From contig OZ244621.1 in assembly GCA_965218425.1 (NCBI GenBank), positions 3,776,001-3,840,000 on the forward strand: a DNA stretch of 64,000 nucleotides, written 5' to 3'. The translations under genes and the position numbers were made by a program. The notes beneath the pieces were generated by a model, which saw nothing but the letters and a program-made list of their open reading frames with translations, had not been told where the DNA came from and did not search any database. Every line of letters starts with the position of its first letter. Position 1 is the stretch's first letter. This DNA is from an uncultured Candidatus Binatia bacterium. Its GTDB lineage: Bacteria; Desulfobacterota; Binatia; UBA9968; CAXXLF01. Shown piece after piece: positions 1 through 64,000 of the stretch.

Positions 1-2
1 CG

Positions 3-1490
3 GACCGATTCGGGTTCCTGTTTGATAAAGTCGTTGATCGCAAGGGAAGGGCATATAAGGGCAAAGTGGCCTCTTCCGTGGTCACCCCAAACCGGGAGGT
101 CTACGCCTTGGCCATGGGCTGCCCTTTGAGCGAGGTTCACGATCGCTGGCACCATGCCATTGGTCACCCCATTCCAACCCGATCAGTCACGACGGGTCCA
201 GTCAAAGAGGAGATCCACCGGGGCGACGCTCTTATGGAACACGGTGGAATAAGAGAGTTTCCCATCCCCATCGCTACCAACGGCTGGGAGGCCTTCCCTC
301 GTATCACCGCTGGGGGATTCATTACCCGGGACCCCGAGACGGGTGTCATGAACGCGGGCATGTACAATAGCCTTGCTCTAGGACCAGCAAGGGCAAATGT
401 CCGGACCGCACGTCATTTGCGTCTTCACTGGAACAAGGCCCGTCGAAAAGGCGTCCCGCTGGAAGTGGCACTGGTCGTTGGGGCCGTACCGGTCGTCTCA
501 TTGGTAACCGCCACGGATATCCCCCATGGAACCTATGAATTGGATGTGGCGGGGGGCCTCATTGGTGAGCCCATAGAAGTGGTTCCCTGTGAGACCGTGA
601 ACCTTGAGGTTCCTGCAACCGCTGAGATCGTCATCGAAGGTGAGATTCCCACGGATCGGATGGATATTGATGGCCCCAGTGGTGAAAATCGTGGTCATGT
701 GATGCCAGGGGGCCTCGTCCATGCCTTTGAGATCAAGTGTATCACCCATCGAAGGGATCCCATTTGGCATGACGTTATCTGCCAGTTCCCCCCCAGTGAA
801 TCCAGCATGATGCGAATCGTCAACTGTGAAGGCCGTGTTTTATCCGTATTGAAGTCCCATGGCATTCCCCACATCAAAGATGCGGCCTTTCACCATTGCG
901 GCAGCGCTAGACATCTCTGTGTGATCCGTTTCCGCAACATTGACACCGCCCCGGTGCGGAACGCCGAAGTCTGGCAGGCCCTTTACACGGTCATGTCCGT
1001 TGACTCCGGCTGGCCGAAGATCGCTATTGCCGTGGATGAAGATATCGATCCCTGGGACCTGGAGTCAGTTTTCTGGGCCGTCTGTAACCGCTATCAGCCC
1101 CACCGGGACATGAAGGTCCTGCAGGGGAGAAGTGCAGGCTTGGACGAATCCGTGGCGCCACGAGAGCAGGCGTCTCCATCGCGCGGTTACCCGGTTTCCA
1201 TGACCGGTCCTCAAGGTGCCTCCATCATGTTAATGGACGCCACCCGGAAATGGGCCAATGCCCCCATCTCGTTGCCAAAAAAGGAATACATGGAACATGC
1301 TCGGGAGCTCTGGAATCAATGCAACCTGCCGCCCCTGAAACCAAGGGAGCCATGGCATGGAGTATCGCTCGGTTTTTGGCCCGACGAGGAGCAGGCCCTG
1401 GTCAGCCTTGCGGAACAGGGTCGTGAGGACGAGGCCGCTGAGCTCTTGTTGAGTAAACAACCCAAGTTGGCCAAACCCGGTGACGAGTGA
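3..1490 (+). CDS. UbiD-family (prFMN-dependent) decarboxylase, 5' end outside the window; atypical catalytic residues
   Basis: The frame is open from base 3 (DRFGFLFDKV...). UbiD features: ITRDPETGVMNAG, VPATAEIVIEG, DGPSGE (canonical EGPFGE), AVDEDIDPWDLESVFWA, DATRK. Confidence 0.9.
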   Translation, partial: DRFGFLFDKVVDRKGRAYKGKVASSVVTPNREVYALAMGCPLSEVHDRWHHAIGHPIPTRSVTTGPVKEEIHRGDALMEHGGIREFPIPIATNGWEAFPRITAGGFITRDPETGVMNAGMYNSLALGPARANVRTARHLRLHWNKARRKGVPLEVALVVGAVPVVSLVTATDIPHGTYELDVAGGLIGEPIEVVPCETVNLEVPATAEIVIEGEIPTDRMDIDGPSGENRGHVMPGGLVHAFEIKCITHRRDPIWHDVICQFPPSESSMMRIVNCEGRVLSVLKSHGIPHIKDAAFHHCGSARHLCVIRFRNIDTAPVRNAEVWQALYTVMSVDSGWPKIAIAVDEDIDPWDLESVFWAVCNRYQPHRDMKVLQGRSAGLDESVAPREQASPSRGYPVSMTGPQGASIMLMDATRKWANAPISLPKKEYMEHARELWNQCNLPPLKPREPWHGVSLGFWPDEEQALVSLAEQGREDEAAELLLSKQPKLAKPGDE

Positions 1491-1555
1491 GTCAGTTGCA
1501 CGGGTATTGGGGAATTGCTATGAGATGCTAATTCATCATCGAGGAGGATTATAAG

Positions 1556-2413
1556 ATGTCGTCGGCTTACCGTTCATGGTTCGTAAAATATAACGGGATC
1601 AAGACCCATTTCGTGGAAGCAGGAGAAGGGGACCCGGTGGTGCTGGTCCATGGCGGGGGACCGGGGGCATGTGGGGAGCACAATTGGTCAAATAACATCC
1701 CGGCCCTAGCGAAGCATTTTCATGTCTTTGCCATCGATCTCATCGGCTACGGTTTAACGGATAAACCATCCATTGACTATACTTACCAAGCCAAGGTGGC
1801 ACATGTGGCGGGCTTTATTGATGCCCTTGGTTTGGAGCAAACCCATTTGGGAGGAAACTCCATGGGTTCCTATATCGCAGTACGGTACGCGTTGGATAAC
1901 CCCGACCGGACGAAGAACGTGCTCATGGTGGCAACGGCAACTGTTGCAAACGCAATGGGGGTAGGCCAGGTGAGCCAGCAGGGCACCACCGTAAGGCAGG
2001 CTGTGGGGGACGAGGTTAACGAACAGACCATGCGCGACTGGCTGGGGATGCTGCTCAACAATAAGGAAAGAATTACCGATCAGTTGGTAAAACGGCGAGT
2101 TGAATATGGGAACCTTCCCGGAGCCATAGAGGCCCAGAAGTCCTACCGGAATCATAGCAATCGAATCAAGAAGGATCCCAATCTCCACCAGTACTTTGAC
2201 ATCAGTCATCGTTTGCCGAGGGTAACTTTTCCCCTCGCGTTAGTGTGGGGAAAGAACGACCGTTTTGCCCCCATTGAATTGGCGACGAATCTCCAAAAGG
2301 TTCTGCCCAACCTGAAAGAGTTTCATCTGGTTGAAGGTTCGGGGCATCAGGTCCAAAATGATCAACCGGATAAATTCAACGAGATCGCGATTAATTTTTT
2401 ATCGAACAAATAG
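1556..2413 (+). CDS. Alpha/beta hydrolase, meta-cleavage product hydrolase (BphD/MhpC-like)
   Basis: HGGGPG, GNSMG nucleophile elbow, WGKND and SGH motifs; GAGGAGG RBS. Confidence 0.85.
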   Translation: MSSAYRSWFVKYNGIKTHFVEAGEGDPVVLVHGGGPGACGEHNWSNNIPALAKHFHVFAIDLIGYGLTDKPSIDYTYQAKVAHVAGFIDALGLEQTHLGGNSMGSYIAVRYALDNPDRTKNVLMVATATVANAMGVGQVSQQGTTVRQAVGDEVNEQTMRDWLGMLLNNKERITDQLVKRRVEYGNLPGAIEAQKSYRNHSNRIKKDPNLHQYFDISHRLPRVTFPLALVWGKNDRFAPIELATNLQKVLPNLKEFHLVEGSGHQVQNDQPDKFNEIAINFLSNK

Positions 2414-2463
2414 CGTTTAATTGCGCATTGCGGACACTCAAATGTTTGCAGTCAGGAGGAACT

Positions 2464-2850
2464 ATGGCAAGGCGAAAACTCGTTGAGATTAAGGGTCATC
2501 CTGGGCACCGAAACCCCATACCGGTGTGCGTGACTCTGGGGGATCTGATTCTTCCGTCCGTTATCGGTGGGAACGACCCGCACGCCGGATCCACATCGCC
2601 GGATCCACAAAAACAGATAGAACAGGCGTTTCGTAACATGAAGGAGATCGTGGAGGCCGCAGGGGGGACCACGGATGGCATCGGTAAGATAATCTTCTAT
2701 CTCCAGGACATGAAATACCGCGAGTCCGTCAATATTGAGTGGTTGAAGATGTTTCCCAAGGATGACGATCGACCGGCCCGGCATGTGATCAAGGCCGAGC
2801 ATCTCACCGGTAATACAGTGATACAGATGGATGTCATCGCGTCTCGCTAA
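2464..2850 (+). CDS. RidA/YjgF family enamine/imine deaminase
   Basis: About 128 aa with QAFRNMKEIVEAAGG, NIEWLKMFP and RPAR (conserved Arg). ATG at 2464 follows AGGAGG. Confidence 0.85.
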   Translation: MARRKLVEIKGHPGHRNPIPVCVTLGDLILPSVIGGNDPHAGSTSPDPQKQIEQAFRNMKEIVEAAGGTTDGIGKIIFYLQDMKYRESVNIEWLKMFPKDDDRPARHVIKAEHLTGNTVIQMDVIASR

Positions 2851-3033
2851 TGGGTCGGTTCTCGCAACTCGGCTTCTGGCCGATGGCAATTTGGAAATGG
2901 AATTTTTAAAGACCACCATGGTCCGGAAGAAACATCAGGCGGCCCGTTTTAGGCATACGGGGGCTGGCCCGGTAGGAAATCGTAGGTTTGGCTTCTCACA
3001 GGAATGTAGAGCCAAAGTTTTAAGAGGAACAGC

Positions 3034-3879
3034 ATGAAGATTGTTGTCACGGGCGGGTCCGGAAAAGTTGGAAAATACGTCGTCACGGAGTTGGTGGAGG
3101 CAAAGCACGAGATCACCATCTTTGACCCCTTTCCCCCTTCTCAATTGGAAGGGGTCCGGTGGGTGAAGGGGGACCTTCAAGACCTGGGTCAGGTGATTAG
3201 CGGCTTTGCAGCAGGTATGGAAGCCGTAATTCATCTGGCTGCCTATCCCATTCCTTACCGAGAAATTCCGGACCATGTGCTCTTCTCCAACAATACCCTG
3301 GCAACCTACAACGTGCATGAGGCCGCCTTTCGGTTAGGTATATCTAAGGTGGTTTCAATGAGTAGCGGGGCCATTGTTGGATGGGCCTATGGCAGCCGGG
3401 ATTTCCGCCCGGAATATTTACCCGTGGACGAAAACCATCCTCTTTCCCCGCAGGATCCCTATGGGCTGTCCAAGCTCTGCGGAGAGCATATTGCTCGATC
3501 CTTTACACTCAAATGTGACATGGACACGATTGCGCTCAGGCCCGCCTGGGTACTATTCCCTGAAATGGTGGAATTTCTTAGGCGCCAAGGGGGCAGAAAA
3601 CCTACAAAGTTCGACGTCTTTACCTACATCGATCCACGGGACCTGGCCAGGGCCACCAAACAGGCGGTGGAGTTGTCAGGGGTTGGTCACGAAGCATTTT
3701 ATATTGTAGCCGATGACAGCACCGCCAGCGAGCCCTTGTGTGATCTCCTGCCGCGCTTAATGCCGGGACTGGGAGATATGGCACAGTCCTTGGCGGGCCA
3801 ACGCGCCGGCATATCCAATGAGAAGGCGAAACGTGGACTCCGTTGGCAACCTCGCCATTCCTGGAGGACGCCGGCGTGA
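3034..3879 (+). CDS. NAD-dependent epimerase/dehydratase (extended SDR)
   Basis: VTGGSGKVG, HLAA and YGLSK motifs. Confidence 0.88.
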   Translation: MKIVVTGGSGKVGKYVVTELVEAKHEITIFDPFPPSQLEGVRWVKGDLQDLGQVISGFAAGMEAVIHLAAYPIPYREIPDHVLFSNNTLATYNVHEAAFRLGISKVVSMSSGAIVGWAYGSRDFRPEYLPVDENHPLSPQDPYGLSKLCGEHIARSFTLKCDMDTIALRPAWVLFPEMVEFLRRQGGRKPTKFDVFTYIDPRDLARATKQAVELSGVGHEAFYIVADDSTASEPLCDLLPRLMPGLGDMAQSLAGQRAGISNEKAKRGLRWQPRHSWRTPA

Positions 3880-3932
3880 AGATCCCACCCTACCAATCTT
3901 AAATTTGCAGGTTAAAAGACTTTCCAACCGGA

Positions 3933-5087
3933 TCAGGATACTTTCTGATAGGCTTGGTCCGCCTGGTTTACCGTATTGCGATCCGGGGAATCAATGTCCG
4001 ATGGTTGAGCTTTCCGAGCGGTTTTGGCGGCAAATTTACGCCAAACAACGATACCGGTGTCAATGGAAGAGAGACTTTCAGAACTATAATCTTGAGACTC
4101 TATCAATCGTTTGTCCTGTCGTAAAAACGGAACTTGCAGCGGTTGCATCGCCAGGTGCCACCATAGTTTGAGACCAAGTTTGCGAATTTGTGATTTCGGG
4201 TGTGTGACAATAAAACCCACATATCGGGTTTGATGGGTGTCTATGGGTACCGGCCAGCCCACGTTGACGTGATCCACGCCAAAGTAGGGGTCCCGCATAC
4301 AGAGGATGAGGTAGCCGGGCATGCGAAGCTCCGCCGAAGGAGTGGGGCCTCTCATGCCGGAAATTGCACGCCACCAAAGGCTACGTGGGAATTTACCCAG
4401 GCCCGGATAATCGGACTGAAGCCCTCCACCAATGGCCCGTAAATTGAAGCCCTTGCCGTCCGGCAGGGGCTGTACGGACATCTTAGCCCAAGCCGCCACC
4501 TTGCGAAACAGCATCCTTAGGGATGTCCTGTGAACGAAGGGGGCGTGACACATATCCGCATAATTGTCTGTTATGTGGCGCCAGTTACACTCCCATTGCC
4601 AGACGATGATTTGCGAGAAGGCATTGGGTTCTAGCATGGATGGGGGTAAGTCCTCATCCAAGGGAGGGGCAATCCCTTCACCCATATAGGCCCAAACCAA
4701 TCCGTGACGTTCATCCGTTTGGTATGCTCTGACCCGAACCTTTCCCGGCAATTGAGAGTCCGGGCCCTCCACAATGGCGGCTACGCAATTCCCATCCGCA
4801 TTGTAAGTCCAACCGTGATAGCCGCAACTGATGGTTCCCGGAAAAAGAATGCGCCCGCGCGACAGCATCGTACCACGGTGGGGGCAGCGGTCCTCCAGGG
4901 CTGCGACCTTTCCCCCTTCCGTACGAAACAACACGATATCCTCACCGAGGACTCGAATGGGGAAAGGCCGTTTCCCCACCTTCCTCGATGGAGTTATGGG
5001 GTACCAATAGTTCTTAAAACCAAGTTCGGGAAGAGAGTCCCATGGCGCCTGCGGATCGCTGGTTTCTTTTTCGATATCCTTTTCCAT
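3933..5087 (-). CDS. Rieske non-heme iron oxygenase alpha subunit (alpha3 type, CarAa/OxoO/VanA-like)
   Basis: LGFKNYWYP, Rieske CPHRG...CGYHG, mononuclear Fe motif NYADMCHAPFVH, late QD. Confidence 0.9.
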   Translation of the reverse strand: MEKDIEKETSDPQAPWDSLPELGFKNYWYPITPSRKVGKRPFPIRVLGEDIVLFRTEGGKVAALEDRCPHRGTMLSRGRILFPGTISCGYHGWTYNADGNCVAAIVEGPDSQLPGKVRVRAYQTDERHGLVWAYMGEGIAPPLDEDLPPSMLEPNAFSQIIVWQWECNWRHITDNYADMCHAPFVHRTSLRMLFRKVAAWAKMSVQPLPDGKGFNLRAIGGGLQSDYPGLGKFPRSLWWRAISGMRGPTPSAELRMPGYLILCMRDPYFGVDHVNVGWPVPIDTHQTRYVGFIVTHPKSQIRKLGLKLWWHLAMQPLQVPFLRQDKRLIESQDYSSESLSSIDTGIVVWRKFAAKTARKAQPSDIDSPDRNTVNQADQAYQKVS

Positions 5088-5377
5088 GGACCTCTCCTCA
5101 GTGGTACCAAATTTCGGGGCGGTGTTGAAAGCCTCAACCTCTATACCTGTGTCCTATTCATACCCATAGATCGTGCTCAATTCGCATCGAAAATGGAGGC
5201 ATTTCGCTTCGCCTCCTCCTATACGAGGCCTAGCCAATACTGTAGATAGTCTCGCAATTTATCCCTTGAAGCGCAACCCCTTGATTGCCGCTATATTGGT
5301 TTCTGGCGCAGGGTGTTCGAAGCTTGCGTCCAATTTAAACTGCAACGCCTCTCAGAGTGTCCTGTGAGTGTTTGACA

Positions 5378-5406
5378 TTGACAGAAAACAGCGGATCTAA
5401 TATCTT
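5378..5406 (+). promoter_or_regulatory. Sigma70-type promoter upstream of the ABC ATPase
   Basis: TTGACA (5378-5383), 17-bp spacer, TATCTT (5401-5406). Confidence 0.55.
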
Positions 5407-5484
5407 GCTGGAATTCTGAGCATTTTTGCCAGTAGCAACCCGTTATGGGTGTTGATTAACTCGGCAGTTGTACTTGATAAGAAT

Positions 5485-6600
5485 ATGGATAAGATCCCTC
5501 TTCATGCAAGAGGTTTGGTCAAACGATTCGGCTCTGTGACGGCCGTTGATGGGGTTTCTTTTACCGTGAATCAGGGTGAGCTGGTCACATTGCTTGGGCC
5601 CAGCGGCTGCGGTAAGACGACCACGTTGAGAATGGTGGCTGGATTTGAAAAACCCGATGAAGGCGAGCTCGAGATTGATGGCCGAATGGTTGTCTCCACG
5701 AGCCGGCGCATTTATGTCCCGCCAGAAAAGCGCGGCCTGGGTATGGTGTTTCAGAGCTATGCCGTGTGGCCACACATGACCGTTTTCGAGAATGTTGCGT
5801 ATCCGCTCAGTAACCGCAAAATGAAACGGCAGCAGGTTAGGGACCGCGTGCAGGAAACACTGGCCATGGTCGGTCTTGAGGGTCTTGGGGATCGTCCGGC
5901 GACGCTTCTCAGCGGCGGACAACAGCAACGCGTGGCCTTGGCCCGCTCTCTCGTATACTCCCCGAGTATCTTGCTTTTGGATGAGCCCTTTAGCAATTTG
6001 GATGCGAAGTTGCGAGACCAGATGCGGCTAGAGGTTAAACGGTTGCAGGACCGTCTATCCCTGACGGTCCTATTTGTTACCCACGACCAAACAGAGGCTT
6101 CTAGTCTCTCCAGCCGGATAGCGGTAATGCGTGACGGGCGTATCGAGCAAATGGGCCCCCCCAACGATCTCTATGAACAACCCGAAACGCTTTTTGTGGA
6201 GAGCTTTCTTGGGTCCACTATTCAACTGGAGGGCACCATAGTGACCGAAGACCAGCAGGGGCTACAAATGGAGTTGGTGGCGGGGGCCAGGCTCCAGGCG
6301 GTTTCGAGAACCTCCGTTGATAAACTGATCCCCGGGCGCAAAGTCACGGTGACCATTCGGCCGGAGGACCTTGTGATTCAACAAAACCACGGCTCCACTC
6401 AACAGAACATCCTCACTTGTCAAGTAGAATCCATCACCCGCCTTGGAAGCTCCTATGAGGTGCTGGTGCGGCTGGGTGATCAATTCCACAAGCTTGTCAT
6501 GAGCCGGGACGCAGTCCAATCCACGGGGATTGCCGGCGGTCAATCGGTACATTTGCATCTGCCCATGGAGTCCATGCGCCTTTGGCCCCGTGAGGGCTAA
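5485..6600 (+). CDS. ABC transporter ATP-binding protein (FbpC/PotA type)
   Basis: Walker A GPSGCGKT, LSGGQQQR signature, LLLDEP, C-terminal TOBE-like region. Confidence 0.93.
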   Translation: MDKIPLHARGLVKRFGSVTAVDGVSFTVNQGELVTLLGPSGCGKTTTLRMVAGFEKPDEGELEIDGRMVVSTSRRIYVPPEKRGLGMVFQSYAVWPHMTVFENVAYPLSNRKMKRQQVRDRVQETLAMVGLEGLGDRPATLLSGGQQQRVALARSLVYSPSILLLDEPFSNLDAKLRDQMRLEVKRLQDRLSLTVLFVTHDQTEASSLSSRIAVMRDGRIEQMGPPNDLYEQPETLFVESFLGSTIQLEGTIVTEDQQGLQMELVAGARLQAVSRTSVDKLIPGRKVTVTIRPEDLVIQQNHGSTQQNILTCQVESITRLGSSYEVLVRLGDQFHKLVMSRDAVQSTGIAGGQSVHLHLPMESMRLWPREG

Positions 6601-6745
6601 GAAGCGATAAATATCCTCGTTAGACCGTGGAGTTACGCAGATCATTACCTCAGATGGCTTCCTTGACAAGGTAGAGGGCATATTGTAAAAGCGTATCCCT
6701 GCTCGCGCACAAGTGGAAACAGCATCGTCACATTGGAGGGGGACA

Positions 6746-7846
6746 ATGAGAAACGTTTATTATTTGTTCGTTGTTTTAATCGGCTGGGTACTGTTCGCTT
6801 GGCCCACCGGCAGCGTTGCCGGAGAATGGGAGCAAGTTTTGGCTGGTGCCAAACGGGAAGGAAAGCTCGTCATCATGGGGCCCGGTGGGGCCTCTACACG
6901 GGTGGCTCTGACGCAAGGATTTAGAAAAAAGTACCCTTGGATAAAGGTGGATTTTAGCGGAAGCAGGGGGTCACAGATCCCTCCCAAGCTGCTCAACGAG
7001 CGTCGGGCCAATCATTATCGGGTGGACCTGGTAATCGGCGGGACGACTACGATGCTTACGGGATTGATGAGGACGAATACCCTGGACCCCGCTCGACCCT
7101 TCCTTGTGGGAGCTGACATTCAACCTTCGAAGTGGCTGGGGGGCAAGCTAGATTTCGCCGATAATGCAGGCAAGTACGCTCTGGTAATGTCATCCTATGT
7201 CAAGGCTGCAATTGCCTATAATCCACGTGTAATTTCTGAGAAAGAGGTCAAGTCCTGGAAATCTTGGAAAGACCTCCTCCGTCCAAAGTGGAAAGGGAAG
7301 ATGTCGTCCAGAGATCCAAGCAGCGCGGGAACGGGCCAGGCCATGTTCGTTTTCTGGTATAGTACCAAGGGACTTGGAACGGAGTATATCAAGCAAATAC
7401 TTGCGCAAGACCTAATTCTGTCTAACAGAGACCGCCAGCTCATCGATTGGCTTGTTCGCGGTCAGTATCCCATCTCCCTCGGCCTATCCGAACGTGCCGC
7501 ACTCCCGGTGATGAAGGCAGGCGGGCCCCTTAAGTTTTTGCAGGCGGACGAGTTAAAAGAAAGGTTTTACATCACCGCTGGTGCCGGCAGTCTGGGGGTG
7601 GTTAACAAAGCGCCTCATCCCAATGCCCTGAAGGTTTATCTCAACTACTTGCTGGGACAGGAAGGGCAACTGGCTTTCAGCCAGGCCAACGGATATCCCA
7701 GCCGGCGTGTGGATGTGTCTAGAGAGCATTTGACGGTTCGTAAGGCTCCGCAAGTGGGCGTGGATTACCAGTTGAACTACAAGGAACCGTTCGTGGATAT
7801 GAGGGGGAAGATGATCAAAGTCGTCAAACCCCTGCTGAAGCGCTAA
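6746..7846 (+). CDS. ABC transporter substrate-binding protein (AfuA/FbpA-like fold)
   Basis: Signal peptide, AKREG, YNP, DLLxPKWKG and APHPNA motifs; GGAGG RBS before ATG 6746. Confidence 0.88.
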   Translation: MRNVYYLFVVLIGWVLFAWPTGSVAGEWEQVLAGAKREGKLVIMGPGGASTRVALTQGFRKKYPWIKVDFSGSRGSQIPPKLLNERRANHYRVDLVIGGTTTMLTGLMRTNTLDPARPFLVGADIQPSKWLGGKLDFADNAGKYALVMSSYVKAAIAYNPRVISEKEVKSWKSWKDLLRPKWKGKMSSRDPSSAGTGQAMFVFWYSTKGLGTEYIKQILAQDLILSNRDRQLIDWLVRGQYPISLGLSERAALPVMKAGGPLKFLQADELKERFYITAGAGSLGVVNKAPHPNALKVYLNYLLGQEGQLAFSQANGYPSRRVDVSREHLTVRKAPQVGVDYQLNYKEPFVDMRGKMIKVVKPLLKR

Positions 7847-7984
7847 GGAGGTTTTGGGGGAATCCCAAAAAGGGCATCTCTTGCTTCAACCCAAGCCGAT
7901 CCATGGTTTTGTAAGCATGGCGACTTTCATCGGTCCAATGGTAACAGCGATTGTAAATAATTAAGTCCTTGAATGATGCGGCAA

Positions 7985-9178
7985 CTAACCGGTGGGGACG
8001 CTGTTTTCGGAGGCCTTTCGGTGATCTTGCCCTCCTCCATCGAGTCCAATTTGTTCGCCGGTGGCTCCGCCAGGAAATTCAGCCCTTCTAGCAACCTTTG
8101 GGGCAAGGTGGCGCCACGCAACAATGCCCGTGTCAATCGAGGAAAGTGATTCGGAAACGTAATCTTGGGTTTCAACCAAACGTTTGTCTTGGCGAAGAAA
8201 CGCAAAGTGTAGGTATCGGTAATACTTCCACCATAGGTTCAAGAACCATCGTCGTAGAGCATTCTTTGGGTAGGTGATGATAAATCCCACATATTGAGTG
8301 AAATGCTCGTCTATGGGAACCGGCCAGCCCACGTTATCATGCTCCACTCCAAGAAACGCATCCATTTGCCCCCTGAGGATCAGATATCCCGGCATTCGTA
8401 ACTCGGCTTTGTAACCGAATCCCTCCGGTCGGTCCTTTTGCTTCCGCGATATCACCCGCCACCAGCGCGAGCGAGGATATCGCCCAAGACCGGCAAACTC
8501 AGCATCCAACCCGCCGCCCACGCTTGCAACGTACAAACCCTTCCCATCCGACATAGGCTGTACGGACATGCTTGCCGAGACTGGAACTTTAAGGAAGATA
8601 AATTTCATGGATCTACGGTGGACATAGGGTGCATGACACATGTCACCATAGTTGTCGACTACATGGCGCCAGTTGCACGCCCATTTCCAGATGGTCAGTT
8701 GAGGATAGGCATGGGGCTGACGCAAAGGTGAGGGCAGGTCCTCCTCAAGCGGGGTCGCTTCGCCGTCGCCAAGGTAGGTCCACACGACCCCAAATCGCTC
8801 CTGCGCTTGATAACTCTTTACCCTTACATTGCCTGGTAACCGCGATTCTGGACCTTCCACAATCGCCGCTACACACTCCCCATGCTCATTGTACGTCCAA
8901 CCGTGATATCCACAACTCAACGTTCCCGGAAAAATGACTCTCCCTCTCGATAGCTTGGTACCCCGATGGGGACACCGATCCACTAACACAGCGATTTTAC
9001 CCCCGTGCCCCCTGAACAGCACCAATTCTTCCCCCAAAACCTTCACCGATACCGGCCGCCTGCCCACCCTGCGTGACTCAATGATCGGATACCAGTAGTT
9101 GCGAAACCCAATGGTAGGAAGAGAATCGGCAGCGCTACCTGATCGGGAACTCTTCTTTGGCACCGACGGGGGATTCAT
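7985..9178 (-). CDS. Rieske oxygenase alpha subunit, paralog of 3933-5087
   Basis: IGFRNYWYP, CPHRG...CGYHG, NYGDMCHAPYVH. Confidence 0.9.
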   Translation of the reverse strand: MNPPSVPKKSSRSGSAADSLPTIGFRNYWYPIIESRRVGRRPVSVKVLGEELVLFRGHGGKIAVLVDRCPHRGTKLSRGRVIFPGTLSCGYHGWTYNEHGECVAAIVEGPESRLPGNVRVKSYQAQERFGVVWTYLGDGEATPLEEDLPSPLRQPHAYPQLTIWKWACNWRHVVDNYGDMCHAPYVHRRSMKFIFLKVPVSASMSVQPMSDGKGLYVASVGGGLDAEFAGLGRYPRSRWWRVISRKQKDRPEGFGYKAELRMPGYLILRGQMDAFLGVEHDNVGWPVPIDEHFTQYVGFIITYPKNALRRWFLNLWWKYYRYLHFAFLRQDKRLVETQDYVSESLSSIDTGIVAWRHLAPKVARRAEFPGGATGEQIGLDGGGQDHRKASENSVPTG

Positions 9179-9217
9179 AGTTCAACTCTTTACATGACCC
9201 GTAGAGAGGTCGAGCCT

Positions 9218-10672
9218 TCAAAAAAGCGCATCTTTCCATTTGGACCGGAGATTGGCCAGTAGGTCTCGGTTCGCTGCGCCGACGGGCGGGAATTCTTTAC
9301 GCCAGTGGAACGGTCGAGTAGCATCAATGATTAAGCGAGAATTTGTAAAATCACCACTGGCTCGCTTCTCAGGGGAGATACGGGGGTCTAAGGGAGTACT
9401 CCAACAATTACGGATGACCTCGGCGGATTCTTCCGGGTCTGATCGTGTCCAAAGGGCCCAGAGAACCTCATCCGTGTTATAAGGGTCGATATCCTCTTCC
9501 ACGACTATGATGTAACGCCCAAGATACGCTCCCGCCCGACACTGGGCAGCTACCATTGCCGCCTGTTTTGCATGCCCTGCGTATTGTTGGGCGATGGATA
9601 TAACGAGGAATCCGGGTCCTGCCGACGGCAAGCGTGCAACGCTTTTGATTTCTGGTACGCCGGCTGCCTCCAATGCATCCCAGATCAACGCGTGCTTGAT
9701 AATGGCTGAGGTATGATAATACGCACCTGGCGGACGTGTCGGTTGGTAACCTAGGATAATGGGATCCCGACGGTGGTACAGAGCCTTGACTTGGAGGTAG
9801 GGCTCCTCACGAGCTCGACTGGCGTAATACCCGGTAAACTCTCCAAAGGGGCCTTCGGGTTTTAACCTGTCTGGGTAGACAAAACCTTCGACGGCGATTT
9901 CAGCGTGCGCGGGAATTGGAAGCCCTGTGACAGATCCACGGACAACCTCTACGGGTTGATCCTTGACGGCTCCGACCCATTCATACTCATTGGTCGACGA
10001 CGGTAAATTCTCGCCGCCTGCGACGAGGAGAAGGGGATCCATTCCGAACGCGGCGGCAACGGGCATGGGCTCACCCCGCGCGAAATACTTGTCCCTATGG
10101 AGTCGTCCTTGCTTGCCCGGAGAAATGTACAGGCCGATCTCATCATGCCCCAGCACCATCATCCTGTACGTCCCGACATTGATCTGACCTGACTCGGGGT
10201 CCCGAGTGATTACGATATCACCGGTGCCTAAATAACGACCTCCGTCACTTTCATGCCATCGGGGTGTTGGGAAGGTACTGAGGTCAATATTGGCTCCGCT
10301 GAGAACGGTCTCCAAAACAGGGCCGTCCTTGACCTCCTGAACCGGCATGAGGCGCATGTGTTTAGATTTATTGCGCCATGTCTGAACCAGTTCGGTTGGA
10401 GTCAAGTGGGTTGGCAAACCCAACGCTGCAGCAGCCAACTCTCTACCCGCAACGGCGTTGGTCATGACCCGCCAGCCCGGGGGGTACCCTTTTATGTTGT
10501 CAAATAGCAAACAGGGCGTGTTGTCTGGATGGAGCTGGAGCATGAGCTCAGTCAAACCGCCAATTTCCAGATCCCAGTCAACCCCGCTGAAATGTTTAAG
10601 TTTGCCTAAATGATTGGCCAGATCAACCCAGTCTCGAAGGTCCTTGAGTTTGTTCCCTGCAAGCGGCTCCAT
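9218..10672 (-). CDS. UbiD-family decarboxylase
   Basis: DLRDW, LLFDNIKGY, DGGRYLGTG, NVGTYR and EGPFGEFTGYY motifs. Likely ATG at 10672. Confidence 0.93.
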   Translation of the reverse strand: MEPLAGNKLKDLRDWVDLANHLGKLKHFSGVDWDLEIGGLTELMLQLHPDNTPCLLFDNIKGYPPGWRVMTNAVAGRELAAAALGLPTHLTPTELVQTWRNKSKHMRLMPVQEVKDGPVLETVLSGANIDLSTFPTPRWHESDGGRYLGTGDIVITRDPESGQINVGTYRMMVLGHDEIGLYISPGKQGRLHRDKYFARGEPMPVAAAFGMDPLLLVAGGENLPSSTNEYEWVGAVKDQPVEVVRGSVTGLPIPAHAEIAVEGFVYPDRLKPEGPFGEFTGYYASRAREEPYLQVKALYHRRDPIILGYQPTRPPGAYYHTSAIIKHALIWDALEAAGVPEIKSVARLPSAGPGFLVISIAQQYAGHAKQAAMVAAQCRAGAYLGRYIIVVEEDIDPYNTDEVLWALWTRSDPEESAEVIRNCWSTPLDPRISPEKRASGDFTNSRLIIDATRPFHWRKEFPPVGAANRDLLANLRSKWKDALF

Positions 10673-11195
10673 GGTTGAATCCCCTTCAGTTGGGAAAAAC
10701 AAGACTCCAAAATGGTCGAACACATCGGTTCCCATTTTTGACGTTTAGATATGTTTCTTCTGGCTGTGTCATCGCTATTCCTTACGCCTGCAGTTCGAGA
10801 TTGTCAACTTCCCGTATAAGGCTACTAGGTTTTCAGTTTCTCAATCAAATTTTTGGTAATGCATTGCATAGGCACTAAGATACCCAGTGAGCAGTGAGGT
10901 GGCTGGACCCTTGTACCGAAGTTCGACCAAGGGTGAGTCTATTGACGGTACAGTGGGTATTTCGTAAAATCAGATCCGGGTCGAGGTGGTGCGCAGTAGC
11001 GCCAACGATTCCAAGCGGAACCGAAGGTATCTGAAGGGGTTGATAGTCGACGGCGACAGTTCCGTTGCGGAACTGAATCAAGAATTGGGTCCCGTTCCCC
11101 CGCCATGAGAGGGCTGCTTCTCTCCAAATCACCCGGGCAGATTTCATGACTTGTCAATACGCAAGCCGACTTGTTATTCGAATCGGAGGTGAAGA

Positions 11196-12296
11196 ATGAA
11201 TAAGAAAATTCCATTGTACCTAGCCGTAACCGGTTTGCTCCTGCTGACTTGCCCTACGAACAGCCCTGCCGGTGAATGGGGTCGGATTTTGGCGGGGGCC
11301 AAACGAGAGGGGAGGGTTGTTATAATGGGGCCGGGCGGCGCGGCAACGCGTGTGGCTCTAACGCAGGGGTTTGAAAACAAGTATCCGGGGATCAGAGTGG
11401 ATTACAGTGGAAGTAGGGGTTCACAGATCCCACCGAAGTTGTTGAACGAACGTGGCGCGAACCACTATCGCGTGGACTTAGTGATGGGTGGTACGGGACC
11501 TATCCTTACGAGTTTGATGGGGGCGCATGTTCTCGATCCAGTTCAGCCGTTCCTTGCTGGACCTGATATTCAACCGTCCAAGTGGCTGGACGGGAAATTG
11601 AATTTCGCAGACGCTACGGGAAAGTATAACTTGGTCATGTCTTCGTACGTCAAGGCGGCGGTGGCCTACAACCCAGGTGTGATCTCTGAGGATGAGGTCA
11701 AGTCCTGGAAATCTTGGAAAGACCTACTCGATCCAAAGTGGAAAGGGAGGATGACGTCCAGAGACCCAAGCACTGGAGGAACCGGTCAAGCCATGTTTCT
11801 CTTTTGGTATTCTACCAAGGGACTTGGAACAGAATATATCAAGCAGATTCTTGCGCAAGATATTGTCTTGTCTAACAGGGATCGCCAGCTCATTGATTGG
11901 CTGGTGCGTGGACAGTATCCGATTTCGCTTGGGTTATCCGAACGTGCCGCCCTTCCGATAATGAAGGCAGGGGGGCCACTTAAGTTTCTTCCAGCGGACG
12001 AGTTGCGGGAACGTTTTTACATCACAGCGGGAGCTGGCAGTTTAGGGGTGGTTAACAAGGCACCTCATCCTAATGCAATCAAGGTCTACCTCAACTACTT
12101 GCTCAGCAAGAAGGGTCAACTTGCCTTCAGCGAGGCAAACGGCTACCCGAGCCGGCGCTTAGACATTCCAATCGACCCTTTCGCAGTTCGTAAAGGACCG
12201 AAGAAGGGAGTGAAATATCAGCTGAATTACAAGGAGCGATTCGTAAAGATGAGAAAGGAAATGCTTGATGTCGTCAAGCCGCTACTCAAGCGATGA
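11196..12296 (+). CDS. ABC substrate-binding protein, close paralog of 6746-7846
   Basis: Colinear with 6746-7846 and about 80% identical by eye; signal peptide. Confidence 0.88.
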   Translation: MNKKIPLYLAVTGLLLLTCPTNSPAGEWGRILAGAKREGRVVIMGPGGAATRVALTQGFENKYPGIRVDYSGSRGSQIPPKLLNERGANHYRVDLVMGGTGPILTSLMGAHVLDPVQPFLAGPDIQPSKWLDGKLNFADATGKYNLVMSSYVKAAVAYNPGVISEDEVKSWKSWKDLLDPKWKGRMTSRDPSTGGTGQAMFLFWYSTKGLGTEYIKQILAQDIVLSNRDRQLIDWLVRGQYPISLGLSERAALPIMKAGGPLKFLPADELRERFYITAGAGSLGVVNKAPHPNAIKVYLNYLLSKKGQLAFSEANGYPSRRLDIPIDPFAVRKGPKKGVKYQLNYKERFVKMRKEMLDVVKPLLKR

Positions 12297-12372
12297 GCGT
12301 CTGAGTGCTACAAAGCAGCATCGGCCGGCGGTGAACTCCGTTAAGTCGACCAAATTCTAACGAGCTTGGCCA

Positions 12373-14106
12373 ATGTCACCGACGGATATAAAAGTCGAAG
12401 CACAAAGCTTTCGATCACATTCGCTGGAGTGGTCCACACTACTGATGGTGGTATTGCTGGGGGTGGTGGCGTTTCTCGTTCTCACGCCGCTTGCCCTTAC
12501 AGTCCTGGGGAGTTTCCAGCTCGCGCGCCCTGGTCAGCCGCCGGTTTACGGGCTTTATGGGTGGGCTCAGGTGTTTAGTGATCCTTCCATTCTTCGTGCG
12601 CTTGGCAACACTGTTTCTCTTGCGGTTTCCCGTCAGCTCATCGCGCTGGTGGTGGGGATTTTCCTGGCTTGGCTAATTGCCAGGACGGACTTGCCCTGGA
12701 AGGGTGGGCTGGAGTTCATGTTCTGGATATCGTTCTTTATTCCCACCCTGCCCGTAACGGTCGGTTGGATCCTCTTGCTGGATGGGCAGTTTGGCCTACT
12801 AAACCGGTGGCTTCAAGCACTCCCCTTTGTGAATGATCCCGTCTTCAACATCTACTCCTATTGGGGCATCGTATGGGTTCATTTGTCTGCCAGTAGCCTG
12901 GGCGCGAAGGTGTTGCTTCTTGCTCCCGCCTTTCGAAACATGGATGCCGCCCTGGAGGAATCATCGCGAATTTGCGGAGTGAGCACACTGGGAACCCTGC
13001 GGCGCATTGTAGTTCCTATCATGGCTCCTGCCATCCTGATTGCCACGACACTCGGACTCATCCGTTCGCTGGAAGCTTTCGAAATTGAACTCCTACTGGG
13101 AGTTCCCATTGGAATCCATGTTTATTCCACCATGATCCACCAGTTCGTAACCTTTGAGCCCCCCAATTATGCGCCGGCCACCGCACTGGGTAGTTTCTTT
13201 TTGGTGATTCTGTTGTGTTTGATGGCATTGCAATGGTGGGTCACTCGAAACAGAAGCTATCGAACAGTTACGGGACATGGGTTCACCACCCGTCCCACCA
13301 CTCTGGGGCGTTGGCGATATCCAGCATTTGTCCTGGTGGCACTTCTGGCTGTGGTGATTACTGTGGTTCCCATGATCATGCTGGTGATGGGAACCTTTAT
13401 GACGATTGTTGGCTATTTTGACCTTCCTCAACCCTGGACGTTAAAGCATTGGCGGCTGGTGTTCGGCGATCGGCTACTGATAAGCTCCATCGTTAATACC
13501 CTGATTGTGGGGATCAGTGCTGCGCTGGTGGGAATGGTATTTTATAGTCTTATCGCCTATGTGGTGGTTAAAACGCGCTTCGCTGGACGCAATTTGCTGG
13601 ACGTCATTTCTTGGATGCCGTGGGCGATACCCGGGGTCCTGCTTAGCCTGGCGCTTCTCTGGACAGTTTTTCAAACGCGGATTCTCTTGCCAATATACGG
13701 CACGGTATACCTGCTCACTTTGGCGATGATAATCAAAAGCATGCCGTTGGGGGTGCAGCTCACGAAAAGTGTCATGGTCCAGATAGGTGACGAACTGGAG
13801 GAAGCTTCCCGCATCAGCGGGGCATCCTGGAGCAGGACCTACCGACGTATCCTAGTTCCGCTGCTCATGCCGGCATTGATCGTAGTCGGGCTTCTTATAT
13901 TCGTATCCGCCGCCCGGGACATCAGCACGGTGGTGCTATTGGGCACTGGCCATACTAGAACCCTAGCGCTGTTGTCTTTGGATTACGCTATGGAAGCAAA
14001 CTTTGAAGGTGCAACCGTGGCGGCAACCATAACCGTAGTCATAGTGGTTATAGCCGCTGTATTGGTTCGGGCAATTAGTAAAAAGCTGGGCTTGAGTAGT
14101 TTTTAG
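12373..14106 (+). CDS. ABC transporter permease (FbpB type, two TM domains)
   Basis: Highly hydrophobic, with two EAA loops (LEESSRICG, LEEASRISG). Confidence 0.92.
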   Translation: MSPTDIKVEAQSFRSHSLEWSTLLMVVLLGVVAFLVLTPLALTVLGSFQLARPGQPPVYGLYGWAQVFSDPSILRALGNTVSLAVSRQLIALVVGIFLAWLIARTDLPWKGGLEFMFWISFFIPTLPVTVGWILLLDGQFGLLNRWLQALPFVNDPVFNIYSYWGIVWVHLSASSLGAKVLLLAPAFRNMDAALEESSRICGVSTLGTLRRIVVPIMAPAILIATTLGLIRSLEAFEIELLLGVPIGIHVYSTMIHQFVTFEPPNYAPATALGSFFLVILLCLMALQWWVTRNRSYRTVTGHGFTTRPTTLGRWRYPAFVLVALLAVVITVVPMIMLVMGTFMTIVGYFDLPQPWTLKHWRLVFGDRLLISSIVNTLIVGISAALVGMVFYSLIAYVVVKTRFAGRNLLDVISWMPWAIPGVLLSLALLWTVFQTRILLPIYGTVYLLTLAMIIKSMPLGVQLTKSVMVQIGDELEEASRISGASWSRTYRRILVPLLMPALIVVGLLIFVSAARDISTVVLLGTGHTRTLALLSLDYAMEANFEGATVAATITVVIVVIAAVLVRAISKKLGLSSF

Positions 14107-14193
14107 GCCTGCAAGAATTAGCGGCTTCCGGATAAGACGAAAGACTATAAGGTTGATATTCATCGTGATAGGAGTGAGGTGAGGAGAATAACC

Positions 14194-16149
14194 ATGACGT
14201 ATACTCGCCTGTTTGAACCGGTGCGGATTGGTCCCAAGACTGCGAAAAACCGTGTTTACATGTCACCCCATAGCACGGGGTTTGCGTACAAAGGTCACGT
14301 TACGGACCAGTATATTGACTATATTGAAGAACGGGCCCGGAATAATGTCGGCACCATATCCACTGGACACTACCTGATCATGCCCAACGCCGTAAGTTCG
14401 GCTGGAGAGCTTACCACGATCCAAAAGGAATGTGTCCCCGGCATGTCGCGTTTGGCCGCGGCCATTCACCGTCATGGAGCGTTGGGTTTAGTCCAGCTGA
14501 ATCATAAAGGCCGCCAGTCGGATACCACCTTTGGAAGGTCCATACTCATTGCTCCGTCGCCCATTCCATACTCAGGGACCCGGCAAATCCCCAAGGAGAT
14601 GGATGCTCAGGATATTGCCGCAGTGCTGGATGCCTTCGCGCAAGGGGCCCGTTACGTTTGCGAAGCCGGATTCGACGGCATCGAACTCCACGCCTCCACC
14701 GGATACCTGATTGAACAGTTCCTCTCTCCCTACACCAATAAACGCAAGGACGGCTACGGCGGCTCATTGGAGAACCGATGCCGATTCCTATTTGAGGTGT
14801 TGGATCGGTTGCGGAAGGCCTGGAGCGGGGAGCCAATGATTTTGGGGGTAAAGCTGACGGTGCGCCAGAGAGTCCCCGGGGGCCTCACTCAAGCGGAAGG
14901 GTGCCAGGTGGCACGGTGGCTTGATCGGCGCAAGGGCGTGGATTTCGTTCACGTCTCGCAGGGGCCCTATGAGGACAGGGATCGTTTCGGACGGGGCATG
15001 CACACTCCCCTCGGCGATCTGGTAAACGATGCGGCGGCGGTCAAAAAACAATTGGGCCGTGCCCTGACCATTGCCAACCAGAGAATAAAGTATCCCGAGC
15101 AAGCGGAGCAGATTCTGGTTGAAGGTAAGGCGGATCTGATTTCACTGGCAAGAGGACTGATGGCCGATCCCGCTTTCGTGACCAAAATTCAAAGGGGTGA
15201 CGCCGAATCCGTGCGCCTTTGCATTGGCTGTGATCAGGAATGTTTTGGTCGTGTGACCCGCAACCTACCTGTATCCTGCCTCCAGAATCCCGCCGTGGGT
15301 AGAGAGAACGAGTGGGCCGATCATCGATTGCAAAAACCGAGTCGGACACTACGGATTGCCGTGATCGGGGGCGGACCGGCGGGTATGAAAGTGGCAGAGA
15401 TCGCGGCCCAGCGCGGCCACCGGGTTAGCCTCTATACAGAGGGCCCGGAGTTGGGTGGGCAGATTCTATTGGCGGCGCGAGCGCCCCTGCGGCAGGAGTT
15501 TGGTCAGATTACAAGCTATCTGTCCAGGCAGATCAAGCAACTTGGAGTGAGGATTGAGTTGGGCCGTCGTCTGACGGCCGAGGACGTACTTGGCCTTGGG
15601 GCAGATGCCGTAGTGGTGGCGACGGGTTCCCATGCCGAGCCACCGGAGTTACCCAATTGGAAAAGTGGCCTTCCCATCCGTAGTGTCCGCGATGTGATGG
15701 AGGGAGCCGAGGTGGGCGCCCATGTTTTCCTGTTGGACCTGGACGGACATTGGCCCGGCATGGCTACAGCCGAGCACCTGGCACATTTGGGGAAGCGGGT
15801 CAGCCTGGTGACTCCCATGCCCACCGCCGGAATCGATATTCCCACCGGAGGCGATCGAATCGCGGCGGTTCGCCGTTTGTATCCCATGGGGGTCCAGTTC
15901 TATCCTGGCCATGTCGTTCAGCGAGCCGAGGGTGAAGAGGTGGTGTTGCTTAATAGCCTGTCGAGTCATGAGGTGAGGATCGCGGGAGTCGATGCCCTTG
16001 TGTATGCTGGCAACAATCGCTCCAATCAAGAGCTGTACCGGGAGCTGAGAGGTAAAGTCCCCTCACTGCACGCCATCGGGGACTGCGTGGTACCTCGCCG
16101 AGCCACCGAAGCCCTCTATGAAGGCCAGCGGTTGGGAGCCATGATTTAA
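14194..16149 (+). CDS. Old-yellow-enzyme-type NADH:flavin oxidoreductase with 4Fe-4S and FAD domain (2,4-dienoyl-CoA reductase/TMADH-like)
   Basis: KNRVYMSPH, GFDGIELH, DGYGGSLENR, CIGCDQEC...C cluster, GGGPAG, IGDC. Confidence 0.9.
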   Translation: MTYTRLFEPVRIGPKTAKNRVYMSPHSTGFAYKGHVTDQYIDYIEERARNNVGTISTGHYLIMPNAVSSAGELTTIQKECVPGMSRLAAAIHRHGALGLVQLNHKGRQSDTTFGRSILIAPSPIPYSGTRQIPKEMDAQDIAAVLDAFAQGARYVCEAGFDGIELHASTGYLIEQFLSPYTNKRKDGYGGSLENRCRFLFEVLDRLRKAWSGEPMILGVKLTVRQRVPGGLTQAEGCQVARWLDRRKGVDFVHVSQGPYEDRDRFGRGMHTPLGDLVNDAAAVKKQLGRALTIANQRIKYPEQAEQILVEGKADLISLARGLMADPAFVTKIQRGDAESVRLCIGCDQECFGRVTRNLPVSCLQNPAVGRENEWADHRLQKPSRTLRIAVIGGGPAGMKVAEIAAQRGHRVSLYTEGPELGGQILLAARAPLRQEFGQITSYLSRQIKQLGVRIELGRRLTAEDVLGLGADAVVVATGSHAEPPELPNWKSGLPIRSVRDVMEGAEVGAHVFLLDLDGHWPGMATAEHLAHLGKRVSLVTPMPTAGIDIPTGGDRIAAVRRLYPMGVQFYPGHVVQRAEGEEVVLLNSLSSHEVRIAGVDALVYAGNNRSNQELYRELRGKVPSLHAIGDCVVPRRATEALYEGQRLGAMI

Positions 16150-16214
16150 AAGGATGATTGGCCAGAGATGTACCGAGAAAGATTTTCCCTGCCGTTGCCG
16201 GAAGGAGTTTGACC

Positions 16215-17855
16215 GTGAAAATGTCTGTTGCTCAAGTGTTGGTCCGCTACCTTAAAGAGTTGGGCGTTCATCAGGTTTTCGGCCTAATCGGTCATTCGAT
16301 TTTCGAAATCACCGATGCCATTTACCTTGAGCCGGATATGGACTTTCTTTCCGTACAGCATGAGCTTTCGGCCTCCTATATGGCTGTTAGTTACTCCAAG
16401 GCAAGGAGGGACCTGGGAGTTTGCCTTGTGTCATCGGGGGCTGGAGCAACAAACCTATTGACCGGTATGGCAATGGCCTATAAAGAGTCTTGCCCGGTGC
16501 TTGCCATTTCATCGGAGGTTTCGGGAAAAGTTTCGGGGAAGGGGGCTTCCTCATGGCATGAAATTCCCCAGGGAGATCTTTTTAGGCCCATAACCAAAAT
16601 GAGTCAGACCCTTAGGAACGCCCAGGATGTTTTGCCTCTTGTTCGAGAAGCCGTGAACCGGGCTACCACAGGTAGAAAAGGACCAGTCTATCTCGGAATA
16701 CCTGCCGATCTTCAAAAAGAGATAGTGGAAGTTCCTGCTCCCCCGTGGCACGTGGAGGTCCCGGCATCACATAACGAGGTCGATCCTAAGGTTCTTGAAA
16801 CGGTCAGTGATGAACTTCTCCGCGCCTTGTCTCCAACCGTCATTCTCGGAGGAGGGGTTTACTGGTCGCAGTGTGCAGGTGAAGTCAAACATCTGGCTGA
16901 GCTGGTGGGAGCTCCTTTCGGCACGTCCCCTTCATATAAAGGGGTAGTTTCGGAGGATCACCCGCTTTCCCTTGGCGTATTCGGTTTTGGTTCCTGCCCC
17001 TACGCCAATAAAGCGTGCCTGGAATCGGACGTGATCCTGGCCGTGGGAACCACCTTCAGCGAAGGCATGACATGGGTCTATGGCAACCGTGTCATACCTA
17101 GCAGCGCCAGGATCATTCAGATCGATCTAGATCCCGAGGAGATCGGAAAAATTTATCCCGTAGCTCATGGTATCGTTGGGGACGCAAAGGTAGTCATCAA
17201 CCAGCTAATTGCGCATATAAAGAAAAAAGGTGCTCCTCCGGCGAAAGCTTCGCCGCGGATGGAGCGTATCCAAGAAGAAAAACAAGCCTGGCGGGAGGAG
17301 GTTAAAAGACGCATTGAAGTGACCGAAGGACCCATAACGCAGTGGCATCTTTACGCCGCATTGAGGCAATCCATCAGCAAGGACGCCGTGGTTGTGGTGG
17401 CGGGTGGAACGGGTGAGGCTCTGCAACGCTTCGTGGCAACTTCCGATGTGTACCATGCAGGTGAACTGCGGGCCATCGGTAGCGGTTTTACCACGGCCAT
17501 GGGCCTTAAACTGGCCTTTCCCGAGAGGTCGGTGGTCTGTGTCACCGGTGATGGATCCTTTATGCTTGAGCTTCAGGAGATAGCCACGGCCATGTCCTTA
17601 AACCTACCGGTGGTTGTGATCATCGTCCACAACTCCGCCTATGGGAATATGAAGAGGGATCAGATCAGGCACTTGGATAATCGTGTCATTGGCACAGACC
17701 TGAACTTACCGGATTTCTGCGCATTGGCTAGAGCTTTTGGAGCCTATGGGGCTAGAGTGGACCGTCCCTCGGCTCTGCTCCAAGAGATCGAAAAGGCGTT
17801 CATGGTTGGAAAGCCTGCAGTGTTGGACGTGATTTGTCCCGTGGAAGATCTTTAG
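16215..17855 (+). CDS. Thiamine diphosphate-dependent enzyme (acetolactate synthase-like superfamily)
   Basis: QHE catalytic Glu, GAGATN, GPVYL and the GDGS...HNSAYG ThDP motif. Start at GTG 16215 or ATG 16221 after GAAGGAG. Confidence 0.9.
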   Translation: MKMSVAQVLVRYLKELGVHQVFGLIGHSIFEITDAIYLEPDMDFLSVQHELSASYMAVSYSKARRDLGVCLVSSGAGATNLLTGMAMAYKESCPVLAISSEVSGKVSGKGASSWHEIPQGDLFRPITKMSQTLRNAQDVLPLVREAVNRATTGRKGPVYLGIPADLQKEIVEVPAPPWHVEVPASHNEVDPKVLETVSDELLRALSPTVILGGGVYWSQCAGEVKHLAELVGAPFGTSPSYKGVVSEDHPLSLGVFGFGSCPYANKACLESDVILAVGTTFSEGMTWVYGNRVIPSSARIIQIDLDPEEIGKIYPVAHGIVGDAKVVINQLIAHIKKKGAPPAKASPRMERIQEEKQAWREEVKRRIEVTEGPITQWHLYAALRQSISKDAVVVVAGGTGEALQRFVATSDVYHAGELRAIGSGFTTAMGLKLAFPERSVVCVTGDGSFMLELQEIATAMSLNLPVVVIIVHNSAYGNMKRDQIRHLDNRVIGTDLNLPDFCALARAFGAYGARVDRPSALLQEIEKAFMVGKPAVLDVICPVEDL

Positions 17856-18299
17856 AACATTCGTCAATCCCCCCAGTCATCGCTCCCATACCTATTAATG
17901 AATTCATAAATAAGTAGGCATAAGGCCGCCAAGGGGTGAGTTCTGATGAGCGCGCGGGCACAGGAACGTAGAGTTGGCGTTCAGGCCCGGGCGGCGCTTC
18001 ACGCCGCCCCCGAAGCGGACGGGGTGGCGGCCTACAAGGTCAAGGTCCATTGACCGCGTTCGGAAGGGCTCGGTCCGAGGGTGGCCAGACACGTCATTTG
18101 TCTAGATGCTGATGAACGCAGTCGTAAGTTACGGGCCGCCCGGTGGAGCCCCTGTTGGTCACTGGCTTGAGAAGCAGGGTCCGGTGTTTAATTCGGCGGG
18201 ACGGTGTGTTATTGGAGGAACTGTATAATACGTTGTCTAGAGAGGACGCAAAACGGGAACTTAGGGTGCTGCGATCTTTAATTTCGGAGGAAATGTGCG

Positions 18300-19577
18300 A
18301 TGACCAATAACGAAAACGAATTATTGACGCAAACTGATCGTGGGACTCCTGGTGGGGAGATGATTCGAAGATACTGGCAGCCGGCTGCATTGTCCGAAGA
18401 GTTGCCTATGGGTGGAGCCCCCTTGCCCGTGAGGATATTGGGGGAGGATCTGGTCCTCTTTCGAGATGACCGGAGACAGCCTGGGTTGCTGGGTATTCAT
18501 TGTTCTCATCGAGGCGCAGATTTAAGTTATGGACGTGTGGAGGACGGAGGGATACGTTGCATCTACCATGGTTGGCTCTACGATATCCGTGGAAATTGTC
18601 TGGATATGCTGGGAGAGCCGGAGGGGGGCAAACCAGAGCAAAGAGCGTCCATCCGGCATCCCGCCTACCCTTGCCAGGAACGTAATGGAGTCATCTTCGC
18701 GTACCTTGGCCCGGGAGACCCACCCCTGTTGCCCAATTATGAATTCCTTGCCGTGCCGGAAAACCATGCCTCTGTTACTAAAGTGTTTCACGAATGTAAC
18801 TATCTTCAGGGTAGCGAAGGGAACAATGATCCCATTCACAATACGCTGTTACATTACCCCTTCCAGGTTCGGGGGGTAGATATTACCGGTGTGGCGGCTT
18901 ATCAGGGATTTCGTGGCGGCAGAGGGGCGGCCCCCGGCATGGATACCATTGATGCTGAGATCACGGATTTTGGGGTAAGGCTTTCACGGACCTGTCCAGC
19001 CGGTCCGGACAAAAAATACGTCCGTATCTTTTGTTTCATGCTGCCAAATTTGACAGCGTTTCCGGGTGGGCCGCAGGGCCCGGAAGGGTATTCCGTCAAT
19101 TGGCACGTGCCAATCGATGATACCCACCATTGGAAATACATCTTCAGTTTTAGTCGGGAGCGGCCAGTGGCGAGAGACCTGGCAAACTCCGGGAGAGGAG
19201 CCGGTGCAACGGCAGACTATAAGCCCATTCCGAACAAAGCAAACCGCTACATGCAGAACCGTGAAATCATGAAAACGACGAGTTACAGTGGCATCGATGG
19301 GGTTCCTATGCAGGATCTCTGCGCTGTGGAAGGGGCCGGTCCTGTTCAGGATCGGACCAAGGAGCACCTTGCAACATCGGACAGGGCCATCGTTGCCCAG
19401 CGAAAGCTGTTGCACAAGGCCATTAAGGACGTGCTTGAGGGGAAGGACCCTTCACATGTCATTCGAGACCCAACGCAGAATCGGTTTCCAAACATTATTA
19501 TCTACGTTGGTGTTCTACCTACGTCTGTGGAGTGGAAAGACCACTGTAAGCTATTGGAGGCCGAAGTTCGTGCCTAG
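18300..19577 (+). CDS. Rieske oxygenase alpha subunit (phthalate 4,5-dioxygenase/LigXa-like)
   Basis: NELLTQT.RGTPGGEMIRRYWQP, CSHRG...CIYHG, EGNNDPIHNTLLH, QD...EHLATSD. Confidence 0.92.
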   Translation: MTNNENELLTQTDRGTPGGEMIRRYWQPAALSEELPMGGAPLPVRILGEDLVLFRDDRRQPGLLGIHCSHRGADLSYGRVEDGGIRCIYHGWLYDIRGNCLDMLGEPEGGKPEQRASIRHPAYPCQERNGVIFAYLGPGDPPLLPNYEFLAVPENHASVTKVFHECNYLQGSEGNNDPIHNTLLHYPFQVRGVDITGVAAYQGFRGGRGAAPGMDTIDAEITDFGVRLSRTCPAGPDKKYVRIFCFMLPNLTAFPGGPQGPEGYSVNWHVPIDDTHHWKYIFSFSRERPVARDLANSGRGAGATADYKPIPNKANRYMQNREIMKTTSYSGIDGVPMQDLCAVEGAGPVQDRTKEHLATSDRAIVAQRKLLHKAIKDVLEGKDPSHVIRDPTQNRFPNIIIYVGVLPTSVEWKDHCKLLEAEVRA

Positions 19578-19650
19578 TATCGGTTTACAAATTGGGTCGT
19601 ATACCTCCTTCCTGATGCGGTGAGGGAAGACCGACTACCGGGACAGATTC

Positions 19651-21105
19651 ATGCTGTGGCAAGATTTACGGCAATATCTGGATAAGCTCGAGGCACTGGG
19701 AGACCTGCGTAGGGTCAAGGGAGCGAACTGGGAAGAAGATATCGGAGCCATCACTGAATTGATGACCGAGAGGGGTGGGCCGGCGCTGCTGTTCGATCAA
19801 ATTCAGGGGTACCCGCCGGGATATCGGGTTGCCGCAAATTTATTTACAACACCGCAGCGAACGGCCGTTGCCTTTGGCATGGATCCCACGGCAAAAGGTC
19901 TGGCGGAGCTCTGGCATGAAGTCATAAAGAATTTTAGACCTGTGCCGCCCAAGGAGGTGCCGTCAGGTCCCGTGTTGGACCATGTTCTCACTGATGATCA
20001 AATTGACCTTTACAAATTCCCTACTCCGAAATGGCACGAAAACGACGGGGGCCGGTATATTGGGACGGGGTTGTGTGTCATTCAAAAAGATCCCGATACA
20101 GGCTTTGTTAATGTGGGGGCGTATCGTGTGTCAATCCACGATAAGAATACCTGCACCATATTCATCGAGCGGGGAAAGCACGGCGACCGGATTCGGAGAA
20201 AATACTGGAATAGGGGAGAGAAGTGTCCCGTCATAATCTCGGTGGGACAGGAACCCGTTTTGATGGCGCTTGCTGGGCCATCTGTTTATATGACTCCGGA
20301 GGGAATCTCGGAGTATGAGGTGGCGGGTTTTTTGCATGGAGAACCCTATCCCGTTATAAAGGGACGTTTTACGGGGCTTCCCATGCCGGCTCATAGTGAA
20401 ATTGTCCTAGAGGGATTTATTCCTTCCCCCGATGATGCCCTGGTGCCGGAAGGGCCTTTTGGTGAATGGACGGGTTACTATGCCCATGGGCGACGACCGG
20501 AGACAATCATCGAGGTCAAGGCCATATACCACCGTAACGATCCCATCATTTTTGGCCAACCACCGCTCCGGCCCATCGGCGTTTATAACAATCCTAACCT
20601 GGGTGGAGATGACATCGCCTCGAAAGTGCGCTTGGAGGAGGCCGGAGTTCCAGGGGTACAGCGAATCTATTTTCTTGGGCGCCCTAACCTCAGAGCCGTT
20701 GCCCTTAAGCAGATGTCCGCGCATCATGTAGAAGACGTGATCCGGGTATTGGTGCCTGGGGGAGACCAATACATGGGACACCATATTTGGATTTTGGTGG
20801 ATGAGGATATCGACGTGACCAACCCGGCGGAAGTGTTCTGGGCCATGGCGGGTAGATGCGCTCCAGAGAATGGAGTGCAGGTGGTGCCGGGGACGGGGTT
20901 TTGGCAGTTGGATCCCAGGATACGGCCTGAGGATCGCTCGAACCCGGATAAAGAAGAGGGTAGGAAGAGTTACACCGCGCACAATCTCGTGATCAATGCC
21001 TGTCGGCCCTACGATTGGATCCATGACTTCCCGCCGGTGGCGGTGAATAGCCAAGAACTGCGGTTGCGAACTGAGAAAAAATGGAAGGATCTGTTTAATT
21101 TATAA
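19651..21105 (+). CDS. UbiD-family decarboxylase
   Basis: DLRQYL, LLFDQIQGY, DGGRYIGTG, NVGAYR, EGPFGEWTGYY. Confidence 0.93.
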   Translation: MLWQDLRQYLDKLEALGDLRRVKGANWEEDIGAITELMTERGGPALLFDQIQGYPPGYRVAANLFTTPQRTAVAFGMDPTAKGLAELWHEVIKNFRPVPPKEVPSGPVLDHVLTDDQIDLYKFPTPKWHENDGGRYIGTGLCVIQKDPDTGFVNVGAYRVSIHDKNTCTIFIERGKHGDRIRRKYWNRGEKCPVIISVGQEPVLMALAGPSVYMTPEGISEYEVAGFLHGEPYPVIKGRFTGLPMPAHSEIVLEGFIPSPDDALVPEGPFGEWTGYYAHGRRPETIIEVKAIYHRNDPIIFGQPPLRPIGVYNNPNLGGDDIASKVRLEEAGVPGVQRIYFLGRPNLRAVALKQMSAHHVEDVIRVLVPGGDQYMGHHIWILVDEDIDVTNPAEVFWAMAGRCAPENGVQVVPGTGFWQLDPRIRPEDRSNPDKEEGRKSYTAHNLVINACRPYDWIHDFPPVAVNSQELRLRTEKKWKDLFNL

Positions 21106-21166
21106 TTGCTGTTGCGGCCCGGCTGGTTGTCCGGCTTTGGATTAGGTTTAGATTGAGGGAGATTCG

Positions 21167-22231
21167 ATGGGAGAAATACTTGGGATTGGGATGCCCCATG
21201 CACCCCACCTTCAGTTCACCGATGAGGACATGGCCAACTTAGTGCGCCGACTCCTCAGCAGTAACCGAATTCCGGAAAAGATGAAAGATCCGAAGAACTG
21301 GCCCCCTGCTATGCGCCAAGAGTGGGGGGAAGACAGGGGGTTATCATCAGCGAAAAAGCACCGATCTGAATTGGTTCAAGGGCTCCGTGCAGCCCGGGCT
21401 GCTCTGGATGAATTTAAACCCGACTTGGTTCTCATCTGGGGAGACGATCAGTATGAGAACTTTAGGGAGGATCTTCTAACTCCCTTTTGTGTCTATGTAC
21501 TGGATGAAATTGACTGTGCGCTCTTTCAGGCCAGCAAGGGCCTTGGGGCGTCGAAAAATGTATGGGGTGAACCCACGGACAAGTTGGTCAAGGTGAAGTG
21601 TCACCAGGAGGCCGGCGATTATCTGGTGCGAAACCTCATTTTCGGTGGTTATGATGTATCGTGGTCTTATCAACTACACCATGCTGAAATGTTAGGTCAT
21701 GCCTTTCTCCGAACCGTTCTCTACCTGGACTATGACCGTAAAGGTTTTAATTATCCCATTGTGCCCTTTCATGTGAACTGCTATGGCAGTGACCTTCGCA
21801 TTCCGGCGGAACGGCTCGCCAGCCCATCGGGTTTAAACCTTCGGCCGCCCCCTTCACCGTTTCCTTGGCGCTGCTATGATATGGGAAAAGAGATAACCAA
21901 GATCATCCAACAGAGTCCATGGCGTGTGGCGGTGGTGGGTTCCTCCAGTTGGTCCCACGGTTCTCTTACGGCCAAACATCATTTCATGTACCCTGACACA
22001 GAGGCCGATCGGCAACGCTTGCGGGAGTTGAAGGCCGGCGAGCTGCAAAAGTGGCGACAACTGGACCCCAAACAGATGCGAGAGTCCGGTCAGCACGAAA
22101 TGCTGAACTGGCTATGCCTGGCCGGAGCAATGGAAGGTCGGAAAGCCCAGGTGCTCGCCTACGGCGAGACCTATCTCTTTAATTCAGATAAAGCCATCGT
22201 TCTGTTTCCCCCTGGAGATGGAGCTCCCTAG
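21167..22231 (+). CDS. Extradiol ring-cleavage dioxygenase, class III (LigB family)
   Basis: MGEILGIGMPHAP, WGDDQYENF, GHAF, SSSWSH, GQHEMLNW. Confidence 0.85.
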   Translation: MGEILGIGMPHAPHLQFTDEDMANLVRRLLSSNRIPEKMKDPKNWPPAMRQEWGEDRGLSSAKKHRSELVQGLRAARAALDEFKPDLVLIWGDDQYENFREDLLTPFCVYVLDEIDCALFQASKGLGASKNVWGEPTDKLVKVKCHQEAGDYLVRNLIFGGYDVSWSYQLHHAEMLGHAFLRTVLYLDYDRKGFNYPIVPFHVNCYGSDLRIPAERLASPSGLNLRPPPSPFPWRCYDMGKEITKIIQQSPWRVAVVGSSSWSHGSLTAKHHFMYPDTEADRQRLRELKAGELQKWRQLDPKQMRESGQHEMLNWLCLAGAMEGRKAQVLAYGETYLFNSDKAIVLFPPGDGAP

Positions 22232-22343
22232 CCTATTTGTTAACAACACTCTTCGTAGATCTGTTTTGAGCTGACTCGCAAGGTGCTGGGCGGTGTGGTA
22301 TGAGCCATCTCATGATCGTCGCGCGGCCTCGGAGATTGACAAA

Positions 22344-23165
22344 ATGAATGATGGAAAGACTGTCACCTTTCCTTCAGGAAAACGACTGGCTTTGTCGGTT
22401 CATTTTCCGGTCGAATGGTGGACTCAAAAGGATGAGGATTACCTGATCAATTATCGCCGAGAGTATGGTGCCAAGGTGGGGGCTTGGCGGTTGCTCGACG
22501 TATTTGATCGGGTGGGCATAAAAGGCACCTGCCACATGAACGGCATCGTTGCTGAGCTTTTTCCTGACTTGGCCCGAGAGATCGTTCGGCGGGGACACGA
22601 TGTAGCGGGGCATGGTTATGATCAATCCCATCCCCAGTTTCGTATGGGTCCGGCAGAAGAAAGGGAAATCGTGAGGAAAACCCTTTCGACCATCGAGCGG
22701 ATCACGGGTTACAGGCCTAAGGGGTGGGTTTCAACGGGACGGAGAATCAGCGAGAATTCAATCCAAATATTCGCGGAGGAAGGCTTAGTTTGGCATAACC
22801 ACCACGACCTGGGTGACCTTCCTACGTCAGCACAAGTGAATGGGAGAATGATCCTGGATATTCCCATTCAGAGGCACCTGAATCTTGACGAGCGAAGATT
22901 TCTTGGATTTGACGGCAAAGGTCCCCCCATGAGCTTCACCAACATACTGGAGTTTTTTAAGGATCAACTGGACGCTCTTCGAGGGGCTGCACAATACGAG
23001 CACCTGTGCCTTCAATTCGGAGCCCACGCCTACATGTCCGGCCTACCCGCCTATTCTTGGACCCTTGAGAGGATGCTAAATTACTGCCTATCGTTTTCCG
23101 ATGTCTGGATTGTGACAACGTCAGACCTGGCCCAGTATTGGTTGGAAAACAACGTGAAAAAGTAG
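22344..23165 (+). CDS. Polysaccharide deacetylase family protein (PuuE/allantoinase-like)
   Basis: EYGAKVGAWRLL, GHDVAGHG, TGYRPKGW. Confidence 0.8.
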   Translation: MNDGKTVTFPSGKRLALSVHFPVEWWTQKDEDYLINYRREYGAKVGAWRLLDVFDRVGIKGTCHMNGIVAELFPDLAREIVRRGHDVAGHGYDQSHPQFRMGPAEEREIVRKTLSTIERITGYRPKGWVSTGRRISENSIQIFAEEGLVWHNHHDLGDLPTSAQVNGRMILDIPIQRHLNLDERRFLGFDGKGPPMSFTNILEFFKDQLDALRGAAQYEHLCLQFGAHAYMSGLPAYSWTLERMLNYCLSFSDVWIVTTSDLAQYWLENNVKK

Positions 23166-23323
23166 GCTCATGAGTCTGGGTGGGGCGGGTTTGGGCCATC
23201 CGTTCCCCAAATTTATCTTTTATTCCGTAGCATCCGCGTACAGACTAACAAGAGTAGGGATTCAAAGATCGTTTTCTTCATATCGTTCATCCTTTCAATT
23301 AAAGAGAGACCGATGAAAAGTGA

Positions 23324-24478
23324 CTATTTCTTTCTTTTCTTTCGTTCCAATGCCTGGGCCATCAGTTTCCAGTAAAACTTGCTGACCGGCCTGGGATCGA
23401 GAAATCCCAACATTGGGTAGTCCTTATTCTCATCCCTTCGGTCTGCCGCGAGGACGTTGTCCTTTGGGAGATCGATTCTCATGGAGTCTGAACCTTCCAA
23501 AACAACGGTATTCATCACCTCTTGCCAGGTCATCTGGCCTTCTTTGGAAAGGAACCAGTTGATAAAGATCTTTGCGGCGTTAGGGTGGGGAGCGTCGTTT
23601 AAGAAACCAATGACACTACTGTTCCCGCCTCCCAGTTGTCCTGCCTCTTTAATGTGGTCGGCCGGGAAAGTCTCCACGGGAAGCCCCTGACGTTTGGCGC
23701 GTTCGATGTCTCTGCACATAAAGCACAACGGATACTTTCCTCTCCCAAGCCAGTCGGTTGCCTGGCGTCTATTCCGTGAAATGGTGAGGTCCATTTCGTT
23801 AAAGAGTCGTTGCAAAAACTTTTTTCCCACCTTTGGGTTGTAGTAGAGGGTAAGCATTGGAGTCGGAATGGAGCCCCCGCTTCCATAGCTAAAAAATCCG
23901 ATTTTCCCCCTCCACTTAGGATCGAGAATATCCCAATAAGACCTAATTTCTTTTAGATCAGTGAGTTTCTTCGTATTATAGGCCATGCTGGCGCTACCAG
24001 GCGTTCCTTCGTAAAGAAATATGTATTTCTTTTCGGGATCGCGATAAAAGTGTTGGCCTCTATACCAATTGGATGTGTCTGTTACGTCGGGTAATATCAG
24101 ATGAGGTGCGATGGGCTGTAGAAAGTTTGCCAGATAGGCTGTTCGTGCCGCATTGGGGCCATAGGAAAAAATGTCGGCGAGGTATTTACGGGCACGACGC
24201 TCTGCAATGATACGTTGGATCACTTCCGAATGCCCCGACACCGTAACCACCTTGATACCCGGATGTCGCTTCTTAAATACGTTGAGAATCTGCGGATGAG
24301 TTATTTCTGCACCCCCATAAACGGTGACTCTGCCTTCCTTCTTTGCTCCTTCCAGGGTTCTCCCCCACTGCGCTTTCCAGGACGACTTGTCCGGTTGTGC
24401 GCTGCCTGGTGCTGCCAGTAAGAAGATAAATACCCACGGCCCTATAATGGCGAAAAATAACTTGCATGCTAGCTTCAT
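23324..24478 (-). CDS. ABC substrate-binding protein (AfuA-like)
   Basis: Signal peptide, AKKEG, DILDPKWRG, APHPNAAKIFINWFLS; AGGAGG RBS before ATG 24478. Confidence 0.87.
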   Translation of the reverse strand: MKLACKLFFAIIGPWVFIFLLAAPGSAQPDKSSWKAQWGRTLEGAKKEGRVTVYGGAEITHPQILNVFKKRHPGIKVVTVSGHSEVIQRIIAERRARKYLADIFSYGPNAARTAYLANFLQPIAPHLILPDVTDTSNWYRGQHFYRDPEKKYIFLYEGTPGSASMAYNTKKLTDLKEIRSYWDILDPKWRGKIGFFSYGSGGSIPTPMLTLYYNPKVGKKFLQRLFNEMDLTISRNRRQATDWLGRGKYPLCFMCRDIERAKRQGLPVETFPADHIKEAGQLGGGNSSVIGFLNDAPHPNAAKIFINWFLSKEGQMTWQEVMNTVVLEGSDSMRIDLPKDNVLAADRRDENKDYPMLGFLDPRPVSKFYWKLMAQALERKKRKK

Positions 24479-24720
24479 GGAGTGCCTCCTGTGTAATTTG
24501 ATCCCCATGGTTATCGGGCAATTTCCCAATAATTCATGGATTCTTAATAATGGTCAATAAGAAGTCAAAAATAATCATTGGGGTTAGTACCACAGGAATC
24601 CGAAAACTACAATGTCACTGGTTAAGCAAAATAACGCTTTTGCGCTGGGCGGGCCAAATCGCCTGTGACGATCTATGCGGAAGAAAAACGGGGCGGTCAA
24701 GAACAAAGTTGCTGATCGTC

Positions 24721-24748
24721 TTGACAGGGTTGCTGGATGTGATAAGAA
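24721..24748 (+). promoter_or_regulatory. Possible sigma70 promoter for the UbiD gene at 25032
   Basis: TTGACA at 24721 followed by TG-A-TAAGAA (extended -10-like) within an AT-rich divergent intergenic region. Confidence 0.35.
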
Positions 24749-25031
24749 ATGCCTCTGGTTTGAATCGACAAAGGACGATTTAGAACATTAACTTTATCAT
24801 AATAACCATTAAAAATCATTGATTAAAATTGTTTACATCATTGGAAAGATGGAAACCTTCAGGCCCAGGTCAAGTCGGCAGCAAAAAGTTTACGCGATTC
24901 CGAAAAAGCATTTCGGTATTCCCTTCGTTAACACGGCAGCCCGACGCTAGTGCATTCACGAGAATCCTCACACTGTTGACATTAGGCCGACAGGATTGGG
25001 CCGATCTTTCTTAAGCAGAGGAGCATAATAC

Positions 25032-26489
25032 ATGGATATGGAATGGAAGGCATTCGACAGTCTCCAGGAGTTCGTAGAGGCTTGTAAACAAATCGATGAG
25101 TGGCGTGAGATAGAGGGTGCGGACTGGAATGAGGAGATTGGCGCCCTCAGGGAAGTTACCGCGGAATCCATTGATGATCCACCGATGCTTCTATTCGATC
25201 GTATCAAAGGATACCCTGCGGGATTTCGTGTGGTGGGTCTTTTGATGTCGTCCTATAAACGGGGCGCGTTGGCCCTGGGCCTTCCACTGCATTTACCAAA
25301 GGCGGAACTTAACCGTCTGGCAGCAGAAAAGCTCAAGGATATCAAACCCATCCCGCCCATGGAGGTTTCCACTGGTCCGGTTATGGAGAACGTCATGACC
25401 GGGAATGAGGTTGACCTATGGCGTTTCCCCGTGCCGCGTTTTCATGCCATGGATGGAGGACGCTATATTGGGACGGGAGATTCTTTGATCAACCGCGACC
25501 CCGAGAGCGGTTACATCAATGTGGGGACTTACCGGATGCAGGTTCATGACTCCGGTCTCCTGGGCCTCTGGATGAGCCCGGGCCAACATGGTCGGCAGAT
25601 CTGCCAGCGGTATTGGGATCAGGGCAAAAGCTGCCCGGTGGTGGCCGTTTTCGGAGAAGATCCCCTGTCATTCATGGTTTCCCACAGCAAGATCCCCTGG
25701 GGGCACACGGAACTGGAACAGATTGGTGGGTTGCGAGGAAAGCCCCTGGAAGTTATCAAGGGCCCCATAACAGGTCTGCCAATACCTGCCCATGCAGAGA
25801 TTGCCATAGAAGGGGAGGTGCCTCCGCCTAAGGAGGAAGCGCGTGATGAGGGGCCTTTTGGAGAGTGGCCGGGATACTATTCGGGGGGTACCATTGGGAC
25901 CGGAGAGGCTCAACCTGTGATTCGAGTAAAGGCCATTTATCATCGCAACAACCCAATTATTCACGGCGATGCACCCATGTGGCCCGGAGCCCGTCGAGGC
26001 GGCCTATCGGGAGGAGCGGGCCGAGGTGGGGTGGCAGATCTGGCTCGTGCCGGTATCCAAGACGTGGTGGCGGTTGGGAATCACATGGGGTATATCCGGG
26101 TGGTAGCTATCAAGCAACGCTATCCGGGACATGCACAGCAGGCGGCCCGAGCCGTTTCATCGGTGACTCGCAACGGTCGATGGATCGTAGTCGTGGACGA
26201 GGATATCGATCCCACTAACTTTAGTGAAGTGCTCTGGGCAATGACCACCCGAGTGGAACCGGCAAAGGATATTGAGATACTCGAAAATTGCTGGAGTACG
26301 CCGCTGGATCCACTGATGCCTCCCGACAAGCGTGATTCCGGCGACCATACGAATTCATTGGCGGTCTTTTATGCGGTTCGTCCGTTTCATCGGCGCGATA
26401 CTTTCCCTAAAGTGAGCCGTAGCCCCCTAGATCTACGGATAAAGATGCTTGAAAAGTATAAGTCCATCCTTCCGTTCCCGGACAAGTAG
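25032..26489 (+). CDS. UbiD-family decarboxylase
   Basis: LLFDRIKGY, DGGRYIGTG, NVGTYR, EGPFGEWPGYY, VVDEDIDP. Confidence 0.93.
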   Translation: MDMEWKAFDSLQEFVEACKQIDEWREIEGADWNEEIGALREVTAESIDDPPMLLFDRIKGYPAGFRVVGLLMSSYKRGALALGLPLHLPKAELNRLAAEKLKDIKPIPPMEVSTGPVMENVMTGNEVDLWRFPVPRFHAMDGGRYIGTGDSLINRDPESGYINVGTYRMQVHDSGLLGLWMSPGQHGRQICQRYWDQGKSCPVVAVFGEDPLSFMVSHSKIPWGHTELEQIGGLRGKPLEVIKGPITGLPIPAHAEIAIEGEVPPPKEEARDEGPFGEWPGYYSGGTIGTGEAQPVIRVKAIYHRNNPIIHGDAPMWPGARRGGLSGGAGRGGVADLARAGIQDVVAVGNHMGYIRVVAIKQRYPGHAQQAARAVSSVTRNGRWIVVVDEDIDPTNFSEVLWAMTTRVEPAKDIEILENCWSTPLDPLMPPDKRDSGDHTNSLAVFYAVRPFHRRDTFPKVSRSPLDLRIKMLEKYKSILPFPDK

Positions 26490-26773
26490 CAGGAACTCGG
26501 ACCCGGACGATATTCGGTACCCAATTGGAATCGGGGGCAAAGTCTACCCTTGTCTCCATAGCTCCCGGTTGAAAATCCTCCCGGTTTTCCATCTGCTGAT
26601 AATTCATTTGGTGGACCTACATAGATGTGCCTGTCTACTTTGACCCGTCTTAGGATCAAGACCAACGATATTCAAATGTTCGGGGTTAGCTTGAACCTGA
26701 AGTACCACTTCTAGTCAGGTCGTTGACCGAGCTTTTCTGCTGGATCACCTCTGCCTTGCTGTGAAATGATAAG

Positions 26774-26952
26774 CATAGCAGGTCAGTTTCGCGCCCGTTG
26801 AGAATTCAAGAAATCCATTGGGAACATGGGCGTTCGATTGTGGGCCCAGGCACCTCACAGTAAAACTCCACCAATCGGCCGACAAAAATGCAGCCCCGAA
26901 GCCCGGCCCGCGCAGTCCCTACCGCAAGCGGAATTCAAACTGACCCACTACC
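26774..26952. mobile_element. Possible MITE or internally deleted IS with imperfect terminal inverted repeats
   Basis: TAGCAGGTCAGTTT (26776-26789) versus the reverse complement of 26937-26950, TAGTGGGTCAGTTT (12/14 identical); no ORF inside. Confidence 0.35.
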
Positions 26953-27037
26953 GATAGCCTTGACACATTGCCGAGAATCTATGATAGTACGACACCTACG
27001 TTAATTGGGTGGCTAGCCATAAGGAGGTTTTAATCCC

Positions 27038-27997
27038 ATGAGTGAAGAAAAACGTTTGGAAGCAAAGGTGATCTATCGTTCCAACCACTCACAGTTGTCT
27101 TTGATAACCATTCTGGAGCGGGCCGGAATTTGGGATCGACTGGGAATCGACGTTACCCGAATGGAGCTCAAGCGGAACGCGACCGAAGCGGAGGAGGAAC
27201 TCCTCTCAGGCAAGTGTAACGTGATATTTGGTTGCCATATTACCCCCCACCTCAGGGTTGCCAATGGCGATCCATTGGTTTGCATGGCACAGGCAGTGAA
27301 TGTGGCTGAGGACATGTTGGTGAGCACACAACCCGTCTATGACCTGGCGGAACTGAAGGGCAAAACTCTGGCGGAGGAAAAACTATGTGACGAGCATGGA
27401 CACTTGAACGGTCATCCTCGTGGCACCCACGAGCTCTACCTGCGTAACGCTGGCATCTCGTCGGATATGATGGGGATCGAAGCACCTTCGAAGGGGCAAA
27501 GCAGCGTGCAGTTACTTCAAAATGGTAAAGCCGACGCGTTCTTCACCAATGCCACCCGGGAGGCGGAATGCAAGCGTCTTGGCCTCCACACAAAGGTCAT
27601 ACCCGTGTTTCCCATGGTGAACTCCATTACGCTAACCAGCACGGTGCCCTACGTACAAGAAAATGCTGAACTCTACCGACGGATGACCAAGGGACTCGCC
27701 CTGGGCATAGCCTTCATTCATAAGGAAAAAGAAAAGACCCTTGAGGCGCTGGGAGGACAGGTGGCGGATAGATTGGGCATCAAGGATGACGATGAGTTGG
27801 AGCAGTACTACCAGAAACTGCTTAATATTCTCAATCCACGTCTCTGTCCTGATTATCAGTCTCTCTACAATGCCTATCGCATTGCTGAAATAGTTTACCC
27901 GGAAGTCAAGGACAGGGGGAATCCAGTGAAGCTTTGGGATCTCCACTACGTACGCCAGCTCGAGGCTGACGGGTTCTTTGACGAGATTTACAAGTAA
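27038..27997 (+). CDS. ABC substrate-binding-fold protein (NMT1/TauA/SsuA-like), no obvious signal peptide
   Basis: GIWDRLGIDV, ELKGKTL, GKADAF, C-terminal DLHYVRQLEADGFFDEIYK; AAGGAGG RBS. Confidence 0.75.
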   Translation: MSEEKRLEAKVIYRSNHSQLSLITILERAGIWDRLGIDVTRMELKRNATEAEEELLSGKCNVIFGCHITPHLRVANGDPLVCMAQAVNVAEDMLVSTQPVYDLAELKGKTLAEEKLCDEHGHLNGHPRGTHELYLRNAGISSDMMGIEAPSKGQSSVQLLQNGKADAFFTNATREAECKRLGLHTKVIPVFPMVNSITLTSTVPYVQENAELYRRMTKGLALGIAFIHKEKEKTLEALGGQVADRLGIKDDDELEQYYQKLLNILNPRLCPDYQSLYNAYRIAEIVYPEVKDRGNPVKLWDLHYVRQLEADGFFDEIYK

Positions 27998-28059
27998 ATT
28001 TTCTCGGATTCCGCTCTTCAAGGACTACGCGGGAACTTTCCCTAAATCAGTTAAAAACC

Positions 28060-28096
28060 AAAGGCCCTGAGTGGAATCTCACTTAGGGCCTTTTTT
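28060..28096 (+). terminator. Rho-independent terminator (possibly bidirectional)
   Basis: AAGGCCCTGAGTG-gaatct-CACTTAGGGCCTT followed by a T run, between convergent genes. Confidence 0.8.
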
Positions 28097-28244
28097 CGTT
28101 GTTACCTCCGGAAACACGAATAGGATGCCCGTAGAGTGCAGTTGAGGCAGGAGTGCCTGGGAAAACCATCTGAGGCGTACGAATCGTTCAGGGGTGGAAA
28201 AAAACTGGAGAGTATGGCAAAAAGAAGCAAGTGCTTGAAATTGT

Positions 28245-28332
28245 TGGTGCGAAAGGGGGGACTCGAACCCCCACGGGTGTTACCCCACAGGATCCTGAAT
28301 CCTGCGCGTCTACCAAATTCCGCCACTTTCGC
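28245..28332 (-). tRNA. tRNA-Leu (CAG)
   Basis: GCGAAAGTGGCGGAATTTGGTAGACGCG-CAGGA TTCAGGA TCCTG, long variable arm, GGTTCGAGTCC, ...TTTCGCACCA. Confidence 0.96.
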
Positions 28333-28420
28333 ACCGAGGGTGAAAACACTCCTATTCTTAACCCGGGCATGGAACATGTCAAGCTGACAATTCCAAATAA
28401 CCGGCTCCGCGAACACAGAG

Positions 28421-28945
28421 ATGGGAAAAATATTACTCATCGGACCTAATCGAATTCTAAACCAAGCCGTTAGTTTGTATCTCTATCCTCAACATGATGT
28501 TCAGGTTAGATCCGATCTAGAGGAATTGGATGCCAAAGATTTTCAAGGTTACAACCTCCTCATTGTAGATCCTCCTGCCACTGCCGACGCTAAATCCGCC
28601 ACAGCGGTAACCCGATTCATACAAAAATTCAAGACACCGACCCTTTGGCTAGAGGTCAAGGGTTGCGTCCCTTGTCCTAAGAGGGAGCAGATTCTAGGCG
28701 TCAAGATGCCCATTGAACGGGAGGCATTTCAAAAGACCCTGGAGCAACTGCTTTCAAATGACAAGCAAGACGGAAAAGAAAGACTCTCCCAGGGCGGTGG
28801 GGGTTGCGGCCAAAAGGCTACGAACAATAAGGGAGCTGGGAGTAGGGAATCAAAGTCTCCGCCGGAGAATACCCGGTTCATCGATCTGGTGGATATCGTA
28901 GAAGAGGAGACGAAAACGGCACCTGGACACGAACGGCTGAAATGA
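28421..28945 (+). CDS. Hypothetical protein, degenerate receiver-domain-like N-terminus
   Basis: 174-aa ORF (KILLIG...YNLLIVD) ending 9 bp before valS. Confidence 0.55.
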   Translation: MGKILLIGPNRILNQAVSLYLYPQHDVQVRSDLEELDAKDFQGYNLLIVDPPATADAKSATAVTRFIQKFKTPTLWLEVKGCVPCPKREQILGVKMPIEREAFQKTLEQLLSNDKQDGKERLSQGGGGCGQKATNNKGAGSRESKSPPENTRFIDLVDIVEEETKTAPGHERLK

Positions 28946-28954
28946 GATCCATCA

Positions 28955-31774
28955 ATGCCAAAGCAACTGGATAAAGCCTATTCCCATAATGAGGTGGAAG
29001 GACGATGGTACGCTCCGTGGGTGGACGGCGGTTTGTTTAGTCCCTCACCGGGGTCTGACCACGCCTTTTCCATAGTCATACCGCCCCCCAATGTGACGGG
29101 CTCCCTCCACATGGGCCACGCCCTCAACAATACGCTCCAAGATATTCTCTGCCGTTACAAGAGAATGGATGGCTACCGTGTGCTTTGGGTCCCTGGAACG
29201 GACCATGCCGGGATCGCGACCCAAAACGTTGTGGAACGTCAATTGGCGGACCAGGGGCTGAGCCGTTTCAAGCTGGGCCGGGATAAATTCGTCGAACAGG
29301 TTTGGGCATGGCGCGCGGAAACCGGCGGTACGATCCTAAACCAACTGAAAGCGTTAGGAGTGTCCTGCGATTGGAGCCGCGAGCGCTTCACCATGGACAA
29401 GGGACTATCCCGGGCCGTGCGGGAGGCATTTGTCAGTCTTTGGAAGGATGGACTGCTCTATCGGGCTGAGCGGCTCATCAATTGGTGCCCCCGCTGCAAA
29501 ACAGCCCTGGCCGATATTGAAGTGGTTCACGAAGAGTCGGATGGGCACCTTTGGCACATTCGCTATCCCTTGCAGGATGAGCCGTCGGAGGGTTTGGTGG
29601 TGGCAACCACCCGACCCGAAACGATGCTTGGAGACACCGCAGTGGCCGTTCACCCCGAGGACAAACGCTATCTAAGTTTTATCGGCCGAACGGTCTCCCT
29701 TCCGATCGTTGGCCGCGCTATTCCAGTTATCTCCGATTCGTTTGTGGATCCACAGTTTGGAACCGGGGCGCTCAAAATCACTCCGGGACATGACTTCAAT
29801 GATTTCGAGATTGGGGAACGACATGGTTTGGGGATCATCGGAATCTTTGACGACGAGGCTAAAATCAATCCAGCCGCTTTCAAGGATGAAGATTCCAAGG
29901 GATGGTTGGAGAACTATGCCCATAGGGATCGGACCGAGGCAAGGCGTTTGGTTGTGGAGGAATTAAAAGAAAAGGGGCTTTTGGTCAAAGTCGAAAACTA
30001 TCGCAAGGCCGTTGGTCATTGCTATCGTTGCCATACCGTCATTGAGCCCTACTCGACGCCCCAGTGGTTTGTCAAGATACAACCCTTGGCCCGGCCCGCC
30101 ATCCAGGCGGTTCGCAATGGCAAGATCAAGATTGTTCCTGAGGGTTGGGCCAATGCTTACTTTGTCTGGATGGAAAACATCAAGGACTGGTGCATTTCAC
30201 GACAGATATGGTGGGGGCATCAGATCCCGGCCTGGTACTGCAAGAACTGTGAGAAGGGAAAGGCTTCCAATGGAGGCGACGTCACCGATACCGACGATTT
30301 TACGCTGGGCCCCGATGCCAGCCCTATTGTTCAGTTGGAGGCTCCCAAGACCTGCCCCAAGTGCCGCGGCAAGGAGTTCTATCAGGATCCAGACGTCCTC
30401 GACACTTGGTTTTCGTCGGCCCTTTGGCCCTTCTCAACCCTGGGTTGGCCTAAGAAAACGAAAGATCTAAAAACCTTTTATCCTACCTCAGTGCTGGTTA
30501 CCGGCTTCGATATTCTCTTTTTCTGGGTGGCCCGTATGATCATGATGGGGCTCAAGTTTATGGGGGACATTCCCTTCCACGATGTTTACATCCATGCCTT
30601 GGTGCGTGACATGGAAGGTCAGAAGATGTCCAAGTCGAAGGGCAATGTAATTGATCCATTGGATGTGATGGGTCGGTACGGCACCGATGCCTTCCGCTTC
30701 ACCCTGGCCTCCCTGGCGGCCATGGGGCGAGACATCAAGTTGGCGCAGGAGAGAATCGGCGGCTATCAGAATTTCGTCAACAAACTTTGGAACGCTTCGC
30801 GATTTGCGTTGATGAATATTAGCGACGAAATTCAGATCAATGGGAAGCCCTCCGGTGAGTTGCTGAAGGGCAAGAAACTCAACCTGGCCGACCAGTGGAT
30901 TCTTTCCCGTTTGGCCTCCACCATTGGTGAGGCGAGAAAGGCCCTTGACTCTTACCGCTTCAATGAATATGCCCATTGCCTCTACCAATTTACTTGGCAT
31001 GAGTTCTGCGACTGGTATATCGAAATGAGTAAACTTTCTCTCAACGGCCGACTCAAGGATGATCCGTTGAAGACCCAAGCCGTCTTGGTGGTTGTGCTAA
31101 GAGAGGTGCTCCTGTTGCTCCATCCATTGATGCCTTTTGTTACGGAAGAGATTTGGCAGGGGCTGTCCTGTGAAGCTGGAAAGTCCGTCTCCCGCGGTGC
31201 CAAGAAAGCTACGGCTCAAAATACGATTATGGTTCAACCCTACCCCAAGGCGGAAGCCGGTTGGATTCAGATCGAAGTTGAAAAAAAGGTGGGATTTTTA
31301 ACGGACGTGATTCGAGCCATAAGAAATCTTCGCACTGAAATGAACTGTCCGCCCTCAAAGGAGGTCAAGATTATCTTCTCCGGTGCAGAGGAGGATCTCA
31401 AGTTTCTGCGCTCCCAGGAGTCTTACCTCATTGCCCTTGCCCGGCTTAGCGGGGCGGAGTATGGAGCTCCTGGGCAAGGACCCCAAAAGGCGGCCACGGC
31501 GGTGGTTGGAACCATGGAGATCAACCTTCCCTTTTCCGACTTGGTGAATCTGGGAGAGGAAGAAGCCAGGCTTGCCAAAGAGGTGGGTAAAGTTGAATCG
31601 GAGCTGGCCCGAACTCAAGGCAAACTGAGCAATCAACAGTTTCTTGACAAGGCCAAGCAAGAGATCATTGAAAAAGAGGAAAGAAAAGCCCAAGAATTGG
31701 AGGAAAAGATTCAAACCCTTACCCGTAGCCTCAAAAGAATCCAAGCATTGCAGGAGCAAGGGGGAGAGACCTAA
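28955..31774 (+). CDS. valS: Valine--tRNA ligase
   Basis: PPPNVTGSLHMGH, DWCISRQIWWGH, KMSKS, C-terminal coiled coil. Confidence 0.99.
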   Translation: MPKQLDKAYSHNEVEGRWYAPWVDGGLFSPSPGSDHAFSIVIPPPNVTGSLHMGHALNNTLQDILCRYKRMDGYRVLWVPGTDHAGIATQNVVERQLADQGLSRFKLGRDKFVEQVWAWRAETGGTILNQLKALGVSCDWSRERFTMDKGLSRAVREAFVSLWKDGLLYRAERLINWCPRCKTALADIEVVHEESDGHLWHIRYPLQDEPSEGLVVATTRPETMLGDTAVAVHPEDKRYLSFIGRTVSLPIVGRAIPVISDSFVDPQFGTGALKITPGHDFNDFEIGERHGLGIIGIFDDEAKINPAAFKDEDSKGWLENYAHRDRTEARRLVVEELKEKGLLVKVENYRKAVGHCYRCHTVIEPYSTPQWFVKIQPLARPAIQAVRNGKIKIVPEGWANAYFVWMENIKDWCISRQIWWGHQIPAWYCKNCEKGKASNGGDVTDTDDFTLGPDASPIVQLEAPKTCPKCRGKEFYQDPDVLDTWFSSALWPFSTLGWPKKTKDLKTFYPTSVLVTGFDILFFWVARMIMMGLKFMGDIPFHDVYIHALVRDMEGQKMSKSKGNVIDPLDVMGRYGTDAFRFTLASLAAMGRDIKLAQERIGGYQNFVNKLWNASRFALMNISDEIQINGKPSGELLKGKKLNLADQWILSRLASTIGEARKALDSYRFNEYAHCLYQFTWHEFCDWYIEMSKLSLNGRLKDDPLKTQAVLVVVLREVLLLLHPLMPFVTEEIWQGLSCEAGKSVSRGAKKATAQNTIMVQPYPKAEAGWIQIEVEKKVGFLTDVIRAIRNLRTEMNCPPSKEVKIIFSGAEEDLKFLRSQESYLIALARLSGAEYGAPGQGPQKAATAVVGTMEINLPFSDLVNLGEEEARLAKEVGKVESELARTQGKLSNQQFLDKAKQEIIEKEERKAQELEEKIQTLTRSLKRIQALQEQGGET

Positions 31775-31777
31775 GCT

Positions 31778-32635
31778 ATGGATTTACTTATCACCCCTCA
31801 AATCGAGCAGCTGCTCAAAACCGCCCTGGAGGAAGACATCGGGCCTGGAGATCTGACCACCCTCAACACTATTCCTCCAGATCTCAGATCGAGGGGGTTG
31901 TTTCGTGCCAAGCAAGACTGTGTGGTTGCAGGGGGGATACTGCTGCAAAGAATATTTTCCTTGCTTGACACGGAAATGCAAGTTCGTATTCTTTGTCACG
32001 ATGGAAGCCCGGTGTGCCGTGGGACCGTGGTGGCCGAGGCGGAGGGCTCCACAAGGGCACTCCTAATGGTAGAACGAACCGCCCTCAATTTCCTGCAGCG
32101 TCTGTCAGGCACCGCCACCTTGACCCGCCGTTATGTGGAGGCGGTGGATGGATTCCCCTGCGAAATCATAGATACGCGCAAAACAACCCCAGGGCTTCGA
32201 GCCTTGGAAAAATACGCTGTCCGGATGGGCGGCGGGACCAATCACCGTCTTGGGCTTTACGACGCGGCCCTGATCAAAGACAACCATATCGTTGCCTCGG
32301 GGTCCATCTCAAAGGCCATTGAGAAGGTTCGTGGCCATGCCCCATTTATGGCACGGATCGAAGTAGAGTGTTCCGACCTCAAGCAGATTGAAGAGGCCCT
32401 GGACGCATCTGCGGACGTCATCATGCTAGACAATATGGGGACCAAGGAAATGGCCGAAGCGGTAAAACTGATCAACAAAAGGGCCTGGGTGGAGGCCTCT
32501 GGAGGGATCAATATGGAAGTGGTGCGGGAGGTGGCCAGCACCGGAGTGGATTTTATTTCTTTAGGTGCTTTGACCCATTCCGCTCCATCGGCGGATTTCA
32601 ACATGAAGATCGATGCGGGTACGCCGAGGCCTTAG
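31778..32635 (+). CDS. nadC: Nicotinate-nucleotide diphosphorylase (quinolinate phosphoribosyltransferase)
   Basis: ERTALNFLQRLSG, DTRKTTPG, NHRLGL, IKDNH, EASGG. Confidence 0.97.
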   Translation: MDLLITPQIEQLLKTALEEDIGPGDLTTLNTIPPDLRSRGLFRAKQDCVVAGGILLQRIFSLLDTEMQVRILCHDGSPVCRGTVVAEAEGSTRALLMVERTALNFLQRLSGTATLTRRYVEAVDGFPCEIIDTRKTTPGLRALEKYAVRMGGGTNHRLGLYDAALIKDNHIVASGSISKAIEKVRGHAPFMARIEVECSDLKQIEEALDASADVIMLDNMGTKEMAEAVKLINKRAWVEASGGINMEVVREVASTGVDFISLGALTHSAPSADFNMKIDAGTPRP

Positions 32636-32641
32636 CCTTTC

Positions 32642-33466
32642 ATGAACCACGGTAATGAAATGGCCGCTACTCATCAGCTCCTTTCCCCAGATGACATTCA
32701 AAACGCCATTTCTACTGAACGCATCGGCAAAAAAATCCACTGGTTTGAGACCCTATCCTCAACCAATATTCAGGCCCACGAAATAGCACGGCAGGGGGCC
32801 GCCGAGGGTGAAATCATTGTCGCCGAAGAACAAACCCAGGGGAAGGGCAGGGCAGGGAGAAGCTGGGTTTCCCCGCCCTATTTGAATCTTTACCTGTCCT
32901 TGATCCTGCGACCAACCCTTCCCCCAAGCTGTACTCCTCAGATCACTTTGATGTCGGCTGTTGCCTTAGCCGAGACCCTTCAATCCTTTATAACGGCTCC
33001 CCCTGAAATTAAATGGCCCAATGATATTCTCGTGGAAGGGAAAAAGATTGCTGGTATTCTGACGGAGTCCTGCTGTGAGGCCCACGGGGTTGTCTATGTG
33101 GTGGTGGGGATTGGGGTTAACCTGAATTATTCCAGAGAGCAAATGCCCAAGGCCATACAAAACCAGGCAACCTCTTTCCTTATATTAGACCAAAAACCCA
33201 TGGATCGAATTGCCTTCACATCCCGATTGATTCAGGACCTCGATCGGTGCTATGGAATCCTGGCAGGGAAAGGGTTCGCCGATATCGCCAAGCGCTGGGA
33301 AAGCTTTTTCAGACTGCGGGGTAGGCAGGTGAGGGTGGATATGCCGGATGGGGTCGTCCAGGGCAAGGCGATGGGTATCGATACGGATGGGGCATTGATC
33401 CTGGAAGGGGAGGGGGGGCACCGCGAGAGGATCCTTGCGGGGGACGTGATCCCTGTCCAGACATAG
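32642..33466 (+). CDS. birA: Biotin--[acetyl-CoA carboxylase] ligase
   Basis: SSTN, QTQGKGRAGRSW, KWPND, KIAGIL. Confidence 0.96.
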   Translation: MNHGNEMAATHQLLSPDDIQNAISTERIGKKIHWFETLSSTNIQAHEIARQGAAEGEIIVAEEQTQGKGRAGRSWVSPPYLNLYLSLILRPTLPPSCTPQITLMSAVALAETLQSFITAPPEIKWPNDILVEGKKIAGILTESCCEAHGVVYVVVGIGVNLNYSREQMPKAIQNQATSFLILDQKPMDRIAFTSRLIQDLDRCYGILAGKGFADIAKRWESFFRLRGRQVRVDMPDGVVQGKAMGIDTDGALILEGEGGHRERILAGDVIPVQT

Positions 33467-33477
33467 ACCATTGAGCC

Positions 33478-34272
33478 ATGCTGCTAGCTATTGATGTAGG
33501 TAACAGCCATATCGTTTCAGGTGTCTATGAGGGGAAGAAACTACTCACTCATTGGCGCCTCCTAACTCAAGCAGAACGAACGGCGGATGAGTACGGCGCC
33601 TTGATTTCTCACCTGTCCTCCGCTAGAGGGATTGCCTGCGGTGAGATCCATTCTATCATCCTTTCCTGCGTGGTTCCGCCCGTTCTGAGTGCCATGCAGG
33701 AGCTTGGGAATCACTTCTTCGGTGTGAGTCCTCTGGTGGTGGGACCGGGGGTCAAAACCGGTATGCCGGTTCTTTACGATACCCCACGCGATGTCGGCAC
33801 GGACCGCATCGTCAATGGCGTGGCAGCCTATGAGAAATTCCATGATGCCTGCATCGTCATTGATTTTGGCACCGCCACCACCTTCGATTATATTTCCAAA
33901 AAAGGAGAATACCTGGGGGGCGCCATCGCCCCGGGTTTGCTCATTTCCACTGAGGCCCTTTTTCAAAGGGCATCGAAACTGCCGCGGGTTGAGATCTCCA
34001 AACCCAAGGAGATTGTGGGAAAAAACACGGTCCATTCCATCCAGTCAGGTATTTTTTATGGATACGTGGCAATGGTGGACGGGATCGTGGATCGGATTCA
34101 AAAGGAAAATCGAGCTCGCGCCAGGGTGATCGCCACTGGCGGTTTAGCGCCACTCATCGCCGAAGAGTCCATCGTTATCGAAGAAGTGGATGAGTTTCTG
34201 ACACTGGAAGGTTTGAGGATCATTTACGAAAGAAACGTAGTTCAAGAGGTGAAAAAAAAGGCACAACAGTAA
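33478..34272 (+). CDS. coaX: Type III pantothenate kinase
   Basis: IDVGNS, GTDR, DFGTATT, ATGG, LTLEGL. Confidence 0.96.
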
Positions 34273-34284
34273 AAAGGCGGAGTT

Positions 34285-36384
34285 ATGGCTGCAATAGAAG
34301 TCGATAAATTCCGAAATGTGGGTATCCTGGGTCACGGCGGGTCAGGAAAAACATCTCTAGGGGAGGCCTTGCTCTTTAACGGTGGCGCCACCCAACGTCT
34401 TGGCAAAGTGGACGACGGATCGTCAGTGCTGGACTACGAGCCGGAGGAGACCAAACGCCATATTTCCATTTCCGCAGCGTTTCATTCTGTCAAATGGAAA
34501 AAGTGGGTTCTCAGTTTGGTGGATACGCCAGGTTATTCCACCTTCCTGCCGGACACGATGCATTGTATGCGTGGCTTTAGTGGTGCGGTATTTCTCTTGA
34601 ATCCATCGGTGGGACTACGCGTTGAGGCCGAGCGCCTATGGGCTCAGGCCAATGAGTACAACGTCCGGCGGCTCCTCTTTGTGAACAAGGTGGATCGAGA
34701 GGATACGGAGCCCACTGATCATGTAGAGGAGATACTGAACGGGCTTGAGGCTAAAGGGGTTCCCCTCCAGATCCCCATTGGGTTTGGGGAAAACTTCTCC
34801 GGGGTCGTGGACCTTCTAACCATGAAGGCTATTAATTTTGAAGGTGATAGCGGAAAGTCGGCCCAGTCGGAAATTCCAGAGGAGCTAAAGCAAACGGCCG
34901 AGGACGCGCGTATTCGTCTTATAGAAGGTGTCGCCGAGACGGACGACGCCATGCTGGAGAAATATCTGGAAGGCAAGGAGCTCACCCCGGAGGAAGTCAA
35001 ACAAGGAATACGTAAAGGAGTTCTCTCGGGCAACCTTTTGCCAATCCTCTACGGATCAGCAACGCGCCAGATTGGCATCGCGCAGCTTCTGGATGCCATG
35101 GTGGAATATCTCCCATCACCAACGGAGGAAGCGGAGGTTAAAGGGACGAATCCCGTCACAGGAGAGGAGGAGAGGCGATCCTTTGATTTCGGTGCTCCCT
35201 TTTCAGCCTTTGTTTTCAAGACGGTCATCGATCCTTTTGCCGGGCGACTGTCCATCATGCGTGTGCTGTCGGGAAAGATTACGTCAGACATGGGGGCGTA
35301 CAACGCCAACAAGCAGAGCAAGGAAAAAATCGGCCAGTTGCTCAAGCTGGAAGGGAAAAAACAGGAGCCGGTGACCCAGGCCGTGGCCGGAGAAATTGTC
35401 GCCGCAGGTAAACTTAAAGACGTCTCTTCCGGAAATACCCTTTGCGACGAAAAGGCACCTATCCAATTCCTCCCCTTGGCCCAGTTTCCGCCAGCCATCT
35501 CCTTTGCCCTGGAGCCAAAATCCAGGGCCGACGAGGATAAGGTCGCACCCGGTTTGCATCGCATTATGGAGGAAGATCCTGGGGTTCAAATGCACCGGGA
35601 CCAGCAGACGCGAGAATTCATCCTTTCCGGTATGGGTCAGATGCACATCGAGGTGATTGTTGAGAAGCTCAAGCGAAAATACGGCGCAGAGGTGGAGCTG
35701 AAGTCCCCCAAGGTGCCCTACCTGGAAACCATAAAGGCCGGTGCCAATGCCCAGGGCAGATACAAGAAACAATCTGGGGGAAGGGGACAGTTCGGTGATA
35801 CTTGGCTCAAGATCGAACCCTTGCAAAGGGGCAGGGGGTTTGAGTTCGTAAACAACATTGTCGGGGGAGCTATCCCGAAAAATTATATACCGGCAGTGGA
35901 AAAAGGGATCAAGGAGGCAATGGCCGGTGGATACGTTGCTCACTATCCCATGGTTGACGTTCGAGCCACCCTCTACGATGGCTCCTACCACGAGGTGGAT
36001 TCTTCCGATATGGCTTTTAAAATCGCGGGATCCATGGGATTTAAAAACGCTTTGGAAAAGGCCAAGCCGGTCCTTCTGGAACCGGTCATGTCCGTGGAGG
36101 TCACGGTGCCCGAGGATTGCATGGGAGATGCCATTGGGGACCTCAACAGCCGCAGGGGGCGGGTCCTTGGGGTGGAAGCCAGAGGGCACAATCAAATTAT
36201 CAAAGCCAGGGTGCCCATGTCGGAGATTCTCAGGTACGCTCCCGATTTGACCTCAATGACCAGTGGCCGTGGAGAATTTCAAATGTCGCTCTCGCACTAT
36301 GATGAGTTACCGGCCCATTTGACGGAAAAGGTGGTCAGGGAGAGCAAGGCGGCAAACCAGGGAGAAGGCAAAGAAAAAGACTGA
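34285..36384 (+). CDS. fusA: Elongation factor G-like protein (EF-G2 type)
   Basis: GHGGSGKT, DTPG, NKVD, KKQSGGRGQFG, DGSYHEVDSS. RHISI replaces RGITI and the gene lies outside an str operon. Confidence 0.93.
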   Translation: MAAIEVDKFRNVGILGHGGSGKTSLGEALLFNGGATQRLGKVDDGSSVLDYEPEETKRHISISAAFHSVKWKKWVLSLVDTPGYSTFLPDTMHCMRGFSGAVFLLNPSVGLRVEAERLWAQANEYNVRRLLFVNKVDREDTEPTDHVEEILNGLEAKGVPLQIPIGFGENFSGVVDLLTMKAINFEGDSGKSAQSEIPEELKQTAEDARIRLIEGVAETDDAMLEKYLEGKELTPEEVKQGIRKGVLSGNLLPILYGSATRQIGIAQLLDAMVEYLPSPTEEAEVKGTNPVTGEEERRSFDFGAPFSAFVFKTVIDPFAGRLSIMRVLSGKITSDMGAYNANKQSKEKIGQLLKLEGKKQEPVTQAVAGEIVAAGKLKDVSSGNTLCDEKAPIQFLPLAQFPPAISFALEPKSRADEDKVAPGLHRIMEEDPGVQMHRDQQTREFILSGMGQMHIEVIVEKLKRKYGAEVELKSPKVPYLETIKAGANAQGRYKKQSGGRGQFGDTWLKIEPLQRGRGFEFVNNIVGGAIPKNYIPAVEKGIKEAMAGGYVAHYPMVDVRATLYDGSYHEVDSSDMAFKIAGSMGFKNALEKAKPVLLEPVMSVEVTVPEDCMGDAIGDLNSRRGRVLGVEARGHNQIIKARVPMSEILRYAPDLTSMTSGRGEFQMSLSHYDELPAHLTEKVVRESKAANQGEGKEKD

Positions 36385-36390
36385 GGGTAA

Positions 36391-36597
36391 GTGGAAGACA
36401 GCTTTAAAAATTTCCAGGCGACACTCCTTTACTGCAACAAGTGTCGTCGTGCCATGCCGGTGCGCGAACGCCTGCTCCTCGTCCTTCCGGACGGGAACCT
36501 GTACGACTACACCTGTCAGGGCTGCGGTGATTCCGTGGGCTCGAAGAGCGACAAAATCCCTGCGAATCGAACCATCACAGATCCTTTGGTGCGGTGA
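36391..36597 (+). CDS. Small zinc-ribbon protein
   Basis: CNKC...CQGC pattern; starts 6 bp after the fusA-like stop. Confidence 0.65.
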   Translation: MEDSFKNFQATLLYCNKCRRAMPVRERLLLVLPDGNLYDYTCQGCGDSVGSKSDKIPANRTITDPLVR

Positions 36598-36921
36598 TCC
36601 CAGGGAAGCCCTCCTATTTGTTCTTGGGGAGTCCAATGACGTATTTGTTTGGCCTGTAGCGGCGCCGCGGGGGTTATCGCCACTAGATATATCCTCATAA
36701 AACGTATATAGATTAACGGATTGTAGCTTAAAATTAGAGTAAGTTATAAATTATCGGTTTATTTCTGGTCATCGCAGGTTGTATCCCATGATCAGCCGTG
36801 TGCCCACCCTGGGAACCTTATCCGGTCGGCGAAAAGGCGCGTGGAGACGGTGTTATTCCTACCGTTGATGGGGCCTATTGACAATTGGGCGTGACGGATT
36901 AAATTGATGTGGGAGCAGCCC

Positions 36922-37362
36922 ATGGTTGTTTACGATTTGATCTGCGGACAAGAGCATCAGTTTGAGGGATGGTTCCCAAGTGCCGAGGGGTTTGAGGAAC
37001 AGGTGGCAGGCCAACATCTCTCCTGTCCCGTGTGTGGCACAACGAAGGTCGTGAAGCTACCCCATGCCTGCGCCATCCACACCAAGAAAGGAGAAAAGAA
37101 GAAGCGACCTCGCCGCTCCCGGGCGCCTTCCCGTCCCCTCACTGAGACGGAGGCTAAGGAGGCCCTCCTTCGGGTGCACCACTATATACGTGAGAACTTT
37201 GAGGACGTGGGCTCCCGTTTCCCGGAGGAGGCTCGTAAGCAATTTCACGGAGAGGTTGAAAAGAAAGCCATCTACGGCACGGCCACATCGGAGGAGCGGG
37301 GGGAACTGGATGCCGACGGCGTTCCCTACGCCATTCTCCCGAAGCCGGAACTGGATAGCTAG
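36922..37362 (+). CDS. DUF1178 family protein
   Basis: YDLICGQEHQFEGWF, CPVCG, EDVGSRFPEEARK, IYG. Confidence 0.88.
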   Translation: MVVYDLICGQEHQFEGWFPSAEGFEEQVAGQHLSCPVCGTTKVVKLPHACAIHTKKGEKKKRPRRSRAPSRPLTETEAKEALLRVHHYIRENFEDVGSRFPEEARKQFHGEVEKKAIYGTATSEERGELDADGVPYAILPKPELDS

Positions 37363-37592
37363 TCATCTGCCCCATTAACTCCATCCTGGTGATTCCGCAG
37401 GGAGCCACCTTCCTCTTCTGAATTCACTAAGGCTCTTTTACGAAAATTGCTTGATTTCGTAAACTGAGAACCCCGATCCTTCCCCATTTCCCCTTAGTCG
37501 GATACGGTCAAAGAGACGTCTCGCACCACAATTAGTGACGGACGGGCTTCCTTTAATTGACAAATCACCTAAGGCTCTGATACGTCAATACC

Positions 37593-38072
37593 ATGGCCAT
37601 GGACGCACGTGAAATCCGTAACGTGATGGGGCATTTTGCCACCGGGGTAACGGTTATAACAACTAAAGACTCATCTGAAAAACCCTTTGGCCTAACGGTC
37701 AATTCCTTTACCTCTCTATCCCTGGATCCCCCACTGGTCATCGTTTGTGTGGACAAAACCGTGGATTGCTACTCCTGCTTTGATGGATCAAGAGTCTTTG
37801 CCGTCAATGTATTGGGCGAAGACCAGGAAGAACTATCGCGCCGCTTCGCCACCAAGGGAATCGAAAAGTTTAAAGGGCTCCAATGGCGCATGGGGGAACA
37901 CGGGTCGCCGCTCCTTGACGGTGTCGTCGCGACCATCGAGTGCAAGGTTCACCGCAGCTATGAAGGTGGCGACCATACCATTTTTCTCGGTGAAATATTA
38001 AACGCCACCGCCAGCGGGAATAGACCCCTGCTGTTTTTCAAAGGAAAGTACAATCGTCTACCGCCGCCCTAG
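37593..38072 (+). CDS. Flavin reductase (HpaC/RutF family)
   Basis: MGHFATGVTVIT, TVNSFTSLSLDPPL, GGDHTIFLGE. Confidence 0.93.
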   Translation: MAMDAREIRNVMGHFATGVTVITTKDSSEKPFGLTVNSFTSLSLDPPLVIVCVDKTVDCYSCFDGSRVFAVNVLGEDQEELSRRFATKGIEKFKGLQWRMGEHGSPLLDGVVATIECKVHRSYEGGDHTIFLGEILNATASGNRPLLFFKGKYNRLPPP

Positions 38073-38306
38073 ACAGAAATCACCCTTCAGGTGCTCCATC
38101 CTCATAGTTCCGGCGCTCGAAGAGCCGGCAAAAGACCGATCATCCGACTTCTACATGCTCAGGTTCAAATGGTTTTGCCAAGCACTCGGAATGCTTGCGG
38201 TTCGTTCGAATTTCAAGTAATTAAACAGGACAATCACACGGGTGGGCATAAGAGCCGGAACCTCTAACCCTCCGTCGGAATAAACCATGCAGCGAGGAGG
38301 TCCCCC

Positions 38307-39047
38307 ATGCCGGTTTCCAGTGAAAGTTTCGTCAAAGAAATCCAGGAAATGGTGCAACAAAAACACTCAAAGGATCACCCTGTGATTGGGATGATAGAAA
38401 AAGGGGAGTTGAGTCGTGAGGCTCTGAAGGGATTCGTTGGCCAGTTCTATCTATTTTTCCCGAAGCCGTTTCCCAAGCCCATCGCGGCGATGTTGGGTCG
38501 GTGTCCCGATGATGAGGTATTGGAAAAAATGTGGATTGAGAACGTGGTGGAGGAGGGGACCGGGGAAATTTCCGGTACCGACAGCCACAAAGGGCTCTAT
38601 ATTCGCTTTGCTGGGGCGCTCGGGTTTTCCAAGGAGGAGCTGAACCGAGTGGAACCGCTACCCGAAACGTTGGCCTTCGTGGATTGGCGTGAGTTGCTGA
38701 TGTACCAGAGGTCCTGGTTGGAGCTCTATGCGAGTCAAGGCTTTTGCCTCGAGGGAACGGCAAGTCCCCGCATGTCGAAGATCGTTAAAGGACTAACCCG
38801 ACATTATGGTTTCAAGATGGATTCGGAAGATATCCGGTATTGGACCCTTCATATGGGAGTGGACGAAGAGCACATGAAGGTTGGCCCCGAAGCTGTGAGA
38901 AAGTATGCCGTCACCGACGTCCAACAGGATCAGGTTCGCGAGGCCGTGCAGAAGACCCTGGATATATTCTGGTTGGCCTTTGACGGCATCAAGCGTGCCT
39001 TCGTGGACAATGACCCGTTATATTCAAAGTGGAGAAATGGGTGCTAA
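38307..39047 (+). CDS. Heme-oxygenase-like diiron enzyme (CADD/PqqC/TenA superfamily)
   Basis: HP near the N-terminus, ENVVEEG...SH, LEG, HMGVDEEH metal-ligand pattern. Confidence 0.82.
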   Translation: MPVSSESFVKEIQEMVQQKHSKDHPVIGMIEKGELSREALKGFVGQFYLFFPKPFPKPIAAMLGRCPDDEVLEKMWIENVVEEGTGEISGTDSHKGLYIRFAGALGFSKEELNRVEPLPETLAFVDWRELLMYQRSWLELYASQGFCLEGTASPRMSKIVKGLTRHYGFKMDSEDIRYWTLHMGVDEEHMKVGPEAVRKYAVTDVQQDQVREAVQKTLDIFWLAFDGIKRAFVDNDPLYSKWRNGC

Positions 39048-39066
39048 AGGGAGGAATCGGACATCC

Positions 39067-39723
39067 ATGGAAATGGTAGATCTTTCACGTGTTATCTATG
39101 ACGGTATGCCAAAGATCCCCGTTCTGCCCGATGTTCATGTGAATCAGTGTTTCAGCCTGGGAAAGGGGCACGCCCTCAATGTCACTGAGATCTCTTTACC
39201 GTGTCACGCCGGGACCCACGTGGATGCCCCCGTTCATATCATTGCCAATGGGAAGTCCATTGAAGAGATGCCGTTGGAGTCCTTCGTGGGACCTGGTGCG
39301 GTGATCCCGGTAGAAAAAAAGGGTGGGGAGGAGGTCACTGCCAGGGATTTAGAGGTCTCTGGGGTGACTGTTAACCGGGGAGATATACTGATGCTGTTTA
39401 CCGGCTGGGATACCAAGTTCGAGAGCCCGGACTACAATCTTCATCCCTATCTATCCGTGGACGCCGCTCAATGGATCGTGCAAAGAGGCGTTAAGCTATT
39501 CGGCATCGACTGTATCACGGTTGATCTTCCAACCACTCTAAGGCCAAAGGATTTTGCCTTTCCAGTGCATAAGACTCTCTTGGGCAACGAGGTACTCATC
39601 GCCGAAAATGTGAACAATCTGGGTCGGATCGTTGGGAAGAAGAGTCGGATCCTCGCCTTTCCCATCATGGTCAAGGGCAGCGACGCTGCCCACGCCCGGA
39701 TCGTTGCCGAGATCCTCGATTAG
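39067..39723 (+). CDS. Cyclase/kynurenine formamidase (KynB) family metallohydrolase
   Basis: HAGTHVDAPVH motif, VHKTLL, IAENV. Confidence 0.9.
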   Translation: MEMVDLSRVIYDGMPKIPVLPDVHVNQCFSLGKGHALNVTEISLPCHAGTHVDAPVHIIANGKSIEEMPLESFVGPGAVIPVEKKGGEEVTARDLEVSGVTVNRGDILMLFTGWDTKFESPDYNLHPYLSVDAAQWIVQRGVKLFGIDCITVDLPTTLRPKDFAFPVHKTLLGNEVLIAENVNNLGRIVGKKSRILAFPIMVKGSDAAHARIVAEILD

Positions 39724-39745
39724 CCATTAAGCTGAGGAGAGAACT

Positions 39746-40714
39746 ATGCCATTCGACAAACCGGTTCACGGCATCATCGGAGCTTGTCTAACACCTTTTG
39801 GGGATGACGATCGAGTCAATTTTAAGGCGTTGGAACAAGAAATCGAATTTCTGGTGGCCGACTGTGATGCCATCTCCATCGCCGCGGTTGAGGCCGCGGA
39901 ATACACCATGCTCACCCGGAACCAGCGTAAAGAGTTGGTTCGCATCGGGACCGAGATGGTGGCAGGACGCGTGCCGGTGCTGGCGGGCTGCTCTTGCCCG
40001 TCCCCCTATGAGGTTATTGAACTGGCGGAATACGCCGCCACCGTGGGGGCCGACATGGCGCAGGTGTTGATGCAGCTTAGACCCTGGGGCCAGCAACCCA
40101 CCATAGCAGAGCTGGTGGAGTACTTTACCCAAGTGGCCTCCGCCAGTCCGTTGCCTATCGTTACCTACCACAATCCGGGTCCCGGGGCTGATCCACCCAT
40201 TGAGACTTTTGTGAAGCTTAGCGAGTTGACCAACATTCAGTACTTCAAGGAAAGCTCGCGCGATATTACCAAGATTACACGGCTGGTGGAGCAGATCGAA
40301 ATGGCGGGGAAGGGGCATTACTTCACAACCATGCAGCCCCTCCTTGCCACCCTCATGATGGGAGGCTCCGGGGCCACCATGCCGCCTCCAGGGACTCGTA
40401 TCGGCGCCCAGGTGGTGAAGGCCTTCCGTGAAGGAGACGTTAATCGAGCGCGGTATTGGCAACGGTGTTTCTCACTGTTCCCCGGTAAATGGGGGGCCTA
40501 TGGCTTACCTCCAGTAATGAAATCGGCCCTGAGACACTTCGGTGTCGATATCGGTGATCCGGTACGACCCTATACCCAGGTGACCCCGAGGGACCATGCG
40601 CAGATCGGTCAATTCTTTCGCCAGATCGGTTTGCTGGGGGACGGTGTGCCCCAAGAGCTTTCCATCAAAGAGGCCGTTGCGGGGTTGGAACAAGAAGACA
40701 CATTTCTACGCTAG
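39746..40714 (+). CDS. Dihydrodipicolinate synthase/N-acetylneuraminate lyase family aldolase (not a canonical DapA)
   Basis: LTPF, YHNP and FKES (Schiff-base Lys); AVEAAE replaces GTTGE. Confidence 0.82.
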   Translation: MPFDKPVHGIIGACLTPFGDDDRVNFKALEQEIEFLVADCDAISIAAVEAAEYTMLTRNQRKELVRIGTEMVAGRVPVLAGCSCPSPYEVIELAEYAATVGADMAQVLMQLRPWGQQPTIAELVEYFTQVASASPLPIVTYHNPGPGADPPIETFVKLSELTNIQYFKESSRDITKITRLVEQIEMAGKGHYFTTMQPLLATLMMGGSGATMPPPGTRIGAQVVKAFREGDVNRARYWQRCFSLFPGKWGAYGLPPVMKSALRHFGVDIGDPVRPYTQVTPRDHAQIGQFFRQIGLLGDGVPQELSIKEAVAGLEQEDTFLR

Positions 40715-40803
40715 CATACGCGCTCCTTGCCAAAGAATTCTTTTTGGTTTGGTCTCGCAGCGTAAGTCCAATGATTTCACGGTGGGGTCATATATAGGTC
40801 GGA

Positions 40804-41022
40804 GTGATGATACGACGAATATTTGATTGGCTCACGGAATACATCAAGACCTTTTCGGATACCATGCTGTTGCTCTTGCTTCGATCCACCTCATGGTTCG
40901 GTCGAGAGCTCACCCGGGAGGGAAGGGCGGAGCAGGACATGTGGCGGAAGCAACGGCTTAGGAACATCCGCGGCCTCGGTCTGATTTCACGCCGCCGGCA
41001 AGTGAGGCAACAGGGAGAATGA
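40804..41022 (+). CDS. Small hypothetical protein
   Basis: 72-aa ORF filling the gap upstream of the SQR-like gene; no motif recognised. Confidence 0.35.
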   Translation: MMIRRIFDWLTEYIKTFSDTMLLLLLRSTSWFGRELTREGRAEQDMWRKQRLRNIRGLGLISRRRQVRQQGE

Positions 41023-41065
41023 ACGGATACAGTCGTTTGGGAAAACTTAAGGTGGAGAACCTAAC

Positions 41066-42217
41066 GTGATCAATGGGCGGGCTCAAATCGTTATCCTGGG
41101 TGGTGGTATTGGTGGCCTTGCGGCTGCCACAAAGCTGGGTCGTTCCCTTGGGGCGAAACACGATGTGATTCTAATCGATCGGCGTGATGAGCATTTCTTT
41201 ACGCCCTCCTTCCTTTTCCTGATGTTAGGGCAACGAAAGCCGCAAGATCTAAAGAGAAAACTGAAGTTACTCGAACGGCGCAAGGTCAAGGTGATACAGG
41301 CTGAGATCCTGGGTATCGACCCGGGCCGTCAGGAGGTGGTGCTTGACAGCCAGAAGATCCCCTACGATCATCTTGTCGTAGCCCTTGGCCTGCAGACGAG
41401 GCCAGAGATGATCCCTGGTTTCAGCGAGGGGGCCAACCACGCCTGGGAGATGGATGCGGCATTGAAAGTACAACGGGCCCTGCAGCAGTTTAACGAAGGC
41501 CGTATCCTCGTGGGAGTTCCGTTGGGGCCCTATCGCTGTCCGCCAGCTCCCTATGAGACCCAGTGGTTGCTGGACACCTATTTTCGCGGCCTAGGTCGGC
41601 GCGACCGTGTGGAGATCGAGTATTTCACCCGGGAACCTGAGCCTGCGGGGGAAGCCCACGACCCCGTGGTTTGGATGGACGACCAGAGTAAGAAGAGAAA
41701 TATCAAGCAGAACTACGACTTCACCGTTCAGTCCATTGACCCCGAGAAGAAAGCCGTTGTGGGTTTGTACGGTTACAGGCTCTCATACGATTTATTGTTC
41801 ATGATTCCCCCACACAGGCCCGCCCAGGTGCTCAGGGACTGTAGCTTGGCGGACACCGAGAACGGTGTCAGGATTGACTATGAGACCCTGGCCACCAAAT
41901 GGGACAATGTTTATGCCATTGGGGACTGCGCAGAGTTGCCCGCTTCTAAGGCCGGGGGAGTGGCGCACCAGGAAGCAGACGTTGTGGCCCACAACCTGGC
42001 CGTGAAAATCACGGGTCGGGGCGATCCCACCACTCTCCGGCTCCACACCATATGACTACTGGCCTGCGGCGCAGGACGCGCCGCCGCAAATCGAACTATC
42101 TATCCGCGCGGTTGGCCTCCCTTCGGAGTGATGGAATCACGCTCCTGGGGACCTTCTCGTATGATCTATTGGGCCAAGCTCGGTTTTGAAAAATGGTGGC
42201 TCTGGCGGTACTTTTAG
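41066..42217 (+). CDS. Sulfide:quinone oxidoreductase/FCSD-like FAD oxidoreductase, probable selenoprotein (UGA at 42053-42055)
   Basis: GGGIGG, YDHLVVALG, CPPAPYE, YAIGD, KAG. The frame continues 53 codons past TGA with a family-typical tail (..WAKLGFEKWWLWRYF) to TAG at 42215-42217. Confidence 0.85.
42066..42084 (+). promoter_or_regulatory. Candidate bacterial SECIS hairpin
   Basis: GCGGCGC-AGGAC-GCGCCGC perfect 7-bp stem; the loop starts 17 nt after UGA and has G at its second position. Confidence 0.65.
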
Positions 42218-42218
42218 T

Positions 42219-43256
42219 TTAACGAGCGATGGGGAGCTTCTGATCGTTCCAGTCCACCATTCCACCCCGAAGGTTCGATACCTGCTCAAATCCAAGACCC
42301 GTTAGAATTGCAACTGCCGTGGTGCTGCGCACTCCCGAGCGGCAGATGGCCACCACGTGCCGGTTCTTATGCTCCTCCAGTTCATTGGCTCTTGTCGGGA
42401 GCTCTTTGAGCGGGATCAGGAGGCTTCCGGTAATATGTCCAAGCTCACCTGTATACTCCGATGGCTCCCTGATATCCAACAGGATGGGAGGGAGGGAAGT
42501 CGCAAGCAGGGCTTGCACATCCTGGGGAGATAACTGGCGCACCCGGTTCAATTCGGCCAGAGTGGGGAAAGCGATTCGGTCATCATCAAGTGCGGTCTGA
42601 TTGGGTTGTAGAACCTCTTGAATCTTGTCCGGCAGCGGCAACCCCAGGTTAGTCATGATATTCATGTAGGCCTCTTTTGTGCGTCCCGCCACCCGGGGAT
42701 TTAACCGCTTTTCGTCCCCGATCGTGGACATGGTGTTACCGCGATAGTCATGGGCAGGGAAAACCTGAGTGTCGTCCGGAAGCTGAAAGAGCTTCTGGGT
42801 AATGCCATCAAATTGCGCGCCCGCGTCACCGCCGCCAAAGTCGCATCTCCCGGTACCTCGAATGAGGAGCGTGTCTCCTGTCAGGATTTTTCCATTCACA
42901 TAGAGACTCATGCTGTCAGGGGTGTGTCCGGGTGTATGGAGAATTTTGATGGCGAGGTCACCTACGGTGAGGGTCTCTCCGTCATCCACATGAATATCCA
43001 CATAGGGTGCAGGCGCGCGTCGGTGCATGATTACATTAGCACCGGTGAGGTCTTTCAGTTCAAAGGTCCCAGTGCGGTGGTCCGCATGGGTGTGAGTATC
43101 AATGAGATCGTCAAGCCTCAATTGGTAATATCCAAGAAGGGAAAGGTATCGGTCGGTTTTTTCTCTAACCGGGTCAACCAGGACGGCCCTATGGGCGTTC
43201 TCGCAGGCAATGAGATAGGTCTTACATTTGCCGAGGTTGAGTTCTCGAAAAATCAT
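42219..43256 (-). CDS. Persulfide dioxygenase (ETHE1-like MBL fold)-rhodanese fusion
   Basis: THTHADH, HTPGHT, TGD, GTGRCDF, PAHDY, EKRLNPR; C-terminal rhodanese with LDIRE...CRSGVRS. Confidence 0.9.
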   Translation of the reverse strand: MIFRELNLGKCKTYLIACENAHRAVLVDPVREKTDRYLSLLGYYQLRLDDLIDTHTHADHRTGTFELKDLTGANVIMHRRAPAPYVDIHVDDGETLTVGDLAIKILHTPGHTPDSMSLYVNGKILTGDTLLIRGTGRCDFGGGDAGAQFDGITQKLFQLPDDTQVFPAHDYRGNTMSTIGDEKRLNPRVAGRTKEAYMNIMTNLGLPLPDKIQEVLQPNQTALDDDRIAFPTLAELNRVRQLSPQDVQALLATSLPPILLDIREPSEYTGELGHITGSLLIPLKELPTRANELEEHKNRHVVAICRSGVRSTTAVAILTGLGFEQVSNLRGGMVDWNDQKLPIAR

Positions 43257-43425
43257 AAATGCATCATTCCCTCCGCTTCTAACACCAAGAATAGCTATGG
43301 GCTTTCATTGTGTCAAATCAAATTTTCTGCTCCTTATGGCGTCGGTTGCTCTAATGGGCTTTGCTGTGCATAATTCCGCTGTGAATGAAGAAACGAAAAA
43401 ATCCCCACGGGCCACAGGGCCTTCC

Positions 43426-43722
43426 ATGGAACATACCTGCAGTCACTGCCTGTATTTCCAAGCTGCAAGACCGGGACGGCGTCCGCTGAAAGGGAATTGC
43501 GGTTATCATAAAGAGTGGATTGACCGTGCTTCACTCTATACCTGCAGCGAGATGAGCGCCCTTTCGTTGAAGCGAAAAGGAATCTATCGACTAAAGACAG
43601 ATGGGAAGGGGGGCTGGGTGCATGTGCGGCGTGAGGCCAAAGTCCGATCCCGACCGTTTCTGGTTAAAGGGGAAAAACCGAAAGGGAGCGGTAGAGAGCA
43701 AGGGATAGTGGAGGAATCCTAA
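43426..43722 (+). CDS. Small Cys-rich hypothetical protein (possible Fe-S or metal binding)
   Basis: MEHTCSHCLYF...GNCGYH...YTC four-Cys pattern; start uncertain. Confidence 0.5.
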   Translation: MEHTCSHCLYFQAARPGRRPLKGNCGYHKEWIDRASLYTCSEMSALSLKRKGIYRLKTDGKGGWVHVRREAKVRSRPFLVKGEKPKGSGREQGIVEES

Positions 43723-43750
43723 AGTTTACATAATATACCTTATCAGACGT
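43723..43750 (-). other. dif-like XerC/XerD recombination site
   Basis: Minus strand reads ACGTCTGATAA-GGTATA-TTATGTAAACT (11-6-11; XerD arm close to TTATGTTAAAT). Intergenic, at the switch in gene orientation. Confidence 0.8.
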
Positions 43751-43776
43751 TTTGTTATGGCCCCGATTTATTCAAT

Positions 43777-44469
43777 TTATCCTTCAGGGCTTCCTTTTAT
43801 CTTTCGTTTCAACTCTTGAATGCGTAGACCGATTTCTGCGGTTCTAACCGTCCCCGGGTAGCTGGCTAGGTATTCGCGATAGATTTTAATGGATTCGCTG
43901 AACCGGCCCATGGTCGCGGTGCAGCGGGCCTTAGACAGGAGGGATTGTTCCTTCTGTGGACCATCCAGCTTAGCTGCCTGGTCATAGGCTTGGATGGCTT
44001 CGTTGCATTGATTGGCCATTTCATGTGCGTAACCGAGATTTGCCAGAGTTAGTTGCCGTAGAAATGTGTTTTTAGACGTCCGGGTTAGCAATGTCTCCAG
44101 GAGTGGAATCGCGTTTTTCGGTTGTTTGAGGCCAATATGGCTATGGGCGCGATAGAGTATTGCCAGGTATTGGTAGTTGGGCGATCGGTATTGCTCCACA
44201 CGCTCCAGGAGATCTAAAGTTGTTTGGTATTGGCCCTCGTGAAAGGCCTCCAATGCGGTGACATAGGCTTGGGAAGCTAGACGGTTTTGTTTGGACCGGT
44301 GTAGTTGCCAACCCCAGAGGCCCAGGGACACAGCCACCACAAAGACAGCGAGCAGAATAATTTTACCCCGGTGTTCCTCGGAAAATCTGATCACCCGAGC
44401 TGTAAACGTAATAAACTGATCTGGTTGCCGGATGTCTTTACGAGTGATTCTTTTACGCGAACGCACCAT
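43777..44469 (-). CDS. Membrane-anchored tetratricopeptide repeat protein (YfgM-like)
   Basis: KDIRQPDQF, one TM helix, TPR-like helical repeats. Confidence 0.8.
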   Translation of the reverse strand: MVRSRKRITRKDIRQPDQFITFTARVIRFSEEHRGKIILLAVFVVAVSLGLWGWQLHRSKQNRLASQAYVTALEAFHEGQYQTTLDLLERVEQYRSPNYQYLAILYRAHSHIGLKQPKNAIPLLETLLTRTSKNTFLRQLTLANLGYAHEMANQCNEAIQAYDQAAKLDGPQKEQSLLSKARCTATMGRFSESIKIYREYLASYPGTVRTAEIGLRIQELKRKIKGSPEG

Positions 44470-44535
44470 CCGTGTAGCGGCTCAATGTGGGCTTTGGGTA
44501 GGAGTCACTTGGGAACAGCAATTGATATATAGCGA

Positions 44536-45051
44536 TTAGGTCTTGTATTTGAAGTCGTCCGGCGACATCTTTTCCAAGATTTCCGCCCATTGTTCCTTAG
44601 AGACATTAGCGAAATCTGGTTCTTTGCCTTCTTCCGCCTGCTGGAGGATGCTGGATGCCTCCAGAACTGCTTTAGCCACATAAATCGGGCTTTTGGTTCT
44701 AAGAGCCAGAGCGATAGCGTCGCTGGGACGCGAATCAATGGTGAGTTCCTTGCCAGCAATGTTAAGGTTTATCATGGCATAGTATGTGTTTTCTTTCAAT
44801 TCGGTAATCTCAACGTAATCCACAAATCCGCCCAACTCCGCAAGGGTATTCTTAAGGAGATCATGAGTCATTGGGCGGGCCATTTTGATTCCTTCCAGTT
44901 CAGTTGCCATGGCCGTAGCTTCCAGAAGACCTATCCAGATTGGCAGATTCAACTTATTATCGGCGTCTTTCAGGATCACGATGGGGGTCTTTGTTACTGG
45001 GTCCAATGTGAGGCCGCCAACCGACATCTGAATGGAATCGCTCTTCTTCAT
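44536..45051 (-). CDS. Bifunctional nuclease family protein (DUF151)
   Basis: LPIWIGLLEA, RPMTHDL, DSRPSDAIALA. Confidence 0.93.
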   Translation of the reverse strand: MKKSDSIQMSVGGLTLDPVTKTPIVILKDADNKLNLPIWIGLLEATAMATELEGIKMARPMTHDLLKNTLAELGGFVDYVEITELKENTYYAMINLNIAGKELTIDSRPSDAIALALRTKSPIYVAKAVLEASSILQQAEEGKEPDFANVSKEQWAEILEKMSPDDFKYKT

Positions 45052-45061
45052 CCGATCCTCC

Positions 45062-46381
45062 TTACTCTAGTTCGCCCACGAGGGAATTGGCGGATGCCCC
45101 CGTTATTCGGACGTCGATGGTTTTGCCTAAAAGGCTCTTTGGGGCTTTAAAATTAACTACCTTGTTAGTCCTCGTTCGGCCCATCATTCGGTCCTTGCTG
45201 AGTTTGGACTCACCCTCGAATAAAATTTCCTCTACGCGACCGATCAGTTGCCGGTTCTTCCTTAGGGAGATACCCTTTTGCAAATCCAGTACGGTTTGAA
45301 GCCGCGACTTTTTGGTTTCCTCAGGAACATCGTCGAAATGTATCTTGGCCGCGACGGTTTGAGGTCGCGGTGAATATTTGAATGCAAAAATCTCATCATA
45401 CTCCATTTTCTCTAAGATTTCCAGTGTTGTTTCGAACTCTTGCTCGGTTTCACCTGGAAAACCTACAATGATGTCAGTGCTCAAAGCCACACCCGGGCAT
45501 CGATCCTTCAGCTGGTTAATGCGGTCTAAATATTCTTTGCAACTGTATCCTCTACGCATTCTTTGCAGCACTGTATCAGAGCCGGATTGGACTGGCAAAT
45601 GTAGGTGTTCGCAAAGCTTTCCAAGCATCGCGTACGCGTTAATCAATTGGGGCGAGAGATCCTGAGGGTGGGATGTGGTGAAGCGAATCCGGTCCAATCC
45701 GTCGATTTCATTGATCTTGTGTAAAAGCTCCGCAAAGGTCAACTCTCCTTGACGGGTCTTGCCATAGGAATTCACATTCTGCCCCAGAAGCATGATCTCC
45801 CGGACTCCCTGACCAGCGGTCAATTCCCGCACCTCATTGATAATGTTGTGGCTAGGCCTGCTGATCTCTCTCCCGCGCACATGGGGAACGATGCAGAAAC
45901 TACAGACCTTGTTACATCCCTGCATGATAGTCACGTAGGCCTTGGGCCCCTGCACCTCGGGTCTCCCCTGCAGATCCTCAAGATAGGCGAGGTCGCGGTA
46001 GAAGGCCACTTCCACCGGCCGGCTGCCCAGGTTTTGAACCTCACGAACCATTTGGCCGAGCTTATGAATGTTGTGAGTTCCAAAAACCAAGTCCAGATGG
46101 GGAACACGCCGTAATAGGGCTTCTCCCTCTCGCTGTGCAACGCACCCGCCAACACCAATAACGAGCCCCTGGTGTTGTTTCTTCAACTCACGCCAACGCC
46201 CTAGGGCGCTGTAAACCTTTTGTTCCGCCTTGTCCCTTACGCTGCAGGTGTTTAGGATGATCAGATCCGCTTCTTCAGGTTCCATCGTGGGAGTGTATCC
46301 GTGCTGCTTCATCACCTGTAGGATACGGGCCGAGTCGTACTCGTTCATTTGGCAGCCGTAGGTCTTAGTGTAAATTTTCAT
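45062..46381 (-). CDS. miaB: tRNA-2-methylthio-N6-dimethylallyladenosine synthase
   Basis: TYGCQMNEYDS, NTCSVR, radical SAM CNKVCSFC, RFTTSHP, C-terminal TRAM domain. Confidence 0.97.
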   Translation of the reverse strand: MKIYTKTYGCQMNEYDSARILQVMKQHGYTPTMEPEEADLIILNTCSVRDKAEQKVYSALGRWRELKKQHQGLVIGVGGCVAQREGEALLRRVPHLDLVFGTHNIHKLGQMVREVQNLGSRPVEVAFYRDLAYLEDLQGRPEVQGPKAYVTIMQGCNKVCSFCIVPHVRGREISRPSHNIINEVRELTAGQGVREIMLLGQNVNSYGKTRQGELTFAELLHKINEIDGLDRIRFTTSHPQDLSPQLINAYAMLGKLCEHLHLPVQSGSDTVLQRMRRGYSCKEYLDRINQLKDRCPGVALSTDIIVGFPGETEQEFETTLEILEKMEYDEIFAFKYSPRPQTVAAKIHFDDVPEETKKSRLQTVLDLQKGISLRKNRQLIGRVEEILFEGESKLSKDRMMGRTRTNKVVNFKAPKSLLGKTIDVRITGASANSLVGELE

Positions 46382-46732
46382 GTGCCATTCAAACCAGTTA
46401 GAATAAGAGATCAGGGAATTTAAAAATTAACATATGAATCACGTTGAAACAAATAGGGCGATTCGCCGGTAGTGTCCCGGTTCGAAAAATCGGTACTGGT
46501 AAAGTTTGAATCCATATGACATCCTTAAGGGTGGCAAAGAAAGCCAAGAAAAACCCCACCGATCCGAATCTTTTGGCTAGGGCTGTGGTGGAAGCCACTA
46601 TAGGAGAACCCTTAAGCGGCAAGAAGTCAATTAAAAATTTGAATTTCGGTCTATCGTGGTTGCTTAAAGTTGGGGCTGTGCTACGAGGCGCCTAGCGACT
46701 GGTTTGTGCAGGATATCGAACCGTGATCTTCC

Positions 46733-47544
46733 TTGCCCTCGCGGGGGGTAAATTTCAGTTTGAAGAGGAGTCTGCTGTTGGAAGTCATCAAGCCAGCTTC
46801 AAATCTTACGACCAACCGGAAGGTGTTTTCACTGATTACGGAGCGTCAGGTTTTGGGAACCAGGATACTGGAGATCGGTGCGGGACGTGGCTATATGGCC
46901 CAGGAATTGGGGCAGCATATCAATGGACTCGGGGGGGTCCCCGGGGAAGTTCTTACCGCGTGCGATCTTCTGCCGGATCAATTTAAATACGGTGAGGTTC
47001 CATGCGATTATTTCGACTTCGTCAATGCCTTGCCCTATGAGGATAACAGTTACGATACGGTCTTTGCCATCGAACTCATTGAGCATCTGGAGAGCCCGGT
47101 GGAATTCATAAAGGAAGCCTACCGCGTGCTTCGGTCCGGGGGACGATTTATATTTAGTACGCCGAATGTTTTGAATATCAATTCCAGATTGTCCTATCTC
47201 GCCTGTGGCTTTTTTATTCTCTTCGGCCCGGTCTCACCGGATAAAGCCGATTCTGGGAATCCTACGGGACATATTATCCGCTAAGTTATTACTATCTTGA
47301 TGTGCACATGCGGCGGGCAGGATTTTCTCGATTGGAATTCCATTCGGATAGGATGAGACGATCCGCGATGCTGGGGTATTTTTGTTTTGCACCGCTAATC
47401 ATGCTTTCGTCGCTATTCAAAAACAAAAGGGCCAAGCAGAAACACCCGGAGGTGTTTGAACACAGCAAGGAGCAAATTAAGTTGATGAACGGTTTTAAGG
47501 TGCTCTGTTCCAGAAGCTGCATTTTAGTGGGACAGAAGCCCTAG
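46733..47544 (+). pseudogene. Class I SAM-dependent methyltransferase, frameshifted near 47277
   Basis: LEIGAGRG, ELIEHL, STPN. The frame stops at GHIIR* but continues in another frame as PLSYYYLDVHMRRAGF... to 47544. Confidence 0.75.
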
Positions 47545-47703
47545 TGGTTGGAATGGCCCCGGACATTACGTCCTCCCCTATTGATTCATAGAGACCGGCC
47601 GATCTTCCAAATCCGCATCCATTCTAAGCCCATTGGATCTATTCGGAAATCCAATGGCACGTGGGGCTTGCCGGATTGGGTAGGGGGGGTGCTCGTTTAT
47701 GTT

Positions 47704-47925
47704 AAGAACCCATCTCAGAATTAAAAATAGTGTATCCTAGGGTTCATGTTAAATCTAAGTGACCAACATTGGGCCATGATCCGGGAACACTTCCCAGTTG
47801 CCGCAGTACTATCCGAACTATAAAACGGTCCATCGTCGTTTTCAGCAATGGTGTCGAAGCGAAGTATTGCGGGAAGTTCTCACCGAGCTTGCCAATGCAC
47901 TTCGAGAGGAAGGCGCCATTGACGG
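47704..47925 (+). mobile_element. IS5-family transposase remnant (internally deleted)
   Basis: ATG 47746 MLNLSDQHWAMIREHFP joined out of frame to PQYYPNYKTVHRRFQQW...EEGAID; upstream AGAACCCATCTCAGAA resembles an IS end. Confidence 0.7.
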
Positions 47926-48017
47926 TTTGTCTGATAATTGCGGGTTGCGAAAAAAGCTTCCATTCTATAACCATAGGTGTTCAGTCCTGATGGGACTGGG
48001 AATTTTGGGGTCCAAGA

Positions 48018-48734
48018 GTGGCTGGCAATGGCGCAAAAAACGCCTCAGGGATTATCCTGAGTCGTCGTGGGGGGGACGGCGGAGTCGAAGTGTATATGAC
48101 CCGTAACCCTTCGGGTCGGTCCTCAATGGAGAACTACGCATTCCCCGTGAGTCCGGTGCAAAAGGAGGACACCCATAAAACAATGCTAAATCTTTGTTCT
48201 GGGTTAACTCCTAAGGAGGCCCGTGATGCCCTTGGAAGCGATCTAACCCCAGGGCTTTCCCTTGCCCACTGGGTGGCAGGCATCCGAGGTGTCTTCGAGC
48301 GGATGGGGATTCTATTGTGCAGCGCTGGGGGAGACACGCGCCCGGCAAGTTTGGGAATGGGCTTCAAAGACGAACTCACAAAAAAGCGGCGGCTGCTGTT
48401 AAAGGGGACAATGAGTTTTCAATCCCTTTTGGAATCCGAAGGACTTCTTTGCGACACCAGGCGCTTCAGTTGCTTTTCCCGTTGGCTCACGGCGGAAAAC
48501 TCTCGAGGGAACTATGACGTCCGTTATTTTGTAACCTCTCTGCCAGCGGATCAGAAACCCATCTTGAGATCACGGAATCGTTCTACCGGCATTTGGATAA
48601 CCCCGGAGCGTGGGATGGATCTTTTCCAGCGAGGGTCCCTTCTCGTGACATTTGCGACCTTTGCCTCGGTTCGTAGTTTGGCAGATTATGATTCTTGGGA
48701 TAGTCTTTCGTCCGAATACAAGCTTCAAGCCTAA
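48018..48734 (+). CDS. NUDIX-hydrolase-like protein with a degenerate Nudix box
   Basis: EVYMTR, YAFP, AGIRGVFERMGILL (in place of REUXEE), YDVRYF, WITP. Confidence 0.65.
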   Translation: MAGNGAKNASGIILSRRGGDGGVEVYMTRNPSGRSSMENYAFPVSPVQKEDTHKTMLNLCSGLTPKEARDALGSDLTPGLSLAHWVAGIRGVFERMGILLCSAGGDTRPASLGMGFKDELTKKRRLLLKGTMSFQSLLESEGLLCDTRRFSCFSRWLTAENSRGNYDVRYFVTSLPADQKPILRSRNRSTGIWITPERGMDLFQRGSLLVTFATFASVRSLADYDSWDSLSSEYKLQA

Positions 48735-48889
48735 TTCCCGCTAAAGAGAATATGAGTGCTTTCCCGACTGGTTCCGCTGATTTTCTCCGAGTGTTTTACC
48801 CCCTTCCGAGCACGGCTTCCCGCGCGTAGAAAAGGCCCCCGATTTATCATGCGGGGCGAATCAGTCACTCTATGCTCCTCAAGAAACCT

Positions 48890-49729
48890 TTAAGGAACTC
48901 CTGGTGGTTTGTTGTTCTTGTCGTAGTAGCCGCTCGAAAACTCTGGTTTGCGTTTTTCAGAAAATGCGGCAGATCCCTCGTCATAATCCTTGCTCTGACG
49001 CAGGTGGGCGTAGTACTCCCTGTGCAGCTTGAATCCTTCCTCCCACCCTTGGATCTCGTACAATAGCTTGTAAATATACTCTTTCGTGTGGGCGGCGATC
49101 AGCCTTCCGTTCCGATTGATGGTGGAGCAAAGCTCCAAGCAGTCGTTCATGAGTTTGTCCGGCTCGCAGATTTTCTGCACGAGCCCAAGTCGGAAGGCTG
49201 TCTCGGCATCCACCATTTGACCCGTAAGGCCAAACCAAAAGGCCCAACCGGAGGGCAAGGTGCTTACGTAGGAGGGCCAAGCGGCCATGTGGGACCAACG
49301 AACCTCAGAACAACCGAATTTCGCCGCCGGAACGCAATACCGAATATCGCAGTTGAGGGCCAGGCCGAAGCCGCCGCCGACGGCAAAACCATTGATCGCC
49401 GCGATGATGGGTTTGTTGAGCTCAAGTTCACGTAGATTCGGATAAGGTCTCGGGCCAAAACGAGGTCCCTTGATCTCACCACGGGCGGCGGCCAGATTCT
49501 CCTTCAGGTCGCCCCCCGCACACCAGGAATCACCTGAGCCGGTGAGGATAATGGTCCAAACATCATCGTCGGCCTTTGCCTCTTGCCAGGCGTTCTCCAA
49601 TCCCCAGTACACGTCACGATTGATAGCGTTTTTTTTCTCCGGGCGGTTGAGTTGAATAACGGCTGTATGAGGTTCGTGCTTTTCATATTGGACAACGGAT
49701 TCTGCCATTTCAGTTCCTTTCATTTTCAA
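48890..49729 (-). CDS. Enoyl-CoA hydratase/isomerase (crotonase) family
   Basis: LNRPEKKNAI, CAGGDL, KPIIAAINGFAVGGG, AFSEKRKP. Confidence 0.93.
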   Translation of the reverse strand: MKMKGTEMAESVVQYEKHEPHTAVIQLNRPEKKNAINRDVYWGLENAWQEAKADDDVWTIILTGSGDSWCAGGDLKENLAAARGEIKGPRFGPRPYPNLRELELNKPIIAAINGFAVGGGFGLALNCDIRYCVPAAKFGCSEVRWSHMAAWPSYVSTLPSGWAFWFGLTGQMVDAETAFRLGLVQKICEPDKLMNDCLELCSTINRNGRLIAAHTKEYIYKLLYEIQGWEEGFKLHREYYAHLRQSKDYDEGSAAFSEKRKPEFSSGYYDKNNKPPGVP

Positions 49730-49895
49730 GTTTTTCCTTCAGTCATGGATTGTAGATCGGACGAAGATGACTCACGTGAAATCGCAAAGGGCGCCAAAGG
49801 CGAAGAAAAAGGGAGGTCATTCTCTTCGGGTGCTTGGTGTAGCGGCGCGGTAAACTTCGTCGAAGTCCTTTGGTGAGCATTTTATCGTCGAGAAT

Positions 49896-51104
49896 CTAAA
49901 TCAGCACACCCTCTGCTTCCAATTCCTTGATCTGTTCATCGCTGAGACCCAAGAGTTCGCTCGCCACTTCATGGGTGTGCTCGCCCATGAGGGGAGCCGG
50001 ACCCCTCACCTTCCCCGGTGTCCTTGATAAACGCAAAGGGAGGCCTTCCGTAACCATCTCTCCGCCCTCAGGCTCATCGAGCTTTACCAGAAAGCCACGT
50101 GCCGCGTACTGTGCGTCCCGTTTGAACTGGTCTTCCACGTCCTGTACCACGCATGCGCAGACACCAACTCCTTGAAGCTTCTCCATGACCTCGTAGGGGT
50201 CCAGTTGGCTGGTCCAGCTCTGGACCCACTGGTCCAGTTCTTCCCTGTGCCGGAGACGGTCCAATCGAGTAGTGAATTGTCCTTTGAGATCCAGTCCCGA
50301 TTCCACCAGTAGCCGGGAAAAACGTTCCCATTCGTTTTGGTTGTAAACGGCGATGACGCACCATCGGTCGTCGCCCTTGCAAGGGTATGCCCCGTAGGGT
50401 GCGGCCACCAGACTCCGGTTTCCCTCCGGCTGCGGATCTCGACCGTTGACTGAGTATTCTAGATACCTTGGACCAAGCAGGGATGCCCCGATTTCCAGTT
50501 GAGCGTTGTCGATCCACTGGCCATTGCCGGATTTTTTTCGGCGCAACAGAGCGAGTACCACGGCGAATGCCCCCGTCACTCCTCCCATGAAGTCGGGATG
50601 CTGTGTTCTCGGCTCGGCTGTGGCGGTGGTAGCTCCCGGTCTATTCCAAAGGTAGGTGCTTCCCATGATGTTTCCCACATTAGGACCCCAGGTGAGATCC
50701 GCTGCGTGTGGGCCTGTGCTGCCAAGGCCTTTAACTCGTACAAGAATGCACGATGGATTCAGTTCCTTCAGCTTAGGGTAGTCGAGTCCCCACCTTTCCA
50801 AAACCCCTAGGCCGTAGTTTTCAATCAACACGTCGGAGACTTTGACCAGCTCTTTCACGAGCCCTGTCCCCTTCTCCGTCTTCATGTTGACAGTAAATGA
50901 CTTCTTTCCCCTATGGAGCTTGGCAAAGTCGGGTTTTTTATTCCATTTTTTCGGATCCTCACCCCTGTGTCCATCACTCCGGGTCCGAGTCTCGACCCGG
51001 ATGACCTCAGCCCCGAATTCACCCAGCACCCGTCCACAGGTTGGACCGGCCGCCCCAGTGGTTAGCTCCAATACCCGAATTCCTTCCAGAGGAAGCTCTT
51101 TCAT
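49896..51104 (-). CDS. CoA-transferase family III (CaiB/BaiF), catalytic-type subunit
   Basis: PLEGIRVLEL, GAEVIRVE, RGKKS, HPDFMGG (catalytic Asp region), APLMGEH. Confidence 0.92.
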   Translation of the reverse strand: MKELPLEGIRVLELTTGAAGPTCGRVLGEFGAEVIRVETRTRSDGHRGEDPKKWNKKPDFAKLHRGKKSFTVNMKTEKGTGLVKELVKVSDVLIENYGLGVLERWGLDYPKLKELNPSCILVRVKGLGSTGPHAADLTWGPNVGNIMGSTYLWNRPGATTATAEPRTQHPDFMGGVTGAFAVVLALLRRKKSGNGQWIDNAQLEIGASLLGPRYLEYSVNGRDPQPEGNRSLVAAPYGAYPCKGDDRWCVIAVYNQNEWERFSRLLVESGLDLKGQFTTRLDRLRHREELDQWVQSWTSQLDPYEVMEKLQGVGVCACVVQDVEDQFKRDAQYAARGFLVKLDEPEGGEMVTEGLPLRLSRTPGKVRGPAPLMGEHTHEVASELLGLSDEQIKELEAEGVLI

Positions 51105-51135
51105 GGTGAACTCTCCCGCATTCGAAGTGAACCCA

Positions 51136-52344
51136 TTAGATTGCACCCGCAGCCCTTAGTGCTACTAAGTCTTGCTTGGAAAACCCCAGTTCTCCGCAAT
51201 AGATTTCCTCATTGTGCTCACCGATCAAAGGTGCGGTCCTGGTTACTTCACCTGGGGTTTCGCTGAACCTGGGCACCGGGCCAAAGTGTAAATATTTGCC
51301 GACCAATGGATGTTCCATCTCGACGAAAAGTTCCCGGGCCTTTGTGTGGGCACTTTCCATGAACTCACGCGCGGTGTTGATGGGGGTAACGCTAATTCGG
51401 CGTTTTTGCCCTTCTTCGTAAAGCTCCTCTTTAGTGTGGCGCTGGCAGAATTCCGTGATCAACTTCATGACCATCTCGGGATGTTCCCGACGGTAGGCCA
51501 TTTTTTCGAATTCGGGTCCCGCGATGGCCTCAGGGCGCCCCATCCAGTCCACCAACCGTTGCCATTGTTCCACGGGGATAATGAAAATCCGCACATAGCC
51601 GTTTTTCGTTGGGTAGGGGTCGTACAGGTCCGTTTCCTCCCCTCTCCTCGATAGTCGGCTAGCCTTCGCTCCCGTGTACGCGTAATTGGGGATAAAGTAT
51701 CCAGCGATGTGGGCGGCACATTCATGCATGGAGACATCAATTTCTTGTCCCTCACCGCTCTTCTCTCGATCGTACAGCGCAATGGCGATGCCCAGGGCCC
51801 CGTAAGTAGAAGCCATGCCATAGGCAATCTCCCCCGGCCCCTGCAGAGGGGGCTCCCCCGGCTCTCCCGTTAGGACCATGAGATTACTGAGGGCGAGACC
51901 GGCAATGTCAGTGGCCTTGTAGTCCCGCCAGGGTCCGGTCTGTCCGAAGGGCGTGATGGATGTAAAGATCATTCGGGGATTCACGGAACTTAACCCACGG
52001 TAGCCCAGACCCAACTCGTCCAGTCGCCCGGGACGATGGGTATTCACTACCACATCGGCGGAACGCGCAAGTTCTACAAGGATGGATTGCCCGTCGCGGG
52101 ATTCCAGATTCAGGGTAATGCCACGTTTATTTGTGTTGTAGTGCAAGAAATAAAGGCTCTTTTCCGGATGCGGCAGGTCATCTTTGAACGGCGGCATTCC
52201 ACGTGCTTCGTCCCCGCCTAGCGGCTCCACCTTCATCACGTCAGCCCCCATGTCGGCCAGAAGCTTTACGCAATGAAAACCAAGGGGGCCGGACATATCC
52301 AGAACGCGGCAACCCGATAGTAATGAGATTTGATTAGCATTCAT
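51136..52344 (-). CDS. CoA-transferase family III (CaiB/BaiF), subunit lacking the catalytic Asp
   Basis: LADMGADVMKVEP, NTNKRG, SITPFGQTGP, APLIGEHN; GEIAYG at the Asp position. Confidence 0.92.
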   Translation of the reverse strand: MNANQISLLSGCRVLDMSGPLGFHCVKLLADMGADVMKVEPLGGDEARGMPPFKDDLPHPEKSLYFLHYNTNKRGITLNLESRDGQSILVELARSADVVVNTHRPGRLDELGLGYRGLSSVNPRMIFTSITPFGQTGPWRDYKATDIAGLALSNLMVLTGEPGEPPLQGPGEIAYGMASTYGALGIAIALYDREKSGEGQEIDVSMHECAAHIAGYFIPNYAYTGAKASRLSRRGEETDLYDPYPTKNGYVRIFIIPVEQWQRLVDWMGRPEAIAGPEFEKMAYRREHPEMVMKLITEFCQRHTKEELYEEGQKRRISVTPINTAREFMESAHTKARELFVEMEHPLVGKYLHFGPVPRFSETPGEVTRTAPLIGEHNEEIYCGELGFSKQDLVALRAAGAI

Positions 52345-52469
52345 GGTGACGGTTTTGCTCCATCCATGGGATGACATAGCCTAGTTACTCGTATCACAGC
52401 ACCATGTCAAGCATGGGAATGCAGGCTCAAGCTACGGTCAAGCACATCAAACGAATTTATCGAAGAAAT

Positions 52470-52495
52470 AAAAAAGCCCCACCTAAGGCGGGGCT
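52470..52495 (-). terminator. Rho-independent terminator after tRNA-Gly
   Basis: Minus strand AGCCCCGCC-TTA-GGTGGGGCT followed by a T run. Confidence 0.75.
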
Positions 52496-52501
52496 ATGGA
52501 G

Positions 52502-52578
52502 TGGAGCGGGTGATGGGGGTCGAACCCACGACCTTATGCTTGGCAAGCATACGCTCTAGCCAACTGAGCTACACCCGC
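52502..52578 (-). tRNA. tRNA-Gly (GCC)
   Basis: GCGGGTGTAGCTCAGTTGGCTAGAGCG-TATGC TTGCCAA GCATA...GGTTCGACCC...CACCCGCTCCA. Confidence 0.96.
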
Positions 52579-52614
52579 ATCTAAAAAAATTCCTACACGA
52601 AAGGGGGGTTGTTG

Positions 52615-53199
52615 TCAATTTACCTGCGCTCTATGCCCACCGTTTCTCTGCTGCATCAAGCGGATAAATTTAACGTGGTAGTTGACGGCGGACCACAAGG
52701 CCACGGCAGTGGCCACCACAAGAAAATACATGCCCACAACGTAGAAATCCACGCCGAAGTAAGGATAATGGAGGATCAAGGCAAAAACCGCGGTGGCCTG
52801 GAGTACAAGTTTATATTTACCCAAGGTCTCAGCCTCCATCACAATCCCTTCCGTCAAGGCAATCCCTCGAAGGATCGTAACCGCTGTTTCCCGGGCCACC
52901 ACCACCACCACCAGCCACGCCGGCACGATGGCATTATCGGGTCGGTCCATAGCCGCCAGCATGATCAAAGTCGCCACAATCATCAACTTGTCGGCCAACG
53001 GGTCGAGGACCTTTCCCAGGTTGGAAACCATTTTATTACGTCGGGCCAGATACCCGTCGAGATAATCCGTTGCGGCAGCCACCAGGAAAAGCAGAGCCGC
53101 AATGGCGCTGGCCAGGCGGTTCGTGTACGTCAAGATGTAGACCAGCAGGGGGATGATGGCGATCCGAAACAGGCTCAAAAGGTTGGGTAGAGTCCACAT
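52615..53199 (-). CDS. pgsA: CDP-diacylglycerol--glycerol-3-phosphate 3-phosphatidyltransferase
   Basis: PNLLSLFR, TDYLDGYLAR...GKVLDPLADK; followed by tRNA-Gly as in pgsA-glyW. Confidence 0.95.
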   Translation of the reverse strand: MWTLPNLLSLFRIAIIPLLVYILTYTNRLASAIAALLFLVAAATDYLDGYLARRNKMVSNLGKVLDPLADKLMIVATLIMLAAMDRPDNAIVPAWLVVVVVARETAVTILRGIALTEGIVMEAETLGKYKLVLQATAVFALILHYPYFGVDFYVVGMYFLVVATAVALWSAVNYHVKFIRLMQQRNGGHRAQVN

Positions 53200-53254
53200 G
53201 GAGTTGAGAGTTGCTGTGTAGTTATCAGGGATCCAAGCTGTCCTGTCATAAACG

Positions 53255-53820
53255 GACCCTTTCTACGACAAAAATCATAATACTTTACAACACGGCGTAC
53301 GTATTGTTTCGTTTCTGAATAGGGGGAATGTTCCGGTAGCGTTCCACGGCTCGGCTCCCTGCATTGTAAGCCGCCAACCCCAACCTAAGGTTCCCTTGAA
53401 AACGGTCCAGGAGCAACCGCAGGTGACGGACACCGGCCTAGGTGTTCTGGCCTAGGTCTTGAATGTTGTCCGCCCGATGCTGATGTGCCGTTGCCGGCAT
53501 GAGCCGCATTAGGCCCCGCGCCCCTTTTTTTGAAACCGCCCCGGGATCGAAATCGGACTCCACCTTCATTACTGCCCATACCAAATTTGGATCCACACCG
53601 TATCGGTTCGAAGCGGACCTCACAAGCTCATCGAAACTTAGGGTTTGCCCTGGCACACGACTATGTTGACTGCGGTTCCTAATAATCACACGGCAACCCG
53701 AATGGCTAAGGGCATTGATAAAGGTCAAGACGTACGAGAATCACGATGAACATAGATACCGGCCACCACCCATTGTACCAAAAATAAAGCAAAAGTGAAC
53801 AGCAGCACAATTATTCTCAT
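53255..53820 (-). pseudogene. Lytic transglycosylase (SLT domain) pseudogene
   Basis: Signal peptide from ATG 53820; frameshift near 53735; AVMKVESDF and GARGLMRLMP; in-frame TAG at 53438-53440; then LAAYNAG; second frameshift before YSETKQYVRRV. Confidence 0.85.
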
Positions 53821-53973
53821 GCTGGAAATTTCTCTCCTTGATTCATCAGAGCACCCTCTTGGTCCTTTCCGTCAAATTCCTTGAATTTCAGTAGGTGTCG
53901 AGGGGCCAAGGGGCTGATTTTTCCTGAGAAGGCTTCAGAATAAGCTCAGCAGGGGTAAACACGACAGCCGCAA

Positions 53974-55063
53974 TGCATAAGGCCAGAAACATCTTGCACA
54001 TTCTGGGTGGTTGAGCTGGGATGCAGATCCGGGATTTCTCTTACCGCATCTGGGGCTTTTCCAGACTCGCTGACTATGCCATACGCTGGGAGACTAGGGT
54101 TAGTAATAAGGCAAAGCACAAGGCTCGGGTGCTCAGTTTGTGGGCCAAGCATGGGGTTGGAAGCAACTGAAGAGGCCTTTGGAGTGAAAAGGCGGACCCT
54201 GTATTACTGGAGAGGGCAGCTGATGAAAGGGGGCGGGAAGCTGGAGGCATTAAACGAGGATAGCAAGGCTCCCCATAGGCGTAGGAGTCGTAGTTGGCCT
54301 CAGTTGGTGCTTGGACAGATTGGCCGCATAAGGACGGAGCACCCCAATCTAAGCAAAGAGAAGATCTATCTATCGCTCAAGCCGTGGTGTGAGAGGCAGG
54401 ATCTGAGGTGTCCAAAGCCCAGGAGCATTGGTCGGATCATAGCTGGGGCTGTGGACAAGATGAGAACGGTTTCCATGAAGATAAGGTCTAACGGTCGTAG
54501 AGTAACCAACAAGCCGAAGCGGGCAAGAGACCCCCAGGGTTTTAGAGCGAGCGGTCCTGGTGAGTGCGGGGCCTTCGATAGGGTGGAGTTGTTCCTTGAT
54601 GGGCTAATGAGGTATGGGATCACCTTCACTGATGTCTACTCCCGGTTCTGTTTTGCCTGGGCGAGCCACAGCCATGGCTCTGAGGCAGCCAGGGAAGTCT
54701 ACAGGGTGCTCAGCGAGGTGTTTCCCTATCCGCTTCAATATGTGCTCACAGACAATGGCTCTGAGTTCATGAAGCACTTCGATGGGGAACTGAGGAGGCT
54801 GGACAAGGTCCACTGGCATACTTAATCCCAAGAGCCCAAAAATGAATGTCCATGTGGAGAGGTTTAACCGTACCCTTCAAGAAGAGTTTCTCGATTATCA
54901 TGAGGATCTGCTCGTGAAGCCGGCAGCCTTTAACCGCGAGTTGATCCCGTGGCTGTTGTGGTATAACGGCGAGCGGCCTCACTGGGGACTCAACCTTAAG
55001 TCGCCGGTGCAGTTTTTAATGGAGCAAAGACCCCAAGAGTGCAATATGTGGTGGCCCAATACA
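53974..55063 (+). mobile_element. IS481-family insertion sequence with a frameshifted transposase
   Basis: Imperfect TIRs TGCATAAGGCCAGAAACATCTTGCAC and (reverse complement) TGTATTGGGCCACCACATATTGCAC. ATG 54021, TDVYSR, TDNGSEF, VERFNRT, YNGERPH. Frameshifts near 54153 and 54824. Confidence 0.88.
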
Positions 55064-55270
55064 TTCGGTTGACATTTTTGCTCGTTATCGGATATTGTCC
55101 ATCCCGAAGCAAACCTAGTCGGGAGACGTTTCGCCAGCGGTAGCCGCGGGGTTTGCCAGATGTCAACATAGGTTTGGGTGGCTCAATGGCTCCTTGTAAT
55201 GGCAAATTAAGAATGCGCAGTGCAGCCACGAGTACCCATTAACTAAATGAAAACACTCAGGAGGTGATCC

Positions 55271-56389
55271 ATGACAACGGAACGCTATCAACCATGGTCT
55301 CTGACTCCCTTTGAGAAATGGATTAAAGAAGAAGGGCTCCGTGTTTATTCTCAACAGGTGGTGCAGAATATCCACGCAGTGGAACTTGGACCGTGGGAAC
55401 GCACCGGAACGAACGCCGCAATCCTCGATTTAACCCCGGAACCTTGGGAGGGCACTCTCGTTAATACCCAGGGTACGACCCGTTACCTGTGCGAGATACC
55501 CCCAGAAGGTTCCTTCAAGGCCGAAAAGCACATGTATGAGGAGATCTTCTACGTGATGAAGGGGCGGGGCGCCACCACCATTTGGAACCAGGGTGAGCCA
55601 AAGCAAACCTTTGAATGGCAGGAAGGCAGCGTCTTTTCCATCCCCCTCAACACGTGGCATGAAATTTTCAATGGCCAAGGCGACGAAACGGTAAAACTCT
55701 ACGCTGCCACCAACGCGCCAACGACTTTCAATCTTTTTGCTAGTCCCGAACTGGTATTCAACTGCCCCATGGTTTTCCATGATCGGTATAATCCCACCGA
55801 TGAGAAGTATTTCAGTGGACGGGTCAGTAAGCTCCGGGACCGTTTCGCGGAAACCAATTTCATAGCAGATGTTCACGCCGTCTCCTTGGACCGTTGGGTG
55901 GACAGAGGCCCAGGCGCAAACATGATGTTCTCTATGTCAGGCGGCCACTTTATCTGCCACGTTTCAGAATTCCCCGTGGGGAGCTACAAAAAGGGTCATA
56001 CCGGCGAGTTCACGAGGGGACGTGGCGGTCTCCTCTCCAGCGTCGCCTATCTCTTTCTGTCCGGGGAGGGATACGACCTCCAGTGGCCCGCCGGCACCAA
56101 ACCTGGCCCAGATGTTGAATGGGAGCGCTTGGACTTCGGTACTGGTACACTGATGTCTCCGGGGACGGGTTACCATCAACACTTCAATGTGGGTTCAGAA
56201 CCGGCCCGCTATCTCGTACTTCGCTACGGCAACCCGCGGTATAGCGGATCCGCAGGCGCCAGGTACAGGGAGACCGGTGGCGTACAGATCGAGTTCGAGG
56301 ATGAGGACCCACGGATCCGTCAACTATTTTTCAAAGAGTTGGACAAGCGTGACGTCAAAGCCGACATGCCTGAGCTTTCGGCCGCATAG
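55271..56389 (+). CDS. Bicupin protein (gentisate 1,2-dioxygenase-like superfamily)
   Basis: HMYEEIFYV.KGRG...FEWQEGSVFSIPLNTWH; second cupin domain with YHQHFNVG; AGGAGGT RBS. Confidence 0.8.
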   Translation: MTTERYQPWSLTPFEKWIKEEGLRVYSQQVVQNIHAVELGPWERTGTNAAILDLTPEPWEGTLVNTQGTTRYLCEIPPEGSFKAEKHMYEEIFYVMKGRGATTIWNQGEPKQTFEWQEGSVFSIPLNTWHEIFNGQGDETVKLYAATNAPTTFNLFASPELVFNCPMVFHDRYNPTDEKYFSGRVSKLRDRFAETNFIADVHAVSLDRWVDRGPGANMMFSMSGGHFICHVSEFPVGSYKKGHTGEFTRGRGGLLSSVAYLFLSGEGYDLQWPAGTKPGPDVEWERLDFGTGTLMSPGTGYHQHFNVGSEPARYLVLRYGNPRYSGSAGARYRETGGVQIEFEDEDPRIRQLFFKELDKRDVKADMPELSAA

Positions 56390-56590
56390 AAATCCCATGC
56401 GGGTCTAAAACCGCCCTTGGAGTGAGGGAGCCTCTAACCCAAATGGTTCCCTCGAGCAGCTTCAGCCATTTCTCCCGAGATCAGGTCTAGAATTGCAATC
56501 CCATCGGGATCAGTTTGAATCCGGGCCACTGTCCCTACCCGTGGAGGAGGTGGATATAAAGCTATGCTTGGAAGTGAATTTATAGAGTAT

Positions 56591-56682
56591 TGGCGGAGAG
56601 GGAGGGATTCGAACCCCCGTTACCCGCAAGGGTAAACCTGATTTCGAGTCAGGCGCCTTCAACCGGGCTCGGCCACCTCTCC
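56591..56682 (-). tRNA. tRNA-Ser (CGA)
   Basis: GGAGAGGTGGCCGAGCCCGGTTGAAGGCG-CCTGA CTCGAAA TCAGG, long variable arm, GGTTCGAATCC...CTCTCCGCCA. Confidence 0.96.
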
Positions 56683-56702
56683 GCAACTGTCCTGTAATTA
56701 AG

Positions 56703-57197
56703 CTAAGCAGAAACTTGCTTCTTCTGCCGAAGTGAGAAAAAGAAACCGCTCAGTATCCTTGCACACCGTTCCTTTAAGATACCGCTCTTTACATGTACAG
56801 AATGATTTAACCGGGGATCGTCACAGAGACGATAGAGAGACTCCACGGCTCCACCTTTGGGGTCGTGACAACCAAAGACAAGGCGAGGAATACGAGCCTG
56901 TAGGATCGCCCCCGTGCACATGACGCAGGGTTCAAGGGTTACGTAGAAAACGCAATTGTCGAGCCTCCAGCTACCGAGACTTGTGGCAGCCTCCCGAAGA
57001 GCCAGGATCTCTGCATGACCGGTGGGTTCCTGCAATTCCTCACGACGATTGTATCCCGTTCCGATTACCTTTCCCTCATGAACCACCAATGCCCCCACCG
57101 GGACCTCATCTCTAACCAGCCCCTTGGCAGCTTCCTCCAAGGCAAGCTCCATAAAACGCTGATCATCACCCTTTTTGTTTGTGCCAAGCTTGTTCAT
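56703..57197 (-). CDS. tadA: tRNA adenosine(34) deaminase
   Basis: EVPVGA, HAEI, TLEPCVMC, DPKGGA. Confidence 0.95.
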   Translation of the reverse strand: MNKLGTNKKGDDQRFMELALEEAAKGLVRDEVPVGALVVHEGKVIGTGYNRREELQEPTGHAEILALREAATSLGSWRLDNCVFYVTLEPCVMCTGAILQARIPRLVFGCHDPKGGAVESLYRLCDDPRLNHSVHVKSGILKERCARILSGFFFSLRQKKQVSA

Positions 57198-57293
57198 GGG
57201 TTTTGTTCACAATAGCACAAAATTCATGGGAAACCGAAATTTACCGCATGCGGCTCGGTTCTCTTCGACAATGATGGAGGCCAAGGTTCAGCC

Positions 57294-58172
57294 TCAACCC
57301 AACTTTTGGCCACTCAAAAATTTCACAACGACACTATCGTGTTCTTCCGGACGTTCCCATTGAGGCCAGTGCGCGGCATCAGCCATACAATAATACTGTG
57401 CACCCGGGATTAGGGAATGCACGTATTCCCCCACATCGGGACCGGCTCCCGGATTTTTTTCAGTCCAAAGAACGAGGGTCTGCGCCTTGATATTTTTGAG
57501 ATCTTTTTCAGGAATCAAGAAATTATCGGAATCCCCGTCCCCAAAAGAATTGCTAGAGACGTCGGTTAAGGCTCGACGTGTGTCGGGGTCGCTATAGATA
57601 TTGTGGCGTACTTCCACCAACTCGTCGCTAACCCTGTCCGGGGAGGCCATAAGCCATTCAAGCCTCTTGCGAATGGTTTCCCTCGTGGGGTTATTGATGG
57701 CAGCCAACGAACGTTCCCGTAACAACTGCCGTCCCTGTGCGGGGTGCTCGTCAACGACGCCAGGCTTGAAGCGCACACCCGCCGGCGTGTTCAAGATGAG
57801 CCGGTGCAATCGATCCGGATAATTCAGCGCGAACCAAAGGGCAGCCCAGCCCCCCAGTGACTCACCTTCAATATTGGCTTTTTCAATACCCAGAGAATCC
57901 ATCAGGTCGAGAACTTGACGAGCATAAGTAGGCACGGCTCGGCCTTTATAAGGAGGTTTAGAAGAGAATCCGTGCCAGACGAGATCAATCGCCATTGCAT
58001 GAAATCTTTGCCCCAAACGGACAATGTTGCGGCTGTAAGCCTCCGCATGGCCCCCGACGCCGTGAATCAAAATCAAGGGCTCACCGTGGCCTGCCTCAAT
58101 CACTCGCGTCTTGAATTCGTTACCGTAATAACTGACCCGACTGCCCATGAGATCTACCCATATGGTTGACAT
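57294..58172 (-). CDS. Alpha/beta hydrolase (meta-cleavage hydrolase-like)
   Basis: HGVGGH, GESLG, AAHWPQWE; AGGAGGAGG RBS. Confidence 0.87.
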   Translation of the reverse strand: MSTIWVDLMGSRVSYYGNEFKTRVIEAGHGEPLILIHGVGGHAEAYSRNIVRLGQRFHAMAIDLVWHGFSSKPPYKGRAVPTYARQVLDLMDSLGIEKANIEGESLGGWAALWFALNYPDRLHRLILNTPAGVRFKPGVVDEHPAQGRQLLRERSLAAINNPTRETIRKRLEWLMASPDRVSDELVEVRHNIYSDPDTRRALTDVSSNSFGDGDSDNFLIPEKDLKNIKAQTLVLWTEKNPGAGPDVGEYVHSLIPGAQYYCMADAAHWPQWERPEEHDSVVVKFLSGQKLG

Positions 58173-58349
58173 AGTGCCCACCTCCTCCTTAAGTCCTGGT
58201 TGCCGGTGAGCATAGTTTTATACCGGTTGGGAAGTCAACCCATGCGGACAGCTCTAAAGGATTGGATGGAAGCCTCACAATCTCTTCTTCCTGGCCATTT
58301 CATAAAACAAACATCCAGCGGGTTCCTCTCGGAAGGTCTTCAATGGTAG

Positions 58350-58378
58350 TTGACACATTGTCCCAACAATGCTACTCG
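58350..58378 (+). promoter_or_regulatory. Promoter with a palindromic operator in the spacer
   Basis: TTGACA, then CATTGT-CCCA-ACAATG inverted repeat, then TG-C-TACTCG at 17-bp spacing. Confidence 0.4.
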
Positions 58379-58417
58379 CTTTGCAAGGATTGAACCGGGG
58401 AAAACTTGAAATAATCT

Positions 58418-59086
58418 ATGATTAACCCTCACCGTTCTCCCTTAACCAACATGATGCGAGGCCTGAGCCTCTCCTGCTTAATGGTACTTACTTTTCAGTT
58501 GGTCGGCTGCGGTTCAGAACCGGCTGTCTACGATCGAGACACATCTTCCTTCCGTTTTAATTGGAGAAAAGAAAAAGACCTAACCGTGCAACGCCGGGAG
58601 AAGTTCAAACTCGAATCCGAGCGTAACTTGCGTCTCCTGGAAGTGAAGTTGCAAGACACGGTGATCCTGGGAGCCTTACGCGTTGCAAACAATCGATACC
58701 GTGGTGTTTCCAATGAACAGATTCAAGCCCTGGACAAAACCTGGATCACAGCCGGCGACGACATTGTGGCAAAGATGACCGATTTCCAATGCAATGAAGC
58801 CTTGAGGATTTTTCAAGCCGGTTATGGGGCGTTCAAAGAAATTTTCGTTACCGGGATTAACGGACTGAATATCTGCGTGACCAATAAGACCAGCGACTAT
58901 TATCAGGCGGACGAAGAGTGGTGGACACGAACCATCAAGCAAGGAAAGTCCTGGCGACGGCCGAATTTGGAGTTCGATGAGAGCGCCGGAGTCTTTGCGG
59001 TGCCTATTTATGTCCCCGTTCGCGATCCGGCCAACGGAAATCTGCTTGGGGCCGCCAAAGCCGTGGTACTTGAATCAAAGCCCTGA
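58418..59086 (+). CDS. Putative lipoprotein with a Cache/PDC-like sensor domain
   Basis: Lipobox-like LVGC; EIFVTGINGLN...TSDYYQADEEWW...FDESAG...VPVRD...G. Confidence 0.7.
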   Translation: MINPHRSPLTNMMRGLSLSCLMVLTFQLVGCGSEPAVYDRDTSSFRFNWRKEKDLTVQRREKFKLESERNLRLLEVKLQDTVILGALRVANNRYRGVSNEQIQALDKTWITAGDDIVAKMTDFQCNEALRIFQAGYGAFKEIFVTGINGLNICVTNKTSDYYQADEEWWTRTIKQGKSWRRPNLEFDESAGVFAVPIYVPVRDPANGNLLGAAKAVVLESKP

Positions 59087-59123
59087 TTTCAAATAGGAAT
59101 TGAATCGACAACACGGAACCCGA

Positions 59124-59495
59124 TTAATTGGCATCACGGGATAATTCGATGCGATTCCCACTTGGGTCAACCACATAGACGGAGTATCCAGGACCCTTCC
59201 CGTGGGGTCGTATTCCGTCCGTCTTGACACCTTTAGCCTCCAACCCCTTAATCAGTGCCTCCGGATCATCCGGTCCCTCGATATCAAATGTGTGGTGCGG
59301 GACGCCTGGAGCTTGCTTTTGCGAGGCATCAAACAGCCCAAGGCCCGCCCCGCCCAACCGTAAACGAGCAACGTCAACTCCTGAGACGGTGTGCTTCGTG
59401 CGTAACTCGGCACCGAGAACCCCCTGGTAGAAGTTGATCATCTCGTCCAAATTCTCTGCGTGAAAATTCCACGACCGCAGGCTGAGTACTTTCAT
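59124..59495 (-). CDS. VOC/glyoxalase family protein
   Basis: FYQGVLG, HHTFDI, DPSGNRIEL. Confidence 0.88.
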   Translation of the reverse strand: MKVLSLRSWNFHAENLDEMINFYQGVLGAELRTKHTVSGVDVARLRLGGAGLGLFDASQKQAPGVPHHTFDIEGPDDPEALIKGLEAKGVKTDGIRPHGKGPGYSVYVVDPSGNRIELSRDAN

Positions 59496-59760
59496 AATTT
59501 GACCCTCCTTGTAAATTTCTCGCCTTCCCCGACCGTCTTTACCAAAACCACGGTTAGCCCTGCAAGGCTGGATTCCCCCTCAGTACCGCCGCAAACAAGT
59601 CAGGCAGCGTCCCCCTCCACAAGCGATAATAATGCGATTGGCCAAAAATAGTACTCGGATCTCGGCTTATCGGGAGGTTACGGCTTGACACCCCTTTTGC
59701 TCTAAAATTCCCCCTGGCCGCAACCATTGAAAAACATCTAAAAGCCTCTTAGCACCTCAG

Positions 59761-60624
59761 CTAAAAAGGCCTACACCCTGTAACGATCCAAGCCGCAGCT
59801 TGCATGTGGACTCCTTGAGGAGTCTGATAGGGGGCCACAGCATCCGACAGAGCATACGTCAGAGCACCACGCTTCTCGGGCTGTCTTGCTTGTCTAATGG
59901 CGGCTGCCGCAGGCCCCATCTGAAACAAGAAGTCCACCGCCGCGTCAAGGTCATCACTTACACCAATAGGGACGTCCTTGACCGCCTCTTCAAACGAGAT
60001 GTCATGGAACCCCACTTTGGACAGAATACGCTCCAAACGATCGGAATCAGCAAAGGCAAATGGTCCCTGTTGATCAGGAACGAATTGCGGAACGTCGATA
60101 TGCTTGGCCACAGCCTCCGTTGGCACAAGCGCCCATAAGTTCTTTTGAAACTCCTGCCAGGCGACAAACGCAAAACGCCCGCCGGGGCATAAGGTCCTGA
60201 ACAGGTTCTCAAAGGCCTTCGGAGGATCTGCGAAAAACATGATCCCAAAGCGCGAGTAAAGAAGATCCATTGATTGGGGTTCGAATGCGTAGGTTTGTGC
60301 GTCGGCGTTGATGAAACGGGCTTGAGCCAAACCAAACCTTTTCCCTGAGTCTCTTGCACTGGCCAGCATGTTAGAGGAAAGATCAATTCCTGTAACTTTG
60401 CCGGTTGCCCCAACTCGGCGCGCAAGCTCCAAGGTGGTGTCTCCACAACCACAGCCTACGTCCAGTACCCGCTCACCTGGCAGGACCGAGGCTCGATCCA
60501 CGGCAAGAACCCCAAAGGGACGAGCAAGGCTATTAATGGGCTCCTGGTAATTGATCCATTTCTGCCCAGTGGTTTCATTCCAAAATTGAATCTGCGCAGC
60601 GTTCGGGCCCTTGGCTTCCAGCAT
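59761..60624 (-). CDS. Class I SAM-dependent methyltransferase
   Basis: VLDVGCGCG, ADAQ, SRFGIMFFADP, GPFAFAD. Confidence 0.9.
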   Translation of the reverse strand: MLEAKGPNAAQIQFWNETTGQKWINYQEPINSLARPFGVLAVDRASVLPGERVLDVGCGCGDTTLELARRVGATGKVTGIDLSSNMLASARDSGKRFGLAQARFINADAQTYAFEPQSMDLLYSRFGIMFFADPPKAFENLFRTLCPGGRFAFVAWQEFQKNLWALVPTEAVAKHIDVPQFVPDQQGPFAFADSDRLERILSKVGFHDISFEEAVKDVPIGVSDDLDAAVDFLFQMGPAAAAIRQARQPEKRGALTYALSDAVAPYQTPQGVHMQAAAWIVTGCRPF

Positions 60625-60844
60625 CGGATGGATATTCCTCCCATATCTTGCCTGAAGACTATGGCTAAACAAACATGACGGTTTATTTTTAGCTACTCTC
60701 CACTGAGTGATGGGCTGGCAGCACAATCAGCCTTGATGGAGGAGTTACCGGGACAAAACCATCGCGGGGCTAGAGTAAGATCGCCAGCTTTGTGCCAACA
60801 CTGAATCGAAGTTTCGGGGAATCATTCAAAAAGCGATTCTTACT

Positions 60845-61603
60845 TCATGCTCCGGCCAGCCGTGGCCGGCCAGCCGTCACCCCACCGTCTACCACGAACG
60901 TCCCACCGGTAATCTGTTTCGCACTAGCGGAAGAGAGATAATAGACCAGGTCGGCCACCTCTCGGGGGAGACCCACTCTTCCCAGGGGAATTTGACTGGC
61001 AACTCTTTTCAGACTCTTCGAAGGCACCATGGGCGTATCGACGGCCCCCGGGCAGATACAGTTCACTCGGACTCCAGAGGAAGCAAACTCAAGGGCAAGG
61101 ACCTTGGTAAGCATCACCAGGGCAGCCTTCGATACGCAATAAGCTGACCCTCCCGCATAACCCACAAGGCCGCCCGTGGAGGCGATATTGACAACGCACC
61201 CTTTGACCTTTCTCAGATAAGGCAGGGCCATTTGGGTGGAAAGAAATGCTCCACGCGCATTGACTGACATAACCTCATCCCATTCCGCAGTGGAGAGATT
61301 TTCCATGGGCCCGATCTTCTGAATACCGGCATTGTTACAAAGAACGTCCAACCGGCCCAATCGTCCCGGTCCCAACTCCAGCACACGCCGCACCGCTTCT
61401 TCCTTGCTCACGTCCGCCGGCACAAATTGGACTCGACACGCATATTTCTTTTTAATTTCCGCTGCCGCTTTCCCGCCCCTGCGCAGATTGCGGCCACAAA
61501 AAGCTAAATCATAGCCCTCCCGGGCGAAGCGATGAAGCACCGCCAACCCAATTCCTGAGGTACCACCGGTTACGAGAACGACGGGTCGCTTATTCCTCGC
61601 CAA
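60845..61603 (-). CDS. Short-chain dehydrogenase/reductase
   Basis: TGGTSGIG, NNAG, YCVSK, RVNCICPG. Confidence 0.93.
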   Translation of the reverse strand: MARNKRPVVLVTGGTSGIGLAVLHRFAREGYDLAFCGRNLRRGGKAAAEIKKKYACRVQFVPADVSKEEAVRRVLELGPGRLGRLDVLCNNAGIQKIGPMENLSTAEWDEVMSVNARGAFLSTQMALPYLRKVKGCVVNIASTGGLVGYAGGSAYCVSKAALVMLTKVLALEFASSGVRVNCICPGAVDTPMVPSKSLKRVASQIPLGRVGLPREVADLVYYLSSASAKQITGGTFVVDGGVTAGRPRLAGA

Positions 61604-61618
61604 GTTGACCCACTATCC

Positions 61619-62686
61619 TTACTGGACTGCCAGGGCGTAGATGATGGGAAAATTGAGGGGTACTTTTTGCCAGTGATCGCCCCGGTCCCCGCTATAAAAG
61701 ATCTCCCCCTCGTTTAACTTGATAAACCGGGCGCCCTCTCCGCCGGTGCCGATAAAGACTTCGTCCGATCCGTCTGGATCGAAATCGATGCATTCCACCA
61801 TGCTCATGAAAGGGTCGGGCAACCCATCTCCTATGCGCTCCCAGCTACTGCCTCCATCAGAACTCCTCATCAATGCGCCGTTGGCCTTGTTGGATCGCTT
61901 CAACCAGACCGGAGGTGGCTCTTCCGCCACGCCCACGTAGAGGGTCTGAGAGTCCCGGGGATGGACTCGAACCGGCACCGAGTAGGTCCTGGTAAAATCC
62001 TTGGTAATGCACTGCCATGACTTTCCCCCATCGCTGGAGCGATAGAGGGGTCTGCCCTTCGGAAAAGGGGTAGGATCGGGAAAATTCTCTCCACCGCCGG
62101 TGGCAGCATAGATTTGATTTTCAATTTCAGGGTCATAAACCACCGTGTGGACATCCATATCAATGGGATCGCGCACATCCGACCACGAGGCTCCACCATC
62201 TTCACTGATGAGCAGGCCACCCACCTGAGCCGCCACACAGATTCGCTTGGAATTATTCGCATCAACGGTGATGCAGCGCAGGTGGGGCTCAATCATGGGA
62301 ACAGGATAGGTCCACTTTCGATCTTCCGCCAACTTTCTAACCCCTGTCATCTCGCGCCAGTTTTGCCCCCCGTCCTCACTTTTCCAAAGTCCCGGTGGCT
62401 CCGTGCCTGCGTATAGAACATTGGAGTCTGTTGGATCCAACGTCAAGGCACGCACTTTATCCGACAGAACCCCGTCCCCCAACTTATGCCAGCTCGCGCC
62501 ACCGTCGTCGCTGCGACAGAGCCCGCCACCACGAATTCCTACGTAGACGGTCTGTCGGTTCCGGGGATCGATAACCACGGCATTGATCTCCGCCCCGTCG
62601 AGACTTTTTGTTTCGACCCGCCAATTACGATTTGAACGAACAACCTTGAATACACCGTCAATCGTTCCAACAAAAAGAGCTCTCAC
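61619..62686 (-). CDS. BNR/Asp-box repeat beta-propeller protein
   Basis: Five S.DGG.SW-type repeats; GTEPP and DVH motifs; likely GTG start at 62686. Confidence 0.85.
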   Translation of the reverse strand: MRALFVGTIDGVFKVVRSNRNWRVETKSLDGAEINAVVIDPRNRQTVYVGIRGGGLCRSDDGGASWHKLGDGVLSDKVRALTLDPTDSNVLYAGTEPPGLWKSEDGGQNWREMTGVRKLAEDRKWTYPVPMIEPHLRCITVDANNSKRICVAAQVGGLLISEDGGASWSDVRDPIDMDVHTVVYDPEIENQIYAATGGGENFPDPTPFPKGRPLYRSSDGGKSWQCITKDFTRTYSVPVRVHPRDSQTLYVGVAEEPPPVWLKRSNKANGALMRSSDGGSSWERIGDGLPDPFMSMVECIDFDPDGSDEVFIGTGGEGARFIKLNEGEIFYSGDRGDHWQKVPLNFPIIYALAVQ

Positions 62687-62937
62687 GGCTGCCCTCCCCT
62701 TTTGGGAAACGAATTTCACCGCTCCCCATCTCGCGATCCCCTGTTCCTGACCGCTCTGTCTTTGTCTTCCCTGCCTACCGTCCGCCCGAAGTCTAATGCT
62801 TAGTGGTTTTCTCGGTGATTAGCACTGAGCATGTAAGACCGGGAACTTCTCCGACCCTTTGCGCCCTGCGCTTCGCTTTCTGCCCGCGACATTCAATCTT
62901 CGATCCTCAATAATCGATCCGCACCCCCTTGTCCCTA

Positions 62938-63651
62938 TTACTTTCCTGCCGCGATGGCCCTGTCACCGATCAGATCATAGATATAGCGAAACGCTTCAAT
63001 GCTTTCTCCTACCGCAGCGAGGGCCAACTCCTCCTCTACTTTACTCCTTGCATACTCGACGATAATGCGGATGGTTTCCTCGGCGTGACCGCCTTCATCC
63101 GGATCAGCGGCATCCGCAGCCTCCCAATGGGTGAGCCATTCTCTTCCCAGCCCCAAGGGCTCCCAGTTGTGCCGGGAGTTCAAGGGCTTCTGGCCGTACT
63201 TGGCCGCCAGCTCCCCGTGGTTCGTAAGCTCAAGTGCTCCCACCGCTGAAAATCCTTCCAACCAGGGTTTTGTGCGACTGATATTATCCCAATAGTGAAC
63301 CGCCAGTTTCATAGGGACACTGGGCACATAATTCAATACTTCATCCCGGGAGAGGCCCAACCCCTGTCCGAACTTTACCATGCTCCCATAGTGGGTATCA
63401 TCGATGGTTGGGTCATGCACTTCCTCAACATAAATATTACCGATGATGTAGCGGCGCACCTCGAGGTGAGGGCAGTTAGCGATAACGTTACTAAACCAAC
63501 GGGGAAAATTTGCCGCAAAATAAGTGTGCTCCACGGCGAAGATTTTTGCCCCCTCGCGATTCAGGTGGTGGTTGACAAACTCCATCATTCGAGGAGACTT
63601 CTTCCACCAGGAATCGGCCACCGCATCTAAGATATCTTCCCTTTTTAACAT
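62938..63651 (-). CDS. Heme-oxygenase-like diiron enzyme (CADD/PqqC superfamily)
   Basis: FPRW, NIYVEE...TH, ALE, HWEAADAAD...GHA. Confidence 0.75.
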   Translation of the reverse strand: MLKREDILDAVADSWWKKSPRMMEFVNHHLNREGAKIFAVEHTYFAANFPRWFSNVIANCPHLEVRRYIIGNIYVEEVHDPTIDDTHYGSMVKFGQGLGLSRDEVLNYVPSVPMKLAVHYWDNISRTKPWLEGFSAVGALELTNHGELAAKYGQKPLNSRHNWEPLGLGREWLTHWEAADAADPDEGGHAEETIRIIVEYARSKVEEELALAAVGESIEAFRYIYDLIGDRAIAAGK

Positions 63652-63680
63652 AAATTCTTTCCCTTACCCTGCTAGTTCCT

Positions 63681-64000
63681 TCAAGCATTCTTCAGGTAGA
63701 GTCTCTTGGCGTTTCCACCTAACACAGCTTCCTTGTCTTGCTGGGTGAGATCCTCACGGGCAAGCAATTCATCGATTTCATGGCGACACTTCTTGGCGTC
63801 GAAGACTTCATGAGGAAAATCGCTGCCGAATAGAAAACCTTCCCTACCGGCATTCTGCACGGCAAAGCCAAGGCCGCCGTCGTCCACATCGAAGCCAACG
63901 AAGATCCTTCCCTCGCGCATCCGTTTCCTGAAATAGTCGCTGGCCTTTTCCCCACGTTTCGGGCCTCCCAGAACCTCACCGTTCAAATCCACCTGCATAT
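63681..64000 (-). CDS. Amidohydrolase family protein, C-terminal part (5' end outside the window)
   Basis: ASDYF, LFGSDFPH, VLGGNAKRLY. Confidence 0.85.
   Translation of the reverse strand, partial: MQVDLNGEVLGGPKRGEKASDYFRKRMREGRIFVGFDVDDGGLGFAVQNAGREGFLFGSDFPHEVFDAKKCRHEIDELLAREDLTQQDKEAVLGGNAKRLYLKNA

What the first reader, a model, noticed from the sequence alone, without database searches (positions are those of the whole stretch)
41066..42217. Probable selenocysteine-containing sulfide:quinone oxidoreductase-like enzyme hidden by an in-frame UGA
Seen: the ORF track stops at ...RLHTI* (TGA 42053-42055), but the frame stays open for 53 more codons: (U)LLACGAGRAAANRTIYPRGWPPFGVMESRSWGPSRMIYWAKLGFEKWWLWRYF-TAG. 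It ends 1 bp from the convergent gene. Ten nt after the UGA is a perfect hairpin, GCGGCGC-AGGAC-GCGCCGC. Established: SQR/FCSD-family flavoproteins use two redox Cys, one in CPxAP (present: CPPAPYE) and one about 25 aa after the KAG/A-helix, and they end in an amphipathic 'K..FEK.W' helix. Bacterial SECIS elements are hairpins just 3' of UGA with a G early in the loop. Inference: the UGA occupies the second catalytic Cys position, giving a Cys/Sec active site, with an extra Cys in UxxxC. I do not recall SQR being a commonly listed selenoprotein family, and standard annotation would call this gene truncated.
Basis: partly seen in the sequence, partly recalled or inferred. Interest (0 to 1): 0.92.

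Follow-up and report, generated by a model that had tools for sequence, protein, structure and literature searches.

The report
Selenocysteine sulfide oxidoreductase with small partner
The apparent early stop in this sulfide:quinone-reductase-like gene almost certainly encodes selenocysteine at a catalytic cysteine site; such enzymes were first predicted in 2025, but this separate Binatia branch is still cut short in databases and seems to come with its own small, unnamed partner protein.

Summary
Confirmed. TGA 42053-55 lies at the second catalytic Cys column (Cys in 110 of 125 homologs). All 80 ortholog loci examined carry it, and the 53-codon tail is as conserved as the body (pN/pS 0.17 each). 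The hairpin meets all four bSECIS criteria; its stem codons are the three most constrained of 85 synonymous columns. The genome has selA, selB, selC and selD. The UxxxC Cys is not conserved (24 of 61).

A Sec form of SQR is already catalogued (NCBIfam NF049943, deep-Sep 2025, same column). This protein scores 245 against a 525 cut-off, and trees reject one clade with that family, so it is probably an independent acquisition. It is nearly fixed in one Binatia order and was truncated in 118 of 120 database hits. This scan found the branch before, in at least seven other genomes.

Added here: an unnamed 71-aa gene lies directly upstream in 48 of 48 loci and is predicted to dock on the Sec strand and C-terminal helix (0.66; controls 0.00; Cys ortholog used). 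The codon before UGA is the rare ATA in 61 of 61, unexplained. One nested Sec-to-Cys reversion exists. Activity and Sec insertion are untested.

The parts
41066..42217 (+). SQR-family flavoprotein gene, 383 aa when UGA is read as Sec
   Evidence: model pLDDT 95.5; TM 0.84-0.88 to human, Aquifex and Acidithiobacillus SQR
41537..41539 (+). Cys158, first redox cysteine (CPPAPY)
   Evidence: 61 of 61 orthologs; aligns with the first catalytic Cys motif of human SQR
42050..42052 (+). Ile329 codon ATA directly before the UGA; fixed rare codon, role unexplained
   Evidence: ATA in 61 of 61 orthologs against 57 of 1189 other Ile codons in the same genes
42053..42055 (+). In-frame TGA, predicted Sec330, at the second redox Cys position
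   Evidence: 80 of 80 loci; Cys in 110 of 125 homologs with a residue there
42066..42084 (+). Bacterial SECIS: 7-bp stem, loop AGGAC beginning 17 nt after the UGA
   Evidence: criteria from PMC13188914
42056..42214 (+). 53-codon C-terminal part after the UGA (beta strands and last helix; quinone-pocket and docking residues)
   Evidence: 53 codons in 79 of 80 loci, one cut by a contig end; pN/pS 0.172, same as the 50 codons before the UGA
40807..41022 (+). Unnamed 71-aa two-helix protein, probable partner subunit or membrane adaptor
   Evidence: 48 of 48 loci with room; same presence pattern as the enzyme in 120 of 123 genomes; no family; complex model 0.66 vs controls 0.00
39746..40714 (+). 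DHDPS/NAL-family aldolase-like gene, conserved upstream neighbour
   Evidence: 45 of 45 loci with room; Pfam PF00701
38905..39723 (+). Cyclase / kynurenine-formamidase-family hydrolase, conserved upstream neighbour (true start probably the ATG at 39067)
   Evidence: 41 of 42 loci with room
38307..39047 (+). CADD/PqqC-like haem-oxygenase-like di-iron enzyme, conserved upstream neighbour
   Evidence: 37 of 38 loci with room
42219..43256 (-). Metallo-beta-lactamase-fold plus rhodanese fusion (persulfide dioxygenase-rhodanese-like), convergent here
   Evidence: adjacent in 12 of 43 loci with room, 9 of them co-oriented directly after the enzyme gene

Best explanation
The gene encodes a full-length 383-residue selenoenzyme of the sulfide:quinone oxidoreductase (SQR) family. 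SelB bound to the hairpin delivers Sec-tRNA to UGA330 (inferred, about 0.96). Cys158 and Sec330 form the redox pair beside FAD. By analogy with solved SQRs, sulfide attacks the pair to give a bound persulfide or selenenyl-sulfide, electrons pass through FAD to a membrane quinone held by Ile329, Leu331 and Phe374, and sulfane sulfur is released to a thiol or to the neighbouring dioxygenase-rhodanese (inferred, about 0.65 for sulfide as the main substrate). Termination at the UGA would give a 329-residue protein lacking the second redox residue and most of the quinone pocket, so activity should depend on selenium supply. The enzyme probably works with the 71-residue upstream protein, whose amphipathic N-terminal helix is modelled across the Sec-bearing strand and the last helix and may attach the enzyme to the membrane (inferred, about 0.65). 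Sec was probably gained at this site independently of the catalogued NF049943 family (about 0.85). Shown here: sequence, conservation, machinery genes, synteny, tree tests. Not shown: Sec insertion, activity, binding.
For: TGA at the column in 80 of 80 loci (61 distinct full-length genes, 66-99% identical). In the genome's order, 100 of 106 matches carry the TGA and the other 6 are fragments ending before it. Cys at the column in 110 of 125 homologs, including human SQR. Equal purifying selection before and after the UGA. SECIS stem codons are fixed (CGC 61/61, GGC 59/61, GCC 58/61; every exception keeps a G-U pair) while loop codons vary; 99.7% of stem cells pair against 17-76% for slid controls. 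selA, selB, selD (itself with a TGA) and tRNA-Sec cluster at 1.30-1.31 Mb; selA in 110 of 123 genomes of the order. A Cys-bearing form nested in the clade has GAGRA changed to EPGKA over the hairpin region. SQR fold. AU tests reject joining with the NF049943 Sec rows (p 4e-55) or with that family as a whole (p 9e-5). Partner: synteny 48/48; complex score 0.66, best of 3 controls 0.00, a mark reached by 116 of 157 solved and 2 of 215 mismatched pairs, runs agreeing in at least 35% of contacts, partner pLDDT 60-71.
Against: No experiment shows Sec insertion or activity. The hairpin alone is not unusually stable and shows no double-sided compensatory change; the shuffle control is uninformative. 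selA was not found in 9 of the 105 enzyme-bearing genomes, all fragmented assemblies of 60-96% completeness. The most constant neighbours are a di-iron oxidase, a cyclase and an aldolase, not sulfur genes; the dioxygenase-rhodanese is adjacent in only 12 of 43 loci. Identity to characterised SQRs is only about 23-26%. The complex model used the Cys ortholog P0183 (68% identical), my own alignments and a bound FAD, so the calibration holds only roughly, and solved complexes of related flavoproteins with small helical partners exist (Ndh-YjlC), so likeness may contribute. The tree groups were named after a first tree was seen, under LG+G4, and the Sec-flanking columns were not removed.
Confidence: 0.8

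Rival explanations
1. It is a selenoenzyme, but its physiological substrate is not free sulfide: it serves the conserved upstream di-iron oxidase / cyclase / aldolase pathway, or acts on selenide, a persulfide or an organosulfur product.
For: The three upstream genes are present in 37/38, 41/42 and 45/45 loci with room, all co-oriented. Low identity to characterised SQRs. A structure of Acidithiobacillus SQR with selenide is listed (3sz0) and a preprint abstract reports selenide oxidation by SQOR (10.1101/2023.04.13.535674, search listing).
Against: Both redox positions and the quinone-pocket residues of SQR are kept. A dioxygenase-rhodanese follows directly in one family of the order. Synteny within a single order can be inherited without a shared pathway.
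Confidence: 0.3
2. The UGA is a true stop or a pseudogenising mutation, and the product is the annotated 329-residue protein.
For: 118 of 120 listed database relatives end there. ATA-TGA holds an overlapping ATG that could restart translation.
Against: The tail has pN/pS 0.17 and a fixed length. The overlapping -1 frame varies from 12 to 140 codons. The truncation would remove the second redox residue. Gene callers stop at any TGA.
Confidence: 0.02
3. UGA is read as Trp or Cys through an altered genetic code or leaky read-through.
For: A Cys at this site would also be catalytically adequate (P0183).
Against: TGA ends 930 of about 2716 long frames in this genome and is often the terminal stop of these same orthologs. 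The only tRNA found with a UCA anticodon is called tRNA-Sec. A constrained SECIS would be unnecessary.
Confidence: 0.02
4. Sec at this position is ancestral and shared with NF049943, with many reversions to Cys, rather than independently gained.
For: Same column and HxxU motif. Reversions do occur (P0183 here; L089 among the NF049943 Sec rows).
Against: The two Sec groups are separated by many Cys-only lineages on starred branches, AU tests reject their union, and their hairpins differ in sequence and position.
Confidence: 0.12

Closest known systems
[quoted passage not shown]
   Same: SQR fold, first Cys in CPxAP, Sec at the same column with HxxU (HATU in 7 family loci; HAVU in the deep-Sep supplement), hairpin after the UGA.
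   Different: Score 245.4 against cut-off 525; 27-36% identity; separate clade; shorter C-terminus; different SECIS. Sec is nearly fixed here, whereas 13 of 20 above-cut-off matches in the phylum sample had no TGA. Own small partner gene.
Solved SQRs: human (6OI5), Aquifex aeolicus (3HYV), Acidithiobacillus ferrooxidans (3T31), Acidianus ambivalens (3H8I)
   Same: Fold (TM 0.84-0.88 for the first three, 0.73 for 3H8I); both redox Cys positions; apolar residues flanking the second Cys and a Phe in the first C-terminal helix, which line the quinone pocket (PMC9666304 passages; here Ile329, Leu331, Phe374, the Phe equivalence being my inference).
   Different: Sec for Cys; 22-26% identity; only one C-terminal helix in the model where most SQRs have two.
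Helical membrane plugin (HMP/DUF1641) partners: Bacillus Ndh-YjlC/Ncp and SQR-adjacent HMPs (PMC13433803, PMC13524794)
   Same: A small helical protein encoded beside an SQR/NDH-2-type flavoprotein and docking on its C-terminal domain; most HMP genes lie beside SQR genes (passages).
   Different: The 71-aa protein has no detectable DUF1641 match, no PDB match, and DUF1641 was not found in this genome. It is shorter, and some orthologs carry an N-terminal hydrophobic segment. Tube or filament formation was not tested.
Flavocytochrome c sulfide dehydrogenase flavoprotein (FCSD; 1FCD, 5N1T)
   Same: Fold and two-Cys site; Pfam FCSD_central hit.
   Different: No signal peptide is evident (the Rossmann motif starts at residue 12), no cytochrome c gene is among the neighbours scanned, and the C-terminal helix is SQR-like.

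Membership tests
Bacterial selenoprotein | In-frame UGA aligned with a conserved Cys of homologs | tested here: met
   Cys in 110 of 125 homologs with a residue at the column; human SQR; P0183
Bacterial selenoprotein | UGA conserved in orthologs, with coding constraint downstream | tested here: met
   80 of 80 loci; pN/pS 0.172 on both sides
Bacterial selenoprotein | bSECIS model: loop 3-9 nt, stem 4-16 bp, G in first two loop positions, 16-37 nt spacing, energy at most -7.5 kcal/mol | tested here: met
   Loop 5 nt (AGGAC), stem 7 bp, spacing 17 nt, -16.6 kcal/mol for the 43-nt stretch; criteria from PMC13188914. The bSECISearch program itself was not run.
Bacterial selenoprotein | selA, selB, selC, selD in the genome | tested here: met
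   the three protein families over their cut-offs
Bacterial selenoprotein | Selenium detected in the protein | not testable with these tools
   needs 75Se labelling or mass spectrometry
NCBIfam NF049943 | Score at or above 525 bits | tested here: not met
   245.4 bits; Cys ortholog P0183 248.4
NCBIfam NF049943 | Sec at the second Cys column, HxxU motif | tested here: met
   HTIU here
NCBIfam NF049943 | One clade with family members | tested here: not met
   AU p 4e-55 with Sec rows, 9e-5 with all 8 family rows used
SQR family | SQR fold with FAD-binding Rossmann domains and two redox Cys positions | tested here: met
SQR family | Sulfide-dependent quinone reduction | not testable with these tools
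   needs an enzyme assay
Type III SQR | Class fingerprints and grouping with characterised type III enzymes | tested here: inconclusive
   The best model is the type III one and Cys158/Sec330 parallel Cys159/Cys339 of a type III SQR (PMC13047784 passage), but no characterised type III sequence was in my trees and PMC3570593 was not held
HMP/DUF1641 partner (for the 71-aa protein) | DUF1641 (PF07849) domain | tested here: not met
   0 of 46 members match; family not found in the genome
HMP/DUF1641 partner (for the 71-aa protein) | Adjacent gene docking on the flavoprotein's C-terminal domain | tested here: inconclusive
   Adjacency 48/48; the model supports binding but does not show it

The most novel reading that the evidence does not exclude
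An independently evolved two-subunit selenoenzyme that is a core trait of one Binatia order: a Sec-SQR docked on a new family of membrane-adaptor proteins unrelated in sequence to DUF1641, whose UGA recoding also relies on a 5' signal, the fixed rare AUA codon, in addition to the SECIS. It would be one of at least three separate Sec gains at the same SQR cysteine.
Probability: 0.3. Interest if true: 0.75.

Novelty: new variant of a known kind. Interest (0 to 1): 0.52.

Why it matters
Databases list this enzyme as a truncated 329-331-residue protein, so an intact, selenium-dependent SQR-type enzyme is being missed in about 85% of the genomes of a Binatia order (105 of 123 searched). No Sec-containing SQR has been assayed in the papers I could find. 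Natural Sec and Cys orthologs at 68% identity offer a direct test of what selenium adds to sulfide oxidation. The fixed AUA before UGA is a clean natural case for testing whether the 5' codon affects bacterial Sec insertion. The small partner may be a new type of membrane adaptor for SQRs.

Tried and rejected
UxxxC as a redox motif: rejected, Cys334 in 24 of 61. A second protein from the ATG overlapping ATA-TGA: rejected, length 12-140 codons and no conserved peptide evident. An extended RNA helix explaining the ATA: no helix of 4 or more pairs includes the base before the UGA at 90% or 75% conservation; consensus folding gives only the short stem. ATA as a general Sec context in this genome: not seen in the 15 read-through candidates of my scan, in selD or in the 7 NF049943 Sec loci. 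That scan missed this gene and selD, so it is incomplete. Horizontal spread to other phyla from record titles (Verrucomicrobiia, Acidiferrales and others): not supported where checked, since L042 and L079 matched genes from genomes of the same order over the compared stretch; the clade was found in 43 of 50 own-order and 0 of 251 other genomes of the class sample, whose 2 hits were 35%-identical forms without a stop. Rfam: no match in 36000-44000. Promoter and terminator scans: no more than chance. RNA data: no RNA holder listed. The small protein as a fused domain of other SQRs: no match among the session's SQR proteins. Atlas and fold searches for it were blank, which is not evidence of novelty. 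The metagenome scan with P0002 returned one locus of the main clade only, so the codon context of the deeper branches P0002 and P0015 is unknown. The first AU test was confounded by a Cys row nested among the NF049943 Sec rows and was repeated without it.

Full report
Observation. The frame from GTG 41066 reads to TAG 42217 with one internal TGA at 42053-42055; read as Sec it gives 383 residues. The hairpin GCGGCGC-AGGAC-GCGCCGC lies at 42066-42084. Contigs of three public runs from three studies cover the stretch without a difference; one may be the source sample. The window lies in a single-contig 4.46-Mb genome rated 97% complete. Its closest ortholog records are titled Candidatus Binatia.

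The UGA sits at a catalytic cysteine. Against human SQR both Cys158 and residue 330 align with Cys. Of 150 homologs aligned to the query, 125 have a residue at the column and 110 of these have Cys. A model built with Cys standing in for Sec has pLDDT 95.5 and matches human, Aquifex and Acidithiobacillus SQRs at TM 0.84-0.88. Passages of PMC9666304 place the quinone pocket on the apolar residues flanking this Cys and on a Phe in the first C-terminal helix. Here these would be Ile329, Leu331 and Phe374, two of them after the UGA.

The UGA and the tail are conserved. All 80 loci from two searches carry TGA at the column; 79 continue for exactly 53 codons and one is cut by a contig end. The two searches overlap; 61 distinct near-full-length genes remain, 66-99% identical. 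pN/pS is 0.172 for the 53 codons after the UGA and for the 50 before it. Across the genome's order, 105 of 123 genomes have the gene; 100 of 106 matches show the TGA and the 6 others are fragments ending before it. These tallies include four genomes flagged unpublished (G364, G366, G382, G400), one of which also shows a TAG; without them the counts are 101 of 119 genomes and 96 of 102 matches. In a class-wide sample the clade was found in 43 of 50 own-order genomes and none of 251 others.

The hairpin behaves as a SECIS. It meets the four constraints of the bSECIS model quoted in PMC13188914. Its folding energy alone is not beyond shuffles (z -1.35), and no pair shows a double-sided change. 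The evidence is synonymous constraint. Of 85 near-invariant Gly, Ala, Pro, Thr, Val and Arg columns (median top-codon share 0.56), the three most fixed are the stem codons: Arg338 CGC 61/61, Gly335 GGC 59/61 and Ala339 GCC 58/61. Every exception keeps a G-U pair, while the loop codons vary. The sequences are related, so these are not 61 independent events. Several other read-through candidates in this genome have a similar GG-led loop 17-19 nt after the UGA (that scan missed this gene and selD).

The machinery is present. selA, selB, selD (with its own TGA) and tRNA-Sec lie together at 1.30-1.31 Mb. selA was found in 110 of 123 genomes of the order and in 96 of the 105 with the enzyme; the 9 exceptions are fragmented assemblies (unpublished genomes included). 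TGA is an ordinary stop elsewhere.

Annotation. Of the 120 best database hits listed (767 passed, from 8000 candidates scored), 118 end at the residue before the UGA. The two full-length ones are informative. P0183 has Cys at the site and EPGKA in place of the hairpin-coded GAGRA; it nests inside the Sec clade, which suggests a reversion (its DNA was not seen). P0194 has Asn there.

Relation to what is known. NCBIfam NF049943 describes a Sec type III SQR. It derives from deep-Sep, which predicted it in two Desulfosediminicola species (PMC12013277; passages and supplement hits seen), and the 2026 review lists it with motif HxxU (PMC13188914; passages). The column is the same. This protein scores 245 against 525 and is 27-36% identical to family members. 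Trees place the NF049943 Sec rows deep among Cys forms and this clade elsewhere. With the confounding row L089 and three other truncated rows left out, AU tests reject one clade with the Sec rows (p 4e-55) or with the family (p 9e-5) (34 of 155 rows, LG+G4, groups named after a first tree). Independent gain is the simpler reading, not a proof. I found no paper on this clade; the Binatota genome survey PMC8262859 has no occurrence of 'sqr' or 'selen' in its main text. BSepDB (PMC13326102; passages) could not be queried and may hold it. Earlier notes of this scan reached the same reading on other genomes; they are not independent evidence.

A small partner gene. A 71-codon ORF at 40807-41022 lies directly upstream in 48 of 48 loci with room. 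Its presence matches the enzyme's in 120 of 123 genomes, and it was found in 45 of 51 own-order and 0 of 251 other genomes. It has over a thousand database relatives, nearly all unnamed or 'hypothetical' among the 120 listed, and no family. It models as two helices, the first amphipathic; some orthologs add a hydrophobic N-terminal segment. Folded with the Cys ortholog P0183 and FAD, it scored 0.66 against 0.00 for the best of three controls; 116 of 157 solved and 2 of 215 mismatched pairs reach that mark, the runs share at least 35% of contacts and partner pLDDT is 60-71. Its residues 7-29 contact the His-Thr-Ile before the Sec site and the last helix. The model supports binding without showing it; it is a cross-species pair, and likeness to solved Ndh-YjlC complexes may contribute. 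Passages of PMC13433803 and PMC13524794 describe DUF1641 helical membrane plugins, mostly beside SQR genes, that dock on the C-terminal domain. This protein looks like a functional analogue, but DUF1641 was not detected in it or in the genome.

An unexplained signal. Ile329 is coded by ATA in 61 of 61 genes, against 57 of 1189 other Ile codons in them, and no other well-filled Ile column favours ATA. Thirteen further loci, partly overlapping the earlier set, agree. An overlapping reading frame and an extended helix were tested and rejected. My inference is a decoding effect: slow reading of AUA, or its tRNA in the P site, favouring SelB over release factor 2. PMC4513850 shows partitioning between recoding and termination at UGA (passages) but nothing I saw there tests the 5' codon; that AUA is read by a scarce lysidine-modified tRNA is recalled knowledge.

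Context and function. Upstream lie a CADD/PqqC-like di-iron enzyme, a cyclase-family hydrolase and a DHDPS-family aldolase, in 37/38, 41/42 and 45/45 loci with room. A dioxygenase-rhodanese-like fusion is adjacent in 12 of 43, after discarding two weak 31-32% hits located upstream. SQR with a dioxygenase-rhodanese fits sulfide oxidation through persulfides (PMC13047784 passages), which I favour. The constant upstream genes keep a different substrate open.

Verdict. A real, well-supported selenoprotein gene, a separate branch of a recently catalogued kind, with two features worth experiments: the partner protein and the fixed ATA-TGA. Interest 0.52.

Noticed in passing
window 40807-41022 (+): Unnamed 71-aa two-helix protein, always directly upstream of the enzyme, found only in the same order, predicted to bind it.
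   Followed up: yes
window 42050-42055: ATA before the UGA in 61 of 61 orthologs against about 5% ATA at other Ile codons; cause not found.
   Followed up: partly
window 38307-40714 (+): Conserved CADD-like di-iron oxidase, cyclase-family hydrolase and DHDPS-family aldolase cluster (about 63-97% identity across loci); pathway unknown. A flavin reductase gene (37593-38072) precedes it in 3 of 51 loci.
   Followed up: partly
proteins P0132, P0152, P0423, P0424: A separate SQR lineage whose members (70-100% identical to P0152) all end one residue before the second Cys column: a probable third Sec gain. DNA not seen.
   Followed up: partly
proteins P0074, P0047: Two more single SQR homologs from other branches also end exactly before the Cys column.
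   Followed up: no
proteins P0194, P0299, P0301: A Binatia form within the clade has Asn at the Sec site and a drifted hairpin region while keeping Cys158: possibly inactive or repurposed.
   Followed up: partly
proteins P0116, P0139, P0010: SQR homologs fused to a C-terminal DsrC-like domain (two) or an N-terminal AhpC/TSA-like segment (one, weak hit).
   Followed up: no
G000:C1 at 1151839, 1339694, 2286647, 2289461, 2471140, 3004097, 3597834, 3707210, 4140079, 4425719: Further UGA read-through candidates with SECIS-like hairpins; by recalled motifs they resemble deiodinase-like, OsmC-like, glycine-reductase-like, AhpD-like, glutaredoxin-like and peroxiredoxin-like selenoproteins.
   Followed up: no
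window 42219-43256 (-): The dioxygenase-rhodanese-like gene is convergent here and in L036 and L073 but co-oriented directly after the enzyme in 9 other loci, implying a local inversion or separate insertion.
   Followed up: partly
L042, L079: Records titled Verrucomicrobiia and Acidiferrales match genes of genomes placed in the window's own order, so the titles are probably loose labels.
   Followed up: partly
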